A stretch of 64,000 nt of DNA from Candidatus Moanibacter sp. Lineage in GTDB: Bacteria > Verrucomicrobiota > Verrucomicrobiia > Opitutales > UBA2987. Positions within the stretch are counted from its first letter, which is position 1. Each line of letters begins with the position of its first letter. Positions 1-64,000 of the stretch are shown piece by piece. Below the pieces are notes generated by a model. The model saw nothing but the letters and a program-made list of their open reading frames with translations. It did no database searches and was not told the DNA's origin. A program made the translations under genes and the position numbers. The stretch is from NCBI GenBank assembly GCA_965215885.1, contig CBDCEW010000105.1, forward strand, positions 288,001-352,000. The letters run 5' to 3'.

Positions 1-699
1 CACGTGCTTCCGTATAAAAAACGGTAACTGCGGCAGGCCGGTTTCGCGGCGAAGGATCGCCAGGAACTCCGTTAGGTTTGCGGCGTATTCGTCTGCTTTG
101 TTCTCGATGCCGTCAGACTCGCCCTGATCCCAGTAAAGCCCGACAACGCGGATCTCCGGATATGTCTTGCTCAGTTGTGCCATCCCCTTGCGGTAGTAGC
201 TCAGCCAGGTGGCATAGCAGGGGCGATCGCCATCCTGCTCCTTGGGGTTCCAGTCGTGGTGGAGCGTGGTGGCGCCGGGCCCGTACTTGATCACAAAGAT
301 GTCGTTTTCTGGGAAACGCTTCTCCAGTTCCCGGACCACTGGCAGTTCCATGCCGTGTCCCGGGGTATCAGGTTTGTCAGGTTTGGTATTCCTATTGGGG
401 TCGACCCGCTGAAACCCGCTAGCTGGCACCCAGATATAACTGTGGGTGTAGTCTTTGGGGTCTGTGGACAACCCCATCTCTTTTGCGGTCGAGCCCGGAA
501 TGAGTGGGCGCGTCTTGTGGTGCCCAAGCGATTCGTGCAGCTCCGGGGAGATCACGCCGCAACCGCCGGCATTGGACTGTCCTGCTACAAGGAACACAAT
601 GGCAGGCCTGTCCGTTTGTTTCAGCTTCATCTTCATCGGGATCTCCTGGGCGGATATCGGCACAACACTAGCAAAAAAAGACAAGGATACAGTAATCAT
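1..699 (-). CDS. Sialate O-acetylesterase (SASA/SGNH) family protein, runs off the window start; probable cassette gene
   Basis: Hand translation from ATG 699 (absent from the ORF track): signal-like N-terminus, VFLVAGQSNA and LYWDQGESD motifs; frame open to base 1. Confidence 0.8.
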   Translation of the reverse strand, partial: MITVSLSFFASVVPISAQEIPMKMKLKQTDRPAIVFLVAGQSNAGGCGVISPELHESLGHHKTRPLIPGSTAKEMGLSTDPKDYTHSYIWVPASGFQRVDPNRNTKPDKPDTPGHGMELPVVRELEKRFPENDIFVIKYGPGATTLHHDWNPKEQDGDRPCYATWLSYYRKGMAQLSKTYPEIRVVGLYWDQGESDGIENKADEYAANLTEFLAILRRETGLPQLPFFIRKHV

Positions 700-751
700 G
701 ATGGACCTTAAGGAGAGCCATATTCTTCAATTCATCTGTTTCTGTTCCTTT

Positions 752-821
752 GCCGAACGTTGAGTTCACTCATAAAGAGAGTCGTCAGACTCTCGAAATT
801 GAGTGCAGCGTAAAGTTCGAA
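752..821 (-). other. attC recombination site (orphan cassette remnant)
   Basis: GCCGAAC(752-758)...GTTCGAA(815-821) with imperfect stem CGTTGAGTTCACTCA/TGAGTGCAGCG and central GAGAGTC/GACTCTC; matching core TTCGAAC at 1896-1902. Confidence 0.7.
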
Positions 822-830
822 TACCGCGCC

Positions 831-1331
831 CTACGGTGTATTTTCTTCCTTCAAAATGGTACGTTTCCAATGTAGAAGCTCAGAGACTGCGAACGCGGCC
901 TCAATTCCTTTGTTTGCATCATCATTTCCCGAGCGAACCCTTGCGTCTTCGAGCTTTGTAACGCCGAACACTTCATTTATTATGGGTTTACCGAATCTGT
1001 CAGAGACCAGAGAGAAACCATGAACTACATGTTGCAGGACTGTCGCGTCGTGGGTCGTTGCTCCACACAACACTACACCAAACGCCAATATCGCGTCAAT
1101 TTGCACCTCCGCCTCGAATAGAACCCGCGCTGCGTGGGGAAGTTCAAGACATCCTGGTAACCAGTGCACCGGCAGATTCTCTCGCGTCACCTCAAGATCA
1201 TATAGTATCTCTCGCGCCTTCTCGACCATCGCTTCCACGTATTGTCGGTGATTCATACCGCAGATGATGGGGAGCCGGGCACCGGGAATCTTTCGAAATT
1301 GGTCTCGACTCTTGGGAAGCTTACCGATCAT
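831..1331 (-). CDS. ribH: 6,7-dimethyl-8-ribityllumazine synthase-like protein (divergent)
   Basis: PGCLELP, DAILAFGVVLCGATTH, KPIINEV and NKGIEAA motifs; ATG 1331 lies just after the upstream gene's stop. Confidence 0.75.
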   Translation of the reverse strand: MIGKLPKSRDQFRKIPGARLPIICGMNHRQYVEAMVEKAREILYDLEVTRENLPVHWLPGCLELPHAARVLFEAEVQIDAILAFGVVLCGATTHDATVLQHVVHGFSLVSDRFGKPIINEVFGVTKLEDARVRSGNDDANKGIEAAFAVSELLHWKRTILKEENTP

Positions 1332-1338
1332 GACGATC

Positions 1339-1890
1339 TCAAGACTGTTGTTGTTCCCCAGAAGCAAGGGCCTGAATGCACTCCTCGCGGACCTTCCAAA
1401 TCCGAAGAAAATCTTGAGCACCGAAATGCGTACAAAGAAACCTCTGATGGAGCTGCCGCTTGTATTCTCCGATCTGTTCCGGCGTGATTTCCTCCTCGTG
1501 TACGATCTGAAGTGAGGAGCTGGCTTCCATCTTCGTGAAATCTCTTCGTTCGTCCCCAACGACGAGGTAACAATGCGCCTCCGGAATGGAGATTAGCCCG
1601 TTTACTGATAATACGCGCCCAACACCCGGTGTATTATCCTCATCCATATGATAGATCCCAACCATGAGGCGAACAGATAGTCCAAGTTCCTTCCCCAACG
1701 CTGCTAGCAGTGCATGTTTGGAGCTACATGTCCCCTTTCTTTCGGTCAAAACCAATTCGTAACTGCTGGGGGAACTAGTGCGTCCGTACGGTAGGTCTTT
1801 CACGTACCTACAGGCAGTGTCAAAGTCTTCGATCCCGAGATGTAGAAATCGTTCAGATACCGGCCCAGCATTTACAATACTGTCACTCAT
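1339..1890 (-). CDS. Hypothetical protein, transglutaminase-like Cys/His motifs
   Basis: LPYGR...KGTCSSKHALL...PEAHCYL; ATG 1890 follows the cassette core site. Confidence 0.65.
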   Translation of the reverse strand: MSDSIVNAGPVSERFLHLGIEDFDTACRYVKDLPYGRTSSPSSYELVLTERKGTCSSKHALLAALGKELGLSVRLMVGIYHMDEDNTPGVGRVLSVNGLISIPEAHCYLVVGDERRDFTKMEASSSLQIVHEEEITPEQIGEYKRQLHQRFLCTHFGAQDFLRIWKVREECIQALASGEQQQS

Positions 1891-2008
1891 CTCGTTTCGA
1901 ACATACAATCGTAGACCAGTTGCTTTATCCCGAGGTGTTGGTGGTCCCGATACGTTGTAAGTCTTTGAATTTCTGTTCCTTAGTTCGTTTGAAACGGTGT
2001 TTAGCTTT

Positions 2009-2064
2009 CGGTAATATGCGACCTGTCGTCAAAATTGTGATATGCGACAGGTCGCATATTACCG
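2009..2064. repeat. Perfect 20-bp inverted repeat (possible collapsed IS ends)
   Basis: CGGTAATATGCGACCTGTCG (2009-2028) / CGACAGGTCGCATATTACCG (2045-2064). Confidence 0.8.
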
Positions 2065-2232
2065 GAATACCCTGAAAAAGCAACAGCGGACCACCCAACC
2101 CAGGGGCAGACCGGGCTGGCCAGGGTCCCCGTCGACGGCTTTACCTACCTCAGCGTCCGCTCTGACCAATCGGAGGGCACCATCACGACCCACCCGATTG
2201 CAGTCGGGGATCTGGCCCGTCTCAACCTTACC

Positions 2233-2481
2233 GTGAAAGCGGATCACCTGCGACCGGAAAGCGAATACCTGCTCGCGGAACTGATCGACGAGGCGACCGG
2301 CGAGGTGCTAGCCGGATTTTCCGCCTCCGATTGCACGCCCGTAGACGAAGACGCGAATTCGTCGATCGTTCGATGGGGCGAAGAATCGATCGGCAGTGCA
2401 CCGGGGCAATCAATTTGCATTCGCTTCCTGCTCACTGGAATCGGAACCCGCTTCTTCTGCTTCGGGTTTCAACCAGTTTGA
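2233..2481 (+). pseudogene. C-terminal fragment of a glycoside-hydrolase-like protein
   Basis: AELID..GEVLAGFSASDC.P...D......W...IRF....RFFCFGF resembles C-terminal beta domains of propeller hydrolases; no N-terminus. Confidence 0.4.
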
Positions 2482-2550
2482 ACGTGCAGTTTTGGATTTG
2501 AGTACCTTACCCATCCAGGATCCTGCAGGAAGGGGTCAGGCTTATTATTT

Positions 2551-4032
2551 GGGTCTACAGCAGAATCTGTGGGTGGGTAACGTCGCTTACAAGAGGAAAT
2601 AGAGTCGGTGAGCACAAGGAGAAGTCAGGGCGCTGCCCTGAATCCCGCTCCTCCACAGCCGGAGGGGCTGGTCGGTGTTTTCTTTGCATATGGGATTGAA
2701 AGGTTGAAGCACCGGGCCGTTCCGAGGATGAAAGTAGTACCGAAAATACATCCTGAACACGGAGGACCCAGTGCTCATCAAAACGCTACTGAATCGGTGC
2801 TATTGGCTCAAGAGCTTTGTTTACACAAAGGCGAGTATGGAAATGGTGAAATCGGAGGAGGCGATTGTGGTGCAGATTGAGCCGCGCAAGAATAGCGGGT
2901 GTGCTGTTCGGGGTGTGGCCGGACGGCCAGCGGCTACGACCACATGAGCGAGGCGAGGCATTTTGAATTTGTGCCCTTGTGGGGGATGAAGGTGTATTTT
3001 CGTTACCGCATGCGGCGGGTCAATTGCCGGCGGTGCGGGGTGAAGGTCGAAGAGGTGCCCTGGGCCAAGGGCAAGAGTCATCTGAGTTGGCCAATGCAAT
3101 GGTTTCTGGCCCAGTGGGCGAGGCGCTTGAGCTGGGAAGAGACGGCAAGGGTTTTTCGCACGAACTGGCGCAACGTCTTCGAGTCGGTCGAGGCGATGGT
3201 GCGGTGGGGGCTCAAACGGCGCGATATGAGCGGGATTGAGGCGATCGGAGTCGATGAGGTGCAGTATCATCGAGGCCATCACTATCTCACCGTGGTCTAC
3301 CAGCTTGACGAGGGGCGGCGGCGGCTATTGGGCGTATTCAATAAGCGCAACGTAAAATCGCTCTTGCGTTTTTTCTGGGAATTGGGAGCGCAAAAGAGCA
3401 GCCAGATCCTCTACGTCTGCTCGGATCTGTGGAAGCCTTACCTCAAAGTGATCAAGAAAAAGGCACCCCAGGCGCTGCACATCCTCGATCGCTTCCACTT
3501 GGTAGCCAACCTGAACAAGGCCCTCAATGAGATTCGTGCTGCGGAAGCCAGGCGATTGCAACGGGACGGCTACATCAACGTGCTGGTCAAAAGCAAATAC
3601 TGTTTCTTGAAAAATCCGCAAAATCTCACCCCCACCCAACAGATCCGCCTCAAGGAGGTGCTCCAATACGATCTGAAGAGCGTGCGGGCCTATCTACTAA
3701 AGGAGAGCTTTCAGCTCTTGTGGCATTATAAAAGTCCCTACTGGGCCCAATGGTATCTGAAAAAATGGTGCACGCGCGCCATGCGTTCGCGCCTCAAACC
3801 GATCAAAAGGTTCGTGCGCTCGGTGCGCAAACACGAGCCGCTCATCCTCAACTGGTTTCGGGCCAAAAAGGCCTTTTCCTGCGGCATTGTGGAGGGCTTT
3901 AACCGCAATATAAATCTCACTATCAGAAAAGCATACGGCTTTAAGAGCTTCGAAGTGCTTAAGATCGCCCTATTTCATACCATGGCCGACTTGCCTGAAC
4001 CCGAAATAACCCACAGATTCTGCTGACGAGGC
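2551..4032 (+). mobile_element. ISL3-family insertion sequence with 8-bp TSD TATTATTT
   Basis: IRs GGGTCTACAGCAGAATCTGTGGGT (2551-2574) / ACCCACAGATTCTGCTGACGAGGC (4009-4032); TATTATTT at 2543-2550 and 4033-4040. Confidence 0.92.
2771..4026 (+). pseudogene. ISL3 transposase, frameshifted near 2895
   Basis: GGAGG plus GTG 2771 start is out of frame with ORF 2899-4026, which has Zn-finger CxxC pairs, IGVDE, CSDLW, DRFHLV and VEGFN. Confidence 0.85.
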
Positions 4033-4249
4033 TATTATTTAAGTATCTTCCTCAAGCAATCGCATCATGCCACTTTGCGATGTCGTTGGACGTTGCCTGC
4101 AGCACGCAGCTGTCCGTAGCGAAAAATATCATCCAAGATCGGAACGTCGATGCGTCATGCGACTTCTCCTCTACTTCAGATTCGAATAGCTTAAATAATA
4201 AGCCTGACCCCTTACCACCATTACCGAATTGCCAATCTTCGCCGAATCC

Positions 4250-5590
4250 TCAGAAGACCAGCAAAGCGAGGCTGAATACCAACCCCGTGTAGAGCAGCGC
4301 GATGAAGCAGTATCCCATGATTTTCTTGAGCTGAATTCCGGCGATTGCGAGTACCGGAACTATCGCCAGCGGCTGGACCAGATTGGTCCACTCGTCACCG
4401 AGCGCGACACCCATCGCCGTCCGGGGGATATTTGCCCCGAGTTCGACCGCAGCTCCCATCATGATCGGTCCCTGCACCGCCCATTGACCGCCTCCCGAGG
4501 GGATGAAGAGGTTGAGTATGCCCCCCGAAAGGAAGGCGAAGAACGGCAAGGCTTCCGCGGACGAGATCTGCACGAAGATCTCTATCACCAACGCCGCCAG
4601 CCCGGAGTTCGCCATCACCCCTGCGATTCCGGCGTAGAGCGGGTACTGCAGAAGAAAGGGCGCCGCTACCCGGCCACCGCTCACGATAATTCGCACGTAG
4701 GCGATCAGCGAACCCGCCAGCAGTACACCAACTACGAGGAAGGTAAAGTTGAAAATATCGAGTGTTAGGCCGAGACCGCGACTAACGAAATGGGAGTAGG
4801 CGTAGGCCAAGCCGGCCAGCACGAACAGTGCCATAAAGATCCGCGACCGCTCGAGCCACTCGGCCGGTGTCTCGGCTGCGTGAACTCTCGGGTCCTCCTG
4901 CGGCCCGGAGGGCTCGGGCATCGGCCCTTTCGGGATCGGCTCAATGTCGGCCTCGTCCTTCGGGGCCAGAGAGGCCATGACGAAAGGCAGTGTCACCAGG
5001 ACGACCAGCGCCAGGACCAGGCTCCAGGGCGAGAAGACCGTCCGGCTCATGTCGACGATTCCGATCTCTTGTTCGAGAAAGTGCCCCGGAGTCGCGATCA
5101 CCAACCCGATCGACGCCGAAAGTCCCTGGTGCCAAAGCACGAAACCGGAAAAGGCCGAAGCCACCAACAACGGGTAGTGCACCGGAATGCCGCGTCGCCT
5201 GCAGTTCTCGCCTACCGCCCTGGAGGCGATTCCCGCCACAATCAAACCCAGCCCCCACGAGAGCATGGCCGCCACGCAGGTGATGAAGCAAACTCCGGTG
5301 TAGGCGGCGAACGGCGTGCGGATCATCCCCACCAGGCGCTGCAGCAGAGCACGCATCGGTGGCGTGTTGGCCAGTGCGTAGCCAAAGAGGAGGGTGAGCG
5401 TTATCTGGTTAGTGAAGGCGAGCAGATTCCAGAAGCCATCTCCCCACGCATCGATGGTCTCGCCGAATCCGAATCCGGTGACCGTGATCGCCAGCACGAA
5501 GGTCAACATGGTGAGCATCACCGCCACCACGAACGAGTCCGGTACCCAACGCAGGAAAAAGCGGGCGAGGAACTGAGAAAAGCGGTGCAT
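4250..5590 (-). CDS. atoE: Short-chain fatty acid transporter (AtoE family)
   Basis: PDSFVVA, WGDGFWNLLAF, HYPLLVAS, WHQGLS, NLFIPSGGGQWAVQGP, GDEWTNLVQP; many TM helices. Confidence 0.9.
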   Translation of the reverse strand: MHRFSQFLARFFLRWVPDSFVVAVMLTMLTFVLAITVTGFGFGETIDAWGDGFWNLLAFTNQITLTLLFGYALANTPPMRALLQRLVGMIRTPFAAYTGVCFITCVAAMLSWGLGLIVAGIASRAVGENCRRRGIPVHYPLLVASAFSGFVLWHQGLSASIGLVIATPGHFLEQEIGIVDMSRTVFSPWSLVLALVVLVTLPFVMASLAPKDEADIEPIPKGPMPEPSGPQEDPRVHAAETPAEWLERSRIFMALFVLAGLAYAYSHFVSRGLGLTLDIFNFTFLVVGVLLAGSLIAYVRIIVSGGRVAAPFLLQYPLYAGIAGVMANSGLAALVIEIFVQISSAEALPFFAFLSGGILNLFIPSGGGQWAVQGPIMMGAAVELGANIPRTAMGVALGDEWTNLVQPLAIVPVLAIAGIQLKKIMGYCFIALLYTGLVFSLALLVF

Positions 5591-5934
5591 GGGATTTTCG
5601 GCAATTGAGCCATCGAATCAGGGGTAAGTCGAGGAGATTGGGGAAGGCGAAGGGTTCAGGCCCGATGCTTGACCGGCTCTTTCGATTCTGGAATTCTTTC
5701 CCCCCTCGAAGCACTATGACTGAAAAATCGACAGAATATCGGTGGAAACAAACGTCCCCTTACCCGCCTACGCACCGCCAAGAATCCCGCTGCGCAGAGC
5801 TACGGGGTGGCAGGCTGGGCGCTCCCCTTCGACGTTGCTCAGGGAAGACCGCGCACGATGATAATTGAGAAAGCCAGCGAGACCCCGTCCCGGCATGCCG
5901 GGACAGGAACTTACCAAATTAGAGAAAGCTAATT

Positions 5935-6945
5935 ATGAAAGCATACCAGGTAGAAAGTGACGGAGGAATCGACGCCATCACAGCCATCGAGCTACCCGAG
6001 CCTAAACCCGGGGCGGGTGAAGTGCTCGTGAAGATTCATGCCAATTCACTCAATTATCGCGACCTGGGAATCACAAGGGGCGGTTATTTTCGCAACGATA
6101 AGTGTCCCGTCATCCCGTTATCCGATGGAGCCGGGGAGGTCGTCGAGGTTGGCTCGGAGAGCAGCCGGTTCAGACCCGGTGACCGGGTTGCCGGATGTTT
6201 TTTTCAAGATTGGGTTAAGGGCGATATCAACGAATCCCAAATGCACACCGCACTTGGCGGCGGAGTCGACGGCGTGCTCGCGGAATACGTTGTTTTTAAG
6301 GAGCAGGGTCTCGTCCCCGTTCCCGAATCACTTTCCCTGGAGGAGGCCGCTACCCTCCCCTGCGCCGGCGTAACGGCGTGGCAGGCGCTTGTCACTCTCG
6401 GGCAGGTTAAGGCCGGTGACACGATCCTGCTGCTCGGAACGGGAGGTGTCTCCGTTTTCGCCCTGCAGTTCGCAAAGTCGAGCGGTGCCCGCGTGATCGT
6501 TACCTCGAGCAGTGATGAGAAACTCGAGAGGGCGAAATCGATGGGCGCCGACATGACGATTAATTACAAGGAGTGCCCGGACTGGGAAGAGGAGGTCCGC
6601 CGTCTTACCGCCGGCGCCGGGGTCGACAATGTCATCGAAGTGGGCGGACCGGGTACCCTGGAGAAGTCGCTCAAGTGCGCCCGCGTCAGTGGCCGCGTTT
6701 CGCTTATTGGCGTTCTCGATTCACCCGCGGCCACGATCTCTCCCCTCCTCTGTCTTTTCAACCGGGTTACGTTACAGGGAATCTACGTGGGAAGCCGGGA
6801 AATGTTCGAGGCCATGAATAACGGCATCGAGGTTAATGCCATCAAACCGGTCATCGACAAAGTTTTTGAATTTCCCGAAGCCCTCGATGCCTACCGTCAT
6901 CTCAAAGAGGCCAACCATTTCGGTAAAGTTGTGATAAGGCATTAG
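5935..6945 (+). CDS. NAD(P)-dependent MDR-family oxidoreductase (zinc-type ADH-like)
   Basis: SLNYRD, PLSDGAGEV, LPCAGVTAW, GTGGVS, HFGKVVI. Confidence 0.92.
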   Translation: MKAYQVESDGGIDAITAIELPEPKPGAGEVLVKIHANSLNYRDLGITRGGYFRNDKCPVIPLSDGAGEVVEVGSESSRFRPGDRVAGCFFQDWVKGDINESQMHTALGGGVDGVLAEYVVFKEQGLVPVPESLSLEEAATLPCAGVTAWQALVTLGQVKAGDTILLLGTGGVSVFALQFAKSSGARVIVTSSSDEKLERAKSMGADMTINYKECPDWEEEVRRLTAGAGVDNVIEVGGPGTLEKSLKCARVSGRVSLIGVLDSPAATISPLLCLFNRVTLQGIYVGSREMFEAMNNGIEVNAIKPVIDKVFEFPEALDAYRHLKEANHFGKVVIRH

Positions 6946-7356
6946 CCCGCTTTTTGTCGTCGGCAAGCATACGGGATCGGGTTCCAGCTCGCACATTTCG
7001 AAGTCTGAGCCGGGCATCGGCACCTGTGCGAACTCGTGCGCGCCACCCCCGATAAGCAATCGCCGGTCCTCCGTGGGCCGGTAATAGATGCTACGGACAT
7101 CATCGTCTGTCGCCGGCAGACGCGGTGCGCGGGCAAAGGGACGGGTGAGGTGGCGTTCGATCACGAAGTTTCGCGACGGCATCGCCTGACCGACTCCGGA
7201 GAGTAGAGAATTGGCCCAGGCATTGACCGTGCAAACGGTGGCGTTGGCGGTCAGCTCCCGGCCGTCGCCGAGGACAACACCCTGAACCCGGCCGCCCTGG
7301 ACGAGAAAGCGCTGGACGGGCGTTCGCTCGCGAATTTCAACGCCCAGCTGGCGCAC
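6942..7356 (-). pseudogene. Internal fragment of an FAD-dependent oxidoreductase (DAO/sarcosine oxidase-like)
   Basis: GVEIRERTPV...GRVQGV...A.ATVCTVNAWAN...YYRP; no GxGxxG N-terminus and no proper C-terminus. Confidence 0.65.
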
Positions 7357-7514
7357 CTTTGCCGCGAACCCTTGGCCCGTTGGGCGTAGACCGGGCTGAT
7401 CCCATTGGCAAACTGGCTGGGGCGACGGCCGATCAATTGGGTCCAGCCGGGAATCAGTTCACCCGCGCGTTCGAAGAGCTCGTAAGAACGCGAGACATCA
7501 GGTCGCGGGATCAT
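7357..7514 (-). pseudogene. N-terminal fragment of a class III aminotransferase (GSA-like)
   Basis: RSYELFERAGELIPGWTQ...PVYAQRAKGS, then joined directly to the DAO fragment. Confidence 0.6.
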
Positions 7515-7602
7515 CTGTCGGACCCTCTGTATTTGCCCCGGTCACTGTTGAAATTGAAAGCGGAAATCGCGGTCCCCTCCTCACAGATTCCTGGCTGCTG
7601 CT

Positions 7603-8981
7603 CTAATTATTAATCTCTTGCACGATTTCGGAAATACTTTCATCCAGGATAGCTATAATTCTATCAGCCTGTTCTTCCGTCAGGATTAAGGGCGGCCCTA
7701 AGGCAATCCAGTGCGGATCATAGCGCGACAGAAGTCCCTTTGAAAGAGCCCGTTTCCCTATCAGTGTAGCAATCGGTATATCATCTGGAAATCTCTCTTT
7801 TGTCGCAGGATCACGGACAAATTCGATACCCATAAACAACCCCTTCCCTCGAATGTCGCCGACAATTCCATGCTTGCGAAAGCTCTCCAGACCATTGCGC
7901 AGATGACTGCCAACCTTGCGGGCATTTCCACATAAATCCTTTTCAATAATCTCCCCTATCGTCGCCAAACCGGCCGCACAGGCAACGGGATTGCCTTCAT
8001 AAGTATGTCCCGATACGAAGCCGGGGTTTGTTTTCTTTTCTCCCCAGAATTTATCAGCGATATGTCTTCGACAGAGCAGTGCGGAAAGAGGCACGTATCC
8101 TCCCGACAATCCTTTACCCAAACAAATCAAATCCGGGACAACACCAAAAGTCTCGGCGGCAAACATCTCTCCGGTGCGGCCCATCCCCGTGATTATTTCA
8201 TCAAAATCAATAACACGTTATGCCGGTCACAAAATTCGCGCAATTGGGGCAGATACTCAGGAGGAGGGTCAAAGATGCCTCCGGTATGCCCAATCGGCTC
8301 AACAATAAGGGCGGCGACGGTTTCCGGACCCTCCATGATGATGGTATCCTCAATCAATCCGGCACAGGTAATTTCACAACTGGGGTATTCTTTACCAAAA
8401 GGGCATCGATAACAATAGGGGGGAAATACATGAACAAAACCAGCGGCCAGCGGCTCGGAATCAACGCGACGCGAACTTAGACCCGAAGCTGACAAGGATC
8501 CCATCGTGCCCCCATGCCAGGAATGGTATCGAGAGATTACCTTGTACTTGTTAGGACTGCCATTAAGTCTATGATACTGGCGTGCCATTTTAAAAGCGGC
8601 TTCATTTGTTTCGGCGCCACCGCTGCCGAATTTTACCGCGCTCAAATCGCCGGGCGCGATATCTGCCAGTTTATTCGCTAATTGAACGGCTAACGTATTG
8701 GTGCCATGCATGACCGGGGAAAAGGTCAGAATATCCAACTGATTTTTTATCGCTTCAATCACCCGGCGGTTATTATGGCCAACCGATGCGACATAGATTC
8801 CCGCAATTCCATCAAGGTAACGCTTTCCATAAATGTCCGTGTAATAAACCCCGTCGGCGCCTGCCAAAATGAAGGGGTCCTTAACAAACTCCGTCATCTG
8901 ATCGCGGACAAATATCTGCCGCAGATACCGTTCTTCCAGGGTTTGTTTTTCAGTAATCAGACCACTCATCGCCGTTACCAC
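7603..8981 (-). pseudogene. Class III (omega-amino acid) aminotransferase split by a 1-bp frameshift near 8203
   Basis: ORF 8193-8981 ends LLILMK where LLIFDEIITG is expected; ORF 7603-8184 continues GRTG...PDLICLGKGLSGG...GHTY. Confidence 0.88.
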
Positions 8982-9384
8982 GGAACAAAGCTGCGGTTGA
9001 TACGTAAACTAGAGTCTGTTCGAACAAGTGCAACGCGAATTTACTGGTCAACGGCAGCGTACCTGTTTAGCGATTCTGAGGTTACCCCGGCACAAGACCC
9101 ATAATTACGAAATTGGGTTGGAGAACCCAAAGTAAATGTTATTCAGGCACTTGCAAGATTCTATTGATTACATAGTATGCCAGAATGGAGTTTCAACGAT
9201 TGTTGTGTGTGGGTTCGTTAGAGGTAGAGAGCTTTTCCTGCAGGTTTGTTTTCAGTTAGAAACTTGTTGAGTATTAATCAGTTACAAAAGCGCTTTGAAC
9301 GGGGAGTTGATTTCTGGTGGCAATTGAGTAGAAGCGAAGGGAGCTGGAGAAAGTTGGTATTGGCATTGTATGTAAAAGTAAAGT

Positions 9385-10122
9385 TTGCAGTTTTGCCTCC
9401 TTTCCATACTGTGCCGGTGCATGCAAGAAGAGCTTTCGCGTAAAGAGAGGGAGGTGGTCGAAGCGGTACGGCGGGATCGGGTAAGCACGGTGTGGAGGCT
9501 GATGAAGGAGCAGAGGGTGTCGCGGCGAACGGTCTATCGGGCTTTGCAAAAATATGGCCATTACTCCAGTTACAATGCCAATTGTGGCTACCTGAGCTTG
9601 AAAGGCATTCCGCGCTTTGACGGGGCCGGTTTGTGGCGTTTTCGCAAGGGGCGCTTTTCGCGCCACGGCACCTTGGAGGAGACCGTGGAGGCGGTGGTGG
9701 GAGCTTCGCTTTGCGGCTACACGGTGGCTGAGTTGGAGACCCTCCTTGGGGTACGGGTACACAACCCCATAAGCGTGCTTTGTAGAAAGAAGCGGTTGAG
9801 TCGATACTATGAAGGGCGTCACTGCGTGTATGTCTCGGCCGGGGAACAGGGCGGGGCCGAACAGAAAAAGCGGCGGCAAGGGCGAAGAACAGCGGCACAA
9901 GTTCAGGCAGGGGACCCCGGGGGCGCTTTGCAGGCAGCTCCCGAAGGGCTCGAAACGATGGTCGTGATCGCTTTGCTGGTCGCCTGTATCGGCCATCCCG
10001 AGGCCGGGGTCAAGGAGCTTGTCGAGCTTATGCAAGAGCAGGGAGTAGAGCTGAGCGGGGAGCAAATTGAGCGGGTGATGGCGTTTTACTCGCTCAAAAA
10101 AAAACCGGCCCGATCGCGGTAG
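9385..10122 (+). CDS. IS ORF A (probable DNA-binding part), ends just after an A9 run
   Basis: Inside the element; SRRTVYRAL HTH-like segment; A9 at 10096-10104; start codon uncertain. Confidence 0.65.
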   Translation: MQFCLLSILCRCMQEELSRKEREVVEAVRRDRVSTVWRLMKEQRVSRRTVYRALQKYGHYSSYNANCGYLSLKGIPRFDGAGLWRFRKGRFSRHGTLEETVEAVVGASLCGYTVAELETLLGVRVHNPISVLCRKKRLSRYYEGRHCVYVSAGEQGGAEQKKRRQGRRTAAQVQAGDPGGALQAAPEGLETMVVIALLVACIGHPEAGVKELVELMQEQGVELSGEQIERVMAFYSLKKKPARSR

Positions 10123-10139
10123 CGGAGCTGTTACATGAT

Positions 10140-11948
10140 TTGCGGGCAGAGGCTGAACGGGCCCTGCAAACGGTGGGGGCTGTGCCTGCGCAAACGAGTT
10201 ATCGCTTCGATGCCCGGGAGGACGAAGAGGGTCCTTCAGAGGTGCGCAAGACCCTGCGCCGCAAGGTGGTCAGTTTCTCCTATGGATGCTTCCAGGCGGT
10301 GGAAGTTGTGCGCGAGCAGGGGCAAGGGAGCCACCGCAACAGCTACCGTTCTGCTCGCCTGGAACAGATCGTGCCCTCGCATAGTCGCTACGCTTACGAT
10401 CTGATTGCCTATGTGGGCAAGCGATGTTTGTGCGAAAGCGCCACCCTCAAAGAGGTGCACAGGGAACTGCGCGAGGGCCCGGGGCAGCTGCAGATTGCTC
10501 AAAGCAGCCTCTATGAGATGCAGCAGAAGTTTCTTTTTTATCTGGGTCGGCTGCACGCCGCGGCCGCTCCGGTGCTTAAAGATTACCTGAGCGCTCGCCC
10601 TTGCCTGCGCTGGCTGGTGGATGGGACCGTGGAACCGCAGACGCCGGTTTTCTTCGCTGTTCAGGAAGCCGACGAAGGGATCCTTTTGGGCAGCTGGAAA
10701 ATGCCTTCCGAACAGAGCGAAACGATCAGTGGCTGTTTTGCCCGGGCTTTTGGCCAACCCCACCATGTCTATCATGATTTAAGCGCTCAGATCAGCAAGG
10801 CCTGCGAGAGCGAAACCTTCCAGGCCCCCCATGGCGTCTGCCATTATCATTTCGCCCGCAATGTGGGCGAACAGCTTTATCGAAAACCCCAGCAGATGCT
10901 CAACGGGCGCTTGCGGCAATTGAAGCTCATGGAGCGCATGCGCGAGCAACGCAAACACATCACCGCAAAGCTCCGTGACGCCCTCCGTGAAAAACACGCC
11001 CTCGTCCTGGCCGATTTGCTCACCGCCAAAGCGCTCGCAGTGCCCTTCGATCCCACCCTTGCACGGGAACTGCTCATGGCCCTGCAATTGTGGATTTTGG
11101 ATTATCCCTGCGACGGTCACCGCCAGGGCTTTCCCTTCGATCCTTACCTGCTTTATTGGCATCGGCGGGTCGTGCGCGCCCATGCCGCCCTGGAGCAGTG
11201 GCTTGCCCGCGCTCCTGCCAGTTGCTCTGTTCTGCGAAGCTTCTTTCATCTTTCGACCGGGTTGAAGCAGTATCTGGCTGATGCCCTCGTCATCGAAGCC
11301 GCTACTATCTATGAAAACGCTTTTTGCATTTTCAGCGCTTTGCGCGATGCCCTTTGGCTCAGCGCCAGCGGCCCCTGCCCTTTAAGCGACCCTTATCTGT
11401 TGCAAGCAGGACAAGCCGCTGAGCTCACCGAGGCTCTCCAGTTGCTGCGTGCCCAATATCGCCAAAAAGGCGCCTCCCTGACCAACCCCTCGAAAGCCAA
11501 ACTCTACCGCACCGTGGTCACTCATCTGGACAAATACTGGCAGCGGCTGCTTCCCCCACCGGCCCATCCAGACAGCGTACGCACGACCAATGAGCTGGAA
11601 GGCACCTGGCGCACCTCCAAGCGCAAACGCCGTCAAACCCACGGGCGCAAAAATCTGACGCGCGACTTTGAAGCGCTCCCCGAAGAATACATGCTCCTGC
11701 CCAACTTACACAATCCCCGCTATGTGGAGCTGGTTTTAGGCAGTATCGATAATCTGCCCCAAAAGCTTGCCCAGGCTGCACAGAAAGCACCCCCCTTCAG
11801 TCACTGGCGGGCGAACAGAAAAACCCTCGCCGTGGGTCGATTGCCCAAAAAGCTCCTGCGAAAAGAAAACTTCCTTGAGGAACTCTTCGAAGTCTGTAAT
11901 CGCCAGGATCAATCCTTAAACCCGCAACCCCATCGGATTGCCTCCTGA
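10140..11948 (+). CDS. IS ORF B, putative DDE transposase
   Basis: WLVDGT, YHDL, CHYHF, RTTNELEG; -1 frame relative to ORF A and open back to the A9 run. Confidence 0.75.
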   Translation: MRAEAERALQTVGAVPAQTSYRFDAREDEEGPSEVRKTLRRKVVSFSYGCFQAVEVVREQGQGSHRNSYRSARLEQIVPSHSRYAYDLIAYVGKRCLCESATLKEVHRELREGPGQLQIAQSSLYEMQQKFLFYLGRLHAAAAPVLKDYLSARPCLRWLVDGTVEPQTPVFFAVQEADEGILLGSWKMPSEQSETISGCFARAFGQPHHVYHDLSAQISKACESETFQAPHGVCHYHFARNVGEQLYRKPQQMLNGRLRQLKLMERMREQRKHITAKLRDALREKHALVLADLLTAKALAVPFDPTLARELLMALQLWILDYPCDGHRQGFPFDPYLLYWHRRVVRAHAALEQWLARAPASCSVLRSFFHLSTGLKQYLADALVIEAATIYENAFCIFSALRDALWLSASGPCPLSDPYLLQAGQAAELTEALQLLRAQYRQKGASLTNPSKAKLYRTVVTHLDKYWQRLLPPPAHPDSVRTTNELEGTWRTSKRKRRQTHGRKNLTRDFEALPEEYMLLPNLHNPRYVELVLGSIDNLPQKLAQAAQKAPPFSHWRANRKTLAVGRLPKKLLRKENFLEELFEVCNRQDQSLNPQPHRIAS

Positions 11949-12183
11949 CAACGACTCCAGTGCCCTCCCTCTGCTCCCCATTTTCTTCATGCTCTAACCA
12001 GAGAACTCCACGCAATTTGCGTGCCAACCGAAATTCAGAACGATGGGCACAAGACCGGGGCAGCCAGCAATCAAGGGCACGCTAAATGCGTCAACTTCAA
12101 CTTCCTCATAAACGGTATGCGCTCCCATATTACTCGAGTCTGTAAATACCACCACACGTCTTCTTAGGGAAATTGGAGATTTC

Positions 12184-13746
12184 ATGGAGAGTTGGGCACA
12201 GAAGACCCTTCGACAACTTACGATCGAGCAAAAGTTAGGCCAGCTTATGGTCTCCTATATGGATGACGAGGGCGACATCCGCGAGCTGGCACGCAAGGGT
12301 GCCCTCGGGGGCCTCTATAGTGTCGGCTCCACGACGGTCAGAGGGGCGGCTGAATGGATCAGAGATCTTCAGAAGGAATCGCAGATCCCCTTGTTGATCT
12401 GTTCGGATTTCGAATACGGCAACACCTTCGAGGGTGGAACCGACCTACCATCGAGCCTGGCAATCGGCGCCACCGGAGATCCGGAACTTGCCCGCGAGGC
12501 AGGCCGGATGACGGCACGTGAAGTGAAGGCGATGGGCTTTCGCTTTATGGGCTCCCCCGTTTGCGACATCAATACGAACCCGCTAAACCCTATCATCAAC
12601 ATCCGCTCCTACGGGGAGACGAAGGAGAGGGTGAGCGAGATGGCGGTGGCCTACATGGAAGGAGTCCAGGGGGAAGGGGTCTGTGCCTGCCTTAAACATT
12701 TCCCAGGACATGGAGATACCGAGGAAGACTCCCATCGAATGCTACCGAGACTCTCTCATGACAGGGAGAGGATGGAGGACGTTGAACTAGCGCCCTTCGC
12801 GGCCGGCATCGCCGCGGGTGTTAAATGCGTCATGACCAGCCACATCATCATTGAAGCGCTTGATTCGGAACACCCTGCTACCATGTCCCGCCCGGTATTG
12901 CACGGTTTGTTGCGGGAGAGAATGGGCTTCCGCGGCATCATCATAAGCGACGCCATGGCCATGCATGCCATCGCTCACAACTATGCGTTTGACGAGGCTG
13001 CGGGCCTGGCGATCCAGGCCGGATGCGATGCCATCATTCCAAGCGAGTCGATGCGCACCTTTGATTCCTTGAAGAAAGCCTATCGCGACGGGGTAATCAG
13101 CCAGACGAGAATTGACGAGTCGGTCATGCGTATTCTCGCGGCTAAGGAGGAGCTGGGCCTCGTCGGTACCTTGCCCGACCCGGCTGAGGCTGAGCAAGTC
13201 GTCGCAGATCCCGAGCATGCAGCTCTGGCCCGCAGAATCGCCGCAGCTTCAATCGCCCCCCTTGCGGATTCTGACCACCTGTTGCCTCTCACCACTGATA
13301 GAGCCGGTAGAACCGGGGTTATTATCGTTTCCAATTACGAAATTGAGCGGGTGGATAAGGATGAATGGAGGGGTTTCGAGGATGCCCTTCGAGACAGGCT
13401 TCCCATCAGCGAAGTATATTATGCAACTCCGACCTCGATCCCTCAGGTCGATACCGATAGGTTTGATACGCTTCTCGTCGGCCTCTTCATCCAGTTGAAG
13501 GCCTACAATCCCTATAGTGGAAGTCTTCCGGATGCTCCCAGAACCCTTATCGAAGGCCTATTCAGGAAAGCGCAAAACGTCTTTCTCCTCTCCTTCGGGA
13601 GCCCTTATCCCATAGCCCAAATTTCCGGGCTTAGAGGAGGTCTGTGCGCTTTCAGCGACTCCCGGGTTTCGATCGAGGCCGCAGTGGGCGTCCTCACCGG
13701 AGAAATTCCGGCAAAGGGGGAAATTCCCCCGAGTTTGAAGCGTTAA
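12184..13746 (+). CDS. GH3 beta-N-acetylhexosaminidase-like glycosidase
   Basis: QKLGQL, SDFEYG, NPIINIRSYG, KHFPGHGDTEEDSH, IISDAMAM. Confidence 0.92.
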   Translation: MESWAQKTLRQLTIEQKLGQLMVSYMDDEGDIRELARKGALGGLYSVGSTTVRGAAEWIRDLQKESQIPLLICSDFEYGNTFEGGTDLPSSLAIGATGDPELAREAGRMTAREVKAMGFRFMGSPVCDINTNPLNPIINIRSYGETKERVSEMAVAYMEGVQGEGVCACLKHFPGHGDTEEDSHRMLPRLSHDRERMEDVELAPFAAGIAAGVKCVMTSHIIIEALDSEHPATMSRPVLHGLLRERMGFRGIIISDAMAMHAIAHNYAFDEAAGLAIQAGCDAIIPSESMRTFDSLKKAYRDGVISQTRIDESVMRILAAKEELGLVGTLPDPAEAEQVVADPEHAALARRIAAASIAPLADSDHLLPLTTDRAGRTGVIIVSNYEIERVDKDEWRGFEDALRDRLPISEVYYATPTSIPQVDTDRFDTLLVGLFIQLKAYNPYSGSLPDAPRTLIEGLFRKAQNVFLLSFGSPYPIAQISGLRGGLCAFSDSRVSIEAAVGVLTGEIPAKGEIPPSLKR

Positions 13747-13838
13747 CCCGAAAATCTCACAGATTTTCGGGTTAATTGTGCAACCTCATGCAAATTGGAC
13801 TGCTCCTATGTTCGTATTTCGGCGAAATACGAACATAG
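13743..13838. repeat. Two perfect hairpins after the GH3 gene (terminator-like or collapsed MITE ends)
   Basis: TTAACCCGAAAATCT-cac-AGATTTTCGGGTTAA (13743-13775) and CTATGTTCGTATTTCG-g-CGAAATACGAACATAG (13806-13838). Confidence 0.75.
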
Positions 13839-13929
13839 ATCCGACTTTATCCAAGTCTGAATTCCGGTATCGAGAGATGGATTCTTCTTGATTCACTGAT
13901 CAAGAACCCATTCGTTCCCAATCTGAAGG

Positions 13930-14536
13930 ATGGTTACGGCAGATCAATTTAAAGACGATTATGAGACCGACACCGGGCATCAAGGTGTGCCCTACAGTGA
14001 AGACGAGACGGCAAAACTGGTAGAGACGTTTCATAGGGAGGGATGGATACATTTGGGGAATATCCTGACGCCTGGGGAAGTGGATGCCTTGAAGGGGGCG
14101 ATGATCAGGAAGTACGACGACAGGCGACTGCAGGATGACGAGGAGGGTGACCATATCCGGGGCCCCATCCTCATGCGCATGTTTGAATACCACCAGTCGT
14201 TCAGGGATCTCATCGAGCGTGAACCGGTCGTCAGTCTAGCCGAGTCAATATTGGGTGACGACTGCCACGTGATGTCCCAGAACGCGATGCGGACCGCACT
14301 CGATTATCGCCAGAGCCGGAGATGCCTACATCTTCCACAACCAGGTATGGCATCGCGGCGCCCTGAACCAATCAGATCGTGTACGTTACGTCGCGACCAT
14401 AGTCTACAGCCGGCGGTTCATCGCACAACGATTCTATCCGTTTCTGAATTACCGGATGCCGGACCATGTCTTCGAAGGCGCCGATGACCGGTTGCTTCGC
14501 CTTCTCGGGAAACATGCCAAAGGTGCTTACGGATGA
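13930..14536 (+). pseudogene. Phytanoyl-CoA dioxygenase (PhyH) family gene with internal deletion
   Basis: FHREGWI...LAESILG...SQN joined out of frame near 14300 to RAGDAYIFHNQVWHRG...NQSDRVR; HxD motif region missing. Confidence 0.8.
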
Positions 14537-14622
14537 ATACTCTCCGTCCCGGCATGCCGGGACGGGGAATTACCGAGTAAAATTATATCCAAGGATCAGC
14601 ACAGGATGAAGGAAGAGAGCGC

Positions 14623-15474
14623 ATGAACACAGGAGAATTTCGCTATGAAGTCGTTGAGGGCTGGGGGCTGGGTCCGGAAGGAAGGGCTATGGGTGGCGTT
14701 GTTCCAGGCGTCGCAGTCGACTCCGGCGGCCGTGTTTTTCTCAGTCGTCGCGAACCTTCTGCGATACTGGTTTACAATTCTGAGGGCCATTACCTCGATA
14801 CCTGGGGCTTAGAAATCGTGGCCAATCCTCACTTGCTCTGGATCGATTCCAACGATCACCTTTACTGCGCCTGCTGTGATGACCACACCGTCCGCAGGTT
14901 CGATCCCGATGGGCGCCTCGTCGAGACTTTGGGCACGCCCGGCCAATCCGGGGATCCCGGCATGCCTTTTAATATGCCTACCAGAGCTATGCGCGCCCCT
15001 TCCGGAGACCTTTATGTTTCCGACGGCTATGGCCAGCACCGCGTTCAGCGCCTGGATTCGAATGGCAATCTGCTCGGTGGCTGGGGCGAAGAAGGAAAAG
15101 AAACGGGACAGTTCGCCCTTCCCCACAGCCTCTGGGTCGACCGCCGGAACCGCGTCTGGGTGGTCGACCGGGAAAACCACCGCATCCAGATATTTGATGC
15201 TCAGGGAGCTTTTCTCGACCAGTGGACCGACCTAACCCTGCCCATGGACCTCTACATCGATTCAGACGACATCGTCTATGTTTCCGAAGCTCACAGCCGG
15301 ATCAGCATTTTCAATATTGAGGGCGAACTCCTGGCGCGCTGGGGCGAGGATGGTGAGGCCCCCGGGCAATTCGCCGACGCACCACATGGCATCTGGGTCG
15401 ACGCCGTGGGCGACCTCTACGTCACGGAAGTGGCGACACTCCACAACCGTGTGCAGAAATTCAGACGAATTTAA
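14623..15474 (+). CDS. NHL-repeat protein (peptidyl-alpha-hydroxyglycine lyase-like)
   Basis: Repeated GQF..PH...VD..G.LYV.D; YVSDGYG; VVDRENHRIQIFD. Confidence 0.88.
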   Translation: MNTGEFRYEVVEGWGLGPEGRAMGGVVPGVAVDSGGRVFLSRREPSAILVYNSEGHYLDTWGLEIVANPHLLWIDSNDHLYCACCDDHTVRRFDPDGRLVETLGTPGQSGDPGMPFNMPTRAMRAPSGDLYVSDGYGQHRVQRLDSNGNLLGGWGEEGKETGQFALPHSLWVDRRNRVWVVDRENHRIQIFDAQGAFLDQWTDLTLPMDLYIDSDDIVYVSEAHSRISIFNIEGELLARWGEDGEAPGQFADAPHGIWVDAVGDLYVTEVATLHNRVQKFRRI

Positions 15475-16410
15475 ATGATTCTACGAACATACGGCCGTTC
15501 AGGTCTGGAAGTCTCCGCTCTGGCTTTCGGTAGCTGGCCGATCGCGGGCATCGGGTGGAGCAATGTGAACGAGAAGGATTCCATCGCCACTATTCAACAG
15601 GCACTGGATCTGGGCATAAACTTCATAGACACGGCCTACATGTATGGAGAGAGCGGCGAATCGGAGACCCTTGTTGGGAAAGCGATCGCAGGACGGCGGG
15701 ACGAGGCCATTGTCGCCACCAAATGCGGAGTACACTGGAAAAATGGGGAAACGGTGCGCGACAGCTCTCCAGAGAGAATCAGGCGGGATATTGAGGAGAG
15801 TCTGCGCCGTTTGAACACCGATGTTATTGATCTCTATCAGGTGCATGCGCCTTGCCAGAGAACCCCATTAGAAAAGACGGCGGAGACCATGGGATCGCTT
15901 CTCAAGGAAGGAAAGATCCGTGCAGTCGGAGTGAGCAATTACACTGTCGAGCAGATGAAGACATTTTCCACGGTCACGCCCATCCAATCCCTGCAGCCGC
16001 GCTACAGTATGATCGATCGGAAAATTGAGAAGGAGATCGTTCCCTACTGCCTTGTGCAGAACATTGGAATATGTGTATACTGCCCCCTCGAGCGGGGCCT
16101 GCTCACGGATCGCATTAAACCGGCCCATGAATATCCGCCCGAGGATGCCCGCCACACTGAACCCGCCTTCAAAGGAGGGGAGTTTTTTCGCACCAGGACC
16201 ATGAACGAAGCGCTGCGGGCGATCGCCCGGGAATGTGATGTCACCCTAACTCAACTCGTCCTCAACTGGACCGTGCATCAGCCCGGCATAACGGTGGCGA
16301 TCGTCGGCGCGACGCGGCCCCATCAAGTCGTCGAGAACGCCAAAGCGCTCGACTTCGAACTCACGGAAGAGCAGATGAAGAGAATCAACGATATCGTTGA
16401 ATCTCGATAG
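15475..16410 (+). CDS. Aldo/keto reductase
   Basis: GINFIDTAYMYG, VATKCG, IDLYQVH, GKIRAVGVSN. Confidence 0.95.
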   Translation: MILRTYGRSGLEVSALAFGSWPIAGIGWSNVNEKDSIATIQQALDLGINFIDTAYMYGESGESETLVGKAIAGRRDEAIVATKCGVHWKNGETVRDSSPERIRRDIEESLRRLNTDVIDLYQVHAPCQRTPLEKTAETMGSLLKEGKIRAVGVSNYTVEQMKTFSTVTPIQSLQPRYSMIDRKIEKEIVPYCLVQNIGICVYCPLERGLLTDRIKPAHEYPPEDARHTEPAFKGGEFFRTRTMNEALRAIARECDVTLTQLVLNWTVHQPGITVAIVGATRPHQVVENAKALDFELTEEQMKRINDIVESR

Positions 16411-16620
16411 AGAATCGATCAATATGGCAACGGATCAAAGGGCTGCAACTGATAGAGAGGGACCGTGCCGTACGGCACGGCCGGCGCGCCAGTACTCCGC
16501 AGTACCAAAGATTCGAGGAAACCGCGGATTGAAACTGGATTTCACAACGGACGGTGGGGGGTCAGTGCTTCCTCAGCCCTAATATCCTTCACGAACCAAA
16601 GCGTATTCACAGTCTGACGC

Positions 16621-16760
16621 GAATGGCGCTAAGTTAGGGGATCCTATCGCTCGCAAGCGAGCTTCCTGCGAATTGCGTAAGCTGTTGTAGGAAGGCCGCT
16701 TGCGGCCGAACCCGACTGTCACCCGATCTTTCGATTATGTCCCTTATCTTAGCGCCATTC
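16621..16760. mobile_element. 140-bp MITE with 13-bp terminal IRs and 11-bp TSD
   Basis: GAATGGCGCTAAG / CTTAGCGCCATTC; CAGTCTGACGC at 16610-16620 and 16761-16771. Confidence 0.88.
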
Positions 16761-17036
16761 CAGTCTGACGCTGGCATCATACCCAACGTATCTCTTGGCT
16801 ACTAACCAGAAAATTTCACAGACGCCTTTGCAGCAGACCGGAATGGGATCAGACGCAAGTGGCATTTCTTGAATCGCAAACCAACGGTTAAGTAACAAAA
16901 AGCTTGCGCGCTTTTCCTGAACCTTATCATCGTATTGCTGTTGAGGTCGCGTTTCGATTCGGCGTAACAGGGAATGTCCTGGACGTGCGAGTCAGCCGTT
17001 TTACCTATACTGGAATAGCAAAATCTGGAGGCACGT

Positions 17037-17936
17037 ATGAAAAAAGAGAAATTAACACACTGGCTATTGGAGCGGAAGACACCGTTATTTATGATCTTTG
17101 CGACATTGGGAGGATTGCTTCTGATGATTCCCACTGCCAGGGGGACGACCGGAACATTGTCGATATCATCGAGTACAGTGCTCACGGAAGACCATTTCGG
17201 AAACATCGGCATAGATGCCGACGAAATTACGTTTGATTGTGACGGCTACGCCGTTTCCGGCTCGGGTTCAGGTCTTGGAATCGCCCTAATCGGCAGGTCC
17301 AGGGTCACGGTAAGTAATTGTCATGTCGAAGCCTTCAACATCGGCATATTCCTCAGCGCTTCCTCGGGCAATTTCCTGGAGGATAATACGGCCAGCGGAA
17401 ACAGTGTTTTCGCTTTCTTGCTTGCCGCTGGATCGAACAGCAACTCGTTAGAGGAAAACGCTGCTCAAGGAAACGATGGCGACGGTTTCCTTATCTCCAA
17501 CTCCTCCAATGGTAATTTCCTTGAAGGGAACATCGCCGAAGAGAACAAGATTGGGTTTCTTGTGTTCAGTGATTCGGATCACAATATTTTTGAAGGGAAC
17601 ACCGCAAGAAACAACGCGGAGAACGGATTTCAGACATTCTTATCCCACAACAACGTATTTTGGAAAAACGTCTCCAATGATAACGGATTCGGCGGGTTCT
17701 TCCTCCTCGATTCGAACTTCAACCGATTAACGGAGAATTCCACCAGCGGAAACGTAATATTCGGCGGGATCGACCTGACGCGATCTCACGACAATATTCT
17801 GAAAGAGAACGTGTCGAAAAATAATGGCGCAGGCGGCAGCGGTTTTGGCGGGTATTTCTTGGCTACATCCGATTTTAATCGTCTCGAGAAAAATGTCGCC
17901 ACGAAAAACACAGTGTTCGACGGCTTTGCAGGGTAA
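17037..17936 (+). pseudogene. Secreted parallel beta-helix (NosD/CASH-like) protein, truncated at the ISAs1-like element
   Basis: Signal peptide then ~22-aa repeats (S..N.LE.N.A..N..GF); ends abruptly at CAGGGT 17929. Confidence 0.75.
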
Positions 17937-19604
17937 AAGGATTCCAGGAAGCAACTAGCTGATAAGCAAGAAGATAAAAAAAGAGCTAAACAAACCCGAG
18001 GGAATCAGTCATGTTAAGATGGGATGAAAGACAAAAAATCTTACCAACTGAATCCTTCGATAGATCGTTTAACTCTGCGTCTGGTCCTGCCCGAAGAGCA
18101 GGAGCGATTCAATGATCTATTGAAACAACATCATTATTTACACAGTGCGGGCAGCGCAGGAGAGACCCTGCGCTATGTGGCGCAGATCGACGGGCAATGG
18201 ATGGGCCTGCTCTTGTGGGGGGCCGCATCCTACCGGCTGAAGGATCGAGACGAATGGATCGGGTGGGACGGGGCGCAACGGCATGCACGATTGAAACTGG
18301 TAGTACAGAACCGGCGTTTTCTGATTTTGCCCGGGGTGGATCTTGCAAATTTGGCCTCCAAGACGTTGGGTATGTGCCTGAGAGTCTTAGCCGATCACTG
18401 GCAGGAGGCTTTTGGCTATCGTCCCTTAGTAGCGGAAACGTTCGTGGACCCACAGATTCACCGGGGCACTTGCTACGAAGCGAGCGGGTGGACGCCCTTG
18501 GGCTTGAGCGCGGGATATGGCCGCCAACGCGAAGATTTCTATCAACGCCATGAGCGTCCCAAGCAGATCTGGGTCAAACCCCTCAAGGCTAATGCCCTTG
18601 AGCTTTTGCGCGCTTCAGGGCCATTGCCCGCGGCACAGAGCCAGGCGCTCAATGAAACCGATAACTCCCATGCGGTCTGCCTCAAAGTGGAACAGATGAG
18701 CAGCCTGTGGGAACGCTTCAATCAGATAGAAGACTTCCGTCGTAAAGCGGGCCTTAGATATCGGCTCGCCACGGTCCTGAGCATGATTGTGCTCGGCACG
18801 ATGTGCGGCAAACAGACCCTCAAGGGCATCGTGCGCCTGGCCCATCATCTCAATCAAGCCCAATTGCGCGCCTTACGCTCCTGGAAAAACCCCAAAACAG
18901 GCCGCTATAAGGCCCCTTGCTATGATGTCTTCTATCGGGTCTTGCAAAACGTAAAGGCCGAGCTCTTCGATAAAACCCTCACCGAATTCATCTGCTTACA
19001 AGACGGCTGTTTGCCCCGCGATATTGCCGTCGACGGCAAGACCCTCAAAGGCACAAACACCGAAGAATCAAAGGCTCTGCACCTGGTGGCCGCAGTCGAT
19101 CACCAAAGCGCTCAAACCTTAGCCCAAGTCGCTACCGCCGATAAATCCAACGAGATCACCGCCGCCCAGACTCTCTTGCGAAAGATGCCCATTTTGGACG
19201 GCTCCACCTTCACCTTCGACGCCATGCATAATCAAAAAGAAACTGCCCACATCGTCGTCGAAGAACTCAGTGCTGACTATGTTATTCAAATTAAAGACAA
19301 TCAGCCCAACATGCATCAATACGCTCAGAATCTCTTCAGCTCCACCCCCTTTTTCTCCACCAACTCTGACTTTTGTGGATGTAACGACTTCCCATCCCCT
19401 ATCATCATATACCACTAAAGCCGAAGCAAGCTTCGGGGAATGAACCGTGGACAATGACCATGGGCGACTCGAAATACGTCAAATAGCAACCCATTCTCTA
19501 AGCGCTCCCTCTGCCGGCCTGCCCCATGCCCGCCAGTTCGCCTGTGTGCAACGCACCTTCCATTATCCAAACAAAGCTGAACCTTCCTCTGAACGCTCTT
19601 ACTA

Positions 19605-21521
19605 GACCCCATTCGAAAAGCCTTTCGAGCGGGCGGTTTAAGGTTCTCCGCCACGGGCGGACCAGCCTATGGCTGGCAGGTTTCGGGTTTTAGGCTGCCG
19701 GCGCTGCCGATGAGCAGGTATTGAGCGGCCATCGGCGTGGCTTGCTGCACAATACGTATATTTGCCGCTGTCTGGAGGCATACTCATCCCGTGGTGCTTT
19801 TTTCTCTGAGCTTCAAAGCGGTCAGATTCAGGCTGCCTGTTCCAGTTCCTCCCCTCGGCGTTTCTTCATCAGTATGATGCGGCAGAAGTTGTAGGCCAGA
19901 ACCTTCTCGAGCAGTTCATCGCCTACCGCATCGATGCCGCGGCGGCCGAGTTCGCCAAAGGCAAATCCATCTTTAATCGTGAACATCAGCGACTCCACTG
20001 CGGAGCGATCGCGGCGTGCCTCGCGATACGCCTCGCTCTCCCAGTCCTCGGGGGTGGTCAACTTCTTGCCCTTCGCCCCACTGATACTGATCTGCTTTAC
20101 CCCCATGCTCAGCACCTCCTTGCGTCCCTTCGCCGAAGCATATCCGTCATCGGTGCTGACCAGTTCAGCAATGACACCGGTGCGCTTGATCGAATCGCCG
20201 ATGGCCGGCGCCAGCTCAATGGAGTCTGCCGCGTTGCCTTGCGGTACGATCAGGCTGGTGACAAAACCGTTTTCGCTGCGAACCAGTTGTGGCTTGTACC
20301 CGATCACTGGATTGCGGCTGCCCTTCTTGATGTAGGCCGCCGATCCGTCCGAGAGGCTCAGGACCTTCTGTGTGGACGGTAGCTTCTTTTCGTGAAACAC
20401 CCGATCATGAGCATACTCAACAACCCGCTTGGCGTCGGCAATATCGCCCCTGATCTGGCTCAATGCCCGCTCCAGAAGCTCCCGGCGAGTGGGAGGCAGT
20501 GAATCCATCGACAGGCCCTCTTCAAGATGGCTCAGTTCCCCCGTTAGTGAGTCGGCCGCCTTGCGGCCCCGCTTGAGCAACCGCCGGTAGTGTTTCTTCA
20601 GCTTGCCCTTCGACTTCGGTTTGCCCGCGGCCAGACAAATCTGAAACTCCAGCTTGTCCATTTCCTCCAGCCAACGCCCAACCCATCCCTTGCGAAAATC
20701 CTCCAGCCCGAAGACATGCAACTTCTGACCCAAACGATTGGCCCGCATCAAAAGACCGCTCAGAATCTTCCCATCGGTGGGCCAGCAGCTGTTTGCTTTC
20801 ACCGAGGTGCTGTCGATCGTCAGCTTCCCGAAATCGTCCCATTGCTCCTGGAGGATAAACCCAATCTGTTTATCAAAGATCAACTCGCGGGTCGTATGGC
20901 TGACCAGGTTCACGTTCTCCAGAATCGTCGTCACCGCCGGCATTCTCAGTCCCCCGCTCTGCAAAAATCCGTACAAGCTCATCGACTCGCGCACAAACCG
21001 CCGTGCCGGTTTCGTGGTCAACGAACCCAGAAACCCTCGAATCATCACGAACACGTATACCGCATAAGCCGGCATCCGCGGCCGGCCTGCCCCAAGATTC
21101 AATTCAGCAGCCAGAATATTCTCCTCCTCGATGTCCAGCTCCGGCAGCTCCGCTGTGCGCCCTTCAAAGAACCTGCGATCTTCCAATCGAAGTTTCTTCT
21201 TCTCACGCGCATGGGCGTCCAGATCCTTCTCGATCGCCTCGATGATTTGCGCCGCGAACCCGGCCAATTCTTCAACTTCATCCAGAAAATCACGGAAATC
21301 CGTGTCTGGAACCGGCAGAATGAGGTTGCTAAGGGGCGTCTTATCGCTTTTGTTCTCCTCTGTCGCACATGTTGGCATGTTTAACTCCTTTCTTAATCTT
21401 AGGTTGTTAAACACTAGCATGTTGCGACACTTTTTATCAAGCCAAAAAATGATTTTTCTCAAGTTTTTCTTGCGCCTTTTGCGCCTCTTTGCGGCCAATC
21501 AGTAGCTTTTCGGATAAGGTC
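19605..21521 (-). mobile_element. IS (IS5/ISNCY-like DDE) nested in the ISAs1-like transposase, 6-bp TSD TTACTA
   Basis: IRs GACCCCATTCGAAAAGC / GCTTTTCGGATAAGGTC; TTACTA at 19599-19604 and 21522-21527; removing it restores SERSYYVSSL. Confidence 0.88.
19828..21498 (-). CDS. Transposase of the nested IS (true start probably ATG 21378, MPTC...)
   Basis: GRPRMP, TIDST, IKKG.R.PVIGYK, STDDGYAS, RSAVES. Confidence 0.85.
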   Translation of the reverse strand: MAAKRRKRRKKNLRKIIFWLDKKCRNMLVFNNLRLRKELNMPTCATEENKSDKTPLSNLILPVPDTDFRDFLDEVEELAGFAAQIIEAIEKDLDAHAREKKKLRLEDRRFFEGRTAELPELDIEEENILAAELNLGAGRPRMPAYAVYVFVMIRGFLGSLTTKPARRFVRESMSLYGFLQSGGLRMPAVTTILENVNLVSHTTRELIFDKQIGFILQEQWDDFGKLTIDSTSVKANSCWPTDGKILSGLLMRANRLGQKLHVFGLEDFRKGWVGRWLEEMDKLEFQICLAAGKPKSKGKLKKHYRRLLKRGRKAADSLTGELSHLEEGLSMDSLPPTRRELLERALSQIRGDIADAKRVVEYAHDRVFHEKKLPSTQKVLSLSDGSAAYIKKGSRNPVIGYKPQLVRSENGFVTSLIVPQGNAADSIELAPAIGDSIKRTGVIAELVSTDDGYASAKGRKEVLSMGVKQISISGAKGKKLTTPEDWESEAYREARRDRSAVESLMFTIKDGFAFGELGRRGIDAVGDELLEKVLAYNFCRIILMKKRRGEELEQAA

Positions 21522-21840
21522 TTACTACGTAAGCAGTCTCAATCCCGCCGATTTGAGCCCTCAACAGTTCCTCTCGAAAATTCGCAACCATTGGTCGATC
21601 GAAAATAAAAATCATTACCCCAGGGATCGCTTCTTCGATGAAGATCGATGTATGATCCGTAATCATAACGCAGCCAGAATTCTTGCTGCATGCAGGCAAC
21701 TGGTTCTCAGCCTCAAGTCTTCCATGGGCGCTGAATCCACTCCCGCACTCTGTGATGATTTCGTCTTTAACTTACATAAGGCCATCAATATCATCACCTA
21801 ATGCTCCGAGAATCAAAATACATCCGGGCTGCAGGAGTTT

Positions 21841-22470
21841 GTGGCCGACCGGAATCGAGTGACCTCGGATCAGGAGAGGGAAGGGGAGTGGGAAGCTGCC
21901 GTGGAGACTGCGCAACGAATGCAGACGATGATCCAGGAAATCGTATCGGTGCTGCAAGAGGAGGAGCATGCGGCTGAGTATGAGTATTCGATTGAGGAGA
22001 TTAGAGAGATAATTGGAGACAGAGCCGAGCCGATAGCGAAGAAGAAGGGCGTGCATTTTCAGGCGGATGCTGCGCCCGATGGCTCGATTGACAGCCGGAG
22101 GGGAAATCTCCTGCTTCTCATATTAATGAACCTGATTCAAAACGCCATAGAAGCTACGCCGGCAGGAAATAGAGTGTGGCTCTCTTTCAAAGAGGAAGAA
22201 AACAATCTGGAGATTAGCGTCTCCGATACTGGAGGAGGATTACCGGATTATGTTCAAGAAAATCTGTTTTCTCCTTGTCGAAGCACCAAAGAGAACGGTA
22301 GCGGGGTGGGGCTCGCGATCAGCCAACAGTTGGCAAAGCATATCCAGGGCGAGTTGGCCCTCGAAGAGACCGGTCCTGGGGGTACGCGTTTTCACCTGGG
22401 TATGTGCCTTGAGAGGCGTTTGCCCAACCGCGACGAGGAACACGCCGGTTCCGCGACAGAAGTGGCGTAA
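21841..22470 (+). pseudogene. C-terminal (HATPase) part of a sensor histidine kinase, 5' end lost at the IS junction
   Basis: NLIQNAIEA, VSDTGGG, LFSP..STK..GSGVGLAIS; no H-box. Confidence 0.8.
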
Positions 22471-22572
22471 GCAATGAAAGTCAGGGAAGTCGAAGTTTCC
22501 GATCTGCGCCTTCCGTCGCCGCTTCGCTGTGCCGTGACAAGTGCTCTTCATCACTTCTCGAATTTTTGAAAC

Positions 22573-25105
22573 AATGAGGTTACGTGTTATAATATGCAGT
22601 CTCTTTGGTATTTCCTTCGGTGTGGCGGGGAAAGCGCAAACGCCGGGAGATGAAATATGGCGGTTTACCGCGGGAGATGTCATCATTTCTTCACCCGCGG
22701 TGGCGTCGGATGGAACGATCTATGTCGGCGCCCAGGATAACAATCTGTATGCCGTTAATCCGGATGGCACACAGAAGTGGGTGTTTACTGGCGCTACAGA
22801 CTGGATCGATTCGTCGCCCGCAGTTGGCGCCGACGGGACCGTTTATGTGGGATCGTGGGACAACAAACTGTATGCATTAGATGCGGCCGATGGTTCGGAG
22901 GTTTGGAGTTTTGAGACTGGTAGTCTCATTGTTTCCTCGCCCGCCGTTGCGCTCGACGGAACGATTTATTTTGGGTCCTCCGACGGGATATTTTATGCAC
23001 TCAATGCCGACGGCACTCTGAAGTGGCAGTACGTGACCGGTGATGAACTGGATTCGTCTCCAGCGGTGGGTGATGATGGGACGATTTATTTCGGAAGCTA
23101 CGAAGACAAGCTCATCGCACTCAATCCCGATAGTTCCCTGAAATGGGAGTTTGAAGTGGAAATGGTTGAGGGAGAAGACGGGCGTGTGGTCTCTTCACCG
23201 GCGGTCGATGGAGATGGCAATATCTATTTCGGTTCCGGCAACACGAATCTCTATGCTCTCGACCCCAACGGTATGGAAATCTGGTCCTTCACGACCGATG
23301 GCAAAGTGGACTCCTCACCAGCGATCGGCCTCGATGGGACGATCTATTTCGCCTCTCGTGAGGGATATCTCTATTCGGTTGACGAAGGGGGAATCGAGAA
23401 CTGGTCGATTCTGGTGGGCGACGTCTTTTTGAGTTCTCCGGCGGTAGATTCGGCGGGAAATGTCTATATCGCGGCGTTCGCCGGGAACGGTATGAGCAAG
23501 GTATTCGTTTTTGATCAGGATGCCGTATTCTTATGGGAATTTGTCGTTAGCGCTCTGGTGGATTCTTCTCCTGCGATCGGTTCCAACGGAGTATTGTATA
23601 TTGGAGCGTACGATAATAATCTGTATGCGCTTCAAGCGGGAAATCCCTTAGCGAACAGCTTCTGGCCGCAATTCTCGCACGATCCCAAGCACACGGGAAG
23701 CGTGGAAGGCGGCGACCCGCCGACTATCGTGCAGTCGCCCAGTTCCGCCACCGTGGATGCGGGGGAATCCGTTACCTTCAGCGTTGTAGCAGCGGGAACG
23801 GAGCCGCTCAGCTATCAGTGGCGCAAAGATGGGCAGATTCTGAGTGGGGAAGATGGCACCGATCTGACTCTCGATAACGTGGCTGAACAAGATGAAGGCG
23901 ACTACGATGTGGTTGTTGCCAATGTTCTCGGGCAGGAGGTAAGCGCAGCGGCTACTTTGTCTGTCAACAGCGGCGGTGGAAAACAGAATCAGACGATTAC
24001 TTTCGATCCGATCCCGAATCAGACTTACGGGATGGATGGGGTTGCTTTGAGCGCTACGGCGACAAGCGGGCTTACGGTGAGTTTCTCCGTCATTTCGGGG
24101 CCGTCGGTCCCGAACAGCGATAACACGCTTACTATGACAGGAGTTGGAACGGTCATGGTGCGCGCGTCACAGGCTGGCGATGACAATTTTAATCCCGCCC
24201 CCGATGTTGATGAAAACTTTGCAATAAGCGCGGCCGGTTCCGGGGCGGCGGCGTTGTTGACGGGAGGAAATGCGAAACTCGTTAACGAAGGAACCTTCTT
24301 TGACGGAAATACCTACAACGGCTTTGAGATTGCCGGTCCCACGGGGACCTTTTCTTCTATCGCGGGAGAGATAACTCGTATATCTTTCCTCGAATCAGAG
24401 GGTGACCTCATGTTTGCCGAATTCGGGAGTGAGAACACCGACACGGTCCTCATTATTACCTTGGACGGCTTTGTAGCTGCTGTGCCTTCTCCGTATAACC
24501 AGGGCGACCTCACTTACGCGCAGGGACACCCCTCCTTTGAGATCAGGAATTCGACGGCACTCACCTTTGTGTCATTTTTCAGTCTCGGAAATGATATTCT
24601 GCGAGTCGATGTCTCTCTCATAAATGAAAATACTTTCAGCGGGTCGGTTAACGGGATCGCGGAGATCAATTCGCTTACAATCTCCGACGGCGCCACCGCT
24701 ATTGGAGGCATCAGCGCGGCAAATGCGAATTTTGTCGGATCGGACGGCATAATCGGAATCGATGCGCCGGATCTCCAGGTGGGCGTATTCGGTTTTGTGG
24801 GTGATCTGACGCCTTCCGGTACGGTCCTGCCTGTGCTTCGGATCAATACGAATTCAATGATCGGCGGTATTCTCATCGCAGGGGGCGATTTGGCGGAGGC
24901 CACGGGCGCTTTTCAGATAGATTCCGCCGGAATTGTCTACCCATTCCCCATTACGGCAACGGAAGGGCAACGCTCTATCAGCAACAGTTCATTCCGGCCT
25001 GCTCTCGGTGACGGATTTCTACCGCCTGTTACGACCACTTTTGTGTCAGATATCGATGCCTATTTTCTGACCGACGGCCAGAGTACGGGAACTTCAGGAG
25101 AGTGA
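22573..25105 (+). CDS. Secreted PQQ-like (BamB-type) beta-propeller repeat protein with Ig domains
   Basis: Signal peptide; ~8 SSPAV..DGTIY.GS.D..LYAL...G..KW repeats; PTIVQSP...YQWRKDG...DEGDYDVVV Ig domain; QTITFDPI domain. Confidence 0.88.
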
Positions 25106-25175
25106 TGCATAACTGCGCTTTTCCACAATGGGTAAGCGACACTTCGGCGTAGCTTTTGATTGGCCTCGAAATAAC

Positions 25176-25357
25176 CTAGCCCGAAAATTTCACAAATCTA
25201 CTACTACTACGACGGATCTCACCGCGTGTCAATGCCTTCCCTTGCCCGGCGACCTCAGAGGGTCTTAACACACTGTCGCCCGCCGTACTTCGGGAGGGCA
25301 TTGACATGCAGCGATCTACGCCGTCTCGCTACGAAGTGTGTGAAATGTCCGGGCTAG
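25176..25357. mobile_element. CTAG-bounded MITE, copy 1 (~180 bp)
   Basis: CTAGCCCGAAAATTTCACA...TGTGAAATGTCCGGGCTAG; homologous throughout to 51584-51772. Confidence 0.85.
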
Positions 25358-25479
25358 CGCAGCCAAGCGGCGACCAATAAAATAAGAAGAGAACCGGTCT
25401 GCCGTACGGCAGACCACGCAGATGGACGCGAATGCAAAAGGAAACTCATACTTCCCTTGGAAACCTCGTCGCGAATCCC

Positions 25480-25565
25480 GCTGTCCGGAAATGTCGATAC
25501 CGATCTCGTGCATCACTTTAACAGCAAGGGGATTGAGCCCGTGTTTTTCAATTCCCGCCGAGGAC
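25480..25565 (-). pseudogene. Fragment of an arsenate reductase/LMW-PTP gene
   Basis: [27 protein letters not shown]. Confidence 0.55.
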
Positions 25566-25568
25566 GGT

Positions 25569-26280
25569 TCAAAAACATCGCCTCGGAAGTAGCGGCATGT
25601 CGCGGTAGTCAATGCCCGGCCAGTTGAACAGGGTGATGTCGTGTTGGTAATGAGTGGGAAATTGCGCCGATTCCACGAGCCGGCGATACTTCCATAGCGG
25701 CCCTTTCGTGCCCGCCATCTCCTCGAACACCTGGTACTCGAGCCAGCCGGTCGTCTCACCGTAAATCTCGCCGCCGTGCACTTGGATACGCAGACCTAGC
25801 GTTGGTGGTCGCGGTAATGCTCGTAGTGAGTCGGCTTCGCAATGCGATGGTTCTCACCCTCGGGCTTCCGTTCGAGGGCGAATGTGTATGTGCAACTTTG
25901 CACACAATGTGGCTTCGTGTCGTGCGGCTGAGCATGTGGTTCGGAGGTCTCTTGCACAGATTCCGCGCCCACCACATAATCCGTGCCCGTCAGCTGCAGC
26001 ATATCACCCAGCTCCGTCGCGTCCAAAATATACTGAAACGCAATCCGCACGGCACGGCCGTTGTCGAGGTTTTGCGCCGTGATAGAAACGACGCGGTCGC
26101 CTTCCATCTGTGCTTCGGTCGCCTTTGTGCGCAGAAAAACCTTCAACCGTCCTCCCTCGACCTGCGGCGAAAGCAACTTGTCGATTGCGTCGACCGCCAC
26201 TATCGCCCCCAGCGGATCTCCCTCCTCCGGAACGCGCATTACGTCAACGAGCGCTTTTAATTTTCTCTTCATCGGCCATT
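25569..26280 (-). pseudogene. Internal fragment of an FAD-dependent oxidoreductase, frameshifted
   Basis: YILDATELGDML.L.G..Y.VGAE, then LWKYRRL...[12 protein letters not shown] in another frame. Confidence 0.65.
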
Positions 26281-26396
26281 CATTCTGGCAGTTGCGGGAG
26301 CTGAACAAAGTATGCCTCGTCCTGATCGATCCAGAAAGTGTTCGTTGAGTACCTACTTTTCATCCGCCGCAAACAGCCGGTATCTTGTTAGCTGAC

Positions 26397-26576
26397 TTAG
26401 TCATCTGATAATTTAGTAGAATCAGATTCGGAATCTTCTAATTCTTCTACCTGGTCAGCGATTTCCTTCTTCTCTGCGTTTCGTTCGCGGTGCCAATACT
26501 CCCTCTTACCCTCCTTGCGCAGATGTCTTGCCCACTCAGGCGAAGTAGCAAGCGTATCTTTCTTCTTTGTGGACAT
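26397..26576 (-). CDS. Small charged hypothetical cassette protein (59 aa)
   Basis: MSTKKKDTLATSPEWARHLRK..KREYWHRER; fills the last cassette exactly. Confidence 0.65.
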   Translation of the reverse strand: MSTKKKDTLATSPEWARHLRKEGKREYWHRERNAEKKEIADQVEELEDSESDSTKLSDD

Positions 26577-26582
26577 TCCAGG

Positions 26583-26708
26583 AGCTAACGTGGCGGTGAG
26601 GGACTCGCCCCTTACCTTGCTCTGCACTAGCTTGGCCAGGTGAAAAGTCGCTGTCACTCTTGAAAAACTGCAACGCGTTTAGGAATGTTTCTCTCCACCA
26701 TTTTGGGC
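26583..26708 (-). other. attC site (degenerate inverse core)
   Basis: AGCTAAC 26583-26589 ... TTTGGGC 26702-26708 (one mismatch to the cassette core GTTGGGC). Confidence 0.5.
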
Positions 26709-27680
26709 TTCTAATTGCTTGTTTGTATGTTTCGAAAAGAATACCCAAATCGCTTCCGAAGCATCAAAATCGCGACAGGTATTACCAACGATGCGAACTG
26801 GAAGATACTGTCTTGTCCCCGGCCAGGTGTGTCCACCGCCGATGACCTTGTATAAGACAACAGACACGCCAGTTTTATTATTTGTCCATTCAGTTCGTTC
26901 GACCGTTGAACCGTCGTGTTTCTCGATGTCAGGGAGACCCGTAATCACACCTTTAGCGCCGATTCCATTGTGCCTGAGCCAAAATTCTATTGTATCATCC
27001 GTCGAGATTACCTTGCCTCTGCTCGGCCGTCTACGGAGCTTAGCTAACCGTGGAAATAGCTGAGGTGTGACTTCACCTCCTTCATAGGGTACAAAGGGAT
27101 CCTGTGTGCCGTTGATGATCAACACTGAAACCTGCCTCTTTGGTTTTGCCTCGGCCAGTGGCTCAGGAATCTGGGCAGTCAACGAGGCTACCGCTGCGAA
27201 ATGCTGCCCCAACTCGATGGCTAGACGCTGAGAAAACATCCCGCCGTTCGAGATGCCGGTAGCGTAAACTCGTGTTTTGTCGATAGAATACTTTCTTTCG
27301 AGTCCTCCGATGAGCCCTTCTATCCAAGCAACATCGTTGATCGTCGCATCGTGGTCCCGGAACTTCTCGCTATGTCTCCCATCGTTCCAGTGTTTGTCGA
27401 TAGATTGAGGATAAATTGCAATGAAACCATGCTTCTCAGATAACATGCTAAAACCTGAGAAACCGGCAATCTGGCGGGCATCTCCCCCTCCTCCATGAAA
27501 CACAATTACAACTGGTGCAGCCAATTCTTCTTGATAAGTAGAAGGAAGGTGAACGAAATACTCTCGCCTGAAATCTCCTGATTGCATCACTTCCCTAAGA
27601 AGCTCTGCTGATAAACACTCGCTTGCCAGCAAGAGTAGAAGGACTCCTGGAATGATTTGGTGTGATTTGTAAATCTTCAC
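26679..27680 (-). CDS. Secreted PHB-depolymerase/LpqC-family esterase (cassette)
   Basis: Signal peptide, VFHGGGG, WNDG, ATGISNGGM, NGTQDP, GGGHTWPG. Confidence 0.9.
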   Translation of the reverse strand: MKIYKSHQIIPGVLLLLLASECLSAELLREVMQSGDFRREYFVHLPSTYQEELAAPVVIVFHGGGGDARQIAGFSGFSMLSEKHGFIAIYPQSIDKHWNDGRHSEKFRDHDATINDVAWIEGLIGGLERKYSIDKTRVYATGISNGGMFSQRLAIELGQHFAAVASLTAQIPEPLAEAKPKRQVSVLIINGTQDPFVPYEGGEVTPQLFPRLAKLRRRPSRGKVISTDDTIEFWLRHNGIGAKGVITGLPDIEKHDGSTVERTEWTNNKTGVSVVLYKVIGGGHTWPGTRQYLPVRIVGNTCRDFDASEAIWVFFSKHTNKQLEAQNGGEKHS

Positions 27681-27750
27681 GATTGCACTTTACCCGTTTG
27701 CCCAACGTTTGAGGACAGGTACGCGATTTATCGCGTTTCCTGCACCGGTT

Positions 27751-27961
27751 GTGGGCCGGGCAGATCCGACTGCTCGATGGTGATGTTAACATCAGAAAGG
27801 AAATGACACATGAAGTAAACAAAGTCCAGACCCAGCCCGATCAGCTGACCTGTCCGACGTAGCCTTGGCGAAGTTGGGACCGCCACTTACGGCATGCCAC
27901 CGTCCCGCTGGGTAGGATCCTTCAGGGCGAAGACGGACCCCTACATCCCGCTCAGCGGGAT
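27751..27961 (+). mobile_element. Group II intron remnant, copy A (~210 nt), in attC 27700-27750
   Basis: GTGGGCCGGGCAG start directly after attC ...CCGGTT; first ~90 nt match copies B-D; partial DV ACCGCCACTTACGG; 3' end uncertain. Confidence 0.7.
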
Positions 27962-28832
27962 CACGGCCTAAGCCGTTCGAGTGGTGGTCTAGAAGTGGCG
28001 TCCTTTTACCGTTGGATTGTAGGGCTTTAGTTCCAATTCCCTCGAGTCGAAAAGTAATGCGCTGAATTTTCTCGACAGCGATCGGCTTGCCTTCACTCCA
28101 GGCAGGACGGTAGATCGATTGTAAGACGGCTTTCAACGCTGGATCCTCAAATTCGGTATGCGATGAACTCTTAACCGCAATTCTTGCGACCGTCCCTAAC
28201 TCGTTAATTCGAATATGTATTGCAACGGATCCCTCAACTCCCTTCCTCTTTAATTCGAATGGATACACAGGCATTGGCATAAATAATCGTCTCGGTTCCA
28301 GAATTTCCTCTTGTCTAAGAATGTATTCATCGATCACTGGTTTCGTGTTGATGCTACCAAATTTGACTTTACTCAATAGCGCGTGAGTGACGACGTCTGC
28401 CATTGAAATGCGTTCTCTGATTTCATGGTCCTTAAAGTAGCTAACCAGAGGTGAATCAGATTCTGATAGCCAATTTTGAGCGACCCAATCGGAGATACAG
28501 AGAAACTCCATTCCGAATCGAACAAATCGATAATATTCGAGTTCTGAAAATCGCATTTCGCCGGGAAAAAATCGACTATTCGTTTTCCAATACCTGAGAT
28601 CCTTAAGAAGGGAGCGCGGAAGAGATCTCCGAAGCTGGCGCACGGCTTCGGTGATATTCCGAGGAATTTCGTTCTTCAATGCCGGAGGTTCTGCAGAGAC
28701 CATTGATAACTCGAAACAGCCGTCTCCGACGTTGGAGTGCACCGCGTTTGGGATGACAGTGGAGCACAGGAAAATCATCAGTGCTTTTCGCAACCACCTT
28801 CCGGGTCGACTTCCTCGTGCTACATCTTGCAT
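27792..28832 (-). CDS. TonB C-terminal domain protein (cassette); frame reads through the attC
   Basis: PVYPFELKRKGVEGSV...INELG.V...SS...FEDPALKAV...YRPA..EGKP; inverse core GTTGGAT at 28011-28017. Confidence 0.75.
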   Translation of the reverse strand: MQDVARGSRPGRWLRKALMIFLCSTVIPNAVHSNVGDGCFELSMVSAEPPALKNEIPRNITEAVRQLRRSLPRSLLKDLRYWKTNSRFFPGEMRFSELEYYRFVRFGMEFLCISDWVAQNWLSESDSPLVSYFKDHEIRERISMADVVTHALLSKVKFGSINTKPVIDEYILRQEEILEPRRLFMPMPVYPFELKRKGVEGSVAIHIRINELGTVARIAVKSSSHTEFEDPALKAVLQSIYRPAWSEGKPIAVEKIQRITFRLEGIGTKALQSNGKRTPLLDHHSNGLGRDPAERDVGVRLRPEGSYPAGRWHAVSGGPNFAKATSDRSADRAGSGLCLLHVSFPF

Positions 28833-28901
28833 CGACTCTTGAAAATCCACCGTCAAAGCGCACTCGCGGAGGCGTAAGCCGGAGTTGAGTGCCGCCTTGT
28901 T

Positions 28902-31486
28902 GTGTGCCGGGCAGATCCGACTGCTCGATGGTAATGTTAACATCAGAAAGGAAATGACACAGGAGGTAAACAAAGTCCAGAACCAGCCCGATGGAGGCGA
29001 AGGTTAGCCAATGGCAAGAGTATCACAGCGATGTGGGCTCGGAGGAAGCCGGAGGCAAAGACGCGTGCTGACGAACAGGTATGCCCCGCACCGGAAACGG
29101 TGGAGGGCAGGCAGATGAGGCGGGGGAAGACTGGGACGAATCTGCAACACAAGATGAAGTCCTCTATCCATCAGAGAGTTGACCCACGTAGATCTGATCC
29201 CGCTGAGCGCATACGCGTTAACTTAAGGAGAAGAAACAAGAGAGGAAATCAAGTCGAGAACGCTTTTCATAGGTGCAGTGTTTGGGGATTTGTTTGAGCC
29301 ATCGGGGGATGATCTGATCTTTGGGAAGGTGAGAGAGGATGAAGAAGTAGGGAGCAAAGAAGCCAAACCAGTAGGAGAATTTAAGGATACTCAGAGGAGA
29401 GGACAAACTGGTATTCGAATAGTGTCTAAGGGGACCATAGACGAAGTTGAGTAAGTGGGTAATGAGGATGAGACGGGCGTAGATAAGAAGCTCAACCTGG
29501 TAGGGAGTAGTCTCTTTGACCTGACCGAGATTAAGATGTTGCTTAAAGGCCTTGAAGAGAATTTCGATGCGCCATCCCGCTCAGCGGGACCGTAAAAGCT
29601 CAGAATCTGCTTAGGGCTAAAGTCTTTCTGATGGAGGTTGGTAATAAAGATTTGGAAACCGAGAAGGAAGCTGGTGCGGCTGGTATATCGAAGTCTATTG
29701 TCGCGGTTTTTTCTATGCTTGTGGCGGCGTTTATGGGCCACCTTCTGAGGGAGTTTGACGGCGATCAGACGAACCGGAAGCTTGGCTTTTTTACCCACCC
29801 GAACGGGCATATCGAGAAGCTTTTGGCCACGTAAAAGTTTGCGTAGATCGAGCTCTTCATCGCCTTCGTTGGCTAAAAGGCAAGTGCCGGTTTTCAAACG
29901 ACTCACAAAGAAGCAGCCGCGCTGATCGAGTTGCTTAAAGAGGTCGAGGACAAAATAGCCTAAGTCGCGCAGGATCAGGTCGTTGGGTTGAGCAACAGCG
30001 AGAATGTCCTTGGAAGCAGCCTGATCGTTTTTTCGGAAGCTTGAGAGGCTGAAGTCCACGAAGGATTCATTGCGCAAATCGTAATAAGCCTGGATCTTAA
30101 GTTGAGCCTGCTTGGAGCCTGTCTGATTGGAGGCTCCGGGGAAGAAGGGGGCGAGGGCCTTAGGCAAGCCAATCGAAGTGCTGTCGACAATGAGAACCCG
30201 TTCAAAGCTCCTCATGCAATTTGGAACAGCTCTGCCCACAGGCCCATAAGCTTTAAGTTCCAGAAGCTTCAGGAGCACTAAGGTCATAAAAGCGGTGGCT
30301 TTTTTGGCGCACTTTTGGACCGCTTGTCTGGAAATGGTGCGGTTGGCTAAGAATCCAATAAGCTCGGCTTCTTTGCCAAGGGACAAGGCCCCCTTAGAAG
30401 CCATCGCCAGCAAAGCCAAAACAAAGTTCAGTGGGGAAATCTTGCGCGATTTCCTCTCTCTGAAACCACTCTGTTTAGCGAGGGCTGTGAGGTTCAACTT
30501 ACGGAAGGTTTGACGGATACAATCAGCTTTTTTATACTTTGTATCCGAAGGATAAATCCTATATATGAACGAATGTACAGTATAAAATGCTGCCAAAGTG
30601 AAAAAAATGGGGGTAGACGGTAAAAGTAGAGAAGATAACCCGGTCAAAATGCACTCGCTCAACTGCGAATTTCCTCACCGCTGTGGTCGAAACGAAGCAA
30701 ATAGAAAAGGGCGAACAAATGGAGTGGAACCTCGAGGATAGAGACACCCTCATACTCCGCCGCAAAATACCTCGCAAGTCTTTGAATCTGACTAAGTTGC
30801 GAAAATAAGGTTGACGCGTATGCGCTCAGCGGGATGCGTCGAAAGTAGTCGGAGTAACCCCGGGAGAGCCGCTATGTCTTCTTTGTTTGAGGAGTGAGCA
30901 ACCCGCAAGGGGAGCCCAGCGCATAGCGGCAGTCAGCCGAGGGCATAAGAGTCGTAGAGGAAACGAGCCGGGAGTAGTCGCCGATCCACGGCGTGCCGGG
31001 ATCCGACGAAGAATCCGGAGGACTCACCCCGACAAAGGCCCGAACGGTGCCTTGTGCCGAAGGGCACAGGTAAATGAGAGTGGCAAGTAGGAAGAGCGAC
31101 TAATGAACTCATTGCAGCAGTCCAGCTCAGAAGAGTTTGTTGCGTCGCGAATATCCCAAAGCCCGACAGGACGGATCCGGCTCTTGGAGAGTATCCCGGA
31201 GCGGAAGAACATGCAGCGCGCGCTGCACTTTGCCCGCTACGTCGAGGACTGTGTCATCTTCGTCCGAAGCGAGCGGGGAGGGAAACGGGTGATGGAATTT
31301 CCCGTCATTCGGGCTCGTCTTCCCCTGGACCCGATCCTGCCCTGATCAGCCGAAGCGTCTCCCCGCCACTGATCAGCCGAACCGCCACTTACGGCATGCC
31401 ACGGCGAAGCCCTTCAGGGCGAAGACGGGACCCGTACGAGTGGTGGTGTGGGAGGGGCGCCCCGCGAGGGGCGTCCCTCCCCCGAT
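28902..31486 (+). mobile_element. Miniature group IIC-attC intron, copy B, interrupted by an IS4-family element
   Basis: GTGTGC 5' end after attC GTT; ...CCCGAT 3' end followed by GGGC, restoring GTTGGGC; RT remnant LHFARYVEDC. Confidence 0.88.
29210..30822 (-). mobile_element. IS4-family insertion sequence; transposase frameshifted near 29580
   Basis: IRs CATACGCGTTAAC / GTTGACGCGTATG; ORF 29391-30662 with IVDSTSI, LRDLGYF, FFVSR; Y..RW.IE..FK signature broken by a hairpin. Confidence 0.88.
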
Positions 31487-31963
31487 GGGCGGTTTTCGTT
31501 TGTTTCTGAAGCGAATTGGTTTCGGTCCAAACCATAGTGATGTCTTCTTTTCCGGAAATCGATCATTCAAATACGATAGAAAACACTTCCAATCCTTTGA
31601 CGTAAATCCGACCGGCACAATTTGGAATGACTGCTGCCCCTCGAATTTTATGAGGAAAGTAACCAGCCCTTTTCCAATCGAACTATATGCTTCAAGCTGC
31701 GACCAAGAGTACTCACCCGATCCTGGAAATAGCATTCGAATCGTAATCTTCTCCTCATTCCACAATATCTCTTTCGGAGTAAACATAATCAAAACACCTA
31801 CGGCTAAAAACGAACTCACCATCGCAGCCGTAAGAATCAAATCATCGATGCGGATATTCTTACCTTGGATGTAAGGTAAAAGTCCCGTGAGTATTGCCCA
31901 CAGTACGAAGAAGCCGAAAAATGCCTTTAGAAATGCACGTAGGTAGTTTGGCTTCAGCATCAT
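31373..31963 (-). CDS. Hypothetical membrane protein (cassette); 3' end runs into the intron
   Basis: Two TM helices then a soluble domain; ATG follows core site 31977. Confidence 0.65.
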   Translation of the reverse strand: MMLKPNYLRAFLKAFFGFFVLWAILTGLLPYIQGKNIRIDDLILTAAMVSSFLAVGVLIMFTPKEILWNEEKITIRMLFPGSGEYSWSQLEAYSSIGKGLVTFLIKFEGQQSFQIVPVGFTSKDWKCFLSYLNDRFPEKKTSLWFGPKPIRFRNKRKPPIGGGTPLAGRPSHTTTRTGPVFALKGFAVACRKWRFG

Positions 31964-31970
31964 GATTTTC

Positions 31971-32061
31971 GCCCAACGCTCAAGTGGAGGCATGCCGGGC
32001 CAATCGGTAACACTTGGAACCGGTGGCGCAAACCGGCATTGCCTCGCACGCCTTGTTCGCA
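31971..32061 (-). other. attC site (91 bp)
   Basis: GCCCAAC...GTTCGCA; stem AGGCATGCCGG / CCGGCATTGCCT; similar to attC 34028-34117. Confidence 0.85.
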
Positions 32062-32316
32062 TCAGATATGGTCTGCATAGGTAACATCGACGACGTAGAT
32101 TCTCTTCACTGCGTGATCCACATAGTATAGAACCGCGTACGCATTTAAGATAACACCGTGCAGGTTTCCCTCGTCGCCTCGATCCGAAAAATCGGGATCC
32201 TTGAACGGATCTCTTCCGATCCGCTCAATTTCGAAAAGAAGCTTTGTCCCTTCTTTATTGCGTTCCGCGGAAAGAAATCCGATCGCCTTTACCGAGATAA
32301 AGACCTCGTAGTCCAC
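32062..32316 (-). CDS. Putative RelE/ParE-like toxin
   Basis: 84 aa; YEVFIS..A...IGRDPF...YAVLYYVDHAVKRIYVV; directly downstream of a small partner gene. Confidence 0.55.
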   Translation of the reverse strand: MDYEVFISVKAIGFLSAERNKEGTKLLFEIERIGRDPFKDPDFSDRGDEGNLHGVILNAYAVLYYVDHAVKRIYVVDVTYADHI

Positions 32317-32320
32317 AGTC

Positions 32321-32518
32321 TTATTCTTCCGCGATCTGTTTCTTCAGCTTGTCAAGGCTGACCCAATGATCAGGATCCTTGTCGTCCAGACGCCGAGACA
32401 ATTCCTTCCGATAATCCTCGTTCTCCCGCAGACGCCGAAGAACGAGATGAGACATTAGTCTCTTTCGATCAATCGGCTCCAACTTGTCGACTTCGCTGAT
32501 GATCTCAGTGATGCCCAT
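32321..32518 (-). CDS. Putative antitoxin (addiction-module-like)
   Basis: 65 aa helical protein ending WVSLDKLK; 4 bp from the toxin-like gene. Confidence 0.55.
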   Translation of the reverse strand: MGITEIISEVDKLEPIDRKRLMSHLVLRRLRENEDYRKELSRRLDDKDPDHWVSLDKLKKQIAEE

Positions 32519-32580
32519 TGCGATTCAATGCTATTTCAGTCCTCTGACCTGTCGAGCCGAAATTCCGCGCGCGCCAGCGC

Positions 32581-32644
32581 GCGGAACGTCTGAGCTCTCA
32601 TGCGAAGGGCGTTAGCCCAAGTTATGAGCAGCATCTTGTTATGC
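32581..32644 (-). other. attC site (64 bp)
   Basis: GCGGAAC...GTTATGC with GCTCTCAT/ATGAGC stem. Confidence 0.8.
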
Positions 32645-33433
32645 TGACATTTCACCTCTGAGATCGATCTCGCAGTTAACCATATAAGATATCACACGGA
32701 AGCCAATCTTTTCCAGGATCGGTTGGCTCGTGGGCATTGCTTCGACACACAAGAAACGAACTTCTCTGTCAATCGCTTCTTGGGCTCTTACCCCCACAAG
32801 TGCAGAATAAAATCCCTGATTACGATAATCGGGGTGCGTTGATCCGCCCAACAGATAGGAAAACTGACTTTCCGGATGAAAGGTACAGCGCGCACAACTG
32901 ACCGGCTGGTTATTCTTATGAGCAATGTAAACGCTCATATAGTCTGGATGACTGCTCAAGAAAAATTCCATGAACTTGGTTAACTTGTCGAACGGCTGAT
33001 TCCAAACAGCCTCTGAAACACTTCGGAATTTATGGAGATGTTGAGGGTCGGTGATTCGTCGAATGTCGTGTTTTGAGACCTTTAGCAATTGCTCGGGTCG
33101 ATCTTCCAGATCGACAACCATTACAGCGCAACGCGATGAGATTGAAAATCCAGTTCGCTTCAGAACGTCAAGTAGGTTACCAGGGGGTTCGTGTTCGTAA
33201 ACTTTCCATTCGAGTGTACGGTTTAAACTGCGCTCATAGTTGATCTCTCGCTCAATCCTTTTCTCCAACTCGGACGGTGAAATACAAGAGAACTTGATCT
33301 TGGCTTCATCTTCCATGCGTGAAAGGTGCCTTACAATATCAGGCGTCGCCTCTCTTCGCATGTGCGGATAAACCACCTCACGACGGTCGAGATCGAAATA
33401 GTCAAGAACCTCTTCACGTTCTAAGGTGCTCAT
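32639..33433 (-). CDS. GNAT N-acetyltransferase (cassette)
   Basis: LLGGSTHPDYRNQGFYSALV...SQPILEKIGF. Confidence 0.88.
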   Translation of the reverse strand: MSTLEREEVLDYFDLDRREVVYPHMRREATPDIVRHLSRMEDEAKIKFSCISPSELEKRIEREINYERSLNRTLEWKVYEHEPPGNLLDVLKRTGFSISSRCAVMVVDLEDRPEQLLKVSKHDIRRITDPQHLHKFRSVSEAVWNQPFDKLTKFMEFFLSSHPDYMSVYIAHKNNQPVSCARCTFHPESQFSYLLGGSTHPDYRNQGFYSALVGVRAQEAIDREVRFLCVEAMPTSQPILEKIGFRVISYMVNCEIDLRGEMSA

Positions 33434-33454
33434 ACGCGTTTTTGGCTAAATGAA

Positions 33455-33518
33455 GCATAACGTTCAAGCTCTGGCGCGGAGGCGCATGCCGACGTTGTCC
33501 AGAAGCGCCGTGTTCGCC
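33455..33518 (-). other. attC site (64 bp)
   Basis: GCATAAC...GTTCGCC. Confidence 0.82.
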
Positions 33519-33522
33519 GTCT

Positions 33523-33783
33523 CTATTGGGCTACGAGCGGGTACTTCTCCGGTTCGTCCAGGCTCTCCACGTCCAGATCGACATCCAGTGCTTCCCAAAA
33601 TAGGTGAAAATCATGGATGAGGCGTACGTCGCAAATCTGCTCTACCGTGGCCTTTCTGAACCACGGGAAATGGTCGTAATCGAGGAAATACTCTCTCCCT
33701 TGCAGGAATATCCAAATTCCGTGTGGAGAAATATTCTGAATCTCAACCCCCGAAGTGGCTTTTCCAACTGTCTCTGATTTCAT
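33523..33783 (-). CDS. DUF2442 protein (putative antitoxin)
   Basis: NISPHGIWI...YFL.Y..FPWFRKAT...LFWEALDVDL. Confidence 0.82.
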   Translation of the reverse strand: MKSETVGKATSGVEIQNISPHGIWIFLQGREYFLDYDHFPWFRKATVEQICDVRLIHDFHLFWEALDVDLDVESLDEPEKYPLVAQ

Positions 33784-33982
33784 CGGCTCTCTCCTCCACA
33801 ATTTCTTGCAGTTCCCGAAGCTCCTTGTCCTTAAGTCCCTTATTTACTGCGAGTTCAATTTCAGGTTCAATCCAGTATTTCGCCTCTCCGTCCGGCGAAT
33901 ACACATGTACATGCATTCGATCCTCCTCTCGGGAGAAGAAATAGAATCGGTAACTTCCGATTCGAAATATCGTCGGACTCAT
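33743..33982 (-). CDS. DUF4160 protein (putative toxin)
   Basis: MSPTIFRIGSYRFYFFSREEDRMHVHV...EAKYWIEP...W..HF. Confidence 0.85.
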   Translation of the reverse strand: MSPTIFRIGSYRFYFFSREEDRMHVHVYSPDGEAKYWIEPEIELAVNKGLKDKELRELQEIVEERADEIRDSWKSHFGG

Positions 33983-34027
33983 GTAAATAGCCTATCCGCC
34001 GGGTCGTCTGTCTCAATGTTATATTTC

Positions 34028-34117
34028 GGCGAACGCTGGAACGCAGGCATGCCGGCCAATTGGCTTCACTCTGAAACGGCGGCACAAACCGGCATTGCCT
34101 GGCGTGATTTGTTAGGT
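34028..34117 (-). other. attC site (90 bp)
   Basis: GGCGAAC...GTTAGGT; stem CAGGCATGCCGG / CCGGCATTGCCTG. Confidence 0.87.
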
Positions 34118-34372
34118 GCTTGTTTTTTTCTTTTCGATCGCTTCTTTTCCAATGATCAACCAACCCCTACGAGTCGAGTATATCAGGATCGCGGTTAAAA
34201 ATAGGGGCAGGCCCGTGATGTAAACGAGATAGGCACTCAATGTCCTAATTTTTTCCCATTCTGTCGGCTCAAACATCAAAATGGCCACCCCCATCGCGAA
34301 AATGCAGACATAGAGGCCGAAAAACAGATTCTCCGCTGGCGAAACATGTCTGTGTTCTGTTCCGGACTTCAT
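34112..34372 (-). CDS. Small two-TM hypothetical protein (cassette)
   Basis: Fills the cassette; stop codon lies in the inverse core ACCTAAC. Confidence 0.7.
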   Translation of the reverse strand: MKSGTEHRHVSPAENLFFGLYVCIFAMGVAILMFEPTEWEKIRTLSAYLVYITGLPLFLTAILIYSTRRGWLIIGKEAIEKKKTST

Positions 34373-34383
34373 GGAATCTCGCT

Positions 34384-34442
34384 ACCTAACGTTAAAGCGC
34401 TAAGACGGCGGCACCTGCCGCCGTTCTAAGGAGCGTCTGGTT
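34384..34442 (-). other. attC site split by tandem introns (last 4 nt ATAC at 35900-35903)
   Basis: ACCTAAC...ACGGCGGCA-cc-TGCCGCCGT...GGTT|intron. Confidence 0.85.
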
Positions 34443-35357
34443 GTGTGCCGGGCAGGACCGACTGCTTAATGGTGAAGTTAACGTCAGAAGGAAATGACAC
34501 ATGAAGTAAACAAAGTCCAGACCCAGCCCGATGGAGGCGAAGGGTAGCCGATGGCAAGAGTATCGCAGCGATGAGGGCTCGAAGGAAGCTGGAGGCAAAG
34601 ACGCGTGCTGACGAACAGGTATGCCCCGCACCGGAAACGGTGGAGGGCAGGCAGATGAGGCGAGGGAAGACTGGGACGAGCCTGCAACACAAGATGAAGT
34701 CCTCTATCCATCAGAGAGTTGACCCGCGTATATCTGACGGTGGTGCGTCGAAAGTAGTCGGAATGACCCCGGGAGAGCCGCTATGTCTCCTGATTTTCAG
34801 GAGTGAGCAACCCGCAAGGGAAGCCTACCGCATAGGGGCAGTCAGCAGCCTGTCCTCCGAAGCTCGGAGAGCGAAGGACGGGAGGGCATAAGAGTCGTAG
34901 GAAACGAGCCGGGAGTAGTCGCCGACGGGAAACCCGTCCGACGACGAATCCGGAGGACTCACCCCGACAAAGGCCCGAACGGTGCCTGTGTCGAAGGGCA
35001 CAGGTAAATGAGAGTGGCAAGTAGGAAGAGCGACTAATGAACTCATTGCAGCAGTCCAGCTCAGAAGAGTTTGTTGCGTCGCGAATATCCAAAAGCCCGA
35101 CAGGACGGATCCGGCTCCTGGAGAGTATCCCGGAGCGGAAGAACATGCAGCACGCGCTGCACTTTGCCCGCTACGTCGACGACTGTGTCATCTTCGTCCG
35201 AAGCGAGCGAGCAGGGAAACGGGTAATGAAATTTCCAGTCATTCGGGAGCGTCTTCCCCTGGACCCGATCCTGCCTGATCAGCCGAACCGCCACTTACGG
35301 ACCCGTACGAGTGGTGGTGTGGGAGGGGCGCCCCGCGAGGGGCGTCCCTATCCCGAT
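34443..35357 (+). mobile_element. Miniature group IIC-attC intron, copy C (915 nt); DV and DVI look intact
   Basis: GTGTG 5' end; DV GAACCGCCACTTACGGACCCGTACGAGTGGTGGTGTG; DVI GGGGCGCCCCGCGAGGGGCGTCCCTATCCC with bulged A; AT 3' end; RT remnant RYVDDC. Confidence 0.92.
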
Positions 35358-35899
35358 GTGTGCCGGGCAGGACCGACTGCTTAATGGTGAAGTTAACGTC
35401 AGAAGGAAATGACACATGAAGTAAACAAAGTCCAGACCCAGCCCGATGGAGGCGAAGGGTAGCCGATGGCAAGAAGCATCCCACGGGAGTGGGATGCTAC
35501 GAAGAATCCGGAGGACTCACCCCGACAAAGGCCCGAACGGTGCCTGTGCCGAATGGCACAGGTAAATGAGAGTGGCAAGTAGGAAGAGCGACTAATGAAC
35601 TCATTGCAGCAGTCCAGCTCAGAAGAGTTTGTTGCGTCGCGAGTATCCAAAAGCCCGACAGGACGGATCCGGTTCCTGGAGAGTATCCCGGAGCGGAAGA
35701 ACATGCAGCGCGCGCTGCACTTTGCCCGCTACGTCGAGGACTGTGTCATCTTCGTCCGAAGCGAGCGGGGAGGGAAACGGGTGATGAATTCCCATCATTC
35801 GGGCTCGTCTTCCCCTGGACCCGATCCTGCCTGAGCAGCCGAACCGCCACTTACGGACCCGTACGAGTGGTGGTGTGGGAGGGGCGTCCCTATCCCGAT
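35358..35899 (+). mobile_element. Miniature group IIC-attC intron, copy D (542 nt), head-to-tail with copy C
   Basis: Begins GTGTGCCGGG right after CCCGAT of copy C; further internal deletion near 35475; DVI shortened. Confidence 0.9.
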
Positions 35900-35930
35900 A
35901 TACCTCCAATTCGGTAGCCCTGTTCTGAAA

Positions 35931-36745
35931 TCAATCCCGATTAGCCTCGATCCACCCTACAGCGAAGTCGACTAGTTCGCATTGTGGAAAGAGAACCGAT
36001 ACAGCGTAGCCCACTTTGCCTCGAACGACTTGGTTTGATGCACTTTCGTATGCCTGCCCAATCTGTGGAAAGTCATCCGAGCATGAGTCAATGTCCGAAA
36101 ACTCGGTCCAATAGGTGGCTCCGTCTCGGGAGATGGGCGCTCCATGCCTTACTATTTGTTTGGATGCGAAGCTTGCCCGAAACTCCGCCAGATGAAGCGA
36201 GGAATTGGAATCGTGTCCCACACCGATCAAAAGAACGCTTCCTCCACTTTCGTAGACCCTCGCCAGCGGCGATTGCTCGCCAAACGAACTTTCCAAAGCG
36301 TGGTCGCTGGTTACAAAGTCAGCTCTTGGACCGGAAGCAGCAAATGAAACGTGGGGGTGGTTGCTGCGCACCACGCTGTCCGCGCCTCGAAAGCACTCAG
36401 GGATTGCGCCCATACCCCGTGTGGGAGTGAACGGTCAAACGCCGGCATTGTTCGACGTATTGTTGGCCACCAAGTCGGATCGACTGGAGGATTACTCCAT
36501 CCTGCAGGATCGGTTAGGCCGCCCGAGTGAGTGGGCATTACCAATGTTCCCTTTGGTCCAAGTGCGCTTAGGAGAGCGTTGACGACCGCCACGGGACCGC
36601 CGGCGACCCAGCCGATCGAGCTGAGAGACGAGTGAACCAGCAAGGTCATACCATCCGTTACTCCCAGTTGGGTCAAGTCGCACACGAGGCGGTCCTGAAT
36701 GACCGGACCCGCGATCGAGTTACTGATGACATCTCGCTCAGTCAC
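35931..36745 (-). pseudogene. AAC(3)/YokD-family acetyltransferase, frameshifted near 36432
   Basis: LVHSSLSSIGWVAGG, GTLVMPTHS, then in another frame TPTRGMGAIPE, RSNHPHVSF, LIGVGHDSNSSLHLAE. Confidence 0.88.
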
Positions 36746-36767
36746 TGAAGACCCTTTAATCCTGTAC

Positions 36768-36830
36768 GTATAACGATCGGTCTCACACGCGGCGGCGTTA
36801 GCCGGCGTTGTGTGAAGACACTGGTTATGC
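36768..36830 (-). other. attC site (63 bp)
   Basis: GTATAAC...GTTATGC; stem GTCTCACAC / GTGTGAAGAC. Confidence 0.87.
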
Positions 36831-37136
36831 CTTCGCCGTGGCCATAGAATGAACCTCCGATGCAATCTTCTTTCCGACCTCCCGCTCGGCCACTTCGAGA
36901 TCGTGTTCTCCTTGAAGCCCAACCCAGAATTCCGCCGTAGTCCCAAAGTATCTTGAGAGCCGCAAGGCGGTTTCAGCCGTAATCGATCGACGACCTTTTA
37001 CGATTTCAGTGATGCGCGAGGCCGGAATTCCGGTTTCGCGTGCCAACTGAGCTTGGGTTAGGCCCATCGGCTTGATGAACTCTTCGAGGAGGATCTCCCC
37101 CGGAGGAATAGTTGGTAAGCGATTTTTCTGCTTCAT
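36825..37136 (-). CDS. higA: HigA antitoxin (HTH-XRE)
   Basis: PPGEILLEEFIKPMGLTQ..LA...RITEIVKGRRSITAETALRL..YFGT..EFW.GLQ. Confidence 0.93.
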   Translation of the reverse strand: MKQKNRLPTIPPGEILLEEFIKPMGLTQAQLARETGIPASRITEIVKGRRSITAETALRLSRYFGTTAEFWVGLQGEHDLEVAEREVGKKIASEVHSMATAKA

Positions 37137-37141
37137 TGTGG

Positions 37142-37423
37142 TCAGTGGTAATCTATGATTCGGGCTTCTCGGACGGTTCCTTCCTTCCAGCGGAAAAGGA
37201 TTCTCCATTGGTCGTTGATTCGGATACTCCAGTGTCCCCGCAAATTGCCCCGCATTGCCTCCAGTCGGTTTGCTGGCGCAATCCTGAGATCCCGAAGTTC
37301 TCTCGCCTGATTCAGCATGCGCAGTTTTCGACGCGCACGATGCTGGATGTCATCCGGCAATCGGGTGGAGCGGATTCCCTGGTATACCTTTTTCGTCTCG
37401 CCATCACCGAATGATTCAATCAC
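37142..37423 (-). CDS. higB: HigB toxin (RelE-like)
   Basis: MIESF.D..T...ARRKL..L...DLR..P.NRLE...G..SIRINDQWRI.F.W...I.DYH. Confidence 0.93.
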   Translation of the reverse strand: MIESFGDGETKKVYQGIRSTRLPDDIQHRARRKLRMLNQARELRDLRIAPANRLEAMRGNLRGHWSIRINDQWRILFRWKEGTVREARIIDYH

Positions 37424-37424
37424 G

Positions 37425-37459
37425 CGTAACGACTACGAGATGCCCACTGTTACGTCAAG
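37425..37459 (-). promoter_or_regulatory. Probable cassette-internal higBA promoter/operator
   Basis: TTGACG on the minus strand at 37459-37454; CGTAAC...GTTACG inverted half-sites across the promoter. Confidence 0.5.
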
Positions 37460-37508
37460 CGTAATTACGAAATACGTAATTTTCCCAGATGCGAATCAAT
37501 CCTTATTG

Positions 37509-37567
37509 GCATAACGCTGCGGATCACGCGCGGCTGCAAGCCGTCGCGTGCATCCGGCTTGTTCGCA
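37509..37567 (-). other. attC site (59 bp)
   Basis: GCATAAC...GTTCGCA; stem CGGATCACGCG / CGCGTGCATCCG. Confidence 0.92.
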
Positions 37568-37586
37568 CTCTCTCTGCCTGGTTCGG

Positions 37587-38660
37587 TCAGCCGATTCGCC
37601 ATTCGATGCGTTCAACGCCCCAATCACGGTCAGGTGCCTTCACGCTTTCGAATCCCCAGAACTCCGTGGTCGAGTCCGTGGTCTGCGGCTCACCAAACAG
37701 GGGGTCGCAAGGGGAGTAGAGCGAACCCAAGGGGAACACATTGTTGCTCTTTTCTATGGGCGCGAAATGTATGCCGTCTTCCGACCAGTGGATCCAACGC
37801 TCGCCTTTCTCGCCAGCCATGTCGCCGTAGTTGGGGATCATGAGCATGCCGTGCTTGTAGCGCCAGCAGAAATGCCCGTGCCCGATCAGAAGCGGATTGC
37901 CTTCGTATTTTCTGTACGGCCCCGTTAGAGCATCTGCGATGGCCACCCCGTTCTCGGTCGGCACGCCCGCGCGAATCCCCTTGTAGTACATGAACCACTT
38001 GCCGTCGAGATACACGTGCCTCGGGTTCAGAACTCTGTCACTGTCCCAGCTCTCTCCGTCCATTGCGGGTTCCACCAGGACGTCGACGCCGGGCGGCAGT
38101 GCCCATGGCCCGGCCGGCGAGTCGGCAACTAGGCAAGAGATGCCGACCATCCGATGCCCATATTTCTCGACATTGTTGGACCAGACCTCGGTGAACAGGT
38201 AGAACCTGTCCTGGTGGAACACAACGTTGGGTTGTTCCAACAGCAGGTCATAGCATGAACCGGCGGGGCCGAGCGGCAGATGGGCGTGTGCAGTCCAGTT
38301 ATGTGTGTCCTCCGAACTCAAGTAGAGGATGCGCGACGAGCGGGGCCTGTAGGCCTGGCCCTCGGGCGTCTTGAAGAAGTCGGTGTCGGCCCAGTAATGC
38401 GCTTCGGCGCAAAGGGAACGATCGAGATCGATCATCCACATGTGGTATTTGCCGCCGTGATAGATGATGCGGGACGGGTCAGACTGCCAGTTGTTGGGGC
38501 TGAGCGTGACGTCTTCGGGGTTGGCAATCCAGTTCATGTTTCTGGAGGTGCGAGTCTTTGTGATGCTTTTCAGTTCGGGCGGCCCGGTGTAACTGCCTTC
38601 TGCTGCACGAAAGTAGATTCCGTCCTCGCCCACTGTTCTCTTGTTCATGTCCCCATTCAT
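37587..38660 (-). CDS. Five-bladed beta-propeller glycoside hydrolase-like protein (GH43-like), first cassette
   Basis: SDPSRII...YHMW, SSED..NW, ADSPAGPW, WFMYYKG, AIAD..TGPY.KY.GNP, WSEDGIHF. Confidence 0.72.
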   Translation of the reverse strand: MNGDMNKRTVGEDGIYFRAAEGSYTGPPELKSITKTRTSRNMNWIANPEDVTLSPNNWQSDPSRIIYHGGKYHMWMIDLDRSLCAEAHYWADTDFFKTPEGQAYRPRSSRILYLSSEDTHNWTAHAHLPLGPAGSCYDLLLEQPNVVFHQDRFYLFTEVWSNNVEKYGHRMVGISCLVADSPAGPWALPPGVDVLVEPAMDGESWDSDRVLNPRHVYLDGKWFMYYKGIRAGVPTENGVAIADALTGPYRKYEGNPLLIGHGHFCWRYKHGMLMIPNYGDMAGEKGERWIHWSEDGIHFAPIEKSNNVFPLGSLYSPCDPLFGEPQTTDSTTEFWGFESVKAPDRDWGVERIEWRIG

Positions 38661-38680
38661 GGCGTGCTTGGTCTCCCTGG

Positions 38681-38760
38681 TGCGAACAGTTTAATGGGCT
38701 CCACTCAGTCGTGGATATTATGGGTTAGGATAGCCAGAAATACAGCGATCTGGGGGAGAA
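38681..38760 (-). other. attI region; crossover G/TT at 38687
   Basis: Core GTTCGCA matches the first attC; no attC-like stem upstream; adjacent to the divergent intI. Confidence 0.65.
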
Positions 38761-39086
38761 CTCCTACCATCGACATTCCTTTCCTAAGCTCAGGTTTCAT
38801 GCGGCTTGGAGTCGATACAAGCCTTAAATATCACCAAGGTTTCCGTACGACGCAACCATGAATTATCCGCCGACAGAAGCTTCACTCGAAAACCTTCAGG
38901 AGGTTGTCGATTCCGGCCAGAAGGCAAATGCTATACTCGGTCGTGGATATTATCCTTCATGCACCGTGCCGCTAAGGCCTACTGCTCGTCTGTATGTTGT
39001 TGGGTGGCAGTGACTAATCACTCTGTGCAAGTGTCGGCATGGAGATTATCCCAACTGCAGAACCTCAACTGAGTGGCGCATAACAC

Positions 39087-39108
39087 TTGACAACGGGAAC
39101 AAATGTTC
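39087..39108 (+). promoter_or_regulatory. Candidate intI promoter -35 with a GAAC-N4-GTTC palindrome (possible LexA box)
   Basis: TTGACA 39087-39092; GAACAAATGTTC 39097-39108; ATG at 39125. Confidence 0.5.
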
Positions 39109-39124
39109 ACTGTGTGGTTGTCCA

Positions 39125-39938
39125 ATGAAAATCGTGCATTTCCCGCGCTGGGCGGAGATCCTGGAGCGTTCTGATGTCGACTCCCGTACGAGAGAATTCT
39201 ATCTCATTACCATCCGCTGGTATCTATCATGGTGTACGAAGGCAGGGCTCGCAGCAACTAATCGATCCGCCCAGGAATTTGTCGAGTGGGCTGCTCGCGA
39301 GAGATCCTCATCTGAAAGGACCGTAGCGCGATGGAAAGAGGCAATTCGCTGGTTTTTCGCCAACGGTGAGCGAAGGGAGATTCCAACCGATGGATTTGGA
39401 GCGGGGTCAGGTCGTTGTTCGATGCGGGAAGGGCGACAAAGACCGGATAGCTCCAATGCTAAAAGTTCTGGAAAAGGAGCTTAGAACGCATATGGATCAA
39501 CTGGCTGAGACGTTCGAATCTGATCGGGCGAGGCATCTTCCAAGAGTCTTCCTTCCGGGCGGCCTTGAGCGCAAATTCCCAAGGGCAGGGATCGAATGGG
39601 CATGGCAGTGGTTCTGGCCCAGCCGGGAACTCAGCATCGACTCAAGGAGTGGGATTAAGCGCCGGCACCATGTGCAACCGAACCACAATCAAGCCGCAAT
39701 CAAGCGTGCGGCACAAAATGCCGGCATCGGGAAGAGAGTGACCAGCCATGCCCTCCGCCACTCATTCGCCACGCACCTGTTCGAAGGCGGGGTGGATATC
39801 CGCACCGTTCAGGATTTATTGGGCCATGCGCATATCGAAACCACGCAGATCTATCTGCATGTAATGACTAAGCCCGGTGCGGGTAGTCTCAGCCCCTTGG
39901 ATCTGATGGCGTATTGTGCCGAAGGGAAAGAAATGTAA
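39125..39938 (+). pseudogene. intI: Integron integrase with internal deletion/frameshift
   Basis: GKGDKDR, integron-specific insert [12 protein letters not shown]...WAWQWFWPS...[32 protein letters not shown]; box I (G.R) absent; N-terminal part in another frame. Confidence 0.92.
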
Positions 39939-39959
39939 ACTCGTGGCGCTCCGCTCCTC

Positions 39960-40460
39960 AATTTCTAGGAATCTCAATGGTCATCATCGGAAGCCGCTTC
40001 GGTCCCATCGAAGGAGGTGGTGCAACCCTCATCGTCAGGTTAACTGAAGGTCTGAAAAATCACCTCGGGTCCTTGGGATCAACCGCAAAATGGTCTTTTC
40101 AAATTGGAGCTTGGAGCGCGATTTTCAGCAGTCTCCCGGGTGTCTGGCAAAGCGTCCCCTACCTTTTCGCCGATTTCTGGCAACTGCGAAAGATCCAATG
40201 GCAGAGCGACACCCGCTTTTCCGTAAGCACGACATCGAGGCCTTATAACGCCTATCTACTAACCATCGTAATTAGGTGGTGCATTGCGATCATCACAACA
40301 GCAAGAGCAAGGCCCATCGTATGACAGGTCCGGAGCATGGAAAGCCTTATGAGGTGGTATCGGCTGATTAATGTTTTGCTGGCTATACTCACGACGTCAT
40401 CCGCCGTTTCGCAGTCTTCGGGGGTGACTGCTAACACTTCTAACACGGTCGCCGGTAACG
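39960..40460 (+). pseudogene. Fragments of a membrane transporter gene (possibly Nramp-like)
   Basis: GAWSAIFSSLPGVWQSVPYLFADFW; no intact start or end. Confidence 0.4.
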
Positions 40461-40648
40461 CTTTCGGCGCCCTGTAGTGATGAGGCGAATAGCCGATCAG
40501 CGGCCTTTTTTTCGGGTCCTGAATCAGGAATAGTGCGATAACCACATTTTGAAGAAGCTTAGCTTTGAAAGGCAATGTATTGGATCGGTTTAGCCCGCAT
40601 ATTGCAAGATGTCGCTACGCTCGGTACACCGCTTTGGCGCAACCGGAG

Positions 40649-42037
40649 TTAAGTTTCCGCCTCGAAGAGGTTTGCGGCGAACTGTCTCCCCTCCTCGAGG
40701 GAGGAGAAGACGCCGTCGAGCTGGGCTTCGTAGCACTTATTAAGGATGGTTTTGAAGTGGGGGCCGGGGGTCTGGCCCAATTCGATGAGGTGACGGCCCA
40801 TGACGATGGGTTGGGGGGCGGAGTCCTTGACGGCGAGCGCTTCGGCGCGCTCGAGGAGCCAGTCACCGGCGGGAAAAGGATCACCCGGTAAAGGCGGGCG
40901 CCCCTGCATATCGGCGCGGGCGACGCGGACGAGGCGATCGATGCGGCGGACTTTTCGGGCGAGTCGCCGCACGGCGGAGTCCCCGGCCTCGACTCTGTGC
41001 AGTTCGATGGGTCGCAGGTGGGTGAGAACGAGGGGTACGACCGATTCAATGAGGGCCTTATGTTCGGTCATGCAGCCGAGAAAATTCCGAGTGGGTTGTT
41101 CCCCTTCGACGTCGTGGCGGGGCGAGCGGATGTGGTCCTTTTCAAAAATGGTAGTGGCGGGCTTTCCGAAATCGTGACAGAGGACGGCGAGACCGACGAC
41201 GAGGTCCTCCCAATCGTGGTTGAGCCGCTCACTGGCGAATGCGTCCATACAGTGCAGGGTATGGGTCCAGACATCGCCTTCGGGGTGCCATTCGGGGTCC
41301 TGTTGGCAGGTGGTGAGGGCTTCGAGTTCCGGGTAGTAGCGAATCCAGCCGCATTCCCTGAGAAAGTTGAGGCCCATGGAGATCTTCCGGCCCTTAAGGA
41401 TGAGCTTTCTCCACTCTTCGAAGATGCGTTCGGGAGGAAGATTCTCGGGATCGATCCCGGAACAGATCTCGACCGTGGAAGGGTGAACCGCGTATTGAAA
41501 ACGGGCGCTGAATTGCATGGCACGCAGGACGCGAAGCGGATCCTCTCCAAACCTTTCCGAGGTGTGCCGCAAAATGCCCTTCACAATGTCTTCCCGTCCT
41601 TTAAAGGGATCGATGATTCGGTTGTCGGAGGGGTCCCAGAGGATGGCGTTGATCGTAAAATCGCGGCGGGAGGCGGCCTCTTCTTCGCTCATATCGGGGT
41701 CCCCGGAGATGGCAAAGCCCTTGTGTCCGGCCGTTGTTTTGGCTTCGCGCCGGGGAAGGGAAATATCGATTTCCGCACCTTTGATTTTGAAGACGCAGAA
41801 GGCCTTACCCACGAGCTCTACGCGAAAATGGGCAGTGAGGAGTTCCTGCAAGCGGTCTGCGGCCAATCCGTAAACCTCGATATCGATATCCTTGATCGGC
41901 TCTCCGAGGAGAGCATCGCGCACGCAGCCGCCGACCAGGAGCGCCCTTCCGCCGGCGGAGGAAACGACGGAAAAGACCTCTCGACATTGTTGCTTGAGGT
42001 TTTCAGGCAGGAACTCGGACTGAAAGACAGCGCTCAT
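40649..42037 (-). CDS. cca: CCA tRNA nucleotidyltransferase / poly(A) polymerase family with HD domain
   Basis: VGGCVRD, DIDIE, RRDFTINA, EDPLRVLR, WHPEGDV..HT, CHDFGK. Confidence 0.88.
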   Translation of the reverse strand: MSAVFQSEFLPENLKQQCREVFSVVSSAGGRALLVGGCVRDALLGEPIKDIDIEVYGLAADRLQELLTAHFRVELVGKAFCVFKIKGAEIDISLPRREAKTTAGHKGFAISGDPDMSEEEAASRRDFTINAILWDPSDNRIIDPFKGREDIVKGILRHTSERFGEDPLRVLRAMQFSARFQYAVHPSTVEICSGIDPENLPPERIFEEWRKLILKGRKISMGLNFLRECGWIRYYPELEALTTCQQDPEWHPEGDVWTHTLHCMDAFASERLNHDWEDLVVGLAVLCHDFGKPATTIFEKDHIRSPRHDVEGEQPTRNFLGCMTEHKALIESVVPLVLTHLRPIELHRVEAGDSAVRRLARKVRRIDRLVRVARADMQGRPPLPGDPFPAGDWLLERAEALAVKDSAPQPIVMGRHLIELGQTPGPHFKTILNKCYEAQLDGVFSSLEEGRQFAANLFEAET

Positions 42038-42134
42038 ATGCCGGGATCGGAAGCGATCGGGGCTAGGAATCCGTCGGACTTAGTATTCATGAGGCAGCCT
42101 TCGGCCGCAACCAAACTGTAAGACAGAAGAGGGG

Positions 42135-42241
42135 ACACAGAGCGCCACAGAGAAGCATCACAGAGGCACACAGAGAGGACATGGGTGGACGATGTCCGTG
42201 TGAAGTTACGATTGTGCTTTGCTTCTCTGTGGCGCTCTGTG
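42135..42241. repeat. Inverted CACAGAG-rich repeat pair
   Basis: ACACAGAGCGCCACAGAGAAGCA ... TGCTTCTCTGTGGCGCTCTGTGT. Confidence 0.75.
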
Positions 42242-42440
42242 TGCCCGATTTACTCACGATTTAACCCTTTGTTCGTAGCTTACTTACCTAGCATATCTAC
42301 GCAAATTGCGTAGAAGTTATGGGATAAGACACTGACATCCTCGTGGTGAAGATTTCATGGTAACGGATCGACATTCCGACTCAGATGAGATCGACAGATT
42401 CCTTGTGTCTATGAGCCTGTCGGCAAGGGCTGACAGGCTG

Positions 42441-43002
42441 CTAAGCGAAGGCGGCTTCGTGAGCGACGATTCCGGAAATGGCTATGACAAGCCCTACGAG
42501 GAGTCCATAGGCAAGATGAGCAAGGAGATGAGCGACGCCTACTGAGAACCCTGCTTCACGAAACTCCTCGAGAGGATGTTCTTCAGCAATGGCGGCGACA
42601 AGGCCGAAACAGATAAGAATGCCGTGGCAAAATCCAAGGAAAAGACCCACTTGAATAACCCTCTCGGCGGTCATGGGCGCCATAATTTCAAACACCAGGG
42701 TGTAGAGCATCCCGAAAATCACTCCGGAAATGACATGAAGAGTGGAGCCGACGAGGAGGGCGGACTCGGTCGAGCGGGTGAAGAGGCTCCCCACGGCAAA
42801 GACCATTCTGGCGTTCGCGATGCCCGATTTTGTAATAACGTAGAGCAGGAGAGTCATGCCGGCGGTACCGACGAGACCCGCCAGAATGGAATAGACGAGA
42901 AAGGGCAAGACCTGTGGTGAAGAGAGTCATGCCGGCGGTACCGACGAGACCCGCCAGAATGGAATAGACGAGAAAGGGCAAGACCTGTGGTAATTCGACC
43001 AT
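42441..43002 (-). pseudogene. Four-TM membrane protein, paralog of 63196-63678; 5' end frameshifted by a tandem duplication
   Basis: 70-bp copies at 42849-42918 and 42922-42991 (period 73); ATG 43002 out of frame with the body; in-frame TTG at 42908. Confidence 0.75.
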
Positions 43003-43435
43003 TTAATTTTGCAAATTTACTCGTAAACGGAAAGTAATCAATCCCTGATTGAAGTTCGAATGCTGGAAATTTTTGCCACGGATTTCCTGGCGGAGCGAAG
43101 CCGCAATCCCGCTGAGCGGGAAGATGAGTCAGCAACGAATGAATGAAGGGCAACGAATGGGGCCTGTTAGAGCTTTGAAAGCAACGGATCAAGGTAAGGT
43201 AACGGATACTTTTCGCACAGATAGCAAGTGGTTGCGATAAACCAAACTGGTAGTTGCTTCCGTGGAGAAGAGATTTGAATCCCGGCGCGCCGGGAGAAAC
43301 AAAGATAAACGGAGGAGAATATGAGAGGAAGAAAAGCCCCACGGATTCGAGCCGTCTTCGCTTCGCTGCGCCGAGCCAGGGAAAATCACGGATTGAAGAA
43401 GAGGTGTCGAGACAACCGGAAAAAATCCAGAGACA

Positions 43436-44389
43436 ATGAGTGAGAGTAACTCTATCGCAAGAGACATAAAGTCCGACAGGCTGCTGGGTCGCGTGTACGG
43501 GTCGGTGGCCATCTTGCTTTTTGGGATCCTGATGGGATCGTGCAGGAAGGCGCCGGAGTCGATTTCTTATCCGATCCGCGGACAGGTAATCTCGCTCTAC
43601 TCGGAGAACAACGAAATCACTTTGAAACACGAGGAGATCGAGGGCTTCATGCCGGCGATGACGATGCCCATAAAAGTGAGAGACGTCAGGATCCTGGTGG
43701 GGCTGGTCCCAGGTGATCTGGTGGAAGGAACGCTGGTAGTAACGAGGATGGAGAGCTACTTGTCTGAATTAGAGAAAGTGGGTTTCGATCAGCTGGAAAG
43801 CGCGATTACCCACATGCCGTCCGGGGTTCGGCTGGTGCGCAAGGGTGAAACGGTACCGGACATCTCTCTGATTGATCAGAATGGCCGAGAGCGAAACCTG
43901 TCAGACTTCAGAGGCAAGCCCCTGGCGCTGACCTTCATCTATACGCGCTGCCCTTTGCCGAATTTCTGCCCACTGATGGATCGCAATTTTGTCCGGGTGC
44001 AGGCAGCGATCCATGAGGGAACGCGATTGAGCAGAGACACACAGCTCCTATCCCTTACCTTTGATCCCGACTACGATACACCGGAAGTGCTGCGGAAACA
44101 TGGAGAAGCTCTTGGCGCGGATCAATCGATCTGGAATTTCGTCACGGGAGAACGCCGTGAAATTATTCACTTCGGTGAGCAATTCGGAATTACCGTGGTT
44201 CCGGGGAAGGACGATTCGGTCGACATAACGCATTCCTTGCGCACCGTTGTTGTCGATGAGAAAGGAAACCTCGTAAAGATATATCGCGGTAACGAGTGGA
44301 CGCCCGAAGGGTTGATTGAGGAGTTGGGGAAGGTGAGTCCCGGCAGGCCGGGAAATGAAGGGCAACGAAAGGGGGAGGGAGAAGGATGA
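43436..44389 (+). CDS. SCO1/SenC copper chaperone with N-terminal CusF-like domain
   Basis: HEEIEGFMPAMTM; FIYTRCPLPNFCP; TFDPDYDTP; ITHSLRT. Confidence 0.92.
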   Translation: MSESNSIARDIKSDRLLGRVYGSVAILLFGILMGSCRKAPESISYPIRGQVISLYSENNEITLKHEEIEGFMPAMTMPIKVRDVRILVGLVPGDLVEGTLVVTRMESYLSELEKVGFDQLESAITHMPSGVRLVRKGETVPDISLIDQNGRERNLSDFRGKPLALTFIYTRCPLPNFCPLMDRNFVRVQAAIHEGTRLSRDTQLLSLTFDPDYDTPEVLRKHGEALGADQSIWNFVTGERREIIHFGEQFGITVVPGKDDSVDITHSLRTVVVDEKGNLVKIYRGNEWTPEGLIEELGKVSPGRPGNEGQRKGEGEG

Positions 44390-44404
44390 AGCGCAGGAGG
44401 AAGT

Positions 44405-44454
44405 ATCTGCCGACGGATGGGAATTGCCCGCTAAACACGCGAAAATGCGCGAAA
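44405..44454 (+). repeat. Dispersed intergenic repeat (second copy ~52466-52515)
   Basis: ATCTGCCGACGGATGGGAATTGCCCGCTAA(A/G)CACGCGAAAA(T/A)GCGCGAAA after the stop of two + strand genes. Confidence 0.75.
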
Positions 44455-44860
44455 GAGGGAGGTGTAGCAACGTGAGCTTTGTCGAGAGAGCGACAGAATA
44501 CCGCGACAAAGCTCACGACAAGGCTCGCGACAAAGAAACCCTGACGGGAAGAGAAGCTTCCTCTATCCTTCATCTTAAGCCTCCTCGAGAGAGCGAGAAA
44601 AGGCGACTAAGTTGACGACGAAGCTTACGACAAAGGTTTCGGTTGCATCCCCGTGTCTCCCCGTCTCCATTTTTCCCTCTCCGCCTTTTTTTGGTTGCGT
44701 CTACGCTGCGCTAGGATGATGGGAGGACGAAGACCGGAGACAGAGATTGGGGTTGAGGAAGCAGGAGGGAGAAACACAATCACTTTCTATTGTTCGTGGA
44801 GCGAGGTTTCACAGGTGATGAAGATTTCCCAGACTTTCGGGCGATGCGAACAATAGCACG

Positions 44861-45790
44861 ATGACGGAATCATCACAGATAAAATCATATTTCGATCTGG
44901 AAGGGGATGGCGGCTCGCATGTGATGGAGCAGGTCCTGTCCCAGAAGGCCGAGATCGAGAAGAAATTATCCGGTATCAAGGAGATGGTCGCGATAGCCTC
45001 GGGAAAGGGAGGAGTGGGGAAGAGCACACTGAGTATGCAGTTGGCGGTGGCGCTCAATGCGATGGGCAATTCCGTCTGCATCTTAGACGCGGATTTTAAC
45101 GGGCCCTCTCTTGCGCGGCTCTCAGGCCTTGGTGAAACGGCACTGATTCCGGGGGCGGAGGGCCTCATCGTCCCCCGGACAGAAAGCGGGATAGGAGTGC
45201 TCTCGATGGGGACAATCGTGCCGGAAACGAAAGCGGTGGATTTCACGAGCGTGGCCAGTGGTGAATCTCATGTGTGGCGTGCGACAAAGGAATTCTCGAC
45301 CCTGGCGGAATTTCTAAGAGGGACGGATTGGGGCGATTTGGATTTTCTTCTACTCGATTTGCCTCCAGGCGCTGAGCGCTGCTTTCAGTTTGCGGAGTTC
45401 TTTGGGAAGAAAACTCGTTTCCTGATGGTCACGATTCCTTCCGATGTGTCTCAAGGGGTGGTATCGCGATCGGTGGTGGCGGTGGAGAAAGCGGAGTCAA
45501 CGATAATTGGATACGTGGAGAACATGTCCGGCTTTTATTGTGCGGAGACTGGTGAATTGAGGCCGCTCTTCCCAAGGGGTGATCTGAAATTGGATTATCC
45601 TCTTCTGGGGCAGGTGCCTTTTGATCCGGAGTTGGCGCGGAATTGTGACAAAGGACGGACCATTGAAGATATGCCTGGTACTCCCGTGGCGAGTGCAATT
45701 TTTGAAATCGGGCGGGAGATTGTGAGGATTCTCTCACAGGAAGGAACCCCTTCGACGGGGCTCAGGGCAGGAGAGAGAAAAGAGAATTGA
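44861..45790 (+). CDS. Mrp/NBP35 (ApbC-like) P-loop ATPase
   Basis: SGKGGVGKST, LDADFNGPS, WGDLDFLLLDLPPG, GYVENMS; the usual C-terminal CxxC is reduced to a single Cys (FYCAETG). Confidence 0.9.
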   Translation: MTESSQIKSYFDLEGDGGSHVMEQVLSQKAEIEKKLSGIKEMVAIASGKGGVGKSTLSMQLAVALNAMGNSVCILDADFNGPSLARLSGLGETALIPGAEGLIVPRTESGIGVLSMGTIVPETKAVDFTSVASGESHVWRATKEFSTLAEFLRGTDWGDLDFLLLDLPPGAERCFQFAEFFGKKTRFLMVTIPSDVSQGVVSRSVVAVEKAESTIIGYVENMSGFYCAETGELRPLFPRGDLKLDYPLLGQVPFDPELARNCDKGRTIEDMPGTPVASAIFEIGREIVRILSQEGTPSTGLRAGERKEN

Positions 45791-46189
45791 ATCCCGGCGC
45801 GCCGGGAGAAACATAGAGAACGGAGAGAGATGAAGAGGGAGAGTTACCCATCCCGGTGCGCCGGGACTCCGCAGTACTACGAATTTCCTGGCGCAGCGTC
45901 GCCGCAACCAATCGACAAGCCAGCAGCTGTTTGCTTTCACCGAGGTGCTGTCGATCGTCAGCTTCCCGTTCGGGACAAGGTTCGCGACGAGGTTTGCTCC
46001 GCATAATCCGAAGCAGCCCTGCAGTGAGTGAATCGTCGCGTAAAACGGGATCGTCGAAGTCCTGCCGAACCCATAAACTGTAAAGGAAGTATCTAAGAGT
46101 GCGTGGCTAGATTATGAGTCCAATGAAAACGCTCCCTAATATCTTGAACTCTCTTAAGCAGGCGTTCAGTTTCTTGGGGCTCGGGAAGA

Positions 46190-46714
46190 GTGGTTATGAT
46201 TTTTCTATGCGTTAGTTGCAACACCCAGATGAAGCTGGTAAAGGGGGACGGGAGCGTCACGCCGGATGAAAGGGGATCCCTTACGCTACGGTATGAATGC
46301 CCAGAGTGCTTAATGGAAGTCGCTATGCTGACCAATCCTTTTGAGACTCAGTTGGTAACTTCGATGGGCGTTGAGATCGGGGGCAAGACGGTTTCTGAGA
46401 CGGATGGAATTCTGATTGATGCGCAAGGTAAGGCAACCGGCGCGAAGAATTCGGAGATCTCTTCCTCGGAGGCTAAGTGTCCGTTTTCGCAAGTGGCGAG
46501 GGATGCGATAGTTGATGGCGCAGAAAGGACCGGCGCGACGAGTGAGGAGTTGATTATTCCCTGGACGGCGCAGGCCATGGTGCGGCTGCAGAACATTCCG
46601 GAGTTTGTGCGGCCCATGGCAAAGCAGGGGATCGAGCAATTCGCCAGGGAGAAGGGGTATCCGCAGGTCAATGAGAAGTGCCTGGACGAAGCCAAAGAGG
46701 AGTTTGGGATGTGA
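46190..46714 (+). CDS. Zn-ribbon (2x CxxC) plus C-terminal PCP_red-like domain protein
   Basis: CVSC...CPEC; CPF; WTAQAMVRLQNIPEFVRPMAKQGIEQFAREKG. Confidence 0.8.
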   Translation: MVMIFLCVSCNTQMKLVKGDGSVTPDERGSLTLRYECPECLMEVAMLTNPFETQLVTSMGVEIGGKTVSETDGILIDAQGKATGAKNSEISSSEAKCPFSQVARDAIVDGAERTGATSEELIIPWTAQAMVRLQNIPEFVRPMAKQGIEQFAREKGYPQVNEKCLDEAKEEFGM

Positions 46715-46766
46715 GCCGCCGCCGCCCTACGGGCTGTGGCGAGCCAAGAAGTGGAAGGAAGAGTAG

Positions 46767-48113
46767 GTGGAGTCATTGACCAGATTTGAGAGGCCGTATG
46801 TTATTTCGTGGAATCTGACGCACCGGTGTAATCTGAAGTGTGAGCATTGCTATCTGGATGCCGGGGCTAAGAAGATTCAGAGGCTGAGTAGCGACGGATT
46901 TGAGGACCGCAGCGAGCTGAACACGGAGCATTGCCTGGCGATTGTCGACCAGATCGCGGAATTCGCGCCGGAAGCGCTAACGATTTTGACAGGCGGAGAA
47001 CCGCTCTTACGGCGAGATATCCTCGAAATAATCCGCTATGCGAGCAGAAAAGATCTGTGGGTGGTCTGCGGGACCAACGGGGTCCTGATAACTGAGAATC
47101 TTGCGAATATTCTAGGTGAAGCTGGGTTACGGGGTCTCTCGCTTTCTTTGGACGCTCTTTTGCCGGAGGTTCACGATCGATTCAGAGGCGTTGAGGGGGC
47201 GTGGCGAAACACGGTAAATGGGGCCGCTGTCCTGCGGAAGGCAGGGCTTTCATTCATCGTCCAGACAACCGTCGGCAAGCACAATGTGGGGGAGATCAGC
47301 GCCATTGCCGATTTCGCCTACAAAGAGATGGGTGCCAAGGTATTCAATCTCTACTTTCTCGTGCCAACCGGTCGTGGGCAATTTGTGTCGGATATTGCTC
47401 CCGAAGAATACAATTCAGTGCTGCGGACGCTAGCGCAGATTCAGACGAGGTACGATGGCCAGATGATTACAAATGCGAAGTGCGCGCCGCATTACGTAAG
47501 ACATCTATTTGAAAACGATCCCGATTCGAAATTCCTGAAGTCTTTTGCGGGTGGTGCGGGTGGGTGTCCGGCTGGTGCGCAGTATATGGGAATTCGCCCG
47601 AACGGCGATATGACCCCATGTCCCTACCTGCCACTCTACGGAGGAAATCTGCGGGAGCAAGCTATGGCTGAGATCTGGAACGAATCGGAGCTCTTCATTA
47701 ATATCCGCGCGCGTAGTGCCCTTGGAGGCCGATGCGGAGAGTGTGAATTCAATGGAAAGTGCGGGGGGTGCCGGGCTCGCGCTTTCGGAGTGACGGGTAA
47801 CTATATGGCGGAGGACTCACTCTGCGACTACACGCCGGGAAAATATGAGAGGGAGCAGCTGAATTTTGGTTCGGGTATGGAGTACGGCCTCGCCTATGAG
47901 ATGGATTCGAAGGATGAAATTCATTGGGATGAGAAGGCCCGCGAACGCATGAAAGAAATACCGGCATTCGTTCGTGGAATGGTGAAACGGAGCGTGGAAG
48001 GTTATTGCGCGAAGAACGGGATACTACGAGTGACACCCAAAGTATTGGCGGACATTCGCAGCCGGATGCCGACGCCGAAGATTTTTGGGAAGAAAGAGGA
48101 GAGTAACGGATAG
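46767..48113 (+). CDS. Radical SAM/SPASM protein (AhbD/NirJ-like) with C-terminal PCP_red-like domain
   Basis: SWNLTHRCNLKCEHCY, TGGEPL, GCPAG, CGEC....CGGCRARA...DSLC; WDEKARERMKEIPAFVR. Confidence 0.9.
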   Translation: MESLTRFERPYVISWNLTHRCNLKCEHCYLDAGAKKIQRLSSDGFEDRSELNTEHCLAIVDQIAEFAPEALTILTGGEPLLRRDILEIIRYASRKDLWVVCGTNGVLITENLANILGEAGLRGLSLSLDALLPEVHDRFRGVEGAWRNTVNGAAVLRKAGLSFIVQTTVGKHNVGEISAIADFAYKEMGAKVFNLYFLVPTGRGQFVSDIAPEEYNSVLRTLAQIQTRYDGQMITNAKCAPHYVRHLFENDPDSKFLKSFAGGAGGCPAGAQYMGIRPNGDMTPCPYLPLYGGNLREQAMAEIWNESELFINIRARSALGGRCGECEFNGKCGGCRARAFGVTGNYMAEDSLCDYTPGKYEREQLNFGSGMEYGLAYEMDSKDEIHWDEKARERMKEIPAFVRGMVKRSVEGYCAKNGILRVTPKVLADIRSRMPTPKIFGKKEESNG

Positions 48114-48435
48114 AAGGAAAGAAGATTTCTCACGCAACGGTCTTCGACCCGCGAGCGGGACTTCGCCCTGTCAAGAAGTCGCAAAGACGCAAAGATTTGA
48201 ATGGTGGAAGGGTGGGACGGGAAGGTTGTAGGTTTTTGGTGGTTGGGTGTTCAGAGGTCGGTGTTGGATTTACTGAGCTCCTGAGATTAGAAATTGGTTG
48301 GGTGAAATTGGCGGCAATTCGTTGACAACCTGAGAATTAATTGGATGCTGGCGTCTGATGGAAAACCGTGTTGGGTAATCGTATTTGAGCACTATGGAAT
48401 TCCCAGGCGAAAAGAACAAATAGAAGGCAAGATTT

Positions 48436-50505
48436 ATGTACAAGTCCGTTCTGGTCCCGGTAGATAACTCAGAATATTCCAACCATGCCGTAAAGGTTGG
48501 TATCGAATTTGGAAAACGTTGTGATTCTAGGCTGACCGGTAATCACGTGTATGCCGCAAAGATGCATGATTATCGCTTCAAACAGATGGAGTTTACGCTA
48601 CCGGGGGAATACCTGCAGGAAGACGAACTGGAGCGACAGAGAAAGATCCATGACAGTCTGATCACGATGGGGTTGAAGCTCATTTCCGACTGCTACCTCA
48701 ATGACATGGATAAGCAGTGCAAAGAGGCGGGTGTGAAGATGGAGCGCAAGATGATGGACGGAAAGCATCATGTCGAACTTCTCAGGGACATCGAGGGTTC
48801 GAGCTACGACCTGACAATTCTGGGAATTAAAGGGATCGGGAAAACGAAGGACAGTCAGATCGGAGCAGTGTGCCACCAGATATCGAGCGAGGCCAAAGGT
48901 GATGTCTGGGTGGTAAAACATGTGCCGAAGGAGAATGAAGCGCCGAGGGACACGATTCTGGTCGGGATTGACGGAAGCCCGCAGTCATTTGGCGCTTTGA
49001 TGACGGCTGTCGATCTGGCCAGGAGATTCGAAAAAAAGCTCAGCCTGATTTCTGTATATGATCCCTACCTTCACTATATGGTATTCAATGGCATCGTTGA
49101 TGTGCTGACGGAGAGGGCGGCCAAGGTATTCAGATTCGAGGAACAGAATCAATTGCATGAGGAGATCATCGATACGGGGTTAGCGCAGATATATCAGTCG
49201 CATCTGGAGGTTGCGGCTCAGATGGCTAAGGATGAGGGAGTGGAAACCGACAAGGTGTTGCTTGATGGCAAAGCGTTCCAGAAGATGCTGGATTTTGCGC
49301 GCAAGAATCCACCTTGGGTTCTTGTTATAGGAAAAATCGGGGTGCATAGCGAAAACGGAACTTCTGGACTGGGGAGCAACACGGATAACCTTCTGAGACT
49401 TGCGCCCTGTGATGTTCTTCTGAGTTCGAAACTGGTGCATCCCAAACTCGATTTAAAAGCGGAAGAGAGCATCCAATGGACGCCGGAGGCTGAGGAACGG
49501 ATGGAACGCGTGCCCAAGCTGGTCAAAGGGATAGCGCGGACGGGCATTTTGCGACTTGCGGTTGAACAGGGGCACAGCGTGGTTACGAACTCGCTAATTG
49601 ATGAAGCTGTCGATCGATTTATGCCCAAAAGCGCAGCGAGGGCGACAAAGGACCTGGCGGAAGTCTTGGCGTTTGAAAAGGCGAGCCGAGGAGGCACAGC
49701 AATGTGCAGACACTGCGGCACGACAGCGACGGAAGAAAATCCCGTAAAATGTGCGGTTTGCGGAAATTCAGATTTTGAGCTGATTTCAGCCGAGATGGTT
49801 GACAAGATTGTGGCCTCGGAAGGGGGAAGCGAGGAGGAATCCACTTATGATGGGAAGAGACTCTCCTGGACGCGGGAGGCAAGGCGTCTCTTGCCTGCGA
49901 TAAAGGATAATTATCAAAAACGCCGTGCTAAGGCCTACATCGAAAAGGCTGCCCGCATACGCAAATTGAATACCGTAACTCTGGAATTCGCCGAGAAGTT
50001 CCTTGGGGAGCTTGGCCATGAAGAGAGCGTGAAAAGGCATCGCGAGGAGCGGGCCGATGGCGATTCGGCTGATTTGGAAGAATCGATCCTCGGAAACGGA
50101 ATGAAATTGATCGCTCGAGATAGTCAGAATAACCCGTTGAAGTCTGTCTTTGATTGGACGGAAGAGGCGGCGGAGCGCATTCTTCGGGTTCCTGCCGGAT
50201 TCATGCGCGACAGAGTGCAGAAAAAGGTTGAAGACATGGCCCTCGATGAGCGGATTTTTGAGATTGATCTCACTCTCATCGAGAGAGGAATTGCGGCCGG
50301 CCGGCAGATGATGGAAGAGATGCTGAAAACTGCCGGACTCGACCCGAATTCGGCCGGCAATGGAAATGGAAGGGAGGATGTTTCAGCGGTACCGGAGTAT
50401 ACCAGCACCCAGAGAAACGATTTCCCGCCTAATCATCCACCAAAAGAGATGATGAATGAAGAGGGAATCATGTCGGCGCTGGAGAAGAAGCGTTCAGGAA
50501 TGTGA
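48436..50505 (+). CDS. Tandem USP-domain protein with three PCP_red-like domains and a rubredoxin-like Zn ribbon
   Basis: VLVPVDNS..., ILVGIDGS..., LGSNTD.LLR.APCDVL; CRHCG...CAVCG; three W-T-x-E-A repeats. Confidence 0.88.
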   Translation: MYKSVLVPVDNSEYSNHAVKVGIEFGKRCDSRLTGNHVYAAKMHDYRFKQMEFTLPGEYLQEDELERQRKIHDSLITMGLKLISDCYLNDMDKQCKEAGVKMERKMMDGKHHVELLRDIEGSSYDLTILGIKGIGKTKDSQIGAVCHQISSEAKGDVWVVKHVPKENEAPRDTILVGIDGSPQSFGALMTAVDLARRFEKKLSLISVYDPYLHYMVFNGIVDVLTERAAKVFRFEEQNQLHEEIIDTGLAQIYQSHLEVAAQMAKDEGVETDKVLLDGKAFQKMLDFARKNPPWVLVIGKIGVHSENGTSGLGSNTDNLLRLAPCDVLLSSKLVHPKLDLKAEESIQWTPEAEERMERVPKLVKGIARTGILRLAVEQGHSVVTNSLIDEAVDRFMPKSAARATKDLAEVLAFEKASRGGTAMCRHCGTTATEENPVKCAVCGNSDFELISAEMVDKIVASEGGSEEESTYDGKRLSWTREARRLLPAIKDNYQKRRAKAYIEKAARIRKLNTVTLEFAEKFLGELGHEESVKRHREERADGDSADLEESILGNGMKLIARDSQNNPLKSVFDWTEEAAERILRVPAGFMRDRVQKKVEDMALDERIFEIDLTLIERGIAAGRQMMEEMLKTAGLDPNSAGNGNGREDVSAVPEYTSTQRNDFPPNHPPKEMMNEEGIMSALEKKRSGM

Positions 50506-50646
50506 TCCGCAGTCCGAAGATTTTGAGGATCTCCGGACAGAAAGAGTGTTACCTAACGCGCTTTCGAATCAGGGTTTGTATCAGAAGAATCCGTCGGTCC
50601 CTAAGTCCGACAGATTCCCAATTTAGGTGCCTGTCGAATTTCGCTC

Positions 50647-51522
50647 ATGGCCTCTTTTCGATTTTGTCGGCCGGATGATATAGAGGAGTTGGTCGATGCA
50701 GTCAACCGGACCTATCTCGTGCATTTTCCGGGTCTGGCTCCTATGACTGTGGAGACTTTCAAGAGGGAGATAAAGGAACTCAACTTGTGGACCAGCTCGT
50801 GTATGCTGGCGACAGAGGATAGTGGACCAGTAGCAGTGCTGATCGCGGCGAAGCGACGGCGCTCCTCAGTCATACTTCGCTTGGGCGTTCATCCCGGATT
50901 CCAGCGATTAGGATACGGCTCTCATCTATTGGATTCTCTGCAGAGTAAGATGCACGTTTTAGGTCCCCCTTTGCTCACTGTAGAACTTGAGGAAAGGGAC
51001 GCCGAAAATTGCAGATTCTTTGAGAAACAAGGCCACCAGAAATTAGGGAGATTTACAGATTTTGAATTGAAGGGGAAACTCGAGCAGCCGGAACTCACTG
51101 AGCTCATAAGTGAGATATACATAGGAGATTTGGAAGACCGCTACCTGTTAGGGGAGGAGGGTGAGGAATTGGATGTAGACGAGGCGCTACCGTGGATTCG
51201 ACAGACGGAAACACTGCGGAACCGAATGGAAGAAATGAGAGGATTTGGTATACCTGATCTGGATGGAATTGCGGCTTATGTGTTTGCAAGGGACGCCTCT
51301 GAAGAGAACAAACGATTTGTTGATGTTTGTGCTCTCGGTTGCCGCGACGGAGAGAAAACGCCTCTATATATGAGCATCCTTCTTCGGTACGTATCGAAGA
51401 CGTTCGAAATGGGCGTCCGCATCCCCCGCCTTTCGGAGCGAGAGATTCCTTACGAAATCTTGGAAGATCTCGGATTTGAAAAGAGGCGAGAGTATATTCA
51501 GTATGGGATGCGGACGCAGTAG
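50647..51522 (+). CDS. GNAT family acetyltransferase
   Basis: LGVHPGFQRLGYGSHLL...FFEKQG. Confidence 0.8.
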   Translation: MASFRFCRPDDIEELVDAVNRTYLVHFPGLAPMTVETFKREIKELNLWTSSCMLATEDSGPVAVLIAAKRRRSSVILRLGVHPGFQRLGYGSHLLDSLQSKMHVLGPPLLTVELEERDAENCRFFEKQGHQKLGRFTDFELKGKLEQPELTELISEIYIGDLEDRYLLGEEGEELDVDEALPWIRQTETLRNRMEEMRGFGIPDLDGIAAYVFARDASEENKRFVDVCALGCRDGEKTPLYMSILLRYVSKTFEMGVRIPRLSEREIPYEILEDLGFEKRREYIQYGMRTQ

Positions 51523-51583
51523 TTTGGGGTTAGTTTCTCTATGCCTTCTGGTTTAATCACAACGTCCAACGTCCAATACAAGG

Positions 51584-51772
51584 CTAGCCCGAACATTTCA
51601 CAAATCTTCTGCTACGACCTCGGATGTCACTGCGTCTCAAAGCCTTCCCTTGTCCGGCGACCTCAGAGGGTTCCAACACGCTGTCGCCCGCCGTGCTGCG
51701 GAAAGGCACTGATACGCAGTCCCGGCGCGCCGGGACAGTCTCACTACGAAGTGTGTGAAATGTCCGGGCTAG
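51584..51772. mobile_element. CTAG-bounded MITE, copy 2
   Basis: CTAGCCCGAACATTTCACA...TGTGAAATGTCCGGGCTAG; matches 25176-25357. Confidence 0.85.
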
Positions 51773-52018
51773 GAGAAGACTAACATAAAAGGAGAGAAAA
51801 GATGAGCAAAAAGAAATACAACTTATCCGGATTTTTTTCACCAGCATCCGTACGGCAAAAGAAAATTCCGATGAATAAAGAGTACAGCCACGGGCCTGGT
51901 CACCAGAATGTTGCACTTGGACGTTGGGCGTTGGATGTTGAGCGTTGAATATTCAGATTCGTCCCATTGGGCGGGACTTCGCCAAAAATAAAAACCCGAC
52001 AGTCCCATCGAACTTTCA

Positions 52019-52450
52019 TTGCACAGGTATAGACAAATAGCTCGAGACTGGCTCCTCCCAACGAGCGACGGTCAGTCCTATCATCGCGCTGCTGTGATCT
52101 ATTTCATCTACGGAATGGTGTATATGGGAGGAGCGATTGCGCAGCTTACACCTGAGCGCAAAGTAGACTTCTTCGGAACAGTGCCGTGGTGGACTTTTTA
52201 TATTTTCGGCGCGGTCGTCCTGGTCGGGTTTCCAATTCTGGTTTGGTTCCGCTTCAAATGGTTTACCAGGATAATTGCGTTCGGGCCATCTGCAAAAGCG
52301 ATCACCCTCATCGGCAGGGAAGTGCGATCGTTGATGAAAGGTGAGCCAATGAATCTGTTCTATTGGATCTTCGCTGTCGTTGCGGTTTGGGCCGCGGTGC
52401 ACCTTTTCCGGGCAGGATGGGGTAGGGAAAGGAGGAATGATGAAAGATGA
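52019..52450 (+). CDS. Hypothetical membrane protein
   Basis: 3-4 hydrophobic helices; start codon uncertain. Confidence 0.55.
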   Translation: MHRYRQIARDWLLPTSDGQSYHRAAVIYFIYGMVYMGGAIAQLTPERKVDFFGTVPWWTFYIFGAVVLVGFPILVWFRFKWFTRIIAFGPSAKAITLIGREVRSLMKGEPMNLFYWIFAVVAVWAAVHLFRAGWGRERRNDER

Positions 52451-52561
52451 TGGGCAAAAGGAAGAATCTGCCGACGGATGGGAATTGCCCGCTAAGCACG
52501 CGAAAAAGCGCGAAATTGGAGGGAGAAGATGAAGGATGAAACGGCCAGGGACCAATCGCGA

Positions 52562-54208
52562 TCAGGCGGATTGGGGGGCGGGTTCCGGCGATCCAGTGTA
52601 TTTCCTGCGCACGAAAAAGATGATGAGGATTTCGGCGAGAAGGGTCAGGAATCCGTAGGTCAACATTGGCCCAATGGGAGATTGGGTATCGGCGGGAGTG
52701 AGGTAGATGCTGTACCAGGGAGTTATCCCCGTTCGAACGCCTGTTTCGCGGTTAAATCCATCCCAAACGAAAAAGGAGAGGGGCAGGAACTCGCCCTCGA
52801 CAAACGGTATTGCATCAGTCTGGTCCCGCCTTTGCTTGAAAATGACGGACCATTCACCGTTTTCGTATTTCGAGGAAACCAAAACACCGTTTGACTCGCT
52901 TGCGATGAGATTCTGAAAACCGTTTCCGGTATACTGCTTTACGGTCTCTCCCTGAGCGAGGTCGACGAACCATACGTTCACAGCATTCTTCGCGTCCCCA
53001 AAAAGAAAATACGGTTTCTTGAACCCCTCCGGCATCTTTTGCGGCCACTGAATCGCGATGGCATCGGAAAATTGCGGGTTCTCCTGGTCTTCTTCACTGA
53101 TTACACGGGACGTCTGGTGCAAGTCTTCCTCCCCCAGTGAAGCATCGGGTGCATTTTCTCCGGTTGTGTCAGCGGTCATATCGTGCCATGTTACAAGGAT
53201 GGCGAATTCCTCGGCGTTGTAGACGGCCTGCACTTCGATCGCGTTAGTCGATGGCGCGAGCAAGCGGCCCGGTTCAATAACCTGGCCAACGACCGGGAAA
53301 TGAGAAATGGTGGCGTTCGCGAACAATTCCTTTCCCCGCGCGGGATCTAAGTCGCCCTCGACAGGTTCAGCGACGAGCGTCGTTGAGAAATCAGTCTCAT
53401 CACGCTCCGAAAGGGAATAGATATAATTTACGAGGTCCCAACGCTCATTTTCGGGGATCGAGTCCTGGTAAGAGGGCATTGGGGTGCCGTTAAGCCCCGT
53501 TGTGAAGGTGCGATAGATGTCTTTGCGAGTGGGGCCGCCACGGAAGGACCATCGTTTTGTGAGGTCGGCGGGGCGGATATGGTACTTTTCCGGGCCGAAA
53601 TCATCCTCGAGTGTAGGCGCGGAAACTCCATCCGACCTGCCCTGATCTCCGTGACAGGTATAGCACTCATTCTTTACATAGAGGTCACGGCCGCGAGTTG
53701 CGGATTCTTCGGAGTACTTTGGAGCTTTCTCGAAATCGATTGGAACAGGCACGAAATCCGGGTCCTCGAAGTCTTCGTTAAACGTCTTCAGGTAGTAGAC
53801 AAGATTGGTAATCTCTTCATCGTTGAAGTTGGAAAACGCCGGCATGGCGCTGAATGGCATGCCGACACGGATGATATGCTTAATATCTCCCGTAGTGGGC
53901 AACTCTCCGCTCGGTGTGGTACGTACTTTGTACTTGCCGCTAGTGAAATCTCTCGGCTTCGGCGCGAAATGGAGGAAGGCGCTTCCCTTCCCGTCACCGT
54001 TGTCGCCATGGCAGTGGGCGCAAAAATCCTGGTAGAGTTCCTTCCCGGCATTTATCTGCGCTTCGGTTCCCAAATCTGTCCCCTGTGAGTGAAGGAGCGG
54101 TGATAAAAAGAGCCAGAAGGCAATCAATCCAAGATAGTAGCGAAAAGACGGTGGCGTGATTAGGTAGCCACTGCTTACTGAATATTGCCTTTGTCCGGGA
54201 GCAATCAT
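52562..54208 (-). CDS. Dihaem cytochrome c with EBDH-gamma/DOMON-like domain and C-terminal TM anchor
   Basis: CAHCH and CYTCH; PKPRDFT, PADLT; VTWHD...DAIAIQWP...F.FGD...WSVIFK...FFVWDG; ATG overlaps the upstream TGA. Confidence 0.85.
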   Translation of the reverse strand: MIAPGQRQYSVSSGYLITPPSFRYYLGLIAFWLFLSPLLHSQGTDLGTEAQINAGKELYQDFCAHCHGDNGDGKGSAFLHFAPKPRDFTSGKYKVRTTPSGELPTTGDIKHIIRVGMPFSAMPAFSNFNDEEITNLVYYLKTFNEDFEDPDFVPVPIDFEKAPKYSEESATRGRDLYVKNECYTCHGDQGRSDGVSAPTLEDDFGPEKYHIRPADLTKRWSFRGGPTRKDIYRTFTTGLNGTPMPSYQDSIPENERWDLVNYIYSLSERDETDFSTTLVAEPVEGDLDPARGKELFANATISHFPVVGQVIEPGRLLAPSTNAIEVQAVYNAEEFAILVTWHDMTADTTGENAPDASLGEEDLHQTSRVISEEDQENPQFSDAIAIQWPQKMPEGFKKPYFLFGDAKNAVNVWFVDLAQGETVKQYTGNGFQNLIASESNGVLVSSKYENGEWSVIFKQRRDQTDAIPFVEGEFLPLSFFVWDGFNRETGVRTGITPWYSIYLTPADTQSPIGPMLTYGFLTLLAEILIIFFVRRKYTGSPEPAPQSA

Positions 54209-55044
54209 CAGTGTGCGAGTTCCATGTCGGCACGGGGTATGGTGTTGGTGAATCGATAAACAAACATCGTAACATCCCAAATTTCCTTTTCGGTGAGAAA
54301 TTTCTCCCAGGTCGGCATGGCGGAACTCCAGGGACCCGACTCGTCAGGGAGACCCGGTCCCCCTTTTGCGATTCGCCAGAATACGTAATTTTCCTGTAGT
54401 TGGGCGATGGTGCCGGAGTCGGCCAGATTGGCCGGAATGGGGTTAAACCCATGAGCAAAGAGACCGTTCCCTTCGAGCGTATCACCGTGACAGAAAACAC
54501 AGTTGTCATAGTAGACTTTACGCCCGTTTTGGACGTGCTTCATGAATTCGTCCGGATTCTCGACTTCCAGTTTTCGATACGGATTCTCGAAATCCGCGAG
54601 TTGGATTTGCTTCCCATCAAACGTAAACTGGGTGGGTGGAGCGGGGTGAATGGAGCGACCGAACACGGGCGCAACAATCTCAACCTGCATTCCGGCATAG
54701 ACTCTCCAGGCGACGAAGAGGGGAAGGAGAATAGTGACCAGGGTAAGTGGAATTCTAAACTTTCTGTTTACGATAAACTGGGTCAGAGAACCCGTAACTT
54801 CCTTCAGAATTCCTGTATCTGAGGAGATGAAAAAGAGCAGGGCAATTGTGATGATTGCCATGAACATCTGGACGATAGAGGCTGGGAGAGGCGGGATGAT
54901 TGAGAATCTTAAGATAACGAATAGTCCAATCCACCATGCCACGATCCAGAAGAGAACATTCATCCAAAATGGGCTTCGGGTCTTTCCATAAATGGAGAGG
55001 GCGACCATCACGCCTACAACACTGGCGAGGATAATGAGATTCAT
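54208..55044 (-). CDS. Membrane-anchored monohaem cytochrome c
   Basis: Four N-terminal TM helices; CVFCH; PANL, WRIAKGG, SAMP.W. Confidence 0.88.
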   Translation of the reverse strand: MNLIILASVVGVMVALSIYGKTRSPFWMNVLFWIVAWWIGLFVILRFSIIPPLPASIVQMFMAIITIALLFFISSDTGILKEVTGSLTQFIVNRKFRIPLTLVTILLPLFVAWRVYAGMQVEIVAPVFGRSIHPAPPTQFTFDGKQIQLADFENPYRKLEVENPDEFMKHVQNGRKVYYDNCVFCHGDTLEGNGLFAHGFNPIPANLADSGTIAQLQENYVFWRIAKGGPGLPDESGPWSSAMPTWEKFLTEKEIWDVTMFVYRFTNTIPRADMELAH

Positions 55045-55890
55045 TTATTCACCTGTCCTGGAAGCTAGAAAATCAACGATTGATTTAAGCTGTGCCGGTG
55101 TGATCTGTTCGTAAAAGCCGGTACCGTTCAATGTCGCAATCATAAGGCCCGGTTGATAGCCTTCGGTGAGGAAGGCATCGGGTTCGATGATGGATTCGTA
55201 AATCTCGCCTTTAGTCCGATTCGTTCCAATATCGTAGAGGCTGGGACCGAGCATCTTTACAGGAGCTGTATAGTTATGGCAAGCGATGCAGGCGTATTTT
55301 GTCATCAACTCTTCCGGTCCGAGATCCGCTGCCACCATCTCCGCGGGTGAATCCACTGCCTGTCCCGGTTCAGCGGCAACCACTTCGCCATCTCCTGCAG
55401 ATTCAGTTTCGTCACCACCGGCGAAATACTTGAGCATGGTATCGGGAGTCACCGTAGGGGTGCCGCCCAAGCTCTGCAGGTAAGCAATAACTGCGAGAAT
55501 CTCCGGTTCGGTAAGGTTGATCGGCGCCTTATTGACGGGTGTCATGATCGGATTGAATCCTTCCACGACATAGACGAGGGGTTCGAAGAGAGATTCGGCG
55601 AGGTAATCAATATCGTTGTATCCCTCCCGGCGGGTCGAGGCCCGCTGCCCGATTCCGGCGAGATCAGGCGCCCTGTTTCCGGGAGATCCGATTGTATGGC
55701 AGAGAGTACAGGTGCCTTTGGCGGATGCGATCTCCTGCCCCGCGGCGACCATATCATCCACGCTCATGTCGGCGCGAATTTCCGTGCTCTCGGGGGGGTG
55801 TGTCTCCTTCTGGGGAACCTGCTGCCCTACATACCAGTAGAAGAGGGTCGTGAAAATGGTGAGGAGGACGATTTTCAGAAGATTCGTCAT
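55045..55890 (-). CDS. Membrane-anchored dihaem cytochrome c
   Basis: N-terminal TM; CTLCH and CIACH; YLAESL.EP and IYESIIEP. Confidence 0.9.
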   Translation of the reverse strand: MTNLLKIVLLTIFTTLFYWYVGQQVPQKETHPPESTEIRADMSVDDMVAAGQEIASAKGTCTLCHTIGSPGNRAPDLAGIGQRASTRREGYNDIDYLAESLFEPLVYVVEGFNPIMTPVNKAPINLTEPEILAVIAYLQSLGGTPTVTPDTMLKYFAGGDETESAGDGEVVAAEPGQAVDSPAEMVAADLGPEELMTKYACIACHNYTAPVKMLGPSLYDIGTNRTKGEIYESIIEPDAFLTEGYQPGLMIATLNGTGFYEQITPAQLKSIVDFLASRTGE

Positions 55891-57767
55891 GCTCTTTCGT
55901 CCACCGGTTTCCTGGGCTCCCAGTTCCTTCGGTTGTGGAGATCCGCCAGCCAGAAGTTCACAATAATGAATCCAAAAAATATGAGGACGACAATCGAGAC
56001 GACGGTGCTGGCGAAACCGAGCGTGGGCGTGAATGCATCCGCGGAGGTATCCTGCATGACTTCATAGACATGCCAGTGCAGGCGCAGGCCGGAGCGGACG
56101 TAGCCCATCAGCCCCATCAGCCAGGTAAAAGTGACAGCCAGGAAGAAGAGCGTGTACTGGGCGCGGTTGGAGATTTTCCCCCACCTGATTTTGCCAAACT
56201 CAGGCGCGTTCCGAAATATGACAATGTCAAGCGCGGTTGCCAGAATAAGCACCATGAGGACAGATGATACCTGAAGGACGGAGAAGCCGATGCGTATGGT
56301 TGCTTCGACAAAGTACCCGTAGATTCCGTAAAAAATAACGATACCGGACGAAAGGACAAATAGGAGCGCCTGTCCCCAGACACCGCGGCTCTGAAATGCA
56401 AGCACAAGTGCCGCGGTGATACCGATCGCTTCGATCAATATCAGCATCCAGGGATTGCGAAACAGGATTAGAAGGAGGAGAGTCAGAAGAGCTGTCAGAA
56501 GAAGCGCAATTTTAGAAGTAGTGGACTGTTGAGCCATCGGGAGGGGCTTGCCCTTATTGCCGCGGCGATACAACAGGAAACTGAGATAGGTGGTGAGGAT
56601 GAGAATGTTTACGGCGGTGTTCTTTGCCGACATGACCCCGAGGATACCGAGAACGGGGTGATGCGCGCCGCCCATCTGCCGCTGTTCCTGAACACTGGCA
56701 ACAAGCGAATGCGGGGTTGCCCATACGATGAAACAGATCGTGACGAGGCCGAGAAGATATTTTATGTATTTCCTATAGCGCTCGGCGCCTTCGATCCGTT
56801 CCATTCCAAGCCAAAGGTAGTAATTCGCGCCGAGGAAGAGCATGCCGATAAGGACGGCTTGGATGATAAATAACCAGGAGAATGCTCCGCCCATTAGAAC
56901 CATGCCCAATTGAGCGCGAAAGGCGTAAATCTCGCTACCCAGCCAGTAACCCGCAAAAGGGAGGGGAAGGAGGGCGCAGATGGCGATGAAATTTCCAACG
57001 TAACCCATCCAGTCGTAGTGAGCCCGCTCTTCGTCAGTAGTCGCACTGAGAAACTTGAAACCGCCATAAGCCGCGGCGATGGAACCGCCGAGGCAGAGGT
57101 TTGCGATGAGCCGGTGGATGTTGATAGGCATCCAGGTATAGTTGTTGACCGCGTCCCAGGTGCTGACGAGGTTTCCGGCCTCATCGATCCCGCTGGGTGA
57201 CATCATAAAGGAGAGCCAGGCGTTGGCGATAAACATAATAAGGGTACCCACGATATTAAGGCAGATACCGAGGAATAGATGCATACGCGGCGAGAACTTT
57301 CCCCAACCGTAATAGTAGCTGTAGAGAAAGACGGCTTCCCCGAAAAAGAGCAGACCGTATGGCCAAAAGGTGACGCTGAAAATTGATACGAGGTAGTTGG
57401 TGAACCTGGGGTAGAGGATCATCAACATGAAGGTGAGGAGGGCGCCCAGGGTGGCGGTAAAAGAAAAAGATACGGTGAGCAGGCCGGTAAACTCGTGGGC
57501 AAGTTTATCGTAACGTTTGTCGCCCGTCTTGTAACCGATGAACTCGATGAGAAGGGCAAACATGGGAACAGCCAGGACGAAGGCCGCATACATGAGGTGG
57601 AGTTCTCCTACGACCCAGATCGCGACACGACTTCCGATCTTGGGAAAGTCGCGGTATTCAGCATCAACTCCTGCTTCTGCCTGGGCCCAGAGACGGGTTG
57701 CACCCATTAGGAGGACGAGGAGAAGGAGCGAAAATCCAAGGAGCTTGCGATGCCGATTCAGTTTCAG
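55887..57767 (-). CDS. Cytochrome bd-like oxidase subunit I (CydA-like); start at ATG 57707 or CTG 57767
   Basis: ELHLMYAAFVLAVP, F.FTATLG, FF.E..FLY.Y...W, NAWLSFMMSP, NIHR..AN, GLMGYVRSG.R.HWH; no cydB nearby. Confidence 0.85.
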   Translation of the reverse strand: MKLNRHRKLLGFSLLLLVLLMGATRLWAQAEAGVDAEYRDFPKIGSRVAIWVVGELHLMYAAFVLAVPMFALLIEFIGYKTGDKRYDKLAHEFTGLLTVSFSFTATLGALLTFMLMILYPRFTNYLVSIFSVTFWPYGLLFFGEAVFLYSYYYGWGKFSPRMHLFLGICLNIVGTLIMFIANAWLSFMMSPSGIDEAGNLVSTWDAVNNYTWMPINIHRLIANLCLGGSIAAAYGGFKFLSATTDEERAHYDWMGYVGNFIAICALLPLPFAGYWLGSEIYAFRAQLGMVLMGGAFSWLFIIQAVLIGMLFLGANYYLWLGMERIEGAERYRKYIKYLLGLVTICFIVWATPHSLVASVQEQRQMGGAHHPVLGILGVMSAKNTAVNILILTTYLSFLLYRRGNKGKPLPMAQQSTTSKIALLLTALLTLLLLILFRNPWMLILIEAIGITAALVLAFQSRGVWGQALLFVLSSGIVIFYGIYGYFVEATIRIGFSVLQVSSVLMVLILATALDIVIFRNAPEFGKIRWGKISNRAQYTLFFLAVTFTWLMGLMGYVRSGLRLHWHVYEVMQDTSADAFTPTLGFASTVVSIVVLIFFGFIIVNFWLADLHNRRNWEPRKPVDERA

Positions 57768-57996
57768 GTATCCTTATACAAGAGGGTTAGGAATTGATCG
57801 TTGAACCAATGCAGATAATGGACTTCGCGGCAAGTCGAGAGTGCGAAATCTGGGAAATGGATTGCTCGCACAAAGAGCAGCGAGTATCGAGGTGCCTGGA
57901 CCGCGTCGCGAGACCACTGATGACTCTCTTTGCTAGGTACTTGAGTACTGAATTCCGGGCGAACAATACCGGGCAGGAACCCGGCGCGACGGATTT

Positions 57997-58788
57997 CTAC
58001 CAGACATCCTCTTCAGCGGTAGCCTGGGCCTTTGCCACTTCCGCAGCCATCCAATCGTCGAAGCTGTCCTGTGACATGACTTCGATAAAGCCGCGCATCG
58101 CGGAATGCCCGTTACCGCAGAGTTGGCTGCAGGCAATAAGATACTTTCCTTCCACGACCGGCTTAAAAGTAACGGGAATGCTGACACCTGGAATAGCGTC
58201 CTGTTTTACTCGCATGACGGGTATTCCGAAACTGTGAATCACATCTTTCGAACTCAGGTGTACCACAACCGGCTTGTCTACCGGGAGATTCAGTCTCTTT
58301 GCTGTGACATCGTCCTTGGCATTGGGATCGTTGGTATCGAGACCGAGGATATTAGTCTCAAGATCGATTAGTTCCGGCTTTGTGTTTCCAAAAACACCGT
58401 CGGGACCCGGATAGTGGTAACTCCATGTAAACTGTTCGGCCACGACGCGAACGACGACAGAATCTTCCGCGGCTGGGAAATCCTCAGTCCATTGGGCCCA
58501 GAGGGGAATCGAAAACCCGCCGAGGAGGATAATCTCCGCGACGATTACTACGACCTCAGTAATAGATCCGATCTTGGATTTGGTCCCTTCATAATCCGCT
58601 TTGGGATTACGTGACTGCCGAAAGCGCACCAGGACGTAGATGAAATACGCAGTCCAAGCTATAAAGAGAAAGAGCATCAGCCAATGGACGATCAGGTTTA
58701 GCTGGTCTAATGCGGCTCCGTGCTCGGAAACGTCAATGGGCAACCAGGGAAACCCAAAGAAATCTTTCATCGGTTGTTCCATAATCAA
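57997..58788 (-). CDS. coxB: Cytochrome c oxidase subunit II (CuA)
   Basis: AEQFTW, SKDVIHSF, KQDAIPG, CSQLCGNGHSAM. Confidence 0.95.
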   Translation of the reverse strand: MIMEQPMKDFFGFPWLPIDVSEHGAALDQLNLIVHWLMLFLFIAWTAYFIYVLVRFRQSRNPKADYEGTKSKIGSITEVVVIVAEIILLGGFSIPLWAQWTEDFPAAEDSVVVRVVAEQFTWSYHYPGPDGVFGNTKPELIDLETNILGLDTNDPNAKDDVTAKRLNLPVDKPVVVHLSSKDVIHSFGIPVMRVKQDAIPGVSIPVTFKPVVEGKYLIACSQLCGNGHSAMRGFIEVMSQDSFDDWMAAEVAKAQATAEEDVW

Positions 58789-59066
58789 TCTCCGCCCGTG
58801 TTTGTATTACTTTGAAAGTGATCACCAAGAGATTGGTGAAGGTGATAAGCCTTGGAGCGTCTCCAAAGGTAGATAAAGAATGCCGCGAATCCCCCCAATA
58901 CGGAAGTCGTGACGCCGAGAAGAAGAACCAACGCCAAATTCAATCCTTGGGCGAGATCACCATTTACTTTTCCAAAACAGACGGTGCAAGCTGAGAGGGA
59001 GTTCGTCGCCGACAACAGGACTGCGAACAGAATGAAAATCGGCAGAAGTGGAGAGGTATGCTTCAT
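58785..59066 (-). CDS. Small membrane protein with CxxC after a signal-like segment
   Basis: LSACTVCFG then one TM helix; overlaps the coxB start. Confidence 0.7.
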   Translation of the reverse strand: MKHTSPLLPIFILFAVLLSATNSLSACTVCFGKVNGDLAQGLNLALVLLLGVTTSVLGGFAAFFIYLWRRSKAYHLHQSLGDHFQSNTNTGGD

Positions 59067-59071
59067 CGTAT

Positions 59072-59260
59072 TCACAGATTCTGCATCTTGTTGAGAAAGT
59101 AATTGCCGTAGAAAAAGAGGGCGATACCGGCGGCAAACGACGACATGCCGACTAGCAGGTAGGGCCCTGATTGCCGAACGGACCACCATCCGAATCCGAA
59201 GCAGAGGATGATGGAAATCGTAATGAAACAGATATGGAAGATCTTCAGCGACACGGCCAA
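59072..59260 (-). CDS. Small two-TM hypothetical protein in the cox operon
   Basis: SLKIFHICFI...YGNYFLNKM; tight spacing with neighbours. Confidence 0.65.
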   Translation of the reverse strand: MAVSLKIFHICFITISIILCFGFGWWSVRQSGPYLLVGMSSFAAGIALFFYGNYFLNKMQNL

Positions 59261-59265
59261 TATCC

Positions 59266-59583
59266 CTAGTGCCGGACTTCAACTCTCAGTGTGGTAATGT
59301 CCTGATCCGTTGCGATGGGCAGAACCATTAGGACGAAAAAGAATATCACAGTTAGCGAGAGCGACCAGAAAATGAGTTTCTTTTCCGATATGAGGTGCAT
59401 GAAAAAGGAGACCACCATCGAACCTTTTACCAATGCGATACTGAGGGCGATGCTGATGGTTGCCGGCACTGAGAGGTCGAGATAGGAGACTGCGACGGTG
59501 ATCAGTGTGAGGGCCAGGAGAGCAACGAATATTCCGATACAGGTCCGGACGTGCTGATCCAGTTCTTCAAGGTTTTCTGCCAT
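59266..59583 (-). CDS. Cytochrome c oxidase subunit IV
   Basis: LLALTLITV, ALVKGSMVVSFFMHL. Confidence 0.88.
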   Translation of the reverse strand: MAENLEELDQHVRTCIGIFVALLALTLITVAVSYLDLSVPATISIALSIALVKGSMVVSFFMHLISEKKLIFWSLSLTVIFFFVLMVLPIATDQDITTLRVEVRH

Positions 59584-59600
59584 TTTTACAATACTCCCTT

Positions 59601-60206
59601 TTACATGAGATAGAGAACAGGGAAGAGAAAAATCCACACAAGATCGACGAGATGCCAGAAGAGGCCGGCGCACTCGACCCGGCCCGTGAAGCGCACCGGT
59701 TCAGTCTTCCACATTTTGGAACCGGGCCAATGCAGGTAAGCGAGCGTGCACATGCCGCTGAAGACATGAAGGCCATGTAATCCGGTAATGGTAAAGTAGA
59801 TTGCGAGGAAGGTGCTGCTGGAAGGATAGAGATGGTGATCGAATTTCGCGCTGTATTCGAAGTATTTTACAATGAGGAAGATGAGGCCGCAGGCCAACGT
59901 CGCGTAGTTATAGAGGCGATATTTGTTGAATTCTCCTCTAACCAGCGAAGCCCACGCCAGGACCATCGTGATACTGGAAGTGATCAGAACCACAGTGTTG
60001 ACTGTGGCGAGAGGGACGTTCAGAATGCTTGAACCCACCGGCCAGACTTCGGCACCGACTCGGAGAAGGACGTAGGAAGAAAAGAGTCCGCCAAAGAGCA
60101 TTACTTCGGAGGCGAGAAAGAGCCAGATGCCGAGCTTGGCATTGGTGAGGCCGGTATCCGGCCTCGGCGTATCAACATAGGGTATAACAATGGCAGACAT
60201 ACTCAC
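59601..60206 (-). CDS. coxC: Cytochrome c oxidase subunit III
   Basis: WLFLASEVMLF, NTVVLITSS, TGLHGLHV, FWHLVDLVWIFLF. Confidence 0.95.
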   Translation of the reverse strand: MSMSAIVIPYVDTPRPDTGLTNAKLGIWLFLASEVMLFGGLFSSYVLLRVGAEVWPVGSSILNVPLATVNTVVLITSSITMVLAWASLVRGEFNKYRLYNYATLACGLIFLIVKYFEYSAKFDHHLYPSSSTFLAIYFTITGLHGLHVFSGMCTLAYLHWPGSKMWKTEPVRFTGRVECAGLFWHLVDLVWIFLFPVLYLM

Positions 60207-62018
60207 TCACTCCTGGGCTTTTTGTGGCTTTGAATCCTTTTCAAACTGTGGGCTGAAATCGCGAGAGGCGCCGGGAACGCTGTATTCGTAGGGGCCGTGA
60301 TATGCGGCGACCGGGGTTTCAAAGTTGCCGTGGCCGGGAGGAGAGGGGGCGGCCCATTCGAGGGTGGTGGCCTGCCACGGATTTCGGTCGACCGATTTTC
60401 CTTTTCTGATGCTCCAGATCAGGTTAAAGACGAAAACGATTTGAAAGAGACCCAGAAGCCAGGCGGAGTGAGACATCACCTTGTTCAGATGGAGCAGATT
60501 CGCGGCATGTGAATAGAAACCAGGGTCCAGCACCGCGGCCTGATCGGCATAGGCGGCCCCACCGTCATAGAGCCTGCGATTGATACCTGCCAGACCCTGG
60601 ATCATCATGGGAAAGAAGACGAGGTTCATGCAGACGAGGGAACCGAAGAAGTGCACTTTACCCAGCATTTCGTTCATTTGGCGTCCGGTTATCTTCGGGA
60701 ACCAATGGTAAATTCCCGCAAAGAGGGCAAAGAGCGTCCCAGGAGCTACGACGTAATGAAAATGTCCAATAACGTAATAGGTATCGTGAAGATGGATGTC
60801 GGCGGCACTGAGGCCGAGAGGCAATCCCGTCAATCCGCCAATACCGAACATGGGGAGGAAACCGAGGGCAAAGAGCATGGGCGTATTAAAACGGATGGAG
60901 CCGCCCCACAGGGTAATAAAGAGGCAGGAGAGGATGATCACGGAAGGTATGGAAATGATCATCGTGGTGATTTGGAAAAAGGCATTCATTGTTGTTCCCA
61001 TCCCGGTAATAAACATGTGGTGCGCCCACACGCCGAAAGACATGAAGCCTAGAAAGATGAGCGAGAATACGATCGACTTGTAGCCCCAGAGCGGCTTGCG
61101 CGTATTGGCCGTAAGAACCTCCGTGACAATGGCGAAACCCGGCAAGATCAGGACATAGACTTCCGGATGCGCCAGGAACCAGAAGAGGTGCTGCCAGAGG
61201 ATGGGACTGCCTCCCCCGCTGATCTCGGCGACCTCGCCGCTCACAACGAGTCCGGTGGGAAGGAAGAAACTGGTGTCGGCCAATCGATCCATCAACATGA
61301 GAACGGCGGCTGCTTCGAGCGGAGGAAAGGCGAGGAGGAGCAGGAAGGAGGTCACAAACATTCCCCAGACGAAAAAGGGCAGGCGCATAAATGTCATGCC
61401 GTCAGCGCGCAGTTGAATGGTGGTAACGATGAAATTGATGGCGCTTAAGAGCGACGAGGTAATCAGAAAGACCATACCGAAAAGCCAGTAGGTCTGACCG
61501 TGACCGGCGTCGATATCGGCGAGTGGCGGATAGGAGGTCCACCCCGATTTGGCGGCGCCTTCGGGAAGGAAAAAGCTCGCAACCATGATAACACTGCCGA
61601 CGAAAAGGCACCAGTAGCTGGCGGCGTTAATCTTGGGAAAGGCCATATCGACGGCGCCGATCTGCAGGGGGAGGACGTAGTTGGCGAATGCCCCCACAGC
61701 CAGGGGGACGACTCCCATAAAGACCATGATGGTTCCGTGCATGGCGCCCAATGTGTTGTAATTATCGGGAGTGATGGCGCCGCCTGAATCTCCAAAGAGA
61801 AATCCGAGAAACGGCACCGCCTGGTCTGGATAGGCCATGCTCCAACGCATGAGCATCATGAGGCAGAACCCGAAGAGGAGAAAGGATCCCCCGGTTATGC
61901 CGTACTGCAGGCCGATCATCTTGTGATCGGTGGCGAAGATGTATTTTCGCCAGAAGGCCAGCTCGTAATGGTGTTCGGCTTCGGTCGCTTCGGTAGTGGT
62001 GACGGTATCTTCAGACAT
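60207..62018 (-). CDS. coxA: Cytochrome c oxidase subunit I (A-family heme-copper oxidase)
   Basis: DHKMIG, MHGTIM, DMAFP, GWTSYPP, WFLAHPEVY, WAHH, HDTY..GHFHY, RR. Confidence 0.97.
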   Translation of the reverse strand: MSEDTVTTTEATEAEHHYELAFWRKYIFATDHKMIGLQYGITGGSFLLFGFCLMMLMRWSMAYPDQAVPFLGFLFGDSGGAITPDNYNTLGAMHGTIMVFMGVVPLAVGAFANYVLPLQIGAVDMAFPKINAASYWCLFVGSVIMVASFFLPEGAAKSGWTSYPPLADIDAGHGQTYWLFGMVFLITSSLLSAINFIVTTIQLRADGMTFMRLPFFVWGMFVTSFLLLLAFPPLEAAAVLMLMDRLADTSFFLPTGLVVSGEVAEISGGGSPILWQHLFWFLAHPEVYVLILPGFAIVTEVLTANTRKPLWGYKSIVFSLIFLGFMSFGVWAHHMFITGMGTTMNAFFQITTMIISIPSVIILSCLFITLWGGSIRFNTPMLFALGFLPMFGIGGLTGLPLGLSAADIHLHDTYYVIGHFHYVVAPGTLFALFAGIYHWFPKITGRQMNEMLGKVHFFGSLVCMNLVFFPMMIQGLAGINRRLYDGGAAYADQAAVLDPGFYSHAANLLHLNKVMSHSAWLLGLFQIVFVFNLIWSIRKGKSVDRNPWQATTLEWAAPSPPGHGNFETPVAAYHGPYEYSVPGASRDFSPQFEKDSKPQKAQE

Positions 62019-62127
62019 TTATGCGATGGAGCGTTTAAGGCAGACAGTTGATTAAATCTCCTTGTGGAGCAGCAAGATTAGAGAGCATCTGAATTTCGGG
62101 AATTTGGCTATGTTCCTGAAATGGGAG

Positions 62128-62940
62128 CTACTCTCTGGAAAAGGCGAAATTGACGGTCTGTGCCTCGTTGGCTGCCACAGTTACGGTGGCGACCCGAGTA
62201 CCCATCTTTTCGTGCCAGGCTTCCACTTCATAGGTACCGGCCGCGAGTCCGCTGATTTCGAATGATCCATCTTCGCCCGTGACGGAGAAAAACGGGTGTT
62301 CCATAACCGCGGCATACGAGTTCATCCATGGATGTTTGTCGCATTTCACCCGGAACATCGATTCGACCTTCTTGAAGGACCTAGGTTTCGAATTCTTCAT
62401 ACTGCCGGGCATGGCGAGATTGAATTCGCGATTTTTCTTGGGCAGAGCATGGACGTTGTGCAGGACTCCGTCGGAGTTTTTGAACACGATATTCTGCCCT
62501 TTCATCAGTGCGAAAACGTGGGGAGCGTATTTACACCCGATCTGATCGATCACCACAGGGTCCGAGGGCGGTATGTAGCTTGCCGCGCCGTGTCCACTCT
62601 TTACCGAGACAAAAATGTTTCCCAATGAGTTTCCCTCTCCCAGCACGAGCGCCTCGCTCCTGGGTGAGTGCCCTTTCTTTTCCCACCGGCCGACGCAGAC
62701 AGGTTCATCGGACATGTCAATCTCCTTCAACTTGGGAGCATCTCCTTCGAATTTAACGATCCCTGATATCTTGGCCCCGCCGGTCGGAATTGGAATGGCG
62801 CCTTCGGGGGCGGCGCTGGCTGGAGAGGGAGCGGCTCCCGTATCAGCAGTCTCACCACCGCCACCGCAGCCGGCCATAAACAGCAGAATTAACCCAATGA
62901 AGAGGAATGAAGGAAACCGGAAAGTATTAGCAAATCTCAT
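62128..62940 (-). CDS. Lipoprotein with carboxypeptidase-regulatory-like/cupredoxin-like domains
   Basis: Lipobox MAGC; DQIGCKYAPHV, NSD..LHNVH, KCDKHPWM, GTYEVEAWHE. Confidence 0.82.
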   Translation of the reverse strand: MRFANTFRFPSFLFIGLILLFMAGCGGGGETADTGAAPSPASAAPEGAIPIPTGGAKISGIVKFEGDAPKLKEIDMSDEPVCVGRWEKKGHSPRSEALVLGEGNSLGNIFVSVKSGHGAASYIPPSDPVVIDQIGCKYAPHVFALMKGQNIVFKNSDGVLHNVHALPKKNREFNLAMPGSMKNSKPRSFKKVESMFRVKCDKHPWMNSYAAVMEHPFFSVTGEDGSFEISGLAAGTYEVEAWHEKMGTRVATVTVAANEAQTVNFAFSRE

Positions 62941-63195
62941 ATGCTGTCTCCCAAAGTATAAATAATAGTTTTAATTTAGTCCGCCGCAAAGGAACTGTCT
63001 AGTCGGTGCCGTGTTTGGGTTGGAACCCTTGAGGACGAGAGTAAGTCAACGGGCAGGTATCTATTAGTCGTGATTCGCTTCTGTCAAATTATATTCACGA
63101 AATAAATCAATACCTGTTTCCCGGGCTGGCAACCTGTCGGACTTTGCCGACAGGTTACTAGCAGGAATCTGACGGACCATAAGTCCGATAGATTC

Positions 63196-63678
63196 CTAGT
63201 AGGTGGGCGCCGCGGCGATACCGGAAAGCGCGATCACGACGCCGACAAGCACGCCGTAAATGATGTGTCCCACGAAATGAGCCAGAGCGACACTGTAGCC
63301 GGCATGACGAAATTCCTCCAGAGGATGCTCCTCGGCAATTGCTACCATGAGGCAAATACTCGTTACAAGACCATGAAGAAAACCGAGACCGAGACCGATA
63401 CCGATTATTAAACCGCCCGATTTTGGGCCACCGGCAATGAAAACGAGGGTGTAGAGCATGGCAAATACGATACCCGATATGGTGTGGAGAATCGCACCCA
63501 CGAGCAGAGCCGAGTCTAGCGATTTCGTAAAGAGGCTGCCTATCGCCACTACCATTCGTGCATTTGTGATGCCGGCCTGCGTGACGATGTGGAGAAAGAC
63601 CGTCATCCCCCCGGTGCCGATAAGGCCCGCCAATGTGGAAAAAACCAGAAAACTGAGTATTTGCGATAACTGGTCCAT
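63196..63678 (-). CDS. Four-TM membrane protein with conserved His residues (paralog of 42441-43002)
   Basis: AGL.GT.GMT, NARMV.A.GSLFT, LH.ISG, F.HG, AEEHPLEEFR, AH...H..YG shared by both copies. Confidence 0.8.
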   Translation of the reverse strand: MDQLSQILSFLVFSTLAGLIGTGGMTVFLHIVTQAGITNARMVVAIGSLFTKSLDSALLVGAILHTISGIVFAMLYTLVFIAGGPKSGGLIIGIGLGLGFLHGLVTSICLMVAIAEEHPLEEFRHAGYSVALAHFVGHIIYGVLVGVVIALSGIAAAPTY

Positions 63679-64000
63679 GCCTGTTGGCTTTTCTAAAGGC
63701 AGCCGGATTATTCTGGTGTAAGCGTCACGAGGCAAGGACGTTTTTCCCGATGTTGTTTTGAGCTCTATTAAACTGACCCTTTTTGCGACCCCGTGGTCGA
63801 CTTCAGAATATGAGAAAATGGGTGTCTCGGAATTTCTTGCAGTGACTGTCGGAGAGGCCTACAAGGGAGCGAACATAGCTCAGTGAGTCGCGTCTCTAAC
63901 CGAGTTTGAGGATCACGAATCATCGCTGATGGATTCAGGACGGTTCTGGTTGATCAGGAGGAATGCACTGGACGGGAAGGGCCCGTCTGTTGAGACGTTC

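Follow-up and report, generated by a model that had tools for sequence, protein, structure and literature searches.

The window, a 64,000-nt stretch of a Candidatus Moanibacter sp. contig, carries four related elements on the + strand, read from the sequence as A (27751-28011), B (28902-31486), C (34443-35357), and D (35358-35899). The array of cassettes whose attC sites they occupy, three in number, lies on the - strand and adjoins a broken intI; by their sequence all four are derivatives of one attC-targeting group IIC intron lineage. The attC sites were recognised by eye, from core 7-mers, and from hairpin folds.

27700..27750, + strand: attC before A (+ gives the bottom strand), ending in GTT; hairpin fold of -10.5 kcal/mol, z -2.7
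27751..28011 (3' boundary approximate), + strand: element A, a stub; alignment and BLAST to B, C, and D
28845..28901, + strand: attC before B, ending in TTGTT; weak fold, -9.5 kcal/mol, z -0.8
28902..29197, + strand: 5' part of element B (5' end plus the DI portion preceding the IS); 93% identity to C 1-295 (BLAST)
29198..30835, - strand: IS within DI of B, with DDE_Tnp_1 transposase ORF 29391-30662; Pfam PF01609, 61 bits
30836..31486, + strand: 3' part of element B, from the end of DI to DVI; alignments and fold
31971..31977, + strand: core-site 7-mer GCCCAAC, the 5' boundary of that cassette; sequence
34385..34442, + strand: attC before C, ending in TGGTT; fold -12.3 kcal/mol, z -2.0
34443..35357, + strand: element C, a 915-nt RT-deleted intron with all six domains; RF02001, fold, and alignment
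35037..35276, + strand: ORF remnant of C; BLASTP to intact RT P0001 and alignment
35287..35318, + strand: short-form domain V of C (32 nt); fold
35319..35357, + strand: J5/6 and domain VI of C, whose bulged A lies 8 nt before the 3' end; fold
35358..35899, + strand: element D, directly behind C in tandem; BLAST and alignments
36768..36774, + strand: core-site 7-mer GTATAAC; sequence
39125..39938, + strand: integron integrase gene, broken and oriented divergently to the cassettes
39125..39484, + strand: integrase N-terminal SAM-like ORF; Pfam PF13495
39366..39938, + strand: integrase catalytic ORF; Pfam PF00589

The integrase gene matched TIGR02249 with 212.6 bits, against a cut-off of 265, over positions 139-314 alone. 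A strict attC pattern scan based on complementary 7-mers and a fold detected 6 sites in the window and overlooked clear examples.

Insertion sites and architecture of the elements

The sequence GTG(T/G)GCCGGG opens all four elements on the + strand, the cassettes lying on the other strand; GTT immediately precedes A (27748-27750), B (28899-28901), and C (34440-34442), and the 5' end of D abuts the last base of C, just as the earlier note had described. Excision of B restores GTTGGGC, complementary to the 7-mer at 31971-31977, and excision of C plus D restores GTTATAC, complementary to that at 36768-36774, in agreement with the same source. After removal of A to ~28011, the 7-mer GTT+GGAT fits the next core site (28845-28851) at 6/7 bases. 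The attC before A has ~40-56 nt in common with the attC before the further copies E and F in flank BLAST. Among the distinct 5' junctions in three copy-bearing genomes (G000, the source genome, G006, and G063), 18/19 end in GTT and one, that of copy F, in GGT; a twentieth copy (G006 L036b), whose 5' end is ambiguous, is left out of this count.

The consensus target of IIC-attC introns is given in passages of PMC7923331 and PMC3001079 as TTGT/T on the attC bottom strand, in the orientation opposite to the cassettes. Here the same bottom-strand attC insertion and opposite orientation were found, with restored 7-mers that fit the cassette core sites. Together with the RF02001 matches, the bottom-strand insertion after GTT bears out the claim that the elements are group IIC intron derivatives at the described IIC-attC position, an assignment that derives from insertion site and orientation. 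The further claim that the RT-deleted form had colonised three attC sites held in part: intron derivatives do lie at three sites, and the shared RT-deleted form lies at only two of them, A being different.

Searching covariance models, as had been proposed, gave a full-length match of C and piecewise matches of B to Rfam RF02001 (group-II-D1D4-3); the corresponding region is missing from A and D in the alignment. The match of C (34562-34762) covers the full model with 59.3 bits, compared with a gathering threshold of 32 and with 55-96 bits in eight intact full-length relatives, and C keeps 163/175 columns that are invariant across these eight. Like a group II intron ribozyme, C has a GUGYG-type 5' end (GTGTG) and a covariance-recognisable DI-DIV core, the core being partially present in B. 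In the predicted fold, domain V of C has a CGC triad containing a G-U pair and a 2-nt bulge, a short form also present in 16/16 full-length relatives examined, and the DV/DVI fold equals that of the intact relative L101. Among the four elements only C looks like a complete ribozyme, and, judged on these features, it alone in the window still looks functional. BLAST found no donor copy of C elsewhere in the assembly.

Rfam RF00029 (DV-DVI) had zero matches in 27000-36600 at E<=1, which is not evidence against an intron because this model matches just 2/8 intact relatives. RF01998 gave near-threshold matches immediately 5' of the ORF in 7/8 intact relatives and none in B, C, or D. Outward sigma-70-type promoters were no more frequent than expected in 27600-36100, with 3 promoter-like sites against 5.8 expected and 0 within A, C, and D.

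Element B is 2585 nt long because a 1.64-kb IS is inserted in it. This IS has at least 30 copies in the genome at 95-97% identity (BLAST), and a contig from public run X3 joins 29206 to 30829. The RF02001 matches of B form two pieces, 29022-29108 and 29112-29196, with 34 and 29.6 bits. Its 3' part holds an ORF remnant in DIV, an insert of ~35 nt in the DV loop, and a DVI without the bulged A. B is inactivated by the IS, the DV insert, and the lost branch-site bulge.

Element D consists of the 5' 117 nt, a hairpin (35475-35498), the 3' half of DIII, a DIV that carries the ORF remnant (35595-35834), and short forms of DV and DVI; positions 118 to about 495 of C are missing in the alignment. It is not a working ribozyme, since most of DI-DIII is absent, including the EBS1 loop. 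C and D have 100% identity over their first 117 nt and about 95% over the remainder (BLAST), a difference that points to conversion. In relative L100, a second intron likewise lies directly behind an intron, and tandem insertion is typical of the lineage.

Element A is composed of the 5' 91 nt, the 3' end of DIV, a long-insert DV with a 17-nt palindrome (27945-27961), and a degenerate short DVI. With this tail aligned, its end, previously placed at ~27961, was corrected to ~28011. The breakpoint of A lies within a 7-nt repeat (microhomology) and differs from those of B, C, and D in the alignment; A is a separate derivative, far smaller than the others.

Shared deletion junctions and copies in other genomes

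A common ORF remnant in B (31103-31345), C (35037-35384), and D had been noticed earlier, and the alignments now show its junctions to be identical in the three elements, A being excluded by its own breakpoint; the ORF 35037-35384 runs past the end of C, whose own remnant is the shorter stretch listed above. The remnant is about 75-80 codons long, with ~380 of the ~455 RT/maturase codons missing. In BLASTP against the intact 455-aa RT P0001, the C remnant aligned over residues 1-59, interrupted by an 18-codon gap, and over 255-282. B, C, and D have in common the internal ORF deletions J1 (near 35157-35161 in C) and J2 (near 35231/35232) and the 18-codon N-terminal gap. J1 was present in 13/13 aligned rows and J2 in 12/13, row L069 diverging before J2; the 12 copies comprise 3 from G000, 3 from G006, and 6 from G063, and the 18-codon gap was found in the same aligned copies as J1 and J2. 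J1 has a 5-nt repeat, and microhomology at J2 is at most 1-2 nt. Common junctions at different attC sites indicate that the deletion predates the separation of B, C, and D; the earlier view of a deletion older than its dispersal is therefore upheld for these three, with a J2 that lacks useful microhomology.

A search for more copies had been proposed, and the RT-deleted form with the same junctions was found in G006 (n = 3) and G063 (n = 6). Its occurrence in three hosts, including two distantly related genomes, is newly reported. These nine further copies at unrelated sites strengthen the case that the deleted form spreads. Across genomes, the copies are 90-97% identical over element positions 540-842, and the hosts' rpoB genes are 73-75% identical, with 44-46% identity at third codon positions. 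The copies do not cluster by genome, those of G063 falling into at least two supported groups. In an all-versus-all BLAST of the flanks of 22 copies, extended sharing was observed in one pair alone (G063 L075/L086); the remaining matches were attC-like stretches of 39-87 nt and the physically adjoining A and B. The flanks of B, C, and D are unrelated, and the segmental duplication that the earlier note had named as a possible objection was not seen for them.

A 271-nt J1-J2 query had no match in 400 other genomes of the phylum, a sample without G006 and G063. In a metagenome contig collection, the J1-junction pattern hit one locus, a chance match within a MotA/ExbB-like gene, and no true J1 copy was found there. 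Runs X6-X15 matched 33900-36300 in about one in four sampled words and are uninformative on habitat or spread.

Four RT-less copies were compared with the eight intact relatives. All four differ from every relative at nine columns; their differences amount to 41/996 at columns invariant in the relatives and 225/2197 elsewhere. Identity is 96-100% in the 5' part of DIV and 87-93% in the RT5/C-terminal remnant. The maturase binding site of other group II introns is located in the region of this DIV 5' part and the initial ~40 codons.

The window contains no intact RT gene, as stated before, and no TIGR04416 match; Pfam had zero matches to the remnant, and no intron-encoded RT/maturase was recognised in the window. 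The three TIGR04416 matches of the source genome are all on other contigs. A full-length parent, whose presence in the genome had been suggested for checking, was not found there. Intact relatives exist in public data: eight full-length introns of 2041-2158 nt with the same ends and insertion after ..GTT, and, on other public contigs, those of the P0001 cluster being long ENA contigs, intact RTs of 453-455 aa matching only Pfam RVT_1 and GIIM, that is, RT and maturase (X) domains with no endonuclease domain. An intact cognate RT was found in 0/3 host genomes (G000 90%, G006 96%, and G063 97% complete). A missed copy is possible in G000, given its 90% completeness, and less likely in G006 and G063, which consist of three contigs each. 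What the three genomes contain are RT fragments 72-90% identical and, at 31-39%, RTs that are unrelated. In G000, both intact group II RTs belong to other ribozyme types, one positive for RF00029 without RF02001 and the other for RF02005. A plasmid search for a named IIC-attC relative gave ltrA genes, 56-57% identical, as best matches; the Aeromonas ltrA match sits between IS256 copies and not in an integron.

Possible explanations for the shared RT-less form

On balance, we lean towards a family of RT-less introns that is non-autonomous and has been mobilised in trans by borrowed enzymes; its mobility, the RNA-mediated nature of its spread after the deletion, and the helper are what we infer. 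A IIC lineage would reverse-splice into the bottom strand of attC hairpins after (T/G)GTT, opposite to cassette transcription. One ancestor would have lost ~380 of ~455 RT/maturase codons by the three internal deletions and retained the complete ribozyme together with the DIV 5' part and the initial ~40 codons. The resulting ~0.9-kb RT-less intron would then have reached further attC sites, both in the same genome and in others, with the RT/maturase supplied in trans by a full-length relative. In the window, B was inactivated by the IS, the DV insert, and bulge loss, D by loss of DI-DIII, and A is left as a stub; recombination among the copies shuffles deletion states between sites.

Recombination between copies is indicated by deletion states that occur in all combinations. 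The D-type junction is present at three different attC sites with different ORF states, namely, a D-type 5' deletion with a near-full ORF in G006 L034 and with J1 and J2 in D and G006 L036a, and C and L038 combine the full ribozyme with J1 and J2. DV and DVI likewise occur in long and short versions that are mixed among copies. Gene conversion is a serious alternative to retrohoming as the way in which the deletion spread. Full-length autonomous introns would have inserted independently at each attC site, one copy would have acquired the deletions, ectopic homologous recombination or gene conversion would have copied the deleted tract between residents and also between incoming cassettes and resident copies, and the RT-less form would never have retrohomed. 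We regard this main rival as possible though rather unlikely. It requires a prior full-length copy at ~11 sites in three genomes, all converted, whereas ORF-bearing relics number ~6 (F, L034, L035a, L036b, L089, and L189) against 12 copies with both junctions, and the deleted allele still had to cross between hosts at ~74% rpoB identity. Substitutions that avoid ribozyme-invariant columns are unexpected for dead DNA. Conversion does account for the mixed deletion states, for the identical 5' 117 nt of C and D, for D-type copies that are unable to insert themselves and yet lie at three sites, and for a helper RT found in 0/3 hosts.

A more doubtful possibility is an orphan SINE-like integron parasite that travels on cassettes between distant bacteria and re-inserts into single-stranded attC hairpins without a cognate RT. 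Its own ribozyme would reverse-splice, and a non-cognate RT or host polymerases would copy it into DNA.

Recurrent independent deletion at hot spots, by which common junctions would arise without common ancestry, is very improbable. Some junctions are indeed located within direct repeats and occur more than once, such as that in the 8-nt repeat common to the X domain and DV, which copy E (G000) and G006 L034 both have, besides the 7-nt repeat of A and the 5-nt repeat of J1. J2, however, is identical in 12 copies without usable microhomology, the 18-codon gap accompanies J1 and J2 in the same copies, and junction-sharing copies have the nine lineage-specific columns in common.

Misassembly had also been raised as an objection, and assembly support was assessed in contigs of public runs. 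They bridge attC|C (X3, 71 nt into C) and the junctions of the 3' ends of B (38 nt) and D (43 nt) with their flanks (X1), all with 0-2 differences. The C|D joint is bridged solely by a 97%-alike X6 contig, with 30 nt on the D side, and by no same-strain contig. In run X5, a contig fuses attC straight to D with C absent, an allele that could equally reflect a deletion across the 117-nt repeat; this contig joining across C excepted, gaps in X5 and X6 contig cover do not signify absence. No site was found in both empty and filled form with a clear direction of change. The least probable explanation is a repeat-induced metagenome misassembly or segmental duplication of one intron-bearing cassette, for which the 105-contig assembly with 5.5% contamination, the near-identical repeats flanking the C|D joint, and the X5 contig would speak, and against which stand the bridged junctions, the unrelated flanks, and the same element types in two 3-contig genomes.

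Comparison with known introns

A review, in the part drawn on here, cautions that surveys keyed to RT or domain V could miss further cases, and RF00029 is named in part of PMC8919778 as the model behind a recent large survey. The RT-less attC family falls into this gap, having no RT and a DV/DVI that escapes RF00029 in the window, as in 6/8 intact relatives. If the RT-less form is mobile, attC sites would host a second layer of parasitism, and the element could block or rearrange cassettes, provide homology for cassette recombination, and cross hosts with cassettes.

Like the group IIC-attC introns S.ma.I2 and its relatives, as described in portions of PMC3001079 and PMC7923331, the elements sit at TTGT/T of the attC bottom strand, behind a hairpin and running against the cassettes. 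The class-C ribozyme is likewise shared, and so is an IEP of RT and X domains with no endonuclease in the full-length relatives. The members described in those portions encode their own RT/maturase, unlike the form found here.

The closest parallel to the inferred spread is TeI3 of Thermosynechococcus elongatus, for which the sections of Mohr et al. 2010 (PMC2882425) used here report 17 ORF-less introns with one common breakpoint, mobilised by IEPs in trans. TeI3 also has many copies with the same ORF-deletion breakpoints, N- and C-terminal remnants, and a second smaller deletion, located at different sites with proper exon pairing, from which one deletion followed by proliferation through IEPs in trans was concluded. 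In contrast to the IIC elements in attC hairpins, TeI3 is a chloroplast-like IIB intron homing to specific sequences. Six potentially active IEP genes are reported from its genome, compared with a cognate IEP in none of our hosts, and its mobility was demonstrated by assay, whereas ours is deduced from sequence. Unlike TeI3, the deleted form is common to hosts of different families. If mobile, it would be the class IIC counterpart of the Thermosynechococcus case, which was used to argue how intron families come to rely on a common factor for splicing and mobility.

Degenerate intron pieces in attC arrays or CALINs, similar to A, D, E, and F, appear in excerpts of Sonbol and Siam 2021 (PMC7923331) as UHB.F1 and H.ha.F1/F2. 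Each of those is described as a single relic truncated at its 5' end; the form found here is internally deleted, has complete ends and a complete ribozyme, and recurs at many sites in three genomes.

Group IIC intron derivatives in the attC sites of the integron array

Small cassettes on the - strand form an array from about 39 kb downwards in the window, with genes for a HigB/HigA pair, a DUF4160/DUF2442 pair, a GNAT acetyltransferase, an AAC(3)-family acetyltransferase, and an esterase. Between the cassettes lie hairpin-forming sites reading RYYYAAC ... (T/G)GTT/NNNN on the + strand, three of which are interrupted directly 3' of GTT by the elements A to D.

Elements and associated genes (window positions)
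27751-28011, + strand: element A
28902-31486, + strand: element B
34443-35357, + strand: element C
35358-35899, + strand: element D
35931-36413 and 36311-36946, - strand, overlapping frames: AAC(3)-family N-acetyltransferase gene (Pfam PF02522) of the cassette with C and D in its attC
39125-39484 (N-terminal ORF) and 39366-39938 (C-terminal ORF), adjoining the array and divergent from it: broken integron integrase gene intI

The two frames of the AAC(3) gene (35931-36946) reflect either a frameshift or a sequencing error. The broken intI matched TIGR02249 with 212.6 bits (cut-off 265) at model positions 139-314 only, and an intact intI (432 bits) is also present in the host genome on contig C100.

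In silico excision of B restored GTTGGGC, the complement of the core 7-mer at the cassette 5' end (31971-31977), and excision of C together with D restored GTTATAC, the complement of the core 7-mer at 36768-36774, likewise at a cassette 5' end. According to two papers (PMC3001079, PMC7923331), IIC-attC introns insert into the bottom strand of attC at TTGT/T, in the orientation opposite to that of cassette transcription, and elements A to D agree with these introns in target position and orientation.

All four elements derive from group II introns of the attC-targeting class C type. The Rfam model RF02001 (group-II-D1D4-3) matched C over its whole length with 59.3 bits and B in two pieces; eight intact full-length relatives from public genomes (2041-2158 nt) scored 55-96 bits. 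These relatives share the first ten bases of the window elements, the same 32-nt domain V (DV), the same domain VI (DVI) with a bulged A, and the same last few bases, and they are placed after ..GTT, one with a second intron in tandem behind it. The DV and DVI folds of C are identical to those of the intact relative L101, and the ribozyme before the ORF start measures 594 nt in C compared to 597-704 nt in the relatives. Of 175 alignment columns that do not vary among the eight relatives, C keeps 163, and 9 of its 12 departures are common to all four RT-less copies examined.

RT deletion and damage among the copies

Compared to the intact 455-aa RT/maturase P0001 of a relative, what remains of the ORF in C is residues 1-7, 26-59, and ~258-282 and, in another frame, the final few codons; it has therefore undergone three deletions, all internal: a gap of 18 codons close to the N-terminus and the junctions J1 and J2. 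J1 sits in a 5-nt repeat, while the microhomology at J2 is at most 1-2 nt, as judged against ORF-bearing relics with parental sequence on both sides (L034 and L035a of the related genome G006, and stub F of the host genome). The earlier note had proposed identical deletion junctions in B, C, and D at different attC sites, and the alignment agrees; the single shared deletion form did not extend to A, which has a different breakpoint in a 7-nt repeat.

C is the sole window copy with all domains. B is split at 29198-30835 by a 1.64-kb insertion sequence (IS; DDE_Tnp_1), of which the genome holds 30 or more copies. The DV terminal loop of B has an insert of ~35 nt, and its DVI folds fully paired, without the bulged A. 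D lacks C positions 118 to ~495, including the RF02001-matched region and the loop with an AACA candidate EBS1. In A, a stub of 261 nt, the 5' 91 nt are joined via the 7-nt repeat to the end of domain IV (DIV), followed by DV with an insert and a further 17-nt palindrome and then by a degenerate DVI. Two more stubs of the host genome, E (contig C80) and F (contig C2), have other breakpoints and lie at attC-like sites. A, B, and D are dead derivatives, and C is plausibly an active member.

Each end of the IS in B is formed by one half of a 17-nt palindrome, which occurs alone in A (27945-27961) and slightly altered within B's IS copy (29574-29589), and which may be an IS target or footprint. 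A contig of sequencing run X3 joins 29206 to 30829, the IS-less form of B. The long DV with its ~35-nt insert, which in the fold lengthens the DV upper helix, was found in about half of the copies from the host genome and two others, G006 and G063 (B 31393-31427; A 27893-27937; host contigs C80 and C2; G006 L034 and L036; G063 L066), and was absent from all 16 full-length relatives examined. Small ATCCC...GGGAT hairpins with differing inner sequences occur at the domain III tip and in other loops of various copies (D 35475-35498; B 30963-30990; G063 L066). In L066, two near-identical hairpins form direct repeats ~190 nt apart, and such pairs could mediate internal deletions like that of D.

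With the relic RT of G006 and P0124 (448 aa, a full-length member of the P0001 cluster) as queries, the cognate intact RT was not found in the host genome, G006, or G063; the matches in all three were either fragments (72-90% identity) or unrelated group II RTs (31-39%). The host has two intact group II RT genes (contigs C92 and C37), both from introns of other ribozyme types. In public assemblies, intact cognate-cluster RTs of 453-455 aa lie on long contigs, and hundreds of RTs with 73-79% identity were present on short metagenome contigs.

RT-less copies in other genomes and the spread of the deletion

More RT-less copies at other attC sites were found. Among 41 relatives searched, one gave strong matches (G006; same family, another genus; 8.3 Mb, 3 contigs), and a search through the order (301 genomes) added a second holder, G063 (of another family; 7.2 Mb, 3 contigs), with at least 42 BLAST pieces. 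In the DIV-DVI alignment, J1 was present in 13/13 rows and J2 in 12/13, L069 diverging before J2; the 12 rows with both comprise 3 from the host genome, 3 from G006, and 6 from G063. Among 19 distinct 5' junctions, leaving out one copy with an ambiguous 5' end, 18 end in GTT and one in GGT. The flanks of 22 copies, unrelated except for one duplicated G063 pair and short attC-like stretches, speak against segmental duplication.

Identity among the copies at element positions 540-842 was 90-97%, and G063 L056 is 96.4% identical to B, compared to 97.0% between B and D. Host rpoB identity is only 73-75% (44-46% at third codon positions), and in the tree the copies are not sorted by genome, three G006 copies and one G063 copy forming a clade with support of 99/98. 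By these sequence comparisons, the already-deleted element is far younger than the split of its hosts and has moved between them.

Three RT-less copies at different attC sites of G063 contig C3 (~5388404-5391490, 5411831-5414863, and 5422927-5425943) each carry a ~2.27-kb insert between element positions 135 and 243. The RT-less copy L037 (G006:C2:606400-609182) has its DVI interrupted by ~1.9 kb of inserted DNA with an opposite-strand ORF, probably another IS. Several small ORF-less class-C-type introns in genome G020 of another family (L021, L027, and L029) share the DV stem sequence, whereas their loop reads GAGC and their DIV is AT-rich; they are a second, separate ORF-less lineage.

Once deleted for its RT, the intron would have dispersed as an RNA element. 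The same junctions occur at many unrelated attC sites, and the ends are complete in every copy. Differences among RT-less copies affect 41/996 positions at ribozyme-invariant columns versus 225/2197 elsewhere (pairwise, non-independent counts), and identity in the 5' part of DIV reaches 96-100% versus 87-93% in the functionless RT5/C-terminal remnant.

The main alternative is that recombination among copies carried the deletion to several sites. The deletion states fail the four-gamete test: the D-type 5' deletion is combined with a nearly full ORF in L034 (one frameshift; 3' deletion in an 8-nt repeat) and with J1 and J2 in D and G006 L036a, and C, L037, and L038 combine J1 and J2 with a full ribozyme. 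Long and short DV, long and short DVI, and a ~30-nt spacer insert are likewise shuffled, three sites hold the ribozyme-dead form, and 117 5' bases are identical between C and D, with ~95% identity in the remainder. The copies thus demonstrably recombine, and the mechanism is either inter-site gene conversion or template switching as they are reverse-transcribed.

The joints were checked in Logan contigs of independent runs, not in raw reads. Contigs bridged the attC joints of C (X3, 71 nt into C) and B (X1, 31 nt) and the 3' flank joints of B (38 nt) and D (43 nt; both X1), and support for the joint between C and D consisted of the assembly itself and a 97%-alike X6 contig with 30 nt on the D side. 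An X5 contig of low depth (3.5), from a near-identical strain in a different study, joined the attC flank directly to D (34441/35357) with 0 differences and without C-specific cover, and in X1 C-specific contigs had the same depth as the flanks; the 915-nt C is therefore polymorphic among near-identical strains, either by insertion or, equally, by deletion across the 117-nt repeat. A donor copy of C was not found in the assembly.

Comparison with known introns

The four elements described in the earlier note were confirmed with corrections. Its interpretation is partly supported: it held for the class IIC type, the attC insertion position and orientation, and the shared RT deletion, now seen in three hosts, with recombination as the main alternative route by which the deletion reached several sites. 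The reading with the best support is a family of class IIC introns that is non-autonomous, RT-deleted, attC-specialised, and horizontally shared among at least three hosts.

According to PMC4424553, surveys keyed on RT or DV could overlook other introns, and a recent survey relied on RF00029 for DV/DVI (PMC8919778). RF00029 missed every window copy as well as both RT-less relatives and 6/8 intact relatives tested. Among the matches listed by a full-text literature search, which most subscription papers lie beyond, and judged mostly by title and opening lines of the abstract, none described an IIC-attC family with an internally deleted RT; truncated integron-borne intron relics are already reported (PMC7923331). 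The precedent for the spread of ORF-less introns is TeI3, for which PMC2882425 describes 17 ORF-less introns with one breakpoint, served by intron-encoded proteins in trans and experimentally tested.

What the first reader, a model, noticed from the sequence alone, without database searches (positions are those of the whole stretch)
34440..35903. Two introns stacked head-to-tail in a single attC
Seen: copy C ends ...CCCTATCCCGAT at 35357 and copy D begins GTGTGCCGGG at 35358 with no spacer; the attC halves GTT (34440-34442) and ATAC (35900-35903) flank the pair. C keeps full DV and DVI, while D has an extra internal deletion and a shortened DVI. Inference: a second insertion hit the 5' exon/intron junction of the resident copy, so an occupied attC stays a target. 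That fits recognition of the upstream hairpin rather than the 3' exon.
Basis: partly seen in the sequence, partly recalled or inferred. Interest (0 to 1): 0.7.

Follow-up and report, generated by a model that had tools for sequence, protein, structure and literature searches.

The report
Two decayed introns stacked in one attC
Two broken copies of a self-inserting RNA element (group II intron) sit exactly end to end inside one gene-cassette recombination site, most likely because a second copy landed at the front edge of the first, which is a natural example of behaviour already seen in the laboratory.

Summary
C (34443-35357, 915 nt) ends CCCGAT and D (35358-35899, 542 nt) starts GTGTGCC with no spacer. 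The pair splits GTT|ATAC at the R'' end of one attC bottom strand, antisense to the cassettes of a chromosomal integron. Both copies lack a reverse transcriptase.

C keeps a full ribozyme. D lacks 381 nt of DI-DIII, replaced by a 24-nt hairpin, and has a DVI shortened by 14 nt.

C and D are not a simple local duplication:
- D's deletion plus hairpin is shared with copies in other attCs of another genus.
- In the 3' ~400 nt, D groups with copy B (96% bootstrap).
- The first 117 nt of C and D are identical (100% bootstrap), so D is a mosaic, probably through gene conversion.

All 10 copies examined follow a hairpin plus (T/G)GTT, or GGGT in one, and the first 3'-exon base varies (A, G, C).

One metagenome contig (L098) carries the same tail-to-head joint between RT-encoding copies. 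A 2025 paper shows tandem integration of a IIB1 intron at the 5' edge of a resident copy.

Best reading (about 0.6): iterative retrohoming into an occupied attC, with C the newcomer mobilised in trans. The order of events and read support for the joint in the source sample are not shown. Interest is moderate.

The parts
34385..34442 (+). attC bottom strand, 5' part: ACCTAAC (complement of R'), an imperfect hairpin, then ...TGGTT. This is the 5' exon with IBS1 (GTT).
   Evidence: Sequence. DNA fold of the upstream 75 nt gives -15.5 kcal/mol. The start codon of cassette ORF 34112-34372 (-) lies 13 nt away.
34443..35357 (+). Copy C: an ORF-less group IIC-attC-type intron of 915 nt with a complete ribozyme (GTGTG...GAT).
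   Evidence: Rfam RF02001 at 34562-34762.
34686..34689 (+). Candidate EBS1 (AACA) in the terminal loop of the DId hairpin. It pairs with (T)GTT of the 5' exons.
   Evidence: The loop position comes from the Rfam alignment. The 5' exons of 10 copies end in (T/G)GTT, or GGGT in one. The pairing itself is inferred.
35037..35384 (+). Remnant of the intron-encoded RT ORF (115 aa, keeps YVDD). It runs across the C|D joint and is non-functional.
   Evidence: ORF list. No Pfam family at E<=0.01. The internal deletions are visible against L027 and L098.
35287..35318 (+). Domain V of C.
   Evidence: RNA fold, z -5.84 for DV plus DVI together.
35320..35355 (+). Domain VI of C: a long stem with a bulged UA. 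The candidate branch-point A is at 35350, 8 nt from the 3' end.
35358..35899 (+). Copy D: a 542-nt defective 'D-type' derivative. It consists of the 5' 117 nt, a hairpin, DIV with the RT remnant, DV and a short DVI.
35475..35498 (+). D-type-specific 24-nt hairpin that replaces 381 nt of DI-DIII. It occurs only once in this genome and is shared with L023 and L027 of genome G006.
   Evidence: (z -6.85).
35843..35874 (+). Domain V of D, identical to that of C.
35876..35897 (+). Shortened domain VI of D, with a 14-nt deletion between GGGGCG repeats.
35900..35903 (+). attC bottom strand, 3' part: ATAC, the rest of the R'' complement GTT|ATAC. This is the original 3' exon.
35931..36413 (-). Cassette ORF whose attC is split by the introns. 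It is the C-terminal part of an AAC(3)-like acetyltransferase; the N-terminal part lies in the overlapping ORF 36311-36946.
   Evidence: Pfam PF02522; NCBIfam NF033082, below cut-off.
39366..39938 (+). Integron integrase, C-terminal part only (positions 139-314 of 315 of TIGR02249).
   Evidence: 214.8 bits, whole-protein cut-off 265; PF00589.

Best explanation
Two separate insertions of related non-autonomous group IIC-attC-type introns went into the same attC.

The family recognises the folded attC bottom strand plus a 3-4 nt IBS1 ((T/G)GTT) and cares little about the first 3'-exon base. After a first intron (the ancestor of D) inserted at GTT|ATAC, the hairpin and GTT were still intact. The next base was now the G of the resident GTGTG.

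A second intron RNA (C) has a complete ribozyme but no ORF, so it had to be carried by a reverse transcriptase supplied in trans. It reverse-spliced at GTT|G and was copied into DNA. That gives the exact order attC-left | C | D | attC-right.

Later, or during repair, the first 117 nt of the two neighbours were homogenised by gene conversion. D is now a dead remnant. It has no DI core and a short DVI, and it carries the 'D-type' deletion plus hairpin that circulates in this intron family by recombination.

Shown: the anatomy, the exact joint, the target features, the mosaic phylogeny, and an independent tandem joint elsewhere.

Inferred: reverse splicing as the cause, the order (C newer), the RT acting in trans, and gene conversion.
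For: - The joint is exact at canonical ends...GAT|GTGTG....
- All 10 copies examined (A, B, C, C80, C2, L014, L021, L023, L027, L029) follow a hairpin and end their 5' exon in (T/G)GTT, or GGGT in one case.
- The +1 bases are A (the C/D site and L014), G (B) and C (C80, C2, L023, L027).
- A candidate EBS1 (AACA) lies in the DId loop.
- D's hairpin and deletion end points are the same as in L023 and L027, which sit in different attCs of another genus. The hairpin is absent from C, B and L098 apart from a chance 9-mer in an ORF.
- In the 3' segment, B-D differ at 11 of 396 positions, B-C at 14 of 412 and C-D at 15 of 396.
- B and D share derived states at 4 or more positions where C agrees with all three G006 copies.
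- The ML split {B,D}|{C,L014,L021,L023} has 96% support from 200 bootstraps.
- The ORF deletions of C are shared by B, D, L014, L021 and L023 at different attCs. The C-like matches of 87% identity in G063 are roughly as long as the stretch of C they match. This is what an ORF-less form that itself spread would leave.
- L098, a 1832-nt metagenome contig, carries the same joint between a copy with an intact maturase C-terminus and a copy with intact DI-DIII and 258 open RT codons.
- In run X4, a 384-nt contig of a relative (12 differences) runs from 35003 to 35387, which is 30 nt past the joint.
- Laboratory precedent: the delta-ORF and full-length EcKTE56.groEL IIB1 intron integrate in tandem at the 5' exon/resident-intron junction through an EBS3(U)-IBS3(G) wobble (PMC12584367, passages).
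Against: - The first 117 nt of C and D are 100% identical. They share 3 states found in none of 9 other copies, and the (C,D) clade has 100% bootstrap. At the 3' divergence the chance of zero differences is 0.011. An extra event (conversion) must therefore be assumed, and the tract ends exactly at D's deletion point.
- D as it stands could never have inserted by itself, so its history needs a further assumption.
- No cognate RT is in the 90%-complete assembly. The only 2 RVT_1 hits are 36-38% identical to the family's RT.
- EBS3 was not identified.
- No other tandem joint was found in 401 genomes of the order (only the top 2 candidates per genome were scored).
- None was found among 52 matches in five copy-rich genomes.
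- None of the 63 pattern hits in species-representative genomes is a real joint.
- The window comes from a 105-contig assembly, and the displayed Logan contigs of the likely source runs do not show a piece that bridges 35357|35358.
Confidence: 0.6

Rival explanations
1. Local DNA-level tandem duplication of one resident intron. The downstream copy then diverged, was deleted internally, and was converted by other copies.
For: The 5' 117 nt are identical, with 3 states unique to C and D and a 100% bootstrap clade. Recombination among copies is clearly frequent in this family: the DI deletion, the RT deletions and the DV-loop insertion assort independently.
Against: A duplication whose end points fall exactly on both intron termini has no obvious DNA mechanism. 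D's 24-nt hairpin is not present in C but is present in G006 copies. In the 3' ~400 nt D is sister to B, not C, at 96%. The site patterns are 12:0 (CD|B: BD|C) in the 5' part against 5:9 in the 3' part, Fisher p = 0.0007.
Confidence: 0.13
2. A single integration event made a concatemer. During cDNA synthesis the RT jumped from the 5' end of one intron RNA to the 3' end of a second one, so both copies arrived together.
For: End-to-end template switching is a stated property of group II intron RTs (PMC3683930; only the start of the abstract was seen, in the listing). It would also give an exact tail-to-head joint.
Against: The reverse-spliced molecule would be the downstream one (D), which lacks DI. 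The upstream attC|C joint is as exact as a reverse-splicing joint, whereas a jumped cDNA would need repair joining there. There is no direct evidence.
Confidence: 0.1
3. Assembly artefact. The assembler threaded a repeat twice or joined reads from different copies or strains, so the stack does not exist in any one cell.
For: The genome is a 105-contig assembly with 5.5% contamination. The copies share a 117-nt exact repeat and about 400 nt at 96%. The displayed contigs of X1-X3 break inside the introns.
Against: A joint k-mer cannot be invented without reads that hold it. Both outer junctions are covered by contigs in X1, X2 and X3: attC into C at 34200-34471/34513, and D's 3' end into the flank from 35857/35870. 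The same kind of joint occurs in L098 and in an X4 contig from other samples.
Confidence: 0.1
4. The order is the reverse: D (or its ancestor) inserted at the 3' end of a resident C, using C's DV/DVI hairpins as the stem-loop.
For: IIC introns accept many stem-loops, and DVI is a strong GC hairpin just upstream of the joint.
Against: The 5' exon would then end in CGAT, which pairs poorly with the candidate EBS1 AACA. Nine of the 10 examined sites end in GTT. D has no EBS1 at all.
Confidence: 0.03

Closest known systems
Group IIC-attC introns (S.ma.I2 of Serratia marcescens and relatives)
   Same: Inserted in the bottom strand of attC at its R'' end, antisense to the cassettes. Short IBS1 after a stem-loop. 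The IEP has RVT_1 plus GIIM and no endonuclease domain (PMC3001079 and PMC7923331, passages).
   Different: The published consensus is TTGT/T (PMC7923331). Here the cut is after (T/G)GTT, one base further along if the GTT triplets are equated, and +1 is A, G or C. All copies in this genome have lost the ORF. Two copies share one attC. Placement of the RT inside the IIC-attC clade was not tested.
[quoted passage not shown]
   Same: The second copy enters exactly between the 5' exon and the first G of the resident copy. The delta-ORF form mobilised in trans does this more often (22.4% against 4.2%). The diagnostic tail-to-head joint is the same (passages).
   Different: That case is a bench result at a protein-gene stop codon with long EBS/IBS pairings and a known EBS3 = U. 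Here it is a natural, old, decayed pair of a IIC-type intron at a DNA hairpin target, and EBS3 is unknown.
ORF-less bacterial group II introns mobilised in trans (Thermosynechococcus family, PMC2882425)
   Same: Ribozyme-only derivatives share one set of ORF deletions at several sites, implying spread with a relative's RT.
   Different: For that paper I saw only the search listing. Here no cognate RT is left in the assembly.
Twintrons (nested group II introns)
   Same: An intron landing on a site already occupied by an intron gives a 'perpetual homing site' (PMC4424553, passages).
   Different: A twintron is an insertion inside another intron. Here the newcomer lies beside the resident, at its boundary, and neither interrupts the other.
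Circularly permuted group II RNAs (PMC8637638)
   Same: Across the C|D joint the order is DV-DVI followed by the start of DI, the order that defines CP group II RNAs (passages).
   Different: D lacks the DI core, so no permuted ribozyme can form here. That paper's passages do not discuss a tandem origin.

Membership tests
Group IIC-attC introns | Inserted in the bottom strand of an integron attC, opposite to cassette transcription | tested here: met
   The cassette ORFs on both sides are on the minus strand and the introns on the plus strand. An integron-integrase fragment lies at 39366-39938. RYYYAAC...GTT frames the site.
Group IIC-attC introns | Insertion at R'' in the consensus TTGT/T (IBS1/IBS3) | tested here: inconclusive
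   Nine of 10 5' exons end in (T/G)GTT and one in GGGT. The +1 base is A, G or C, never T, in the 8 sites with a readable 3' exon. The position is at R'' but shifted by one base from the published consensus (PMC7923331).
Group IIC-attC introns | IIC ribozyme: GUGYG...AY ends, small DI with a 3-4 nt EBS1 and no EBS2, DV, and DVI with a bulged A | tested here: met
   For C: the ends are, the RF02001 hit of 59.3 bits with the loop holding AACA, and the DV/DVI fold. Absence of EBS2 is inferred from the hairpin target. For D the feature is not met, because the DI core is missing.
Group IIC-attC introns | IEP belongs to the monophyletic attC subset of class C and lacks the En domain | tested here: inconclusive
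   RVT_1 plus GIIM, with the protein ending about 45 aa after GIIM in L098 and L027. Best plasmid relatives are 55-60% identical ltrA genes. No tree with reference class C-attC IEPs was made.
Tandem retrohoming products (as for EcKTE56.groEL) | Exact 3'-end|5'-end joint with the 5' exon intact upstream of the first copy | tested here: met
   also L098.
Tandem retrohoming products (as for EcKTE56.groEL) | EBS3 able to pair with the G that starts the resident intron | not testable with these tools
   EBS3 could not be located without a 3D-informed structure model. Indirect evidence: copy B sits before a G at an ordinary site.
Twintron | One intron nested inside another | tested here: not met
   Both copies have their own complete termini and lie side by side.
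Circularly permuted group II RNA | DV-DVI followed by a functional DI-DIV in one transcript | tested here: not met
   The DI that follows C's DVI is cut after 117 nt.

The most novel reading that the evidence does not exclude
The stack is a snapshot of a layered parasitism inside integrons. A family of ORF-less mini-introns is mobilised in trans and re-uses attC sites that are already occupied. It includes a DI-less, hairpin-capped 'D-type' form that has reached at least three different attCs in two genera. That form would have to be moved or spliced with ribozyme parts supplied by a neighbour or in trans, as in group III or trans-spliced introns. The tail-to-head joints (DV-DVI next to DI) would be the raw material from which circularly permuted group II ribozymes arise.
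Probability: 0.08. Interest if true: 0.75.

Novelty: new variant of a known kind. Interest (0 to 1): 0.42.

Why it matters
The stack gives natural support to the idea that, for hairpin-targeting (IIC) group II introns, an occupied site is still a site. Arrays of attCs can then accumulate introns in stacks, pushing a cassette gene further from its recombination site.

It also shows that decayed, ORF-less copies of this family recombine freely. Deletions, a DV-loop insert and 5' ends are shuffled among copies. Copy-by-copy phylogenies of such elements are therefore mosaics and can mislead.

For integron biology, the 1.46-kb stack separates an AAC(3)-like cassette ORF from the body of its attC and lies antisense to it. 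Its effect on cassette excision and expression could be tested.

Tried and rejected
- My own attC finder gave only unconvincing hairpins. I replaced it by folding the 75 nt upstream of each copy.
- Rfam at E<=10 found no DV/DVI family hit in C or D. DV and DVI rest on folds and alignment.
- The junction pattern in genome contigs gave 63 loci, and 0 of 63 show any similarity to C at E<=1e-4. These are chance matches of a GC-rich 18-mer.
- The junction pattern with up to 2 mismatches in 5 genomes gave 20 places. Ten were fetched as loci and checked; 1 of the 10 (L109) is intron-related, and it is an ordinary attC|intron joint.
- The 160-nt junction query found a match spanning the joint only in G000.
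- Read laying listed no piece in X1-X3 that bridges 35357|35358. The X4 piece falls one letter short of the tool's 31-letter rule. Holes in contig cover are not evidence either way.
- I looked for EBS3 by matching +1 bases to DI positions. The copies with C at +1 all lack DI, so there was no result.
- The plasmid hit H13 was checked for an integron context and has none.
- The search of earlier findings by place returned nothing.
- Three papers were not held: PMC6082379, PMC1871835 and PMC2714756. Together with Quiroga & Centron 2009, these are the papers most likely to mention natural IIC stacks, and I could not read any of them.
- Six full-text searches gave no report of two group II introns in one attC.

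Full report
**Setting**

The window is G000:C105:288001-352000, from a 6.36-Mb assembly of 105 contigs (90.3% complete, 5.47% contamination).

Between about 25300 and 38900 lie small ORFs on the minus strand. To their right, ORF 39366-39938 (+) matches the integron integrase model TIGR02249 over positions 139-314 of 315. It scores 214.8 bits, below the whole-protein cut-off of 265 because only the C-terminal part is in this frame. This is a chromosomal integron with its cassettes read leftwards, so the plus strand of the window is the bottom strand of the attC sites.

**The observation**

Four copies of one element lie on the plus strand:
- A: 27751 to about 28012.
- B: 28902-31486, interrupted by an IS at 29197-30835.
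- C: 34443-35357.
- D: 35358-35899.

The 22-nt 5' motif is found 4 times against 0.00 expected, and the 19-nt 3' motif 3 times against 0.01 expected. C ends ...CCCGAT at 35357 and D begins GTGTGCC at 35358 with nothing between. Before C stands ...TGGTT and after D stands ATAC.

With the pair removed, the sequence reads ACCTAAC - imperfect palindrome - GTT|ATAC. This is a 62-nt attC bottom strand. It lies between the start codon of ORF 34112-34372 (-) and the end of the AAC(3)-like ORF 35931-36413 (-).

**What the copies are**

C is a group II intron RNA gene.
- Rfam's D1-D4 model hits 34562-34762 with 59.3 bits.
- The ends are GUGUG...AU.
- The last 74 nt fold into a DV helix and a long DVI with a bulged UA, z -5.84.

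Its ORF is a 115-aa wreck that keeps YVDD but matches no Pfam family. Full-length relatives show what was lost. L027 (genome G006) and the metagenome contig L098 encode RVT_1 plus GIIM proteins that end shortly after the maturase domain, so they have no endonuclease domain.

D shares C's first 117 nt. A 24-nt hairpin then stands where C has 381 nt (34560-34940; most of DI, plus DII and DIII). After it come the same RT wreck, an identical DV, and a DVI shortened by 14 nt. D cannot be a ribozyme.

**Target**

I folded the 75 nt upstream of 10 copies as DNA: A, B, C, C80 and C2 in G000, and L014, L021, L023, L027 and L029 in G006. Each has a hairpin that ends a few bases before the insertion point. 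The 5' exon ends in (T/G)GTT in nine of them and in GGGT in one.

The loop that the Rfam alignment places at the tip of the DId hairpin holds AACA, a plausible EBS1. The pairing is inferred.

The first base of the 3' exon is A (this site and L014), G (B) or C (C80, C2, L023, L027). The family therefore shows the known IIC-attC habit:
- bottom strand of attC (PMC3001079, passages);
- a stem-loop in place of IBS2;
- the R'' end of attC (PMC7923331, passages).

The cut comes after GTT rather than in the published TTGT/T, and there is no fixed IBS3. After one insertion, everything the family seems to read is still in place upstream. Only +1 changes, to G, which copy B tolerates at an ordinary site.

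**Are C and D one event or two?**

B was aligned with its IS sliced out. In the B/C/D alignment, 537 columns hold all three.

- The first 117 columns have 12 sites of pattern CD|B and none of the other two patterns.
- I set aside columns 476-511, the non-homologous hairpins.
- The remaining columns have 9 BD|C, 5 CD|B and 6 BC|D sites, one of the last at the edge of the DVI deletion.
- The contrast 12:0 against 5:9 gives Fisher p = 0.0007.
- In the 3' segment, pairwise differences are B-D 11 of 396, B-C 14 of 412 and C-D 15 of 396.

With three G006 copies as reference, B and D share derived bases at four or more positions where C keeps the state of the G006 copies.

An ML tree of the 3' segment used 6 copies. 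I left out A, C80 and C2 as too short, and L027 and L098 because they carry the ORF or are incomplete. It gives the split {B,D}|{C,L014,L021,L023} in 96% of 200 bootstraps.

A tree of the first 117 nt used 11 copies. I left out C2, which keeps only 7 nt, and L025, which my pattern did not pick up. It gives (C,D) in 100% of 200 bootstraps. C and D share three states seen in none of the other nine copies.

D is therefore a mosaic. Its head is C's, its body is B-like, and its deletion plus hairpin is that of L023 and L027 in another genus, which sit in different attCs with different flanks. The hairpin occurs once in G000 and is not in C, B or L098.

More widely, four features assort independently among copies: the DI deletion, the RT deletions, a 33-36-nt insert in the DV loop, and the 5' variants. 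The 5' ends cluster by genome rather than by type. That is the mark of frequent recombination or gene conversion within the family.

A plain local duplication of C does not explain D. An exact joint at two canonical intron ends is what reverse splicing makes, and no DNA recombination route I can think of makes it.

**Independent cases and precedent**

A scan of 241 million metagenome records for the joint gave one locus, L098.
- Its left 462 nt are the end of an intron with an intact maturase C-terminus.
- Then comes the same CCCGAT|GTGTGCC joint.
- Then follows a copy 96.4% identical to C over 615 aligned nt, with 258 open RT codons up to the contig end.

L098 is either a stack of two RT-encoding copies or the cycle that such a stack makes in an assembly graph. 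Either way, reads with the joint exist there.

At the bench, the IIB1 intron EcKTE56.groEL integrates in tandem exactly at the junction of the 5' exon and the resident intron. Its delta-ORF form does so in 22.4% of integrants against 4.2% for the full-length form. The authors explain this by an EBS3(U)-IBS3(G) wobble with the resident intron's first G (PMC12584367, passages).

**How rare is it?**

- None of the 63 pattern hits in 185,579 species genomes is a real joint.
- In 401 genomes of the order, 13 have matches to a 160-nt query across the joint, but only G000 matches across it. Only two candidates per genome were scored.
- In five copy-rich genomes there were 52 matches. All first-look candidates were scored in four of them and 40 of 49 in G063. 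None spans the joint, and by their coordinates no 3'-end match abuts a 5'-start match.

Stacks are therefore uncommon among assembled genomes, though repeats of this kind are often lost from assemblies.

**Weak points**

- The source assembly is fragmented.
- Contigs of runs X1-X3 cover both outer junctions (34200-34471/34513, and 35857/35870 onwards). The listing showed no piece across 35357|35358.
- The assembly holds no cognate RT. The two RVT_1 hits are 36-38% identical to the family's RT.
- C's nearest relative in the genome differs by 3-4%, so the event is not recent.
- The identity of the two 117-nt heads ends exactly at D's deletion point. That is a coincidence under simple gene conversion and hints at a more tangled history.

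**Literature**

Six full-text searches gave no report of two group II introns in one attC. The review PMC4424553 has no occurrence of 'tandem'.

The key subscription papers on IIC and IIC-attC targeting could not be read, so I cannot say that it is not in print.

That is a different arrangement.

**Verdict**

The feature is real and correctly described. D is a member of a distinct, shared, defective sub-type rather than a locally decayed twin. And the two heads were homogenised after or during the event. It is a natural variant of a known behaviour, and of moderate interest.

Noticed in passing
window 29197-30835: An IS with a 423-aa DDE_Tnp_1 transposase (29391-30662, minus strand) and terminal inverted repeats of about 22-30 nt sits inside DI of copy B. 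B lacks 8 nt that C has at that point, and no target duplication is evident.
   Followed up: partly
window 27945-27961 and 29574-29589: A 17-nt palindrome that looks like the two IS end repeats joined back to back lies inside copy A's DV-loop insert and again inside the IS itself. It may be an excision footprint or a mini-derivative.
   Followed up: no
window 31394-31429 (B), 27892-27975 (A); G000 C80 and C2; L023, L027: A 33-36-nt (longer in A) GC-rich insert in the terminal loop of domain V is present in A, B, C80, C2, L023 and L027. It is absent in C, D, L014, L021 and L098. It assorts independently of the other deletions.
   Followed up: partly
window 38900-40324: Only positions 139-314 of the integron integrase model are found in one ORF (39366-39938). 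The neighbouring ORFs 39125-39484 and 39914-40324 match no family, so intI looks truncated or frameshifted.
   Followed up: partly
window 35931-36946: The AAC(3)-like acetyltransferase next to the stack is split over two overlapping minus-strand ORFs: model positions 3-90 in 36311-36946 and 96-261 in 35931-36413. This is a frameshift or an assembly error. I only described it.
   Followed up: no
G000 C80:62819-63106; C2:22526-22888 (minus strand); C5:14132-14179: Further mini-copies of the same intron family lie in other attC-like sites of the genome. One of 287 nt starts ATGCG instead of GTGTG. One keeps only 7 nt of the 5' end plus the maturase tail. One is a 48-nt fragment.
   Followed up: partly
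G000 C92:55900-57800 (L011) and C37:53820-54509 (L012): These are the only two intact RT genes of the assembly. One is a group II intron with GIIM of another class (38% identical to this family's RT). The other is an RT without a GIIM hit (36%).
   Followed up: partly
G063 (same order, other family), e.g. C3:5411831-5412457: This 7.2-Mb genome holds dozens of matches to the family (35 to the 160-nt junction query). They include C-like copies at 87% identity whose length suggests the ORF-less form. The mini-introns are spread over at least two bacterial families.
   Followed up: partly
window 27751-28012: Copy A starts GTGGG rather than GTGTG, and its 3' end has decayed so far that the exact end and the attC remainder could not be placed.
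   Followed up: no
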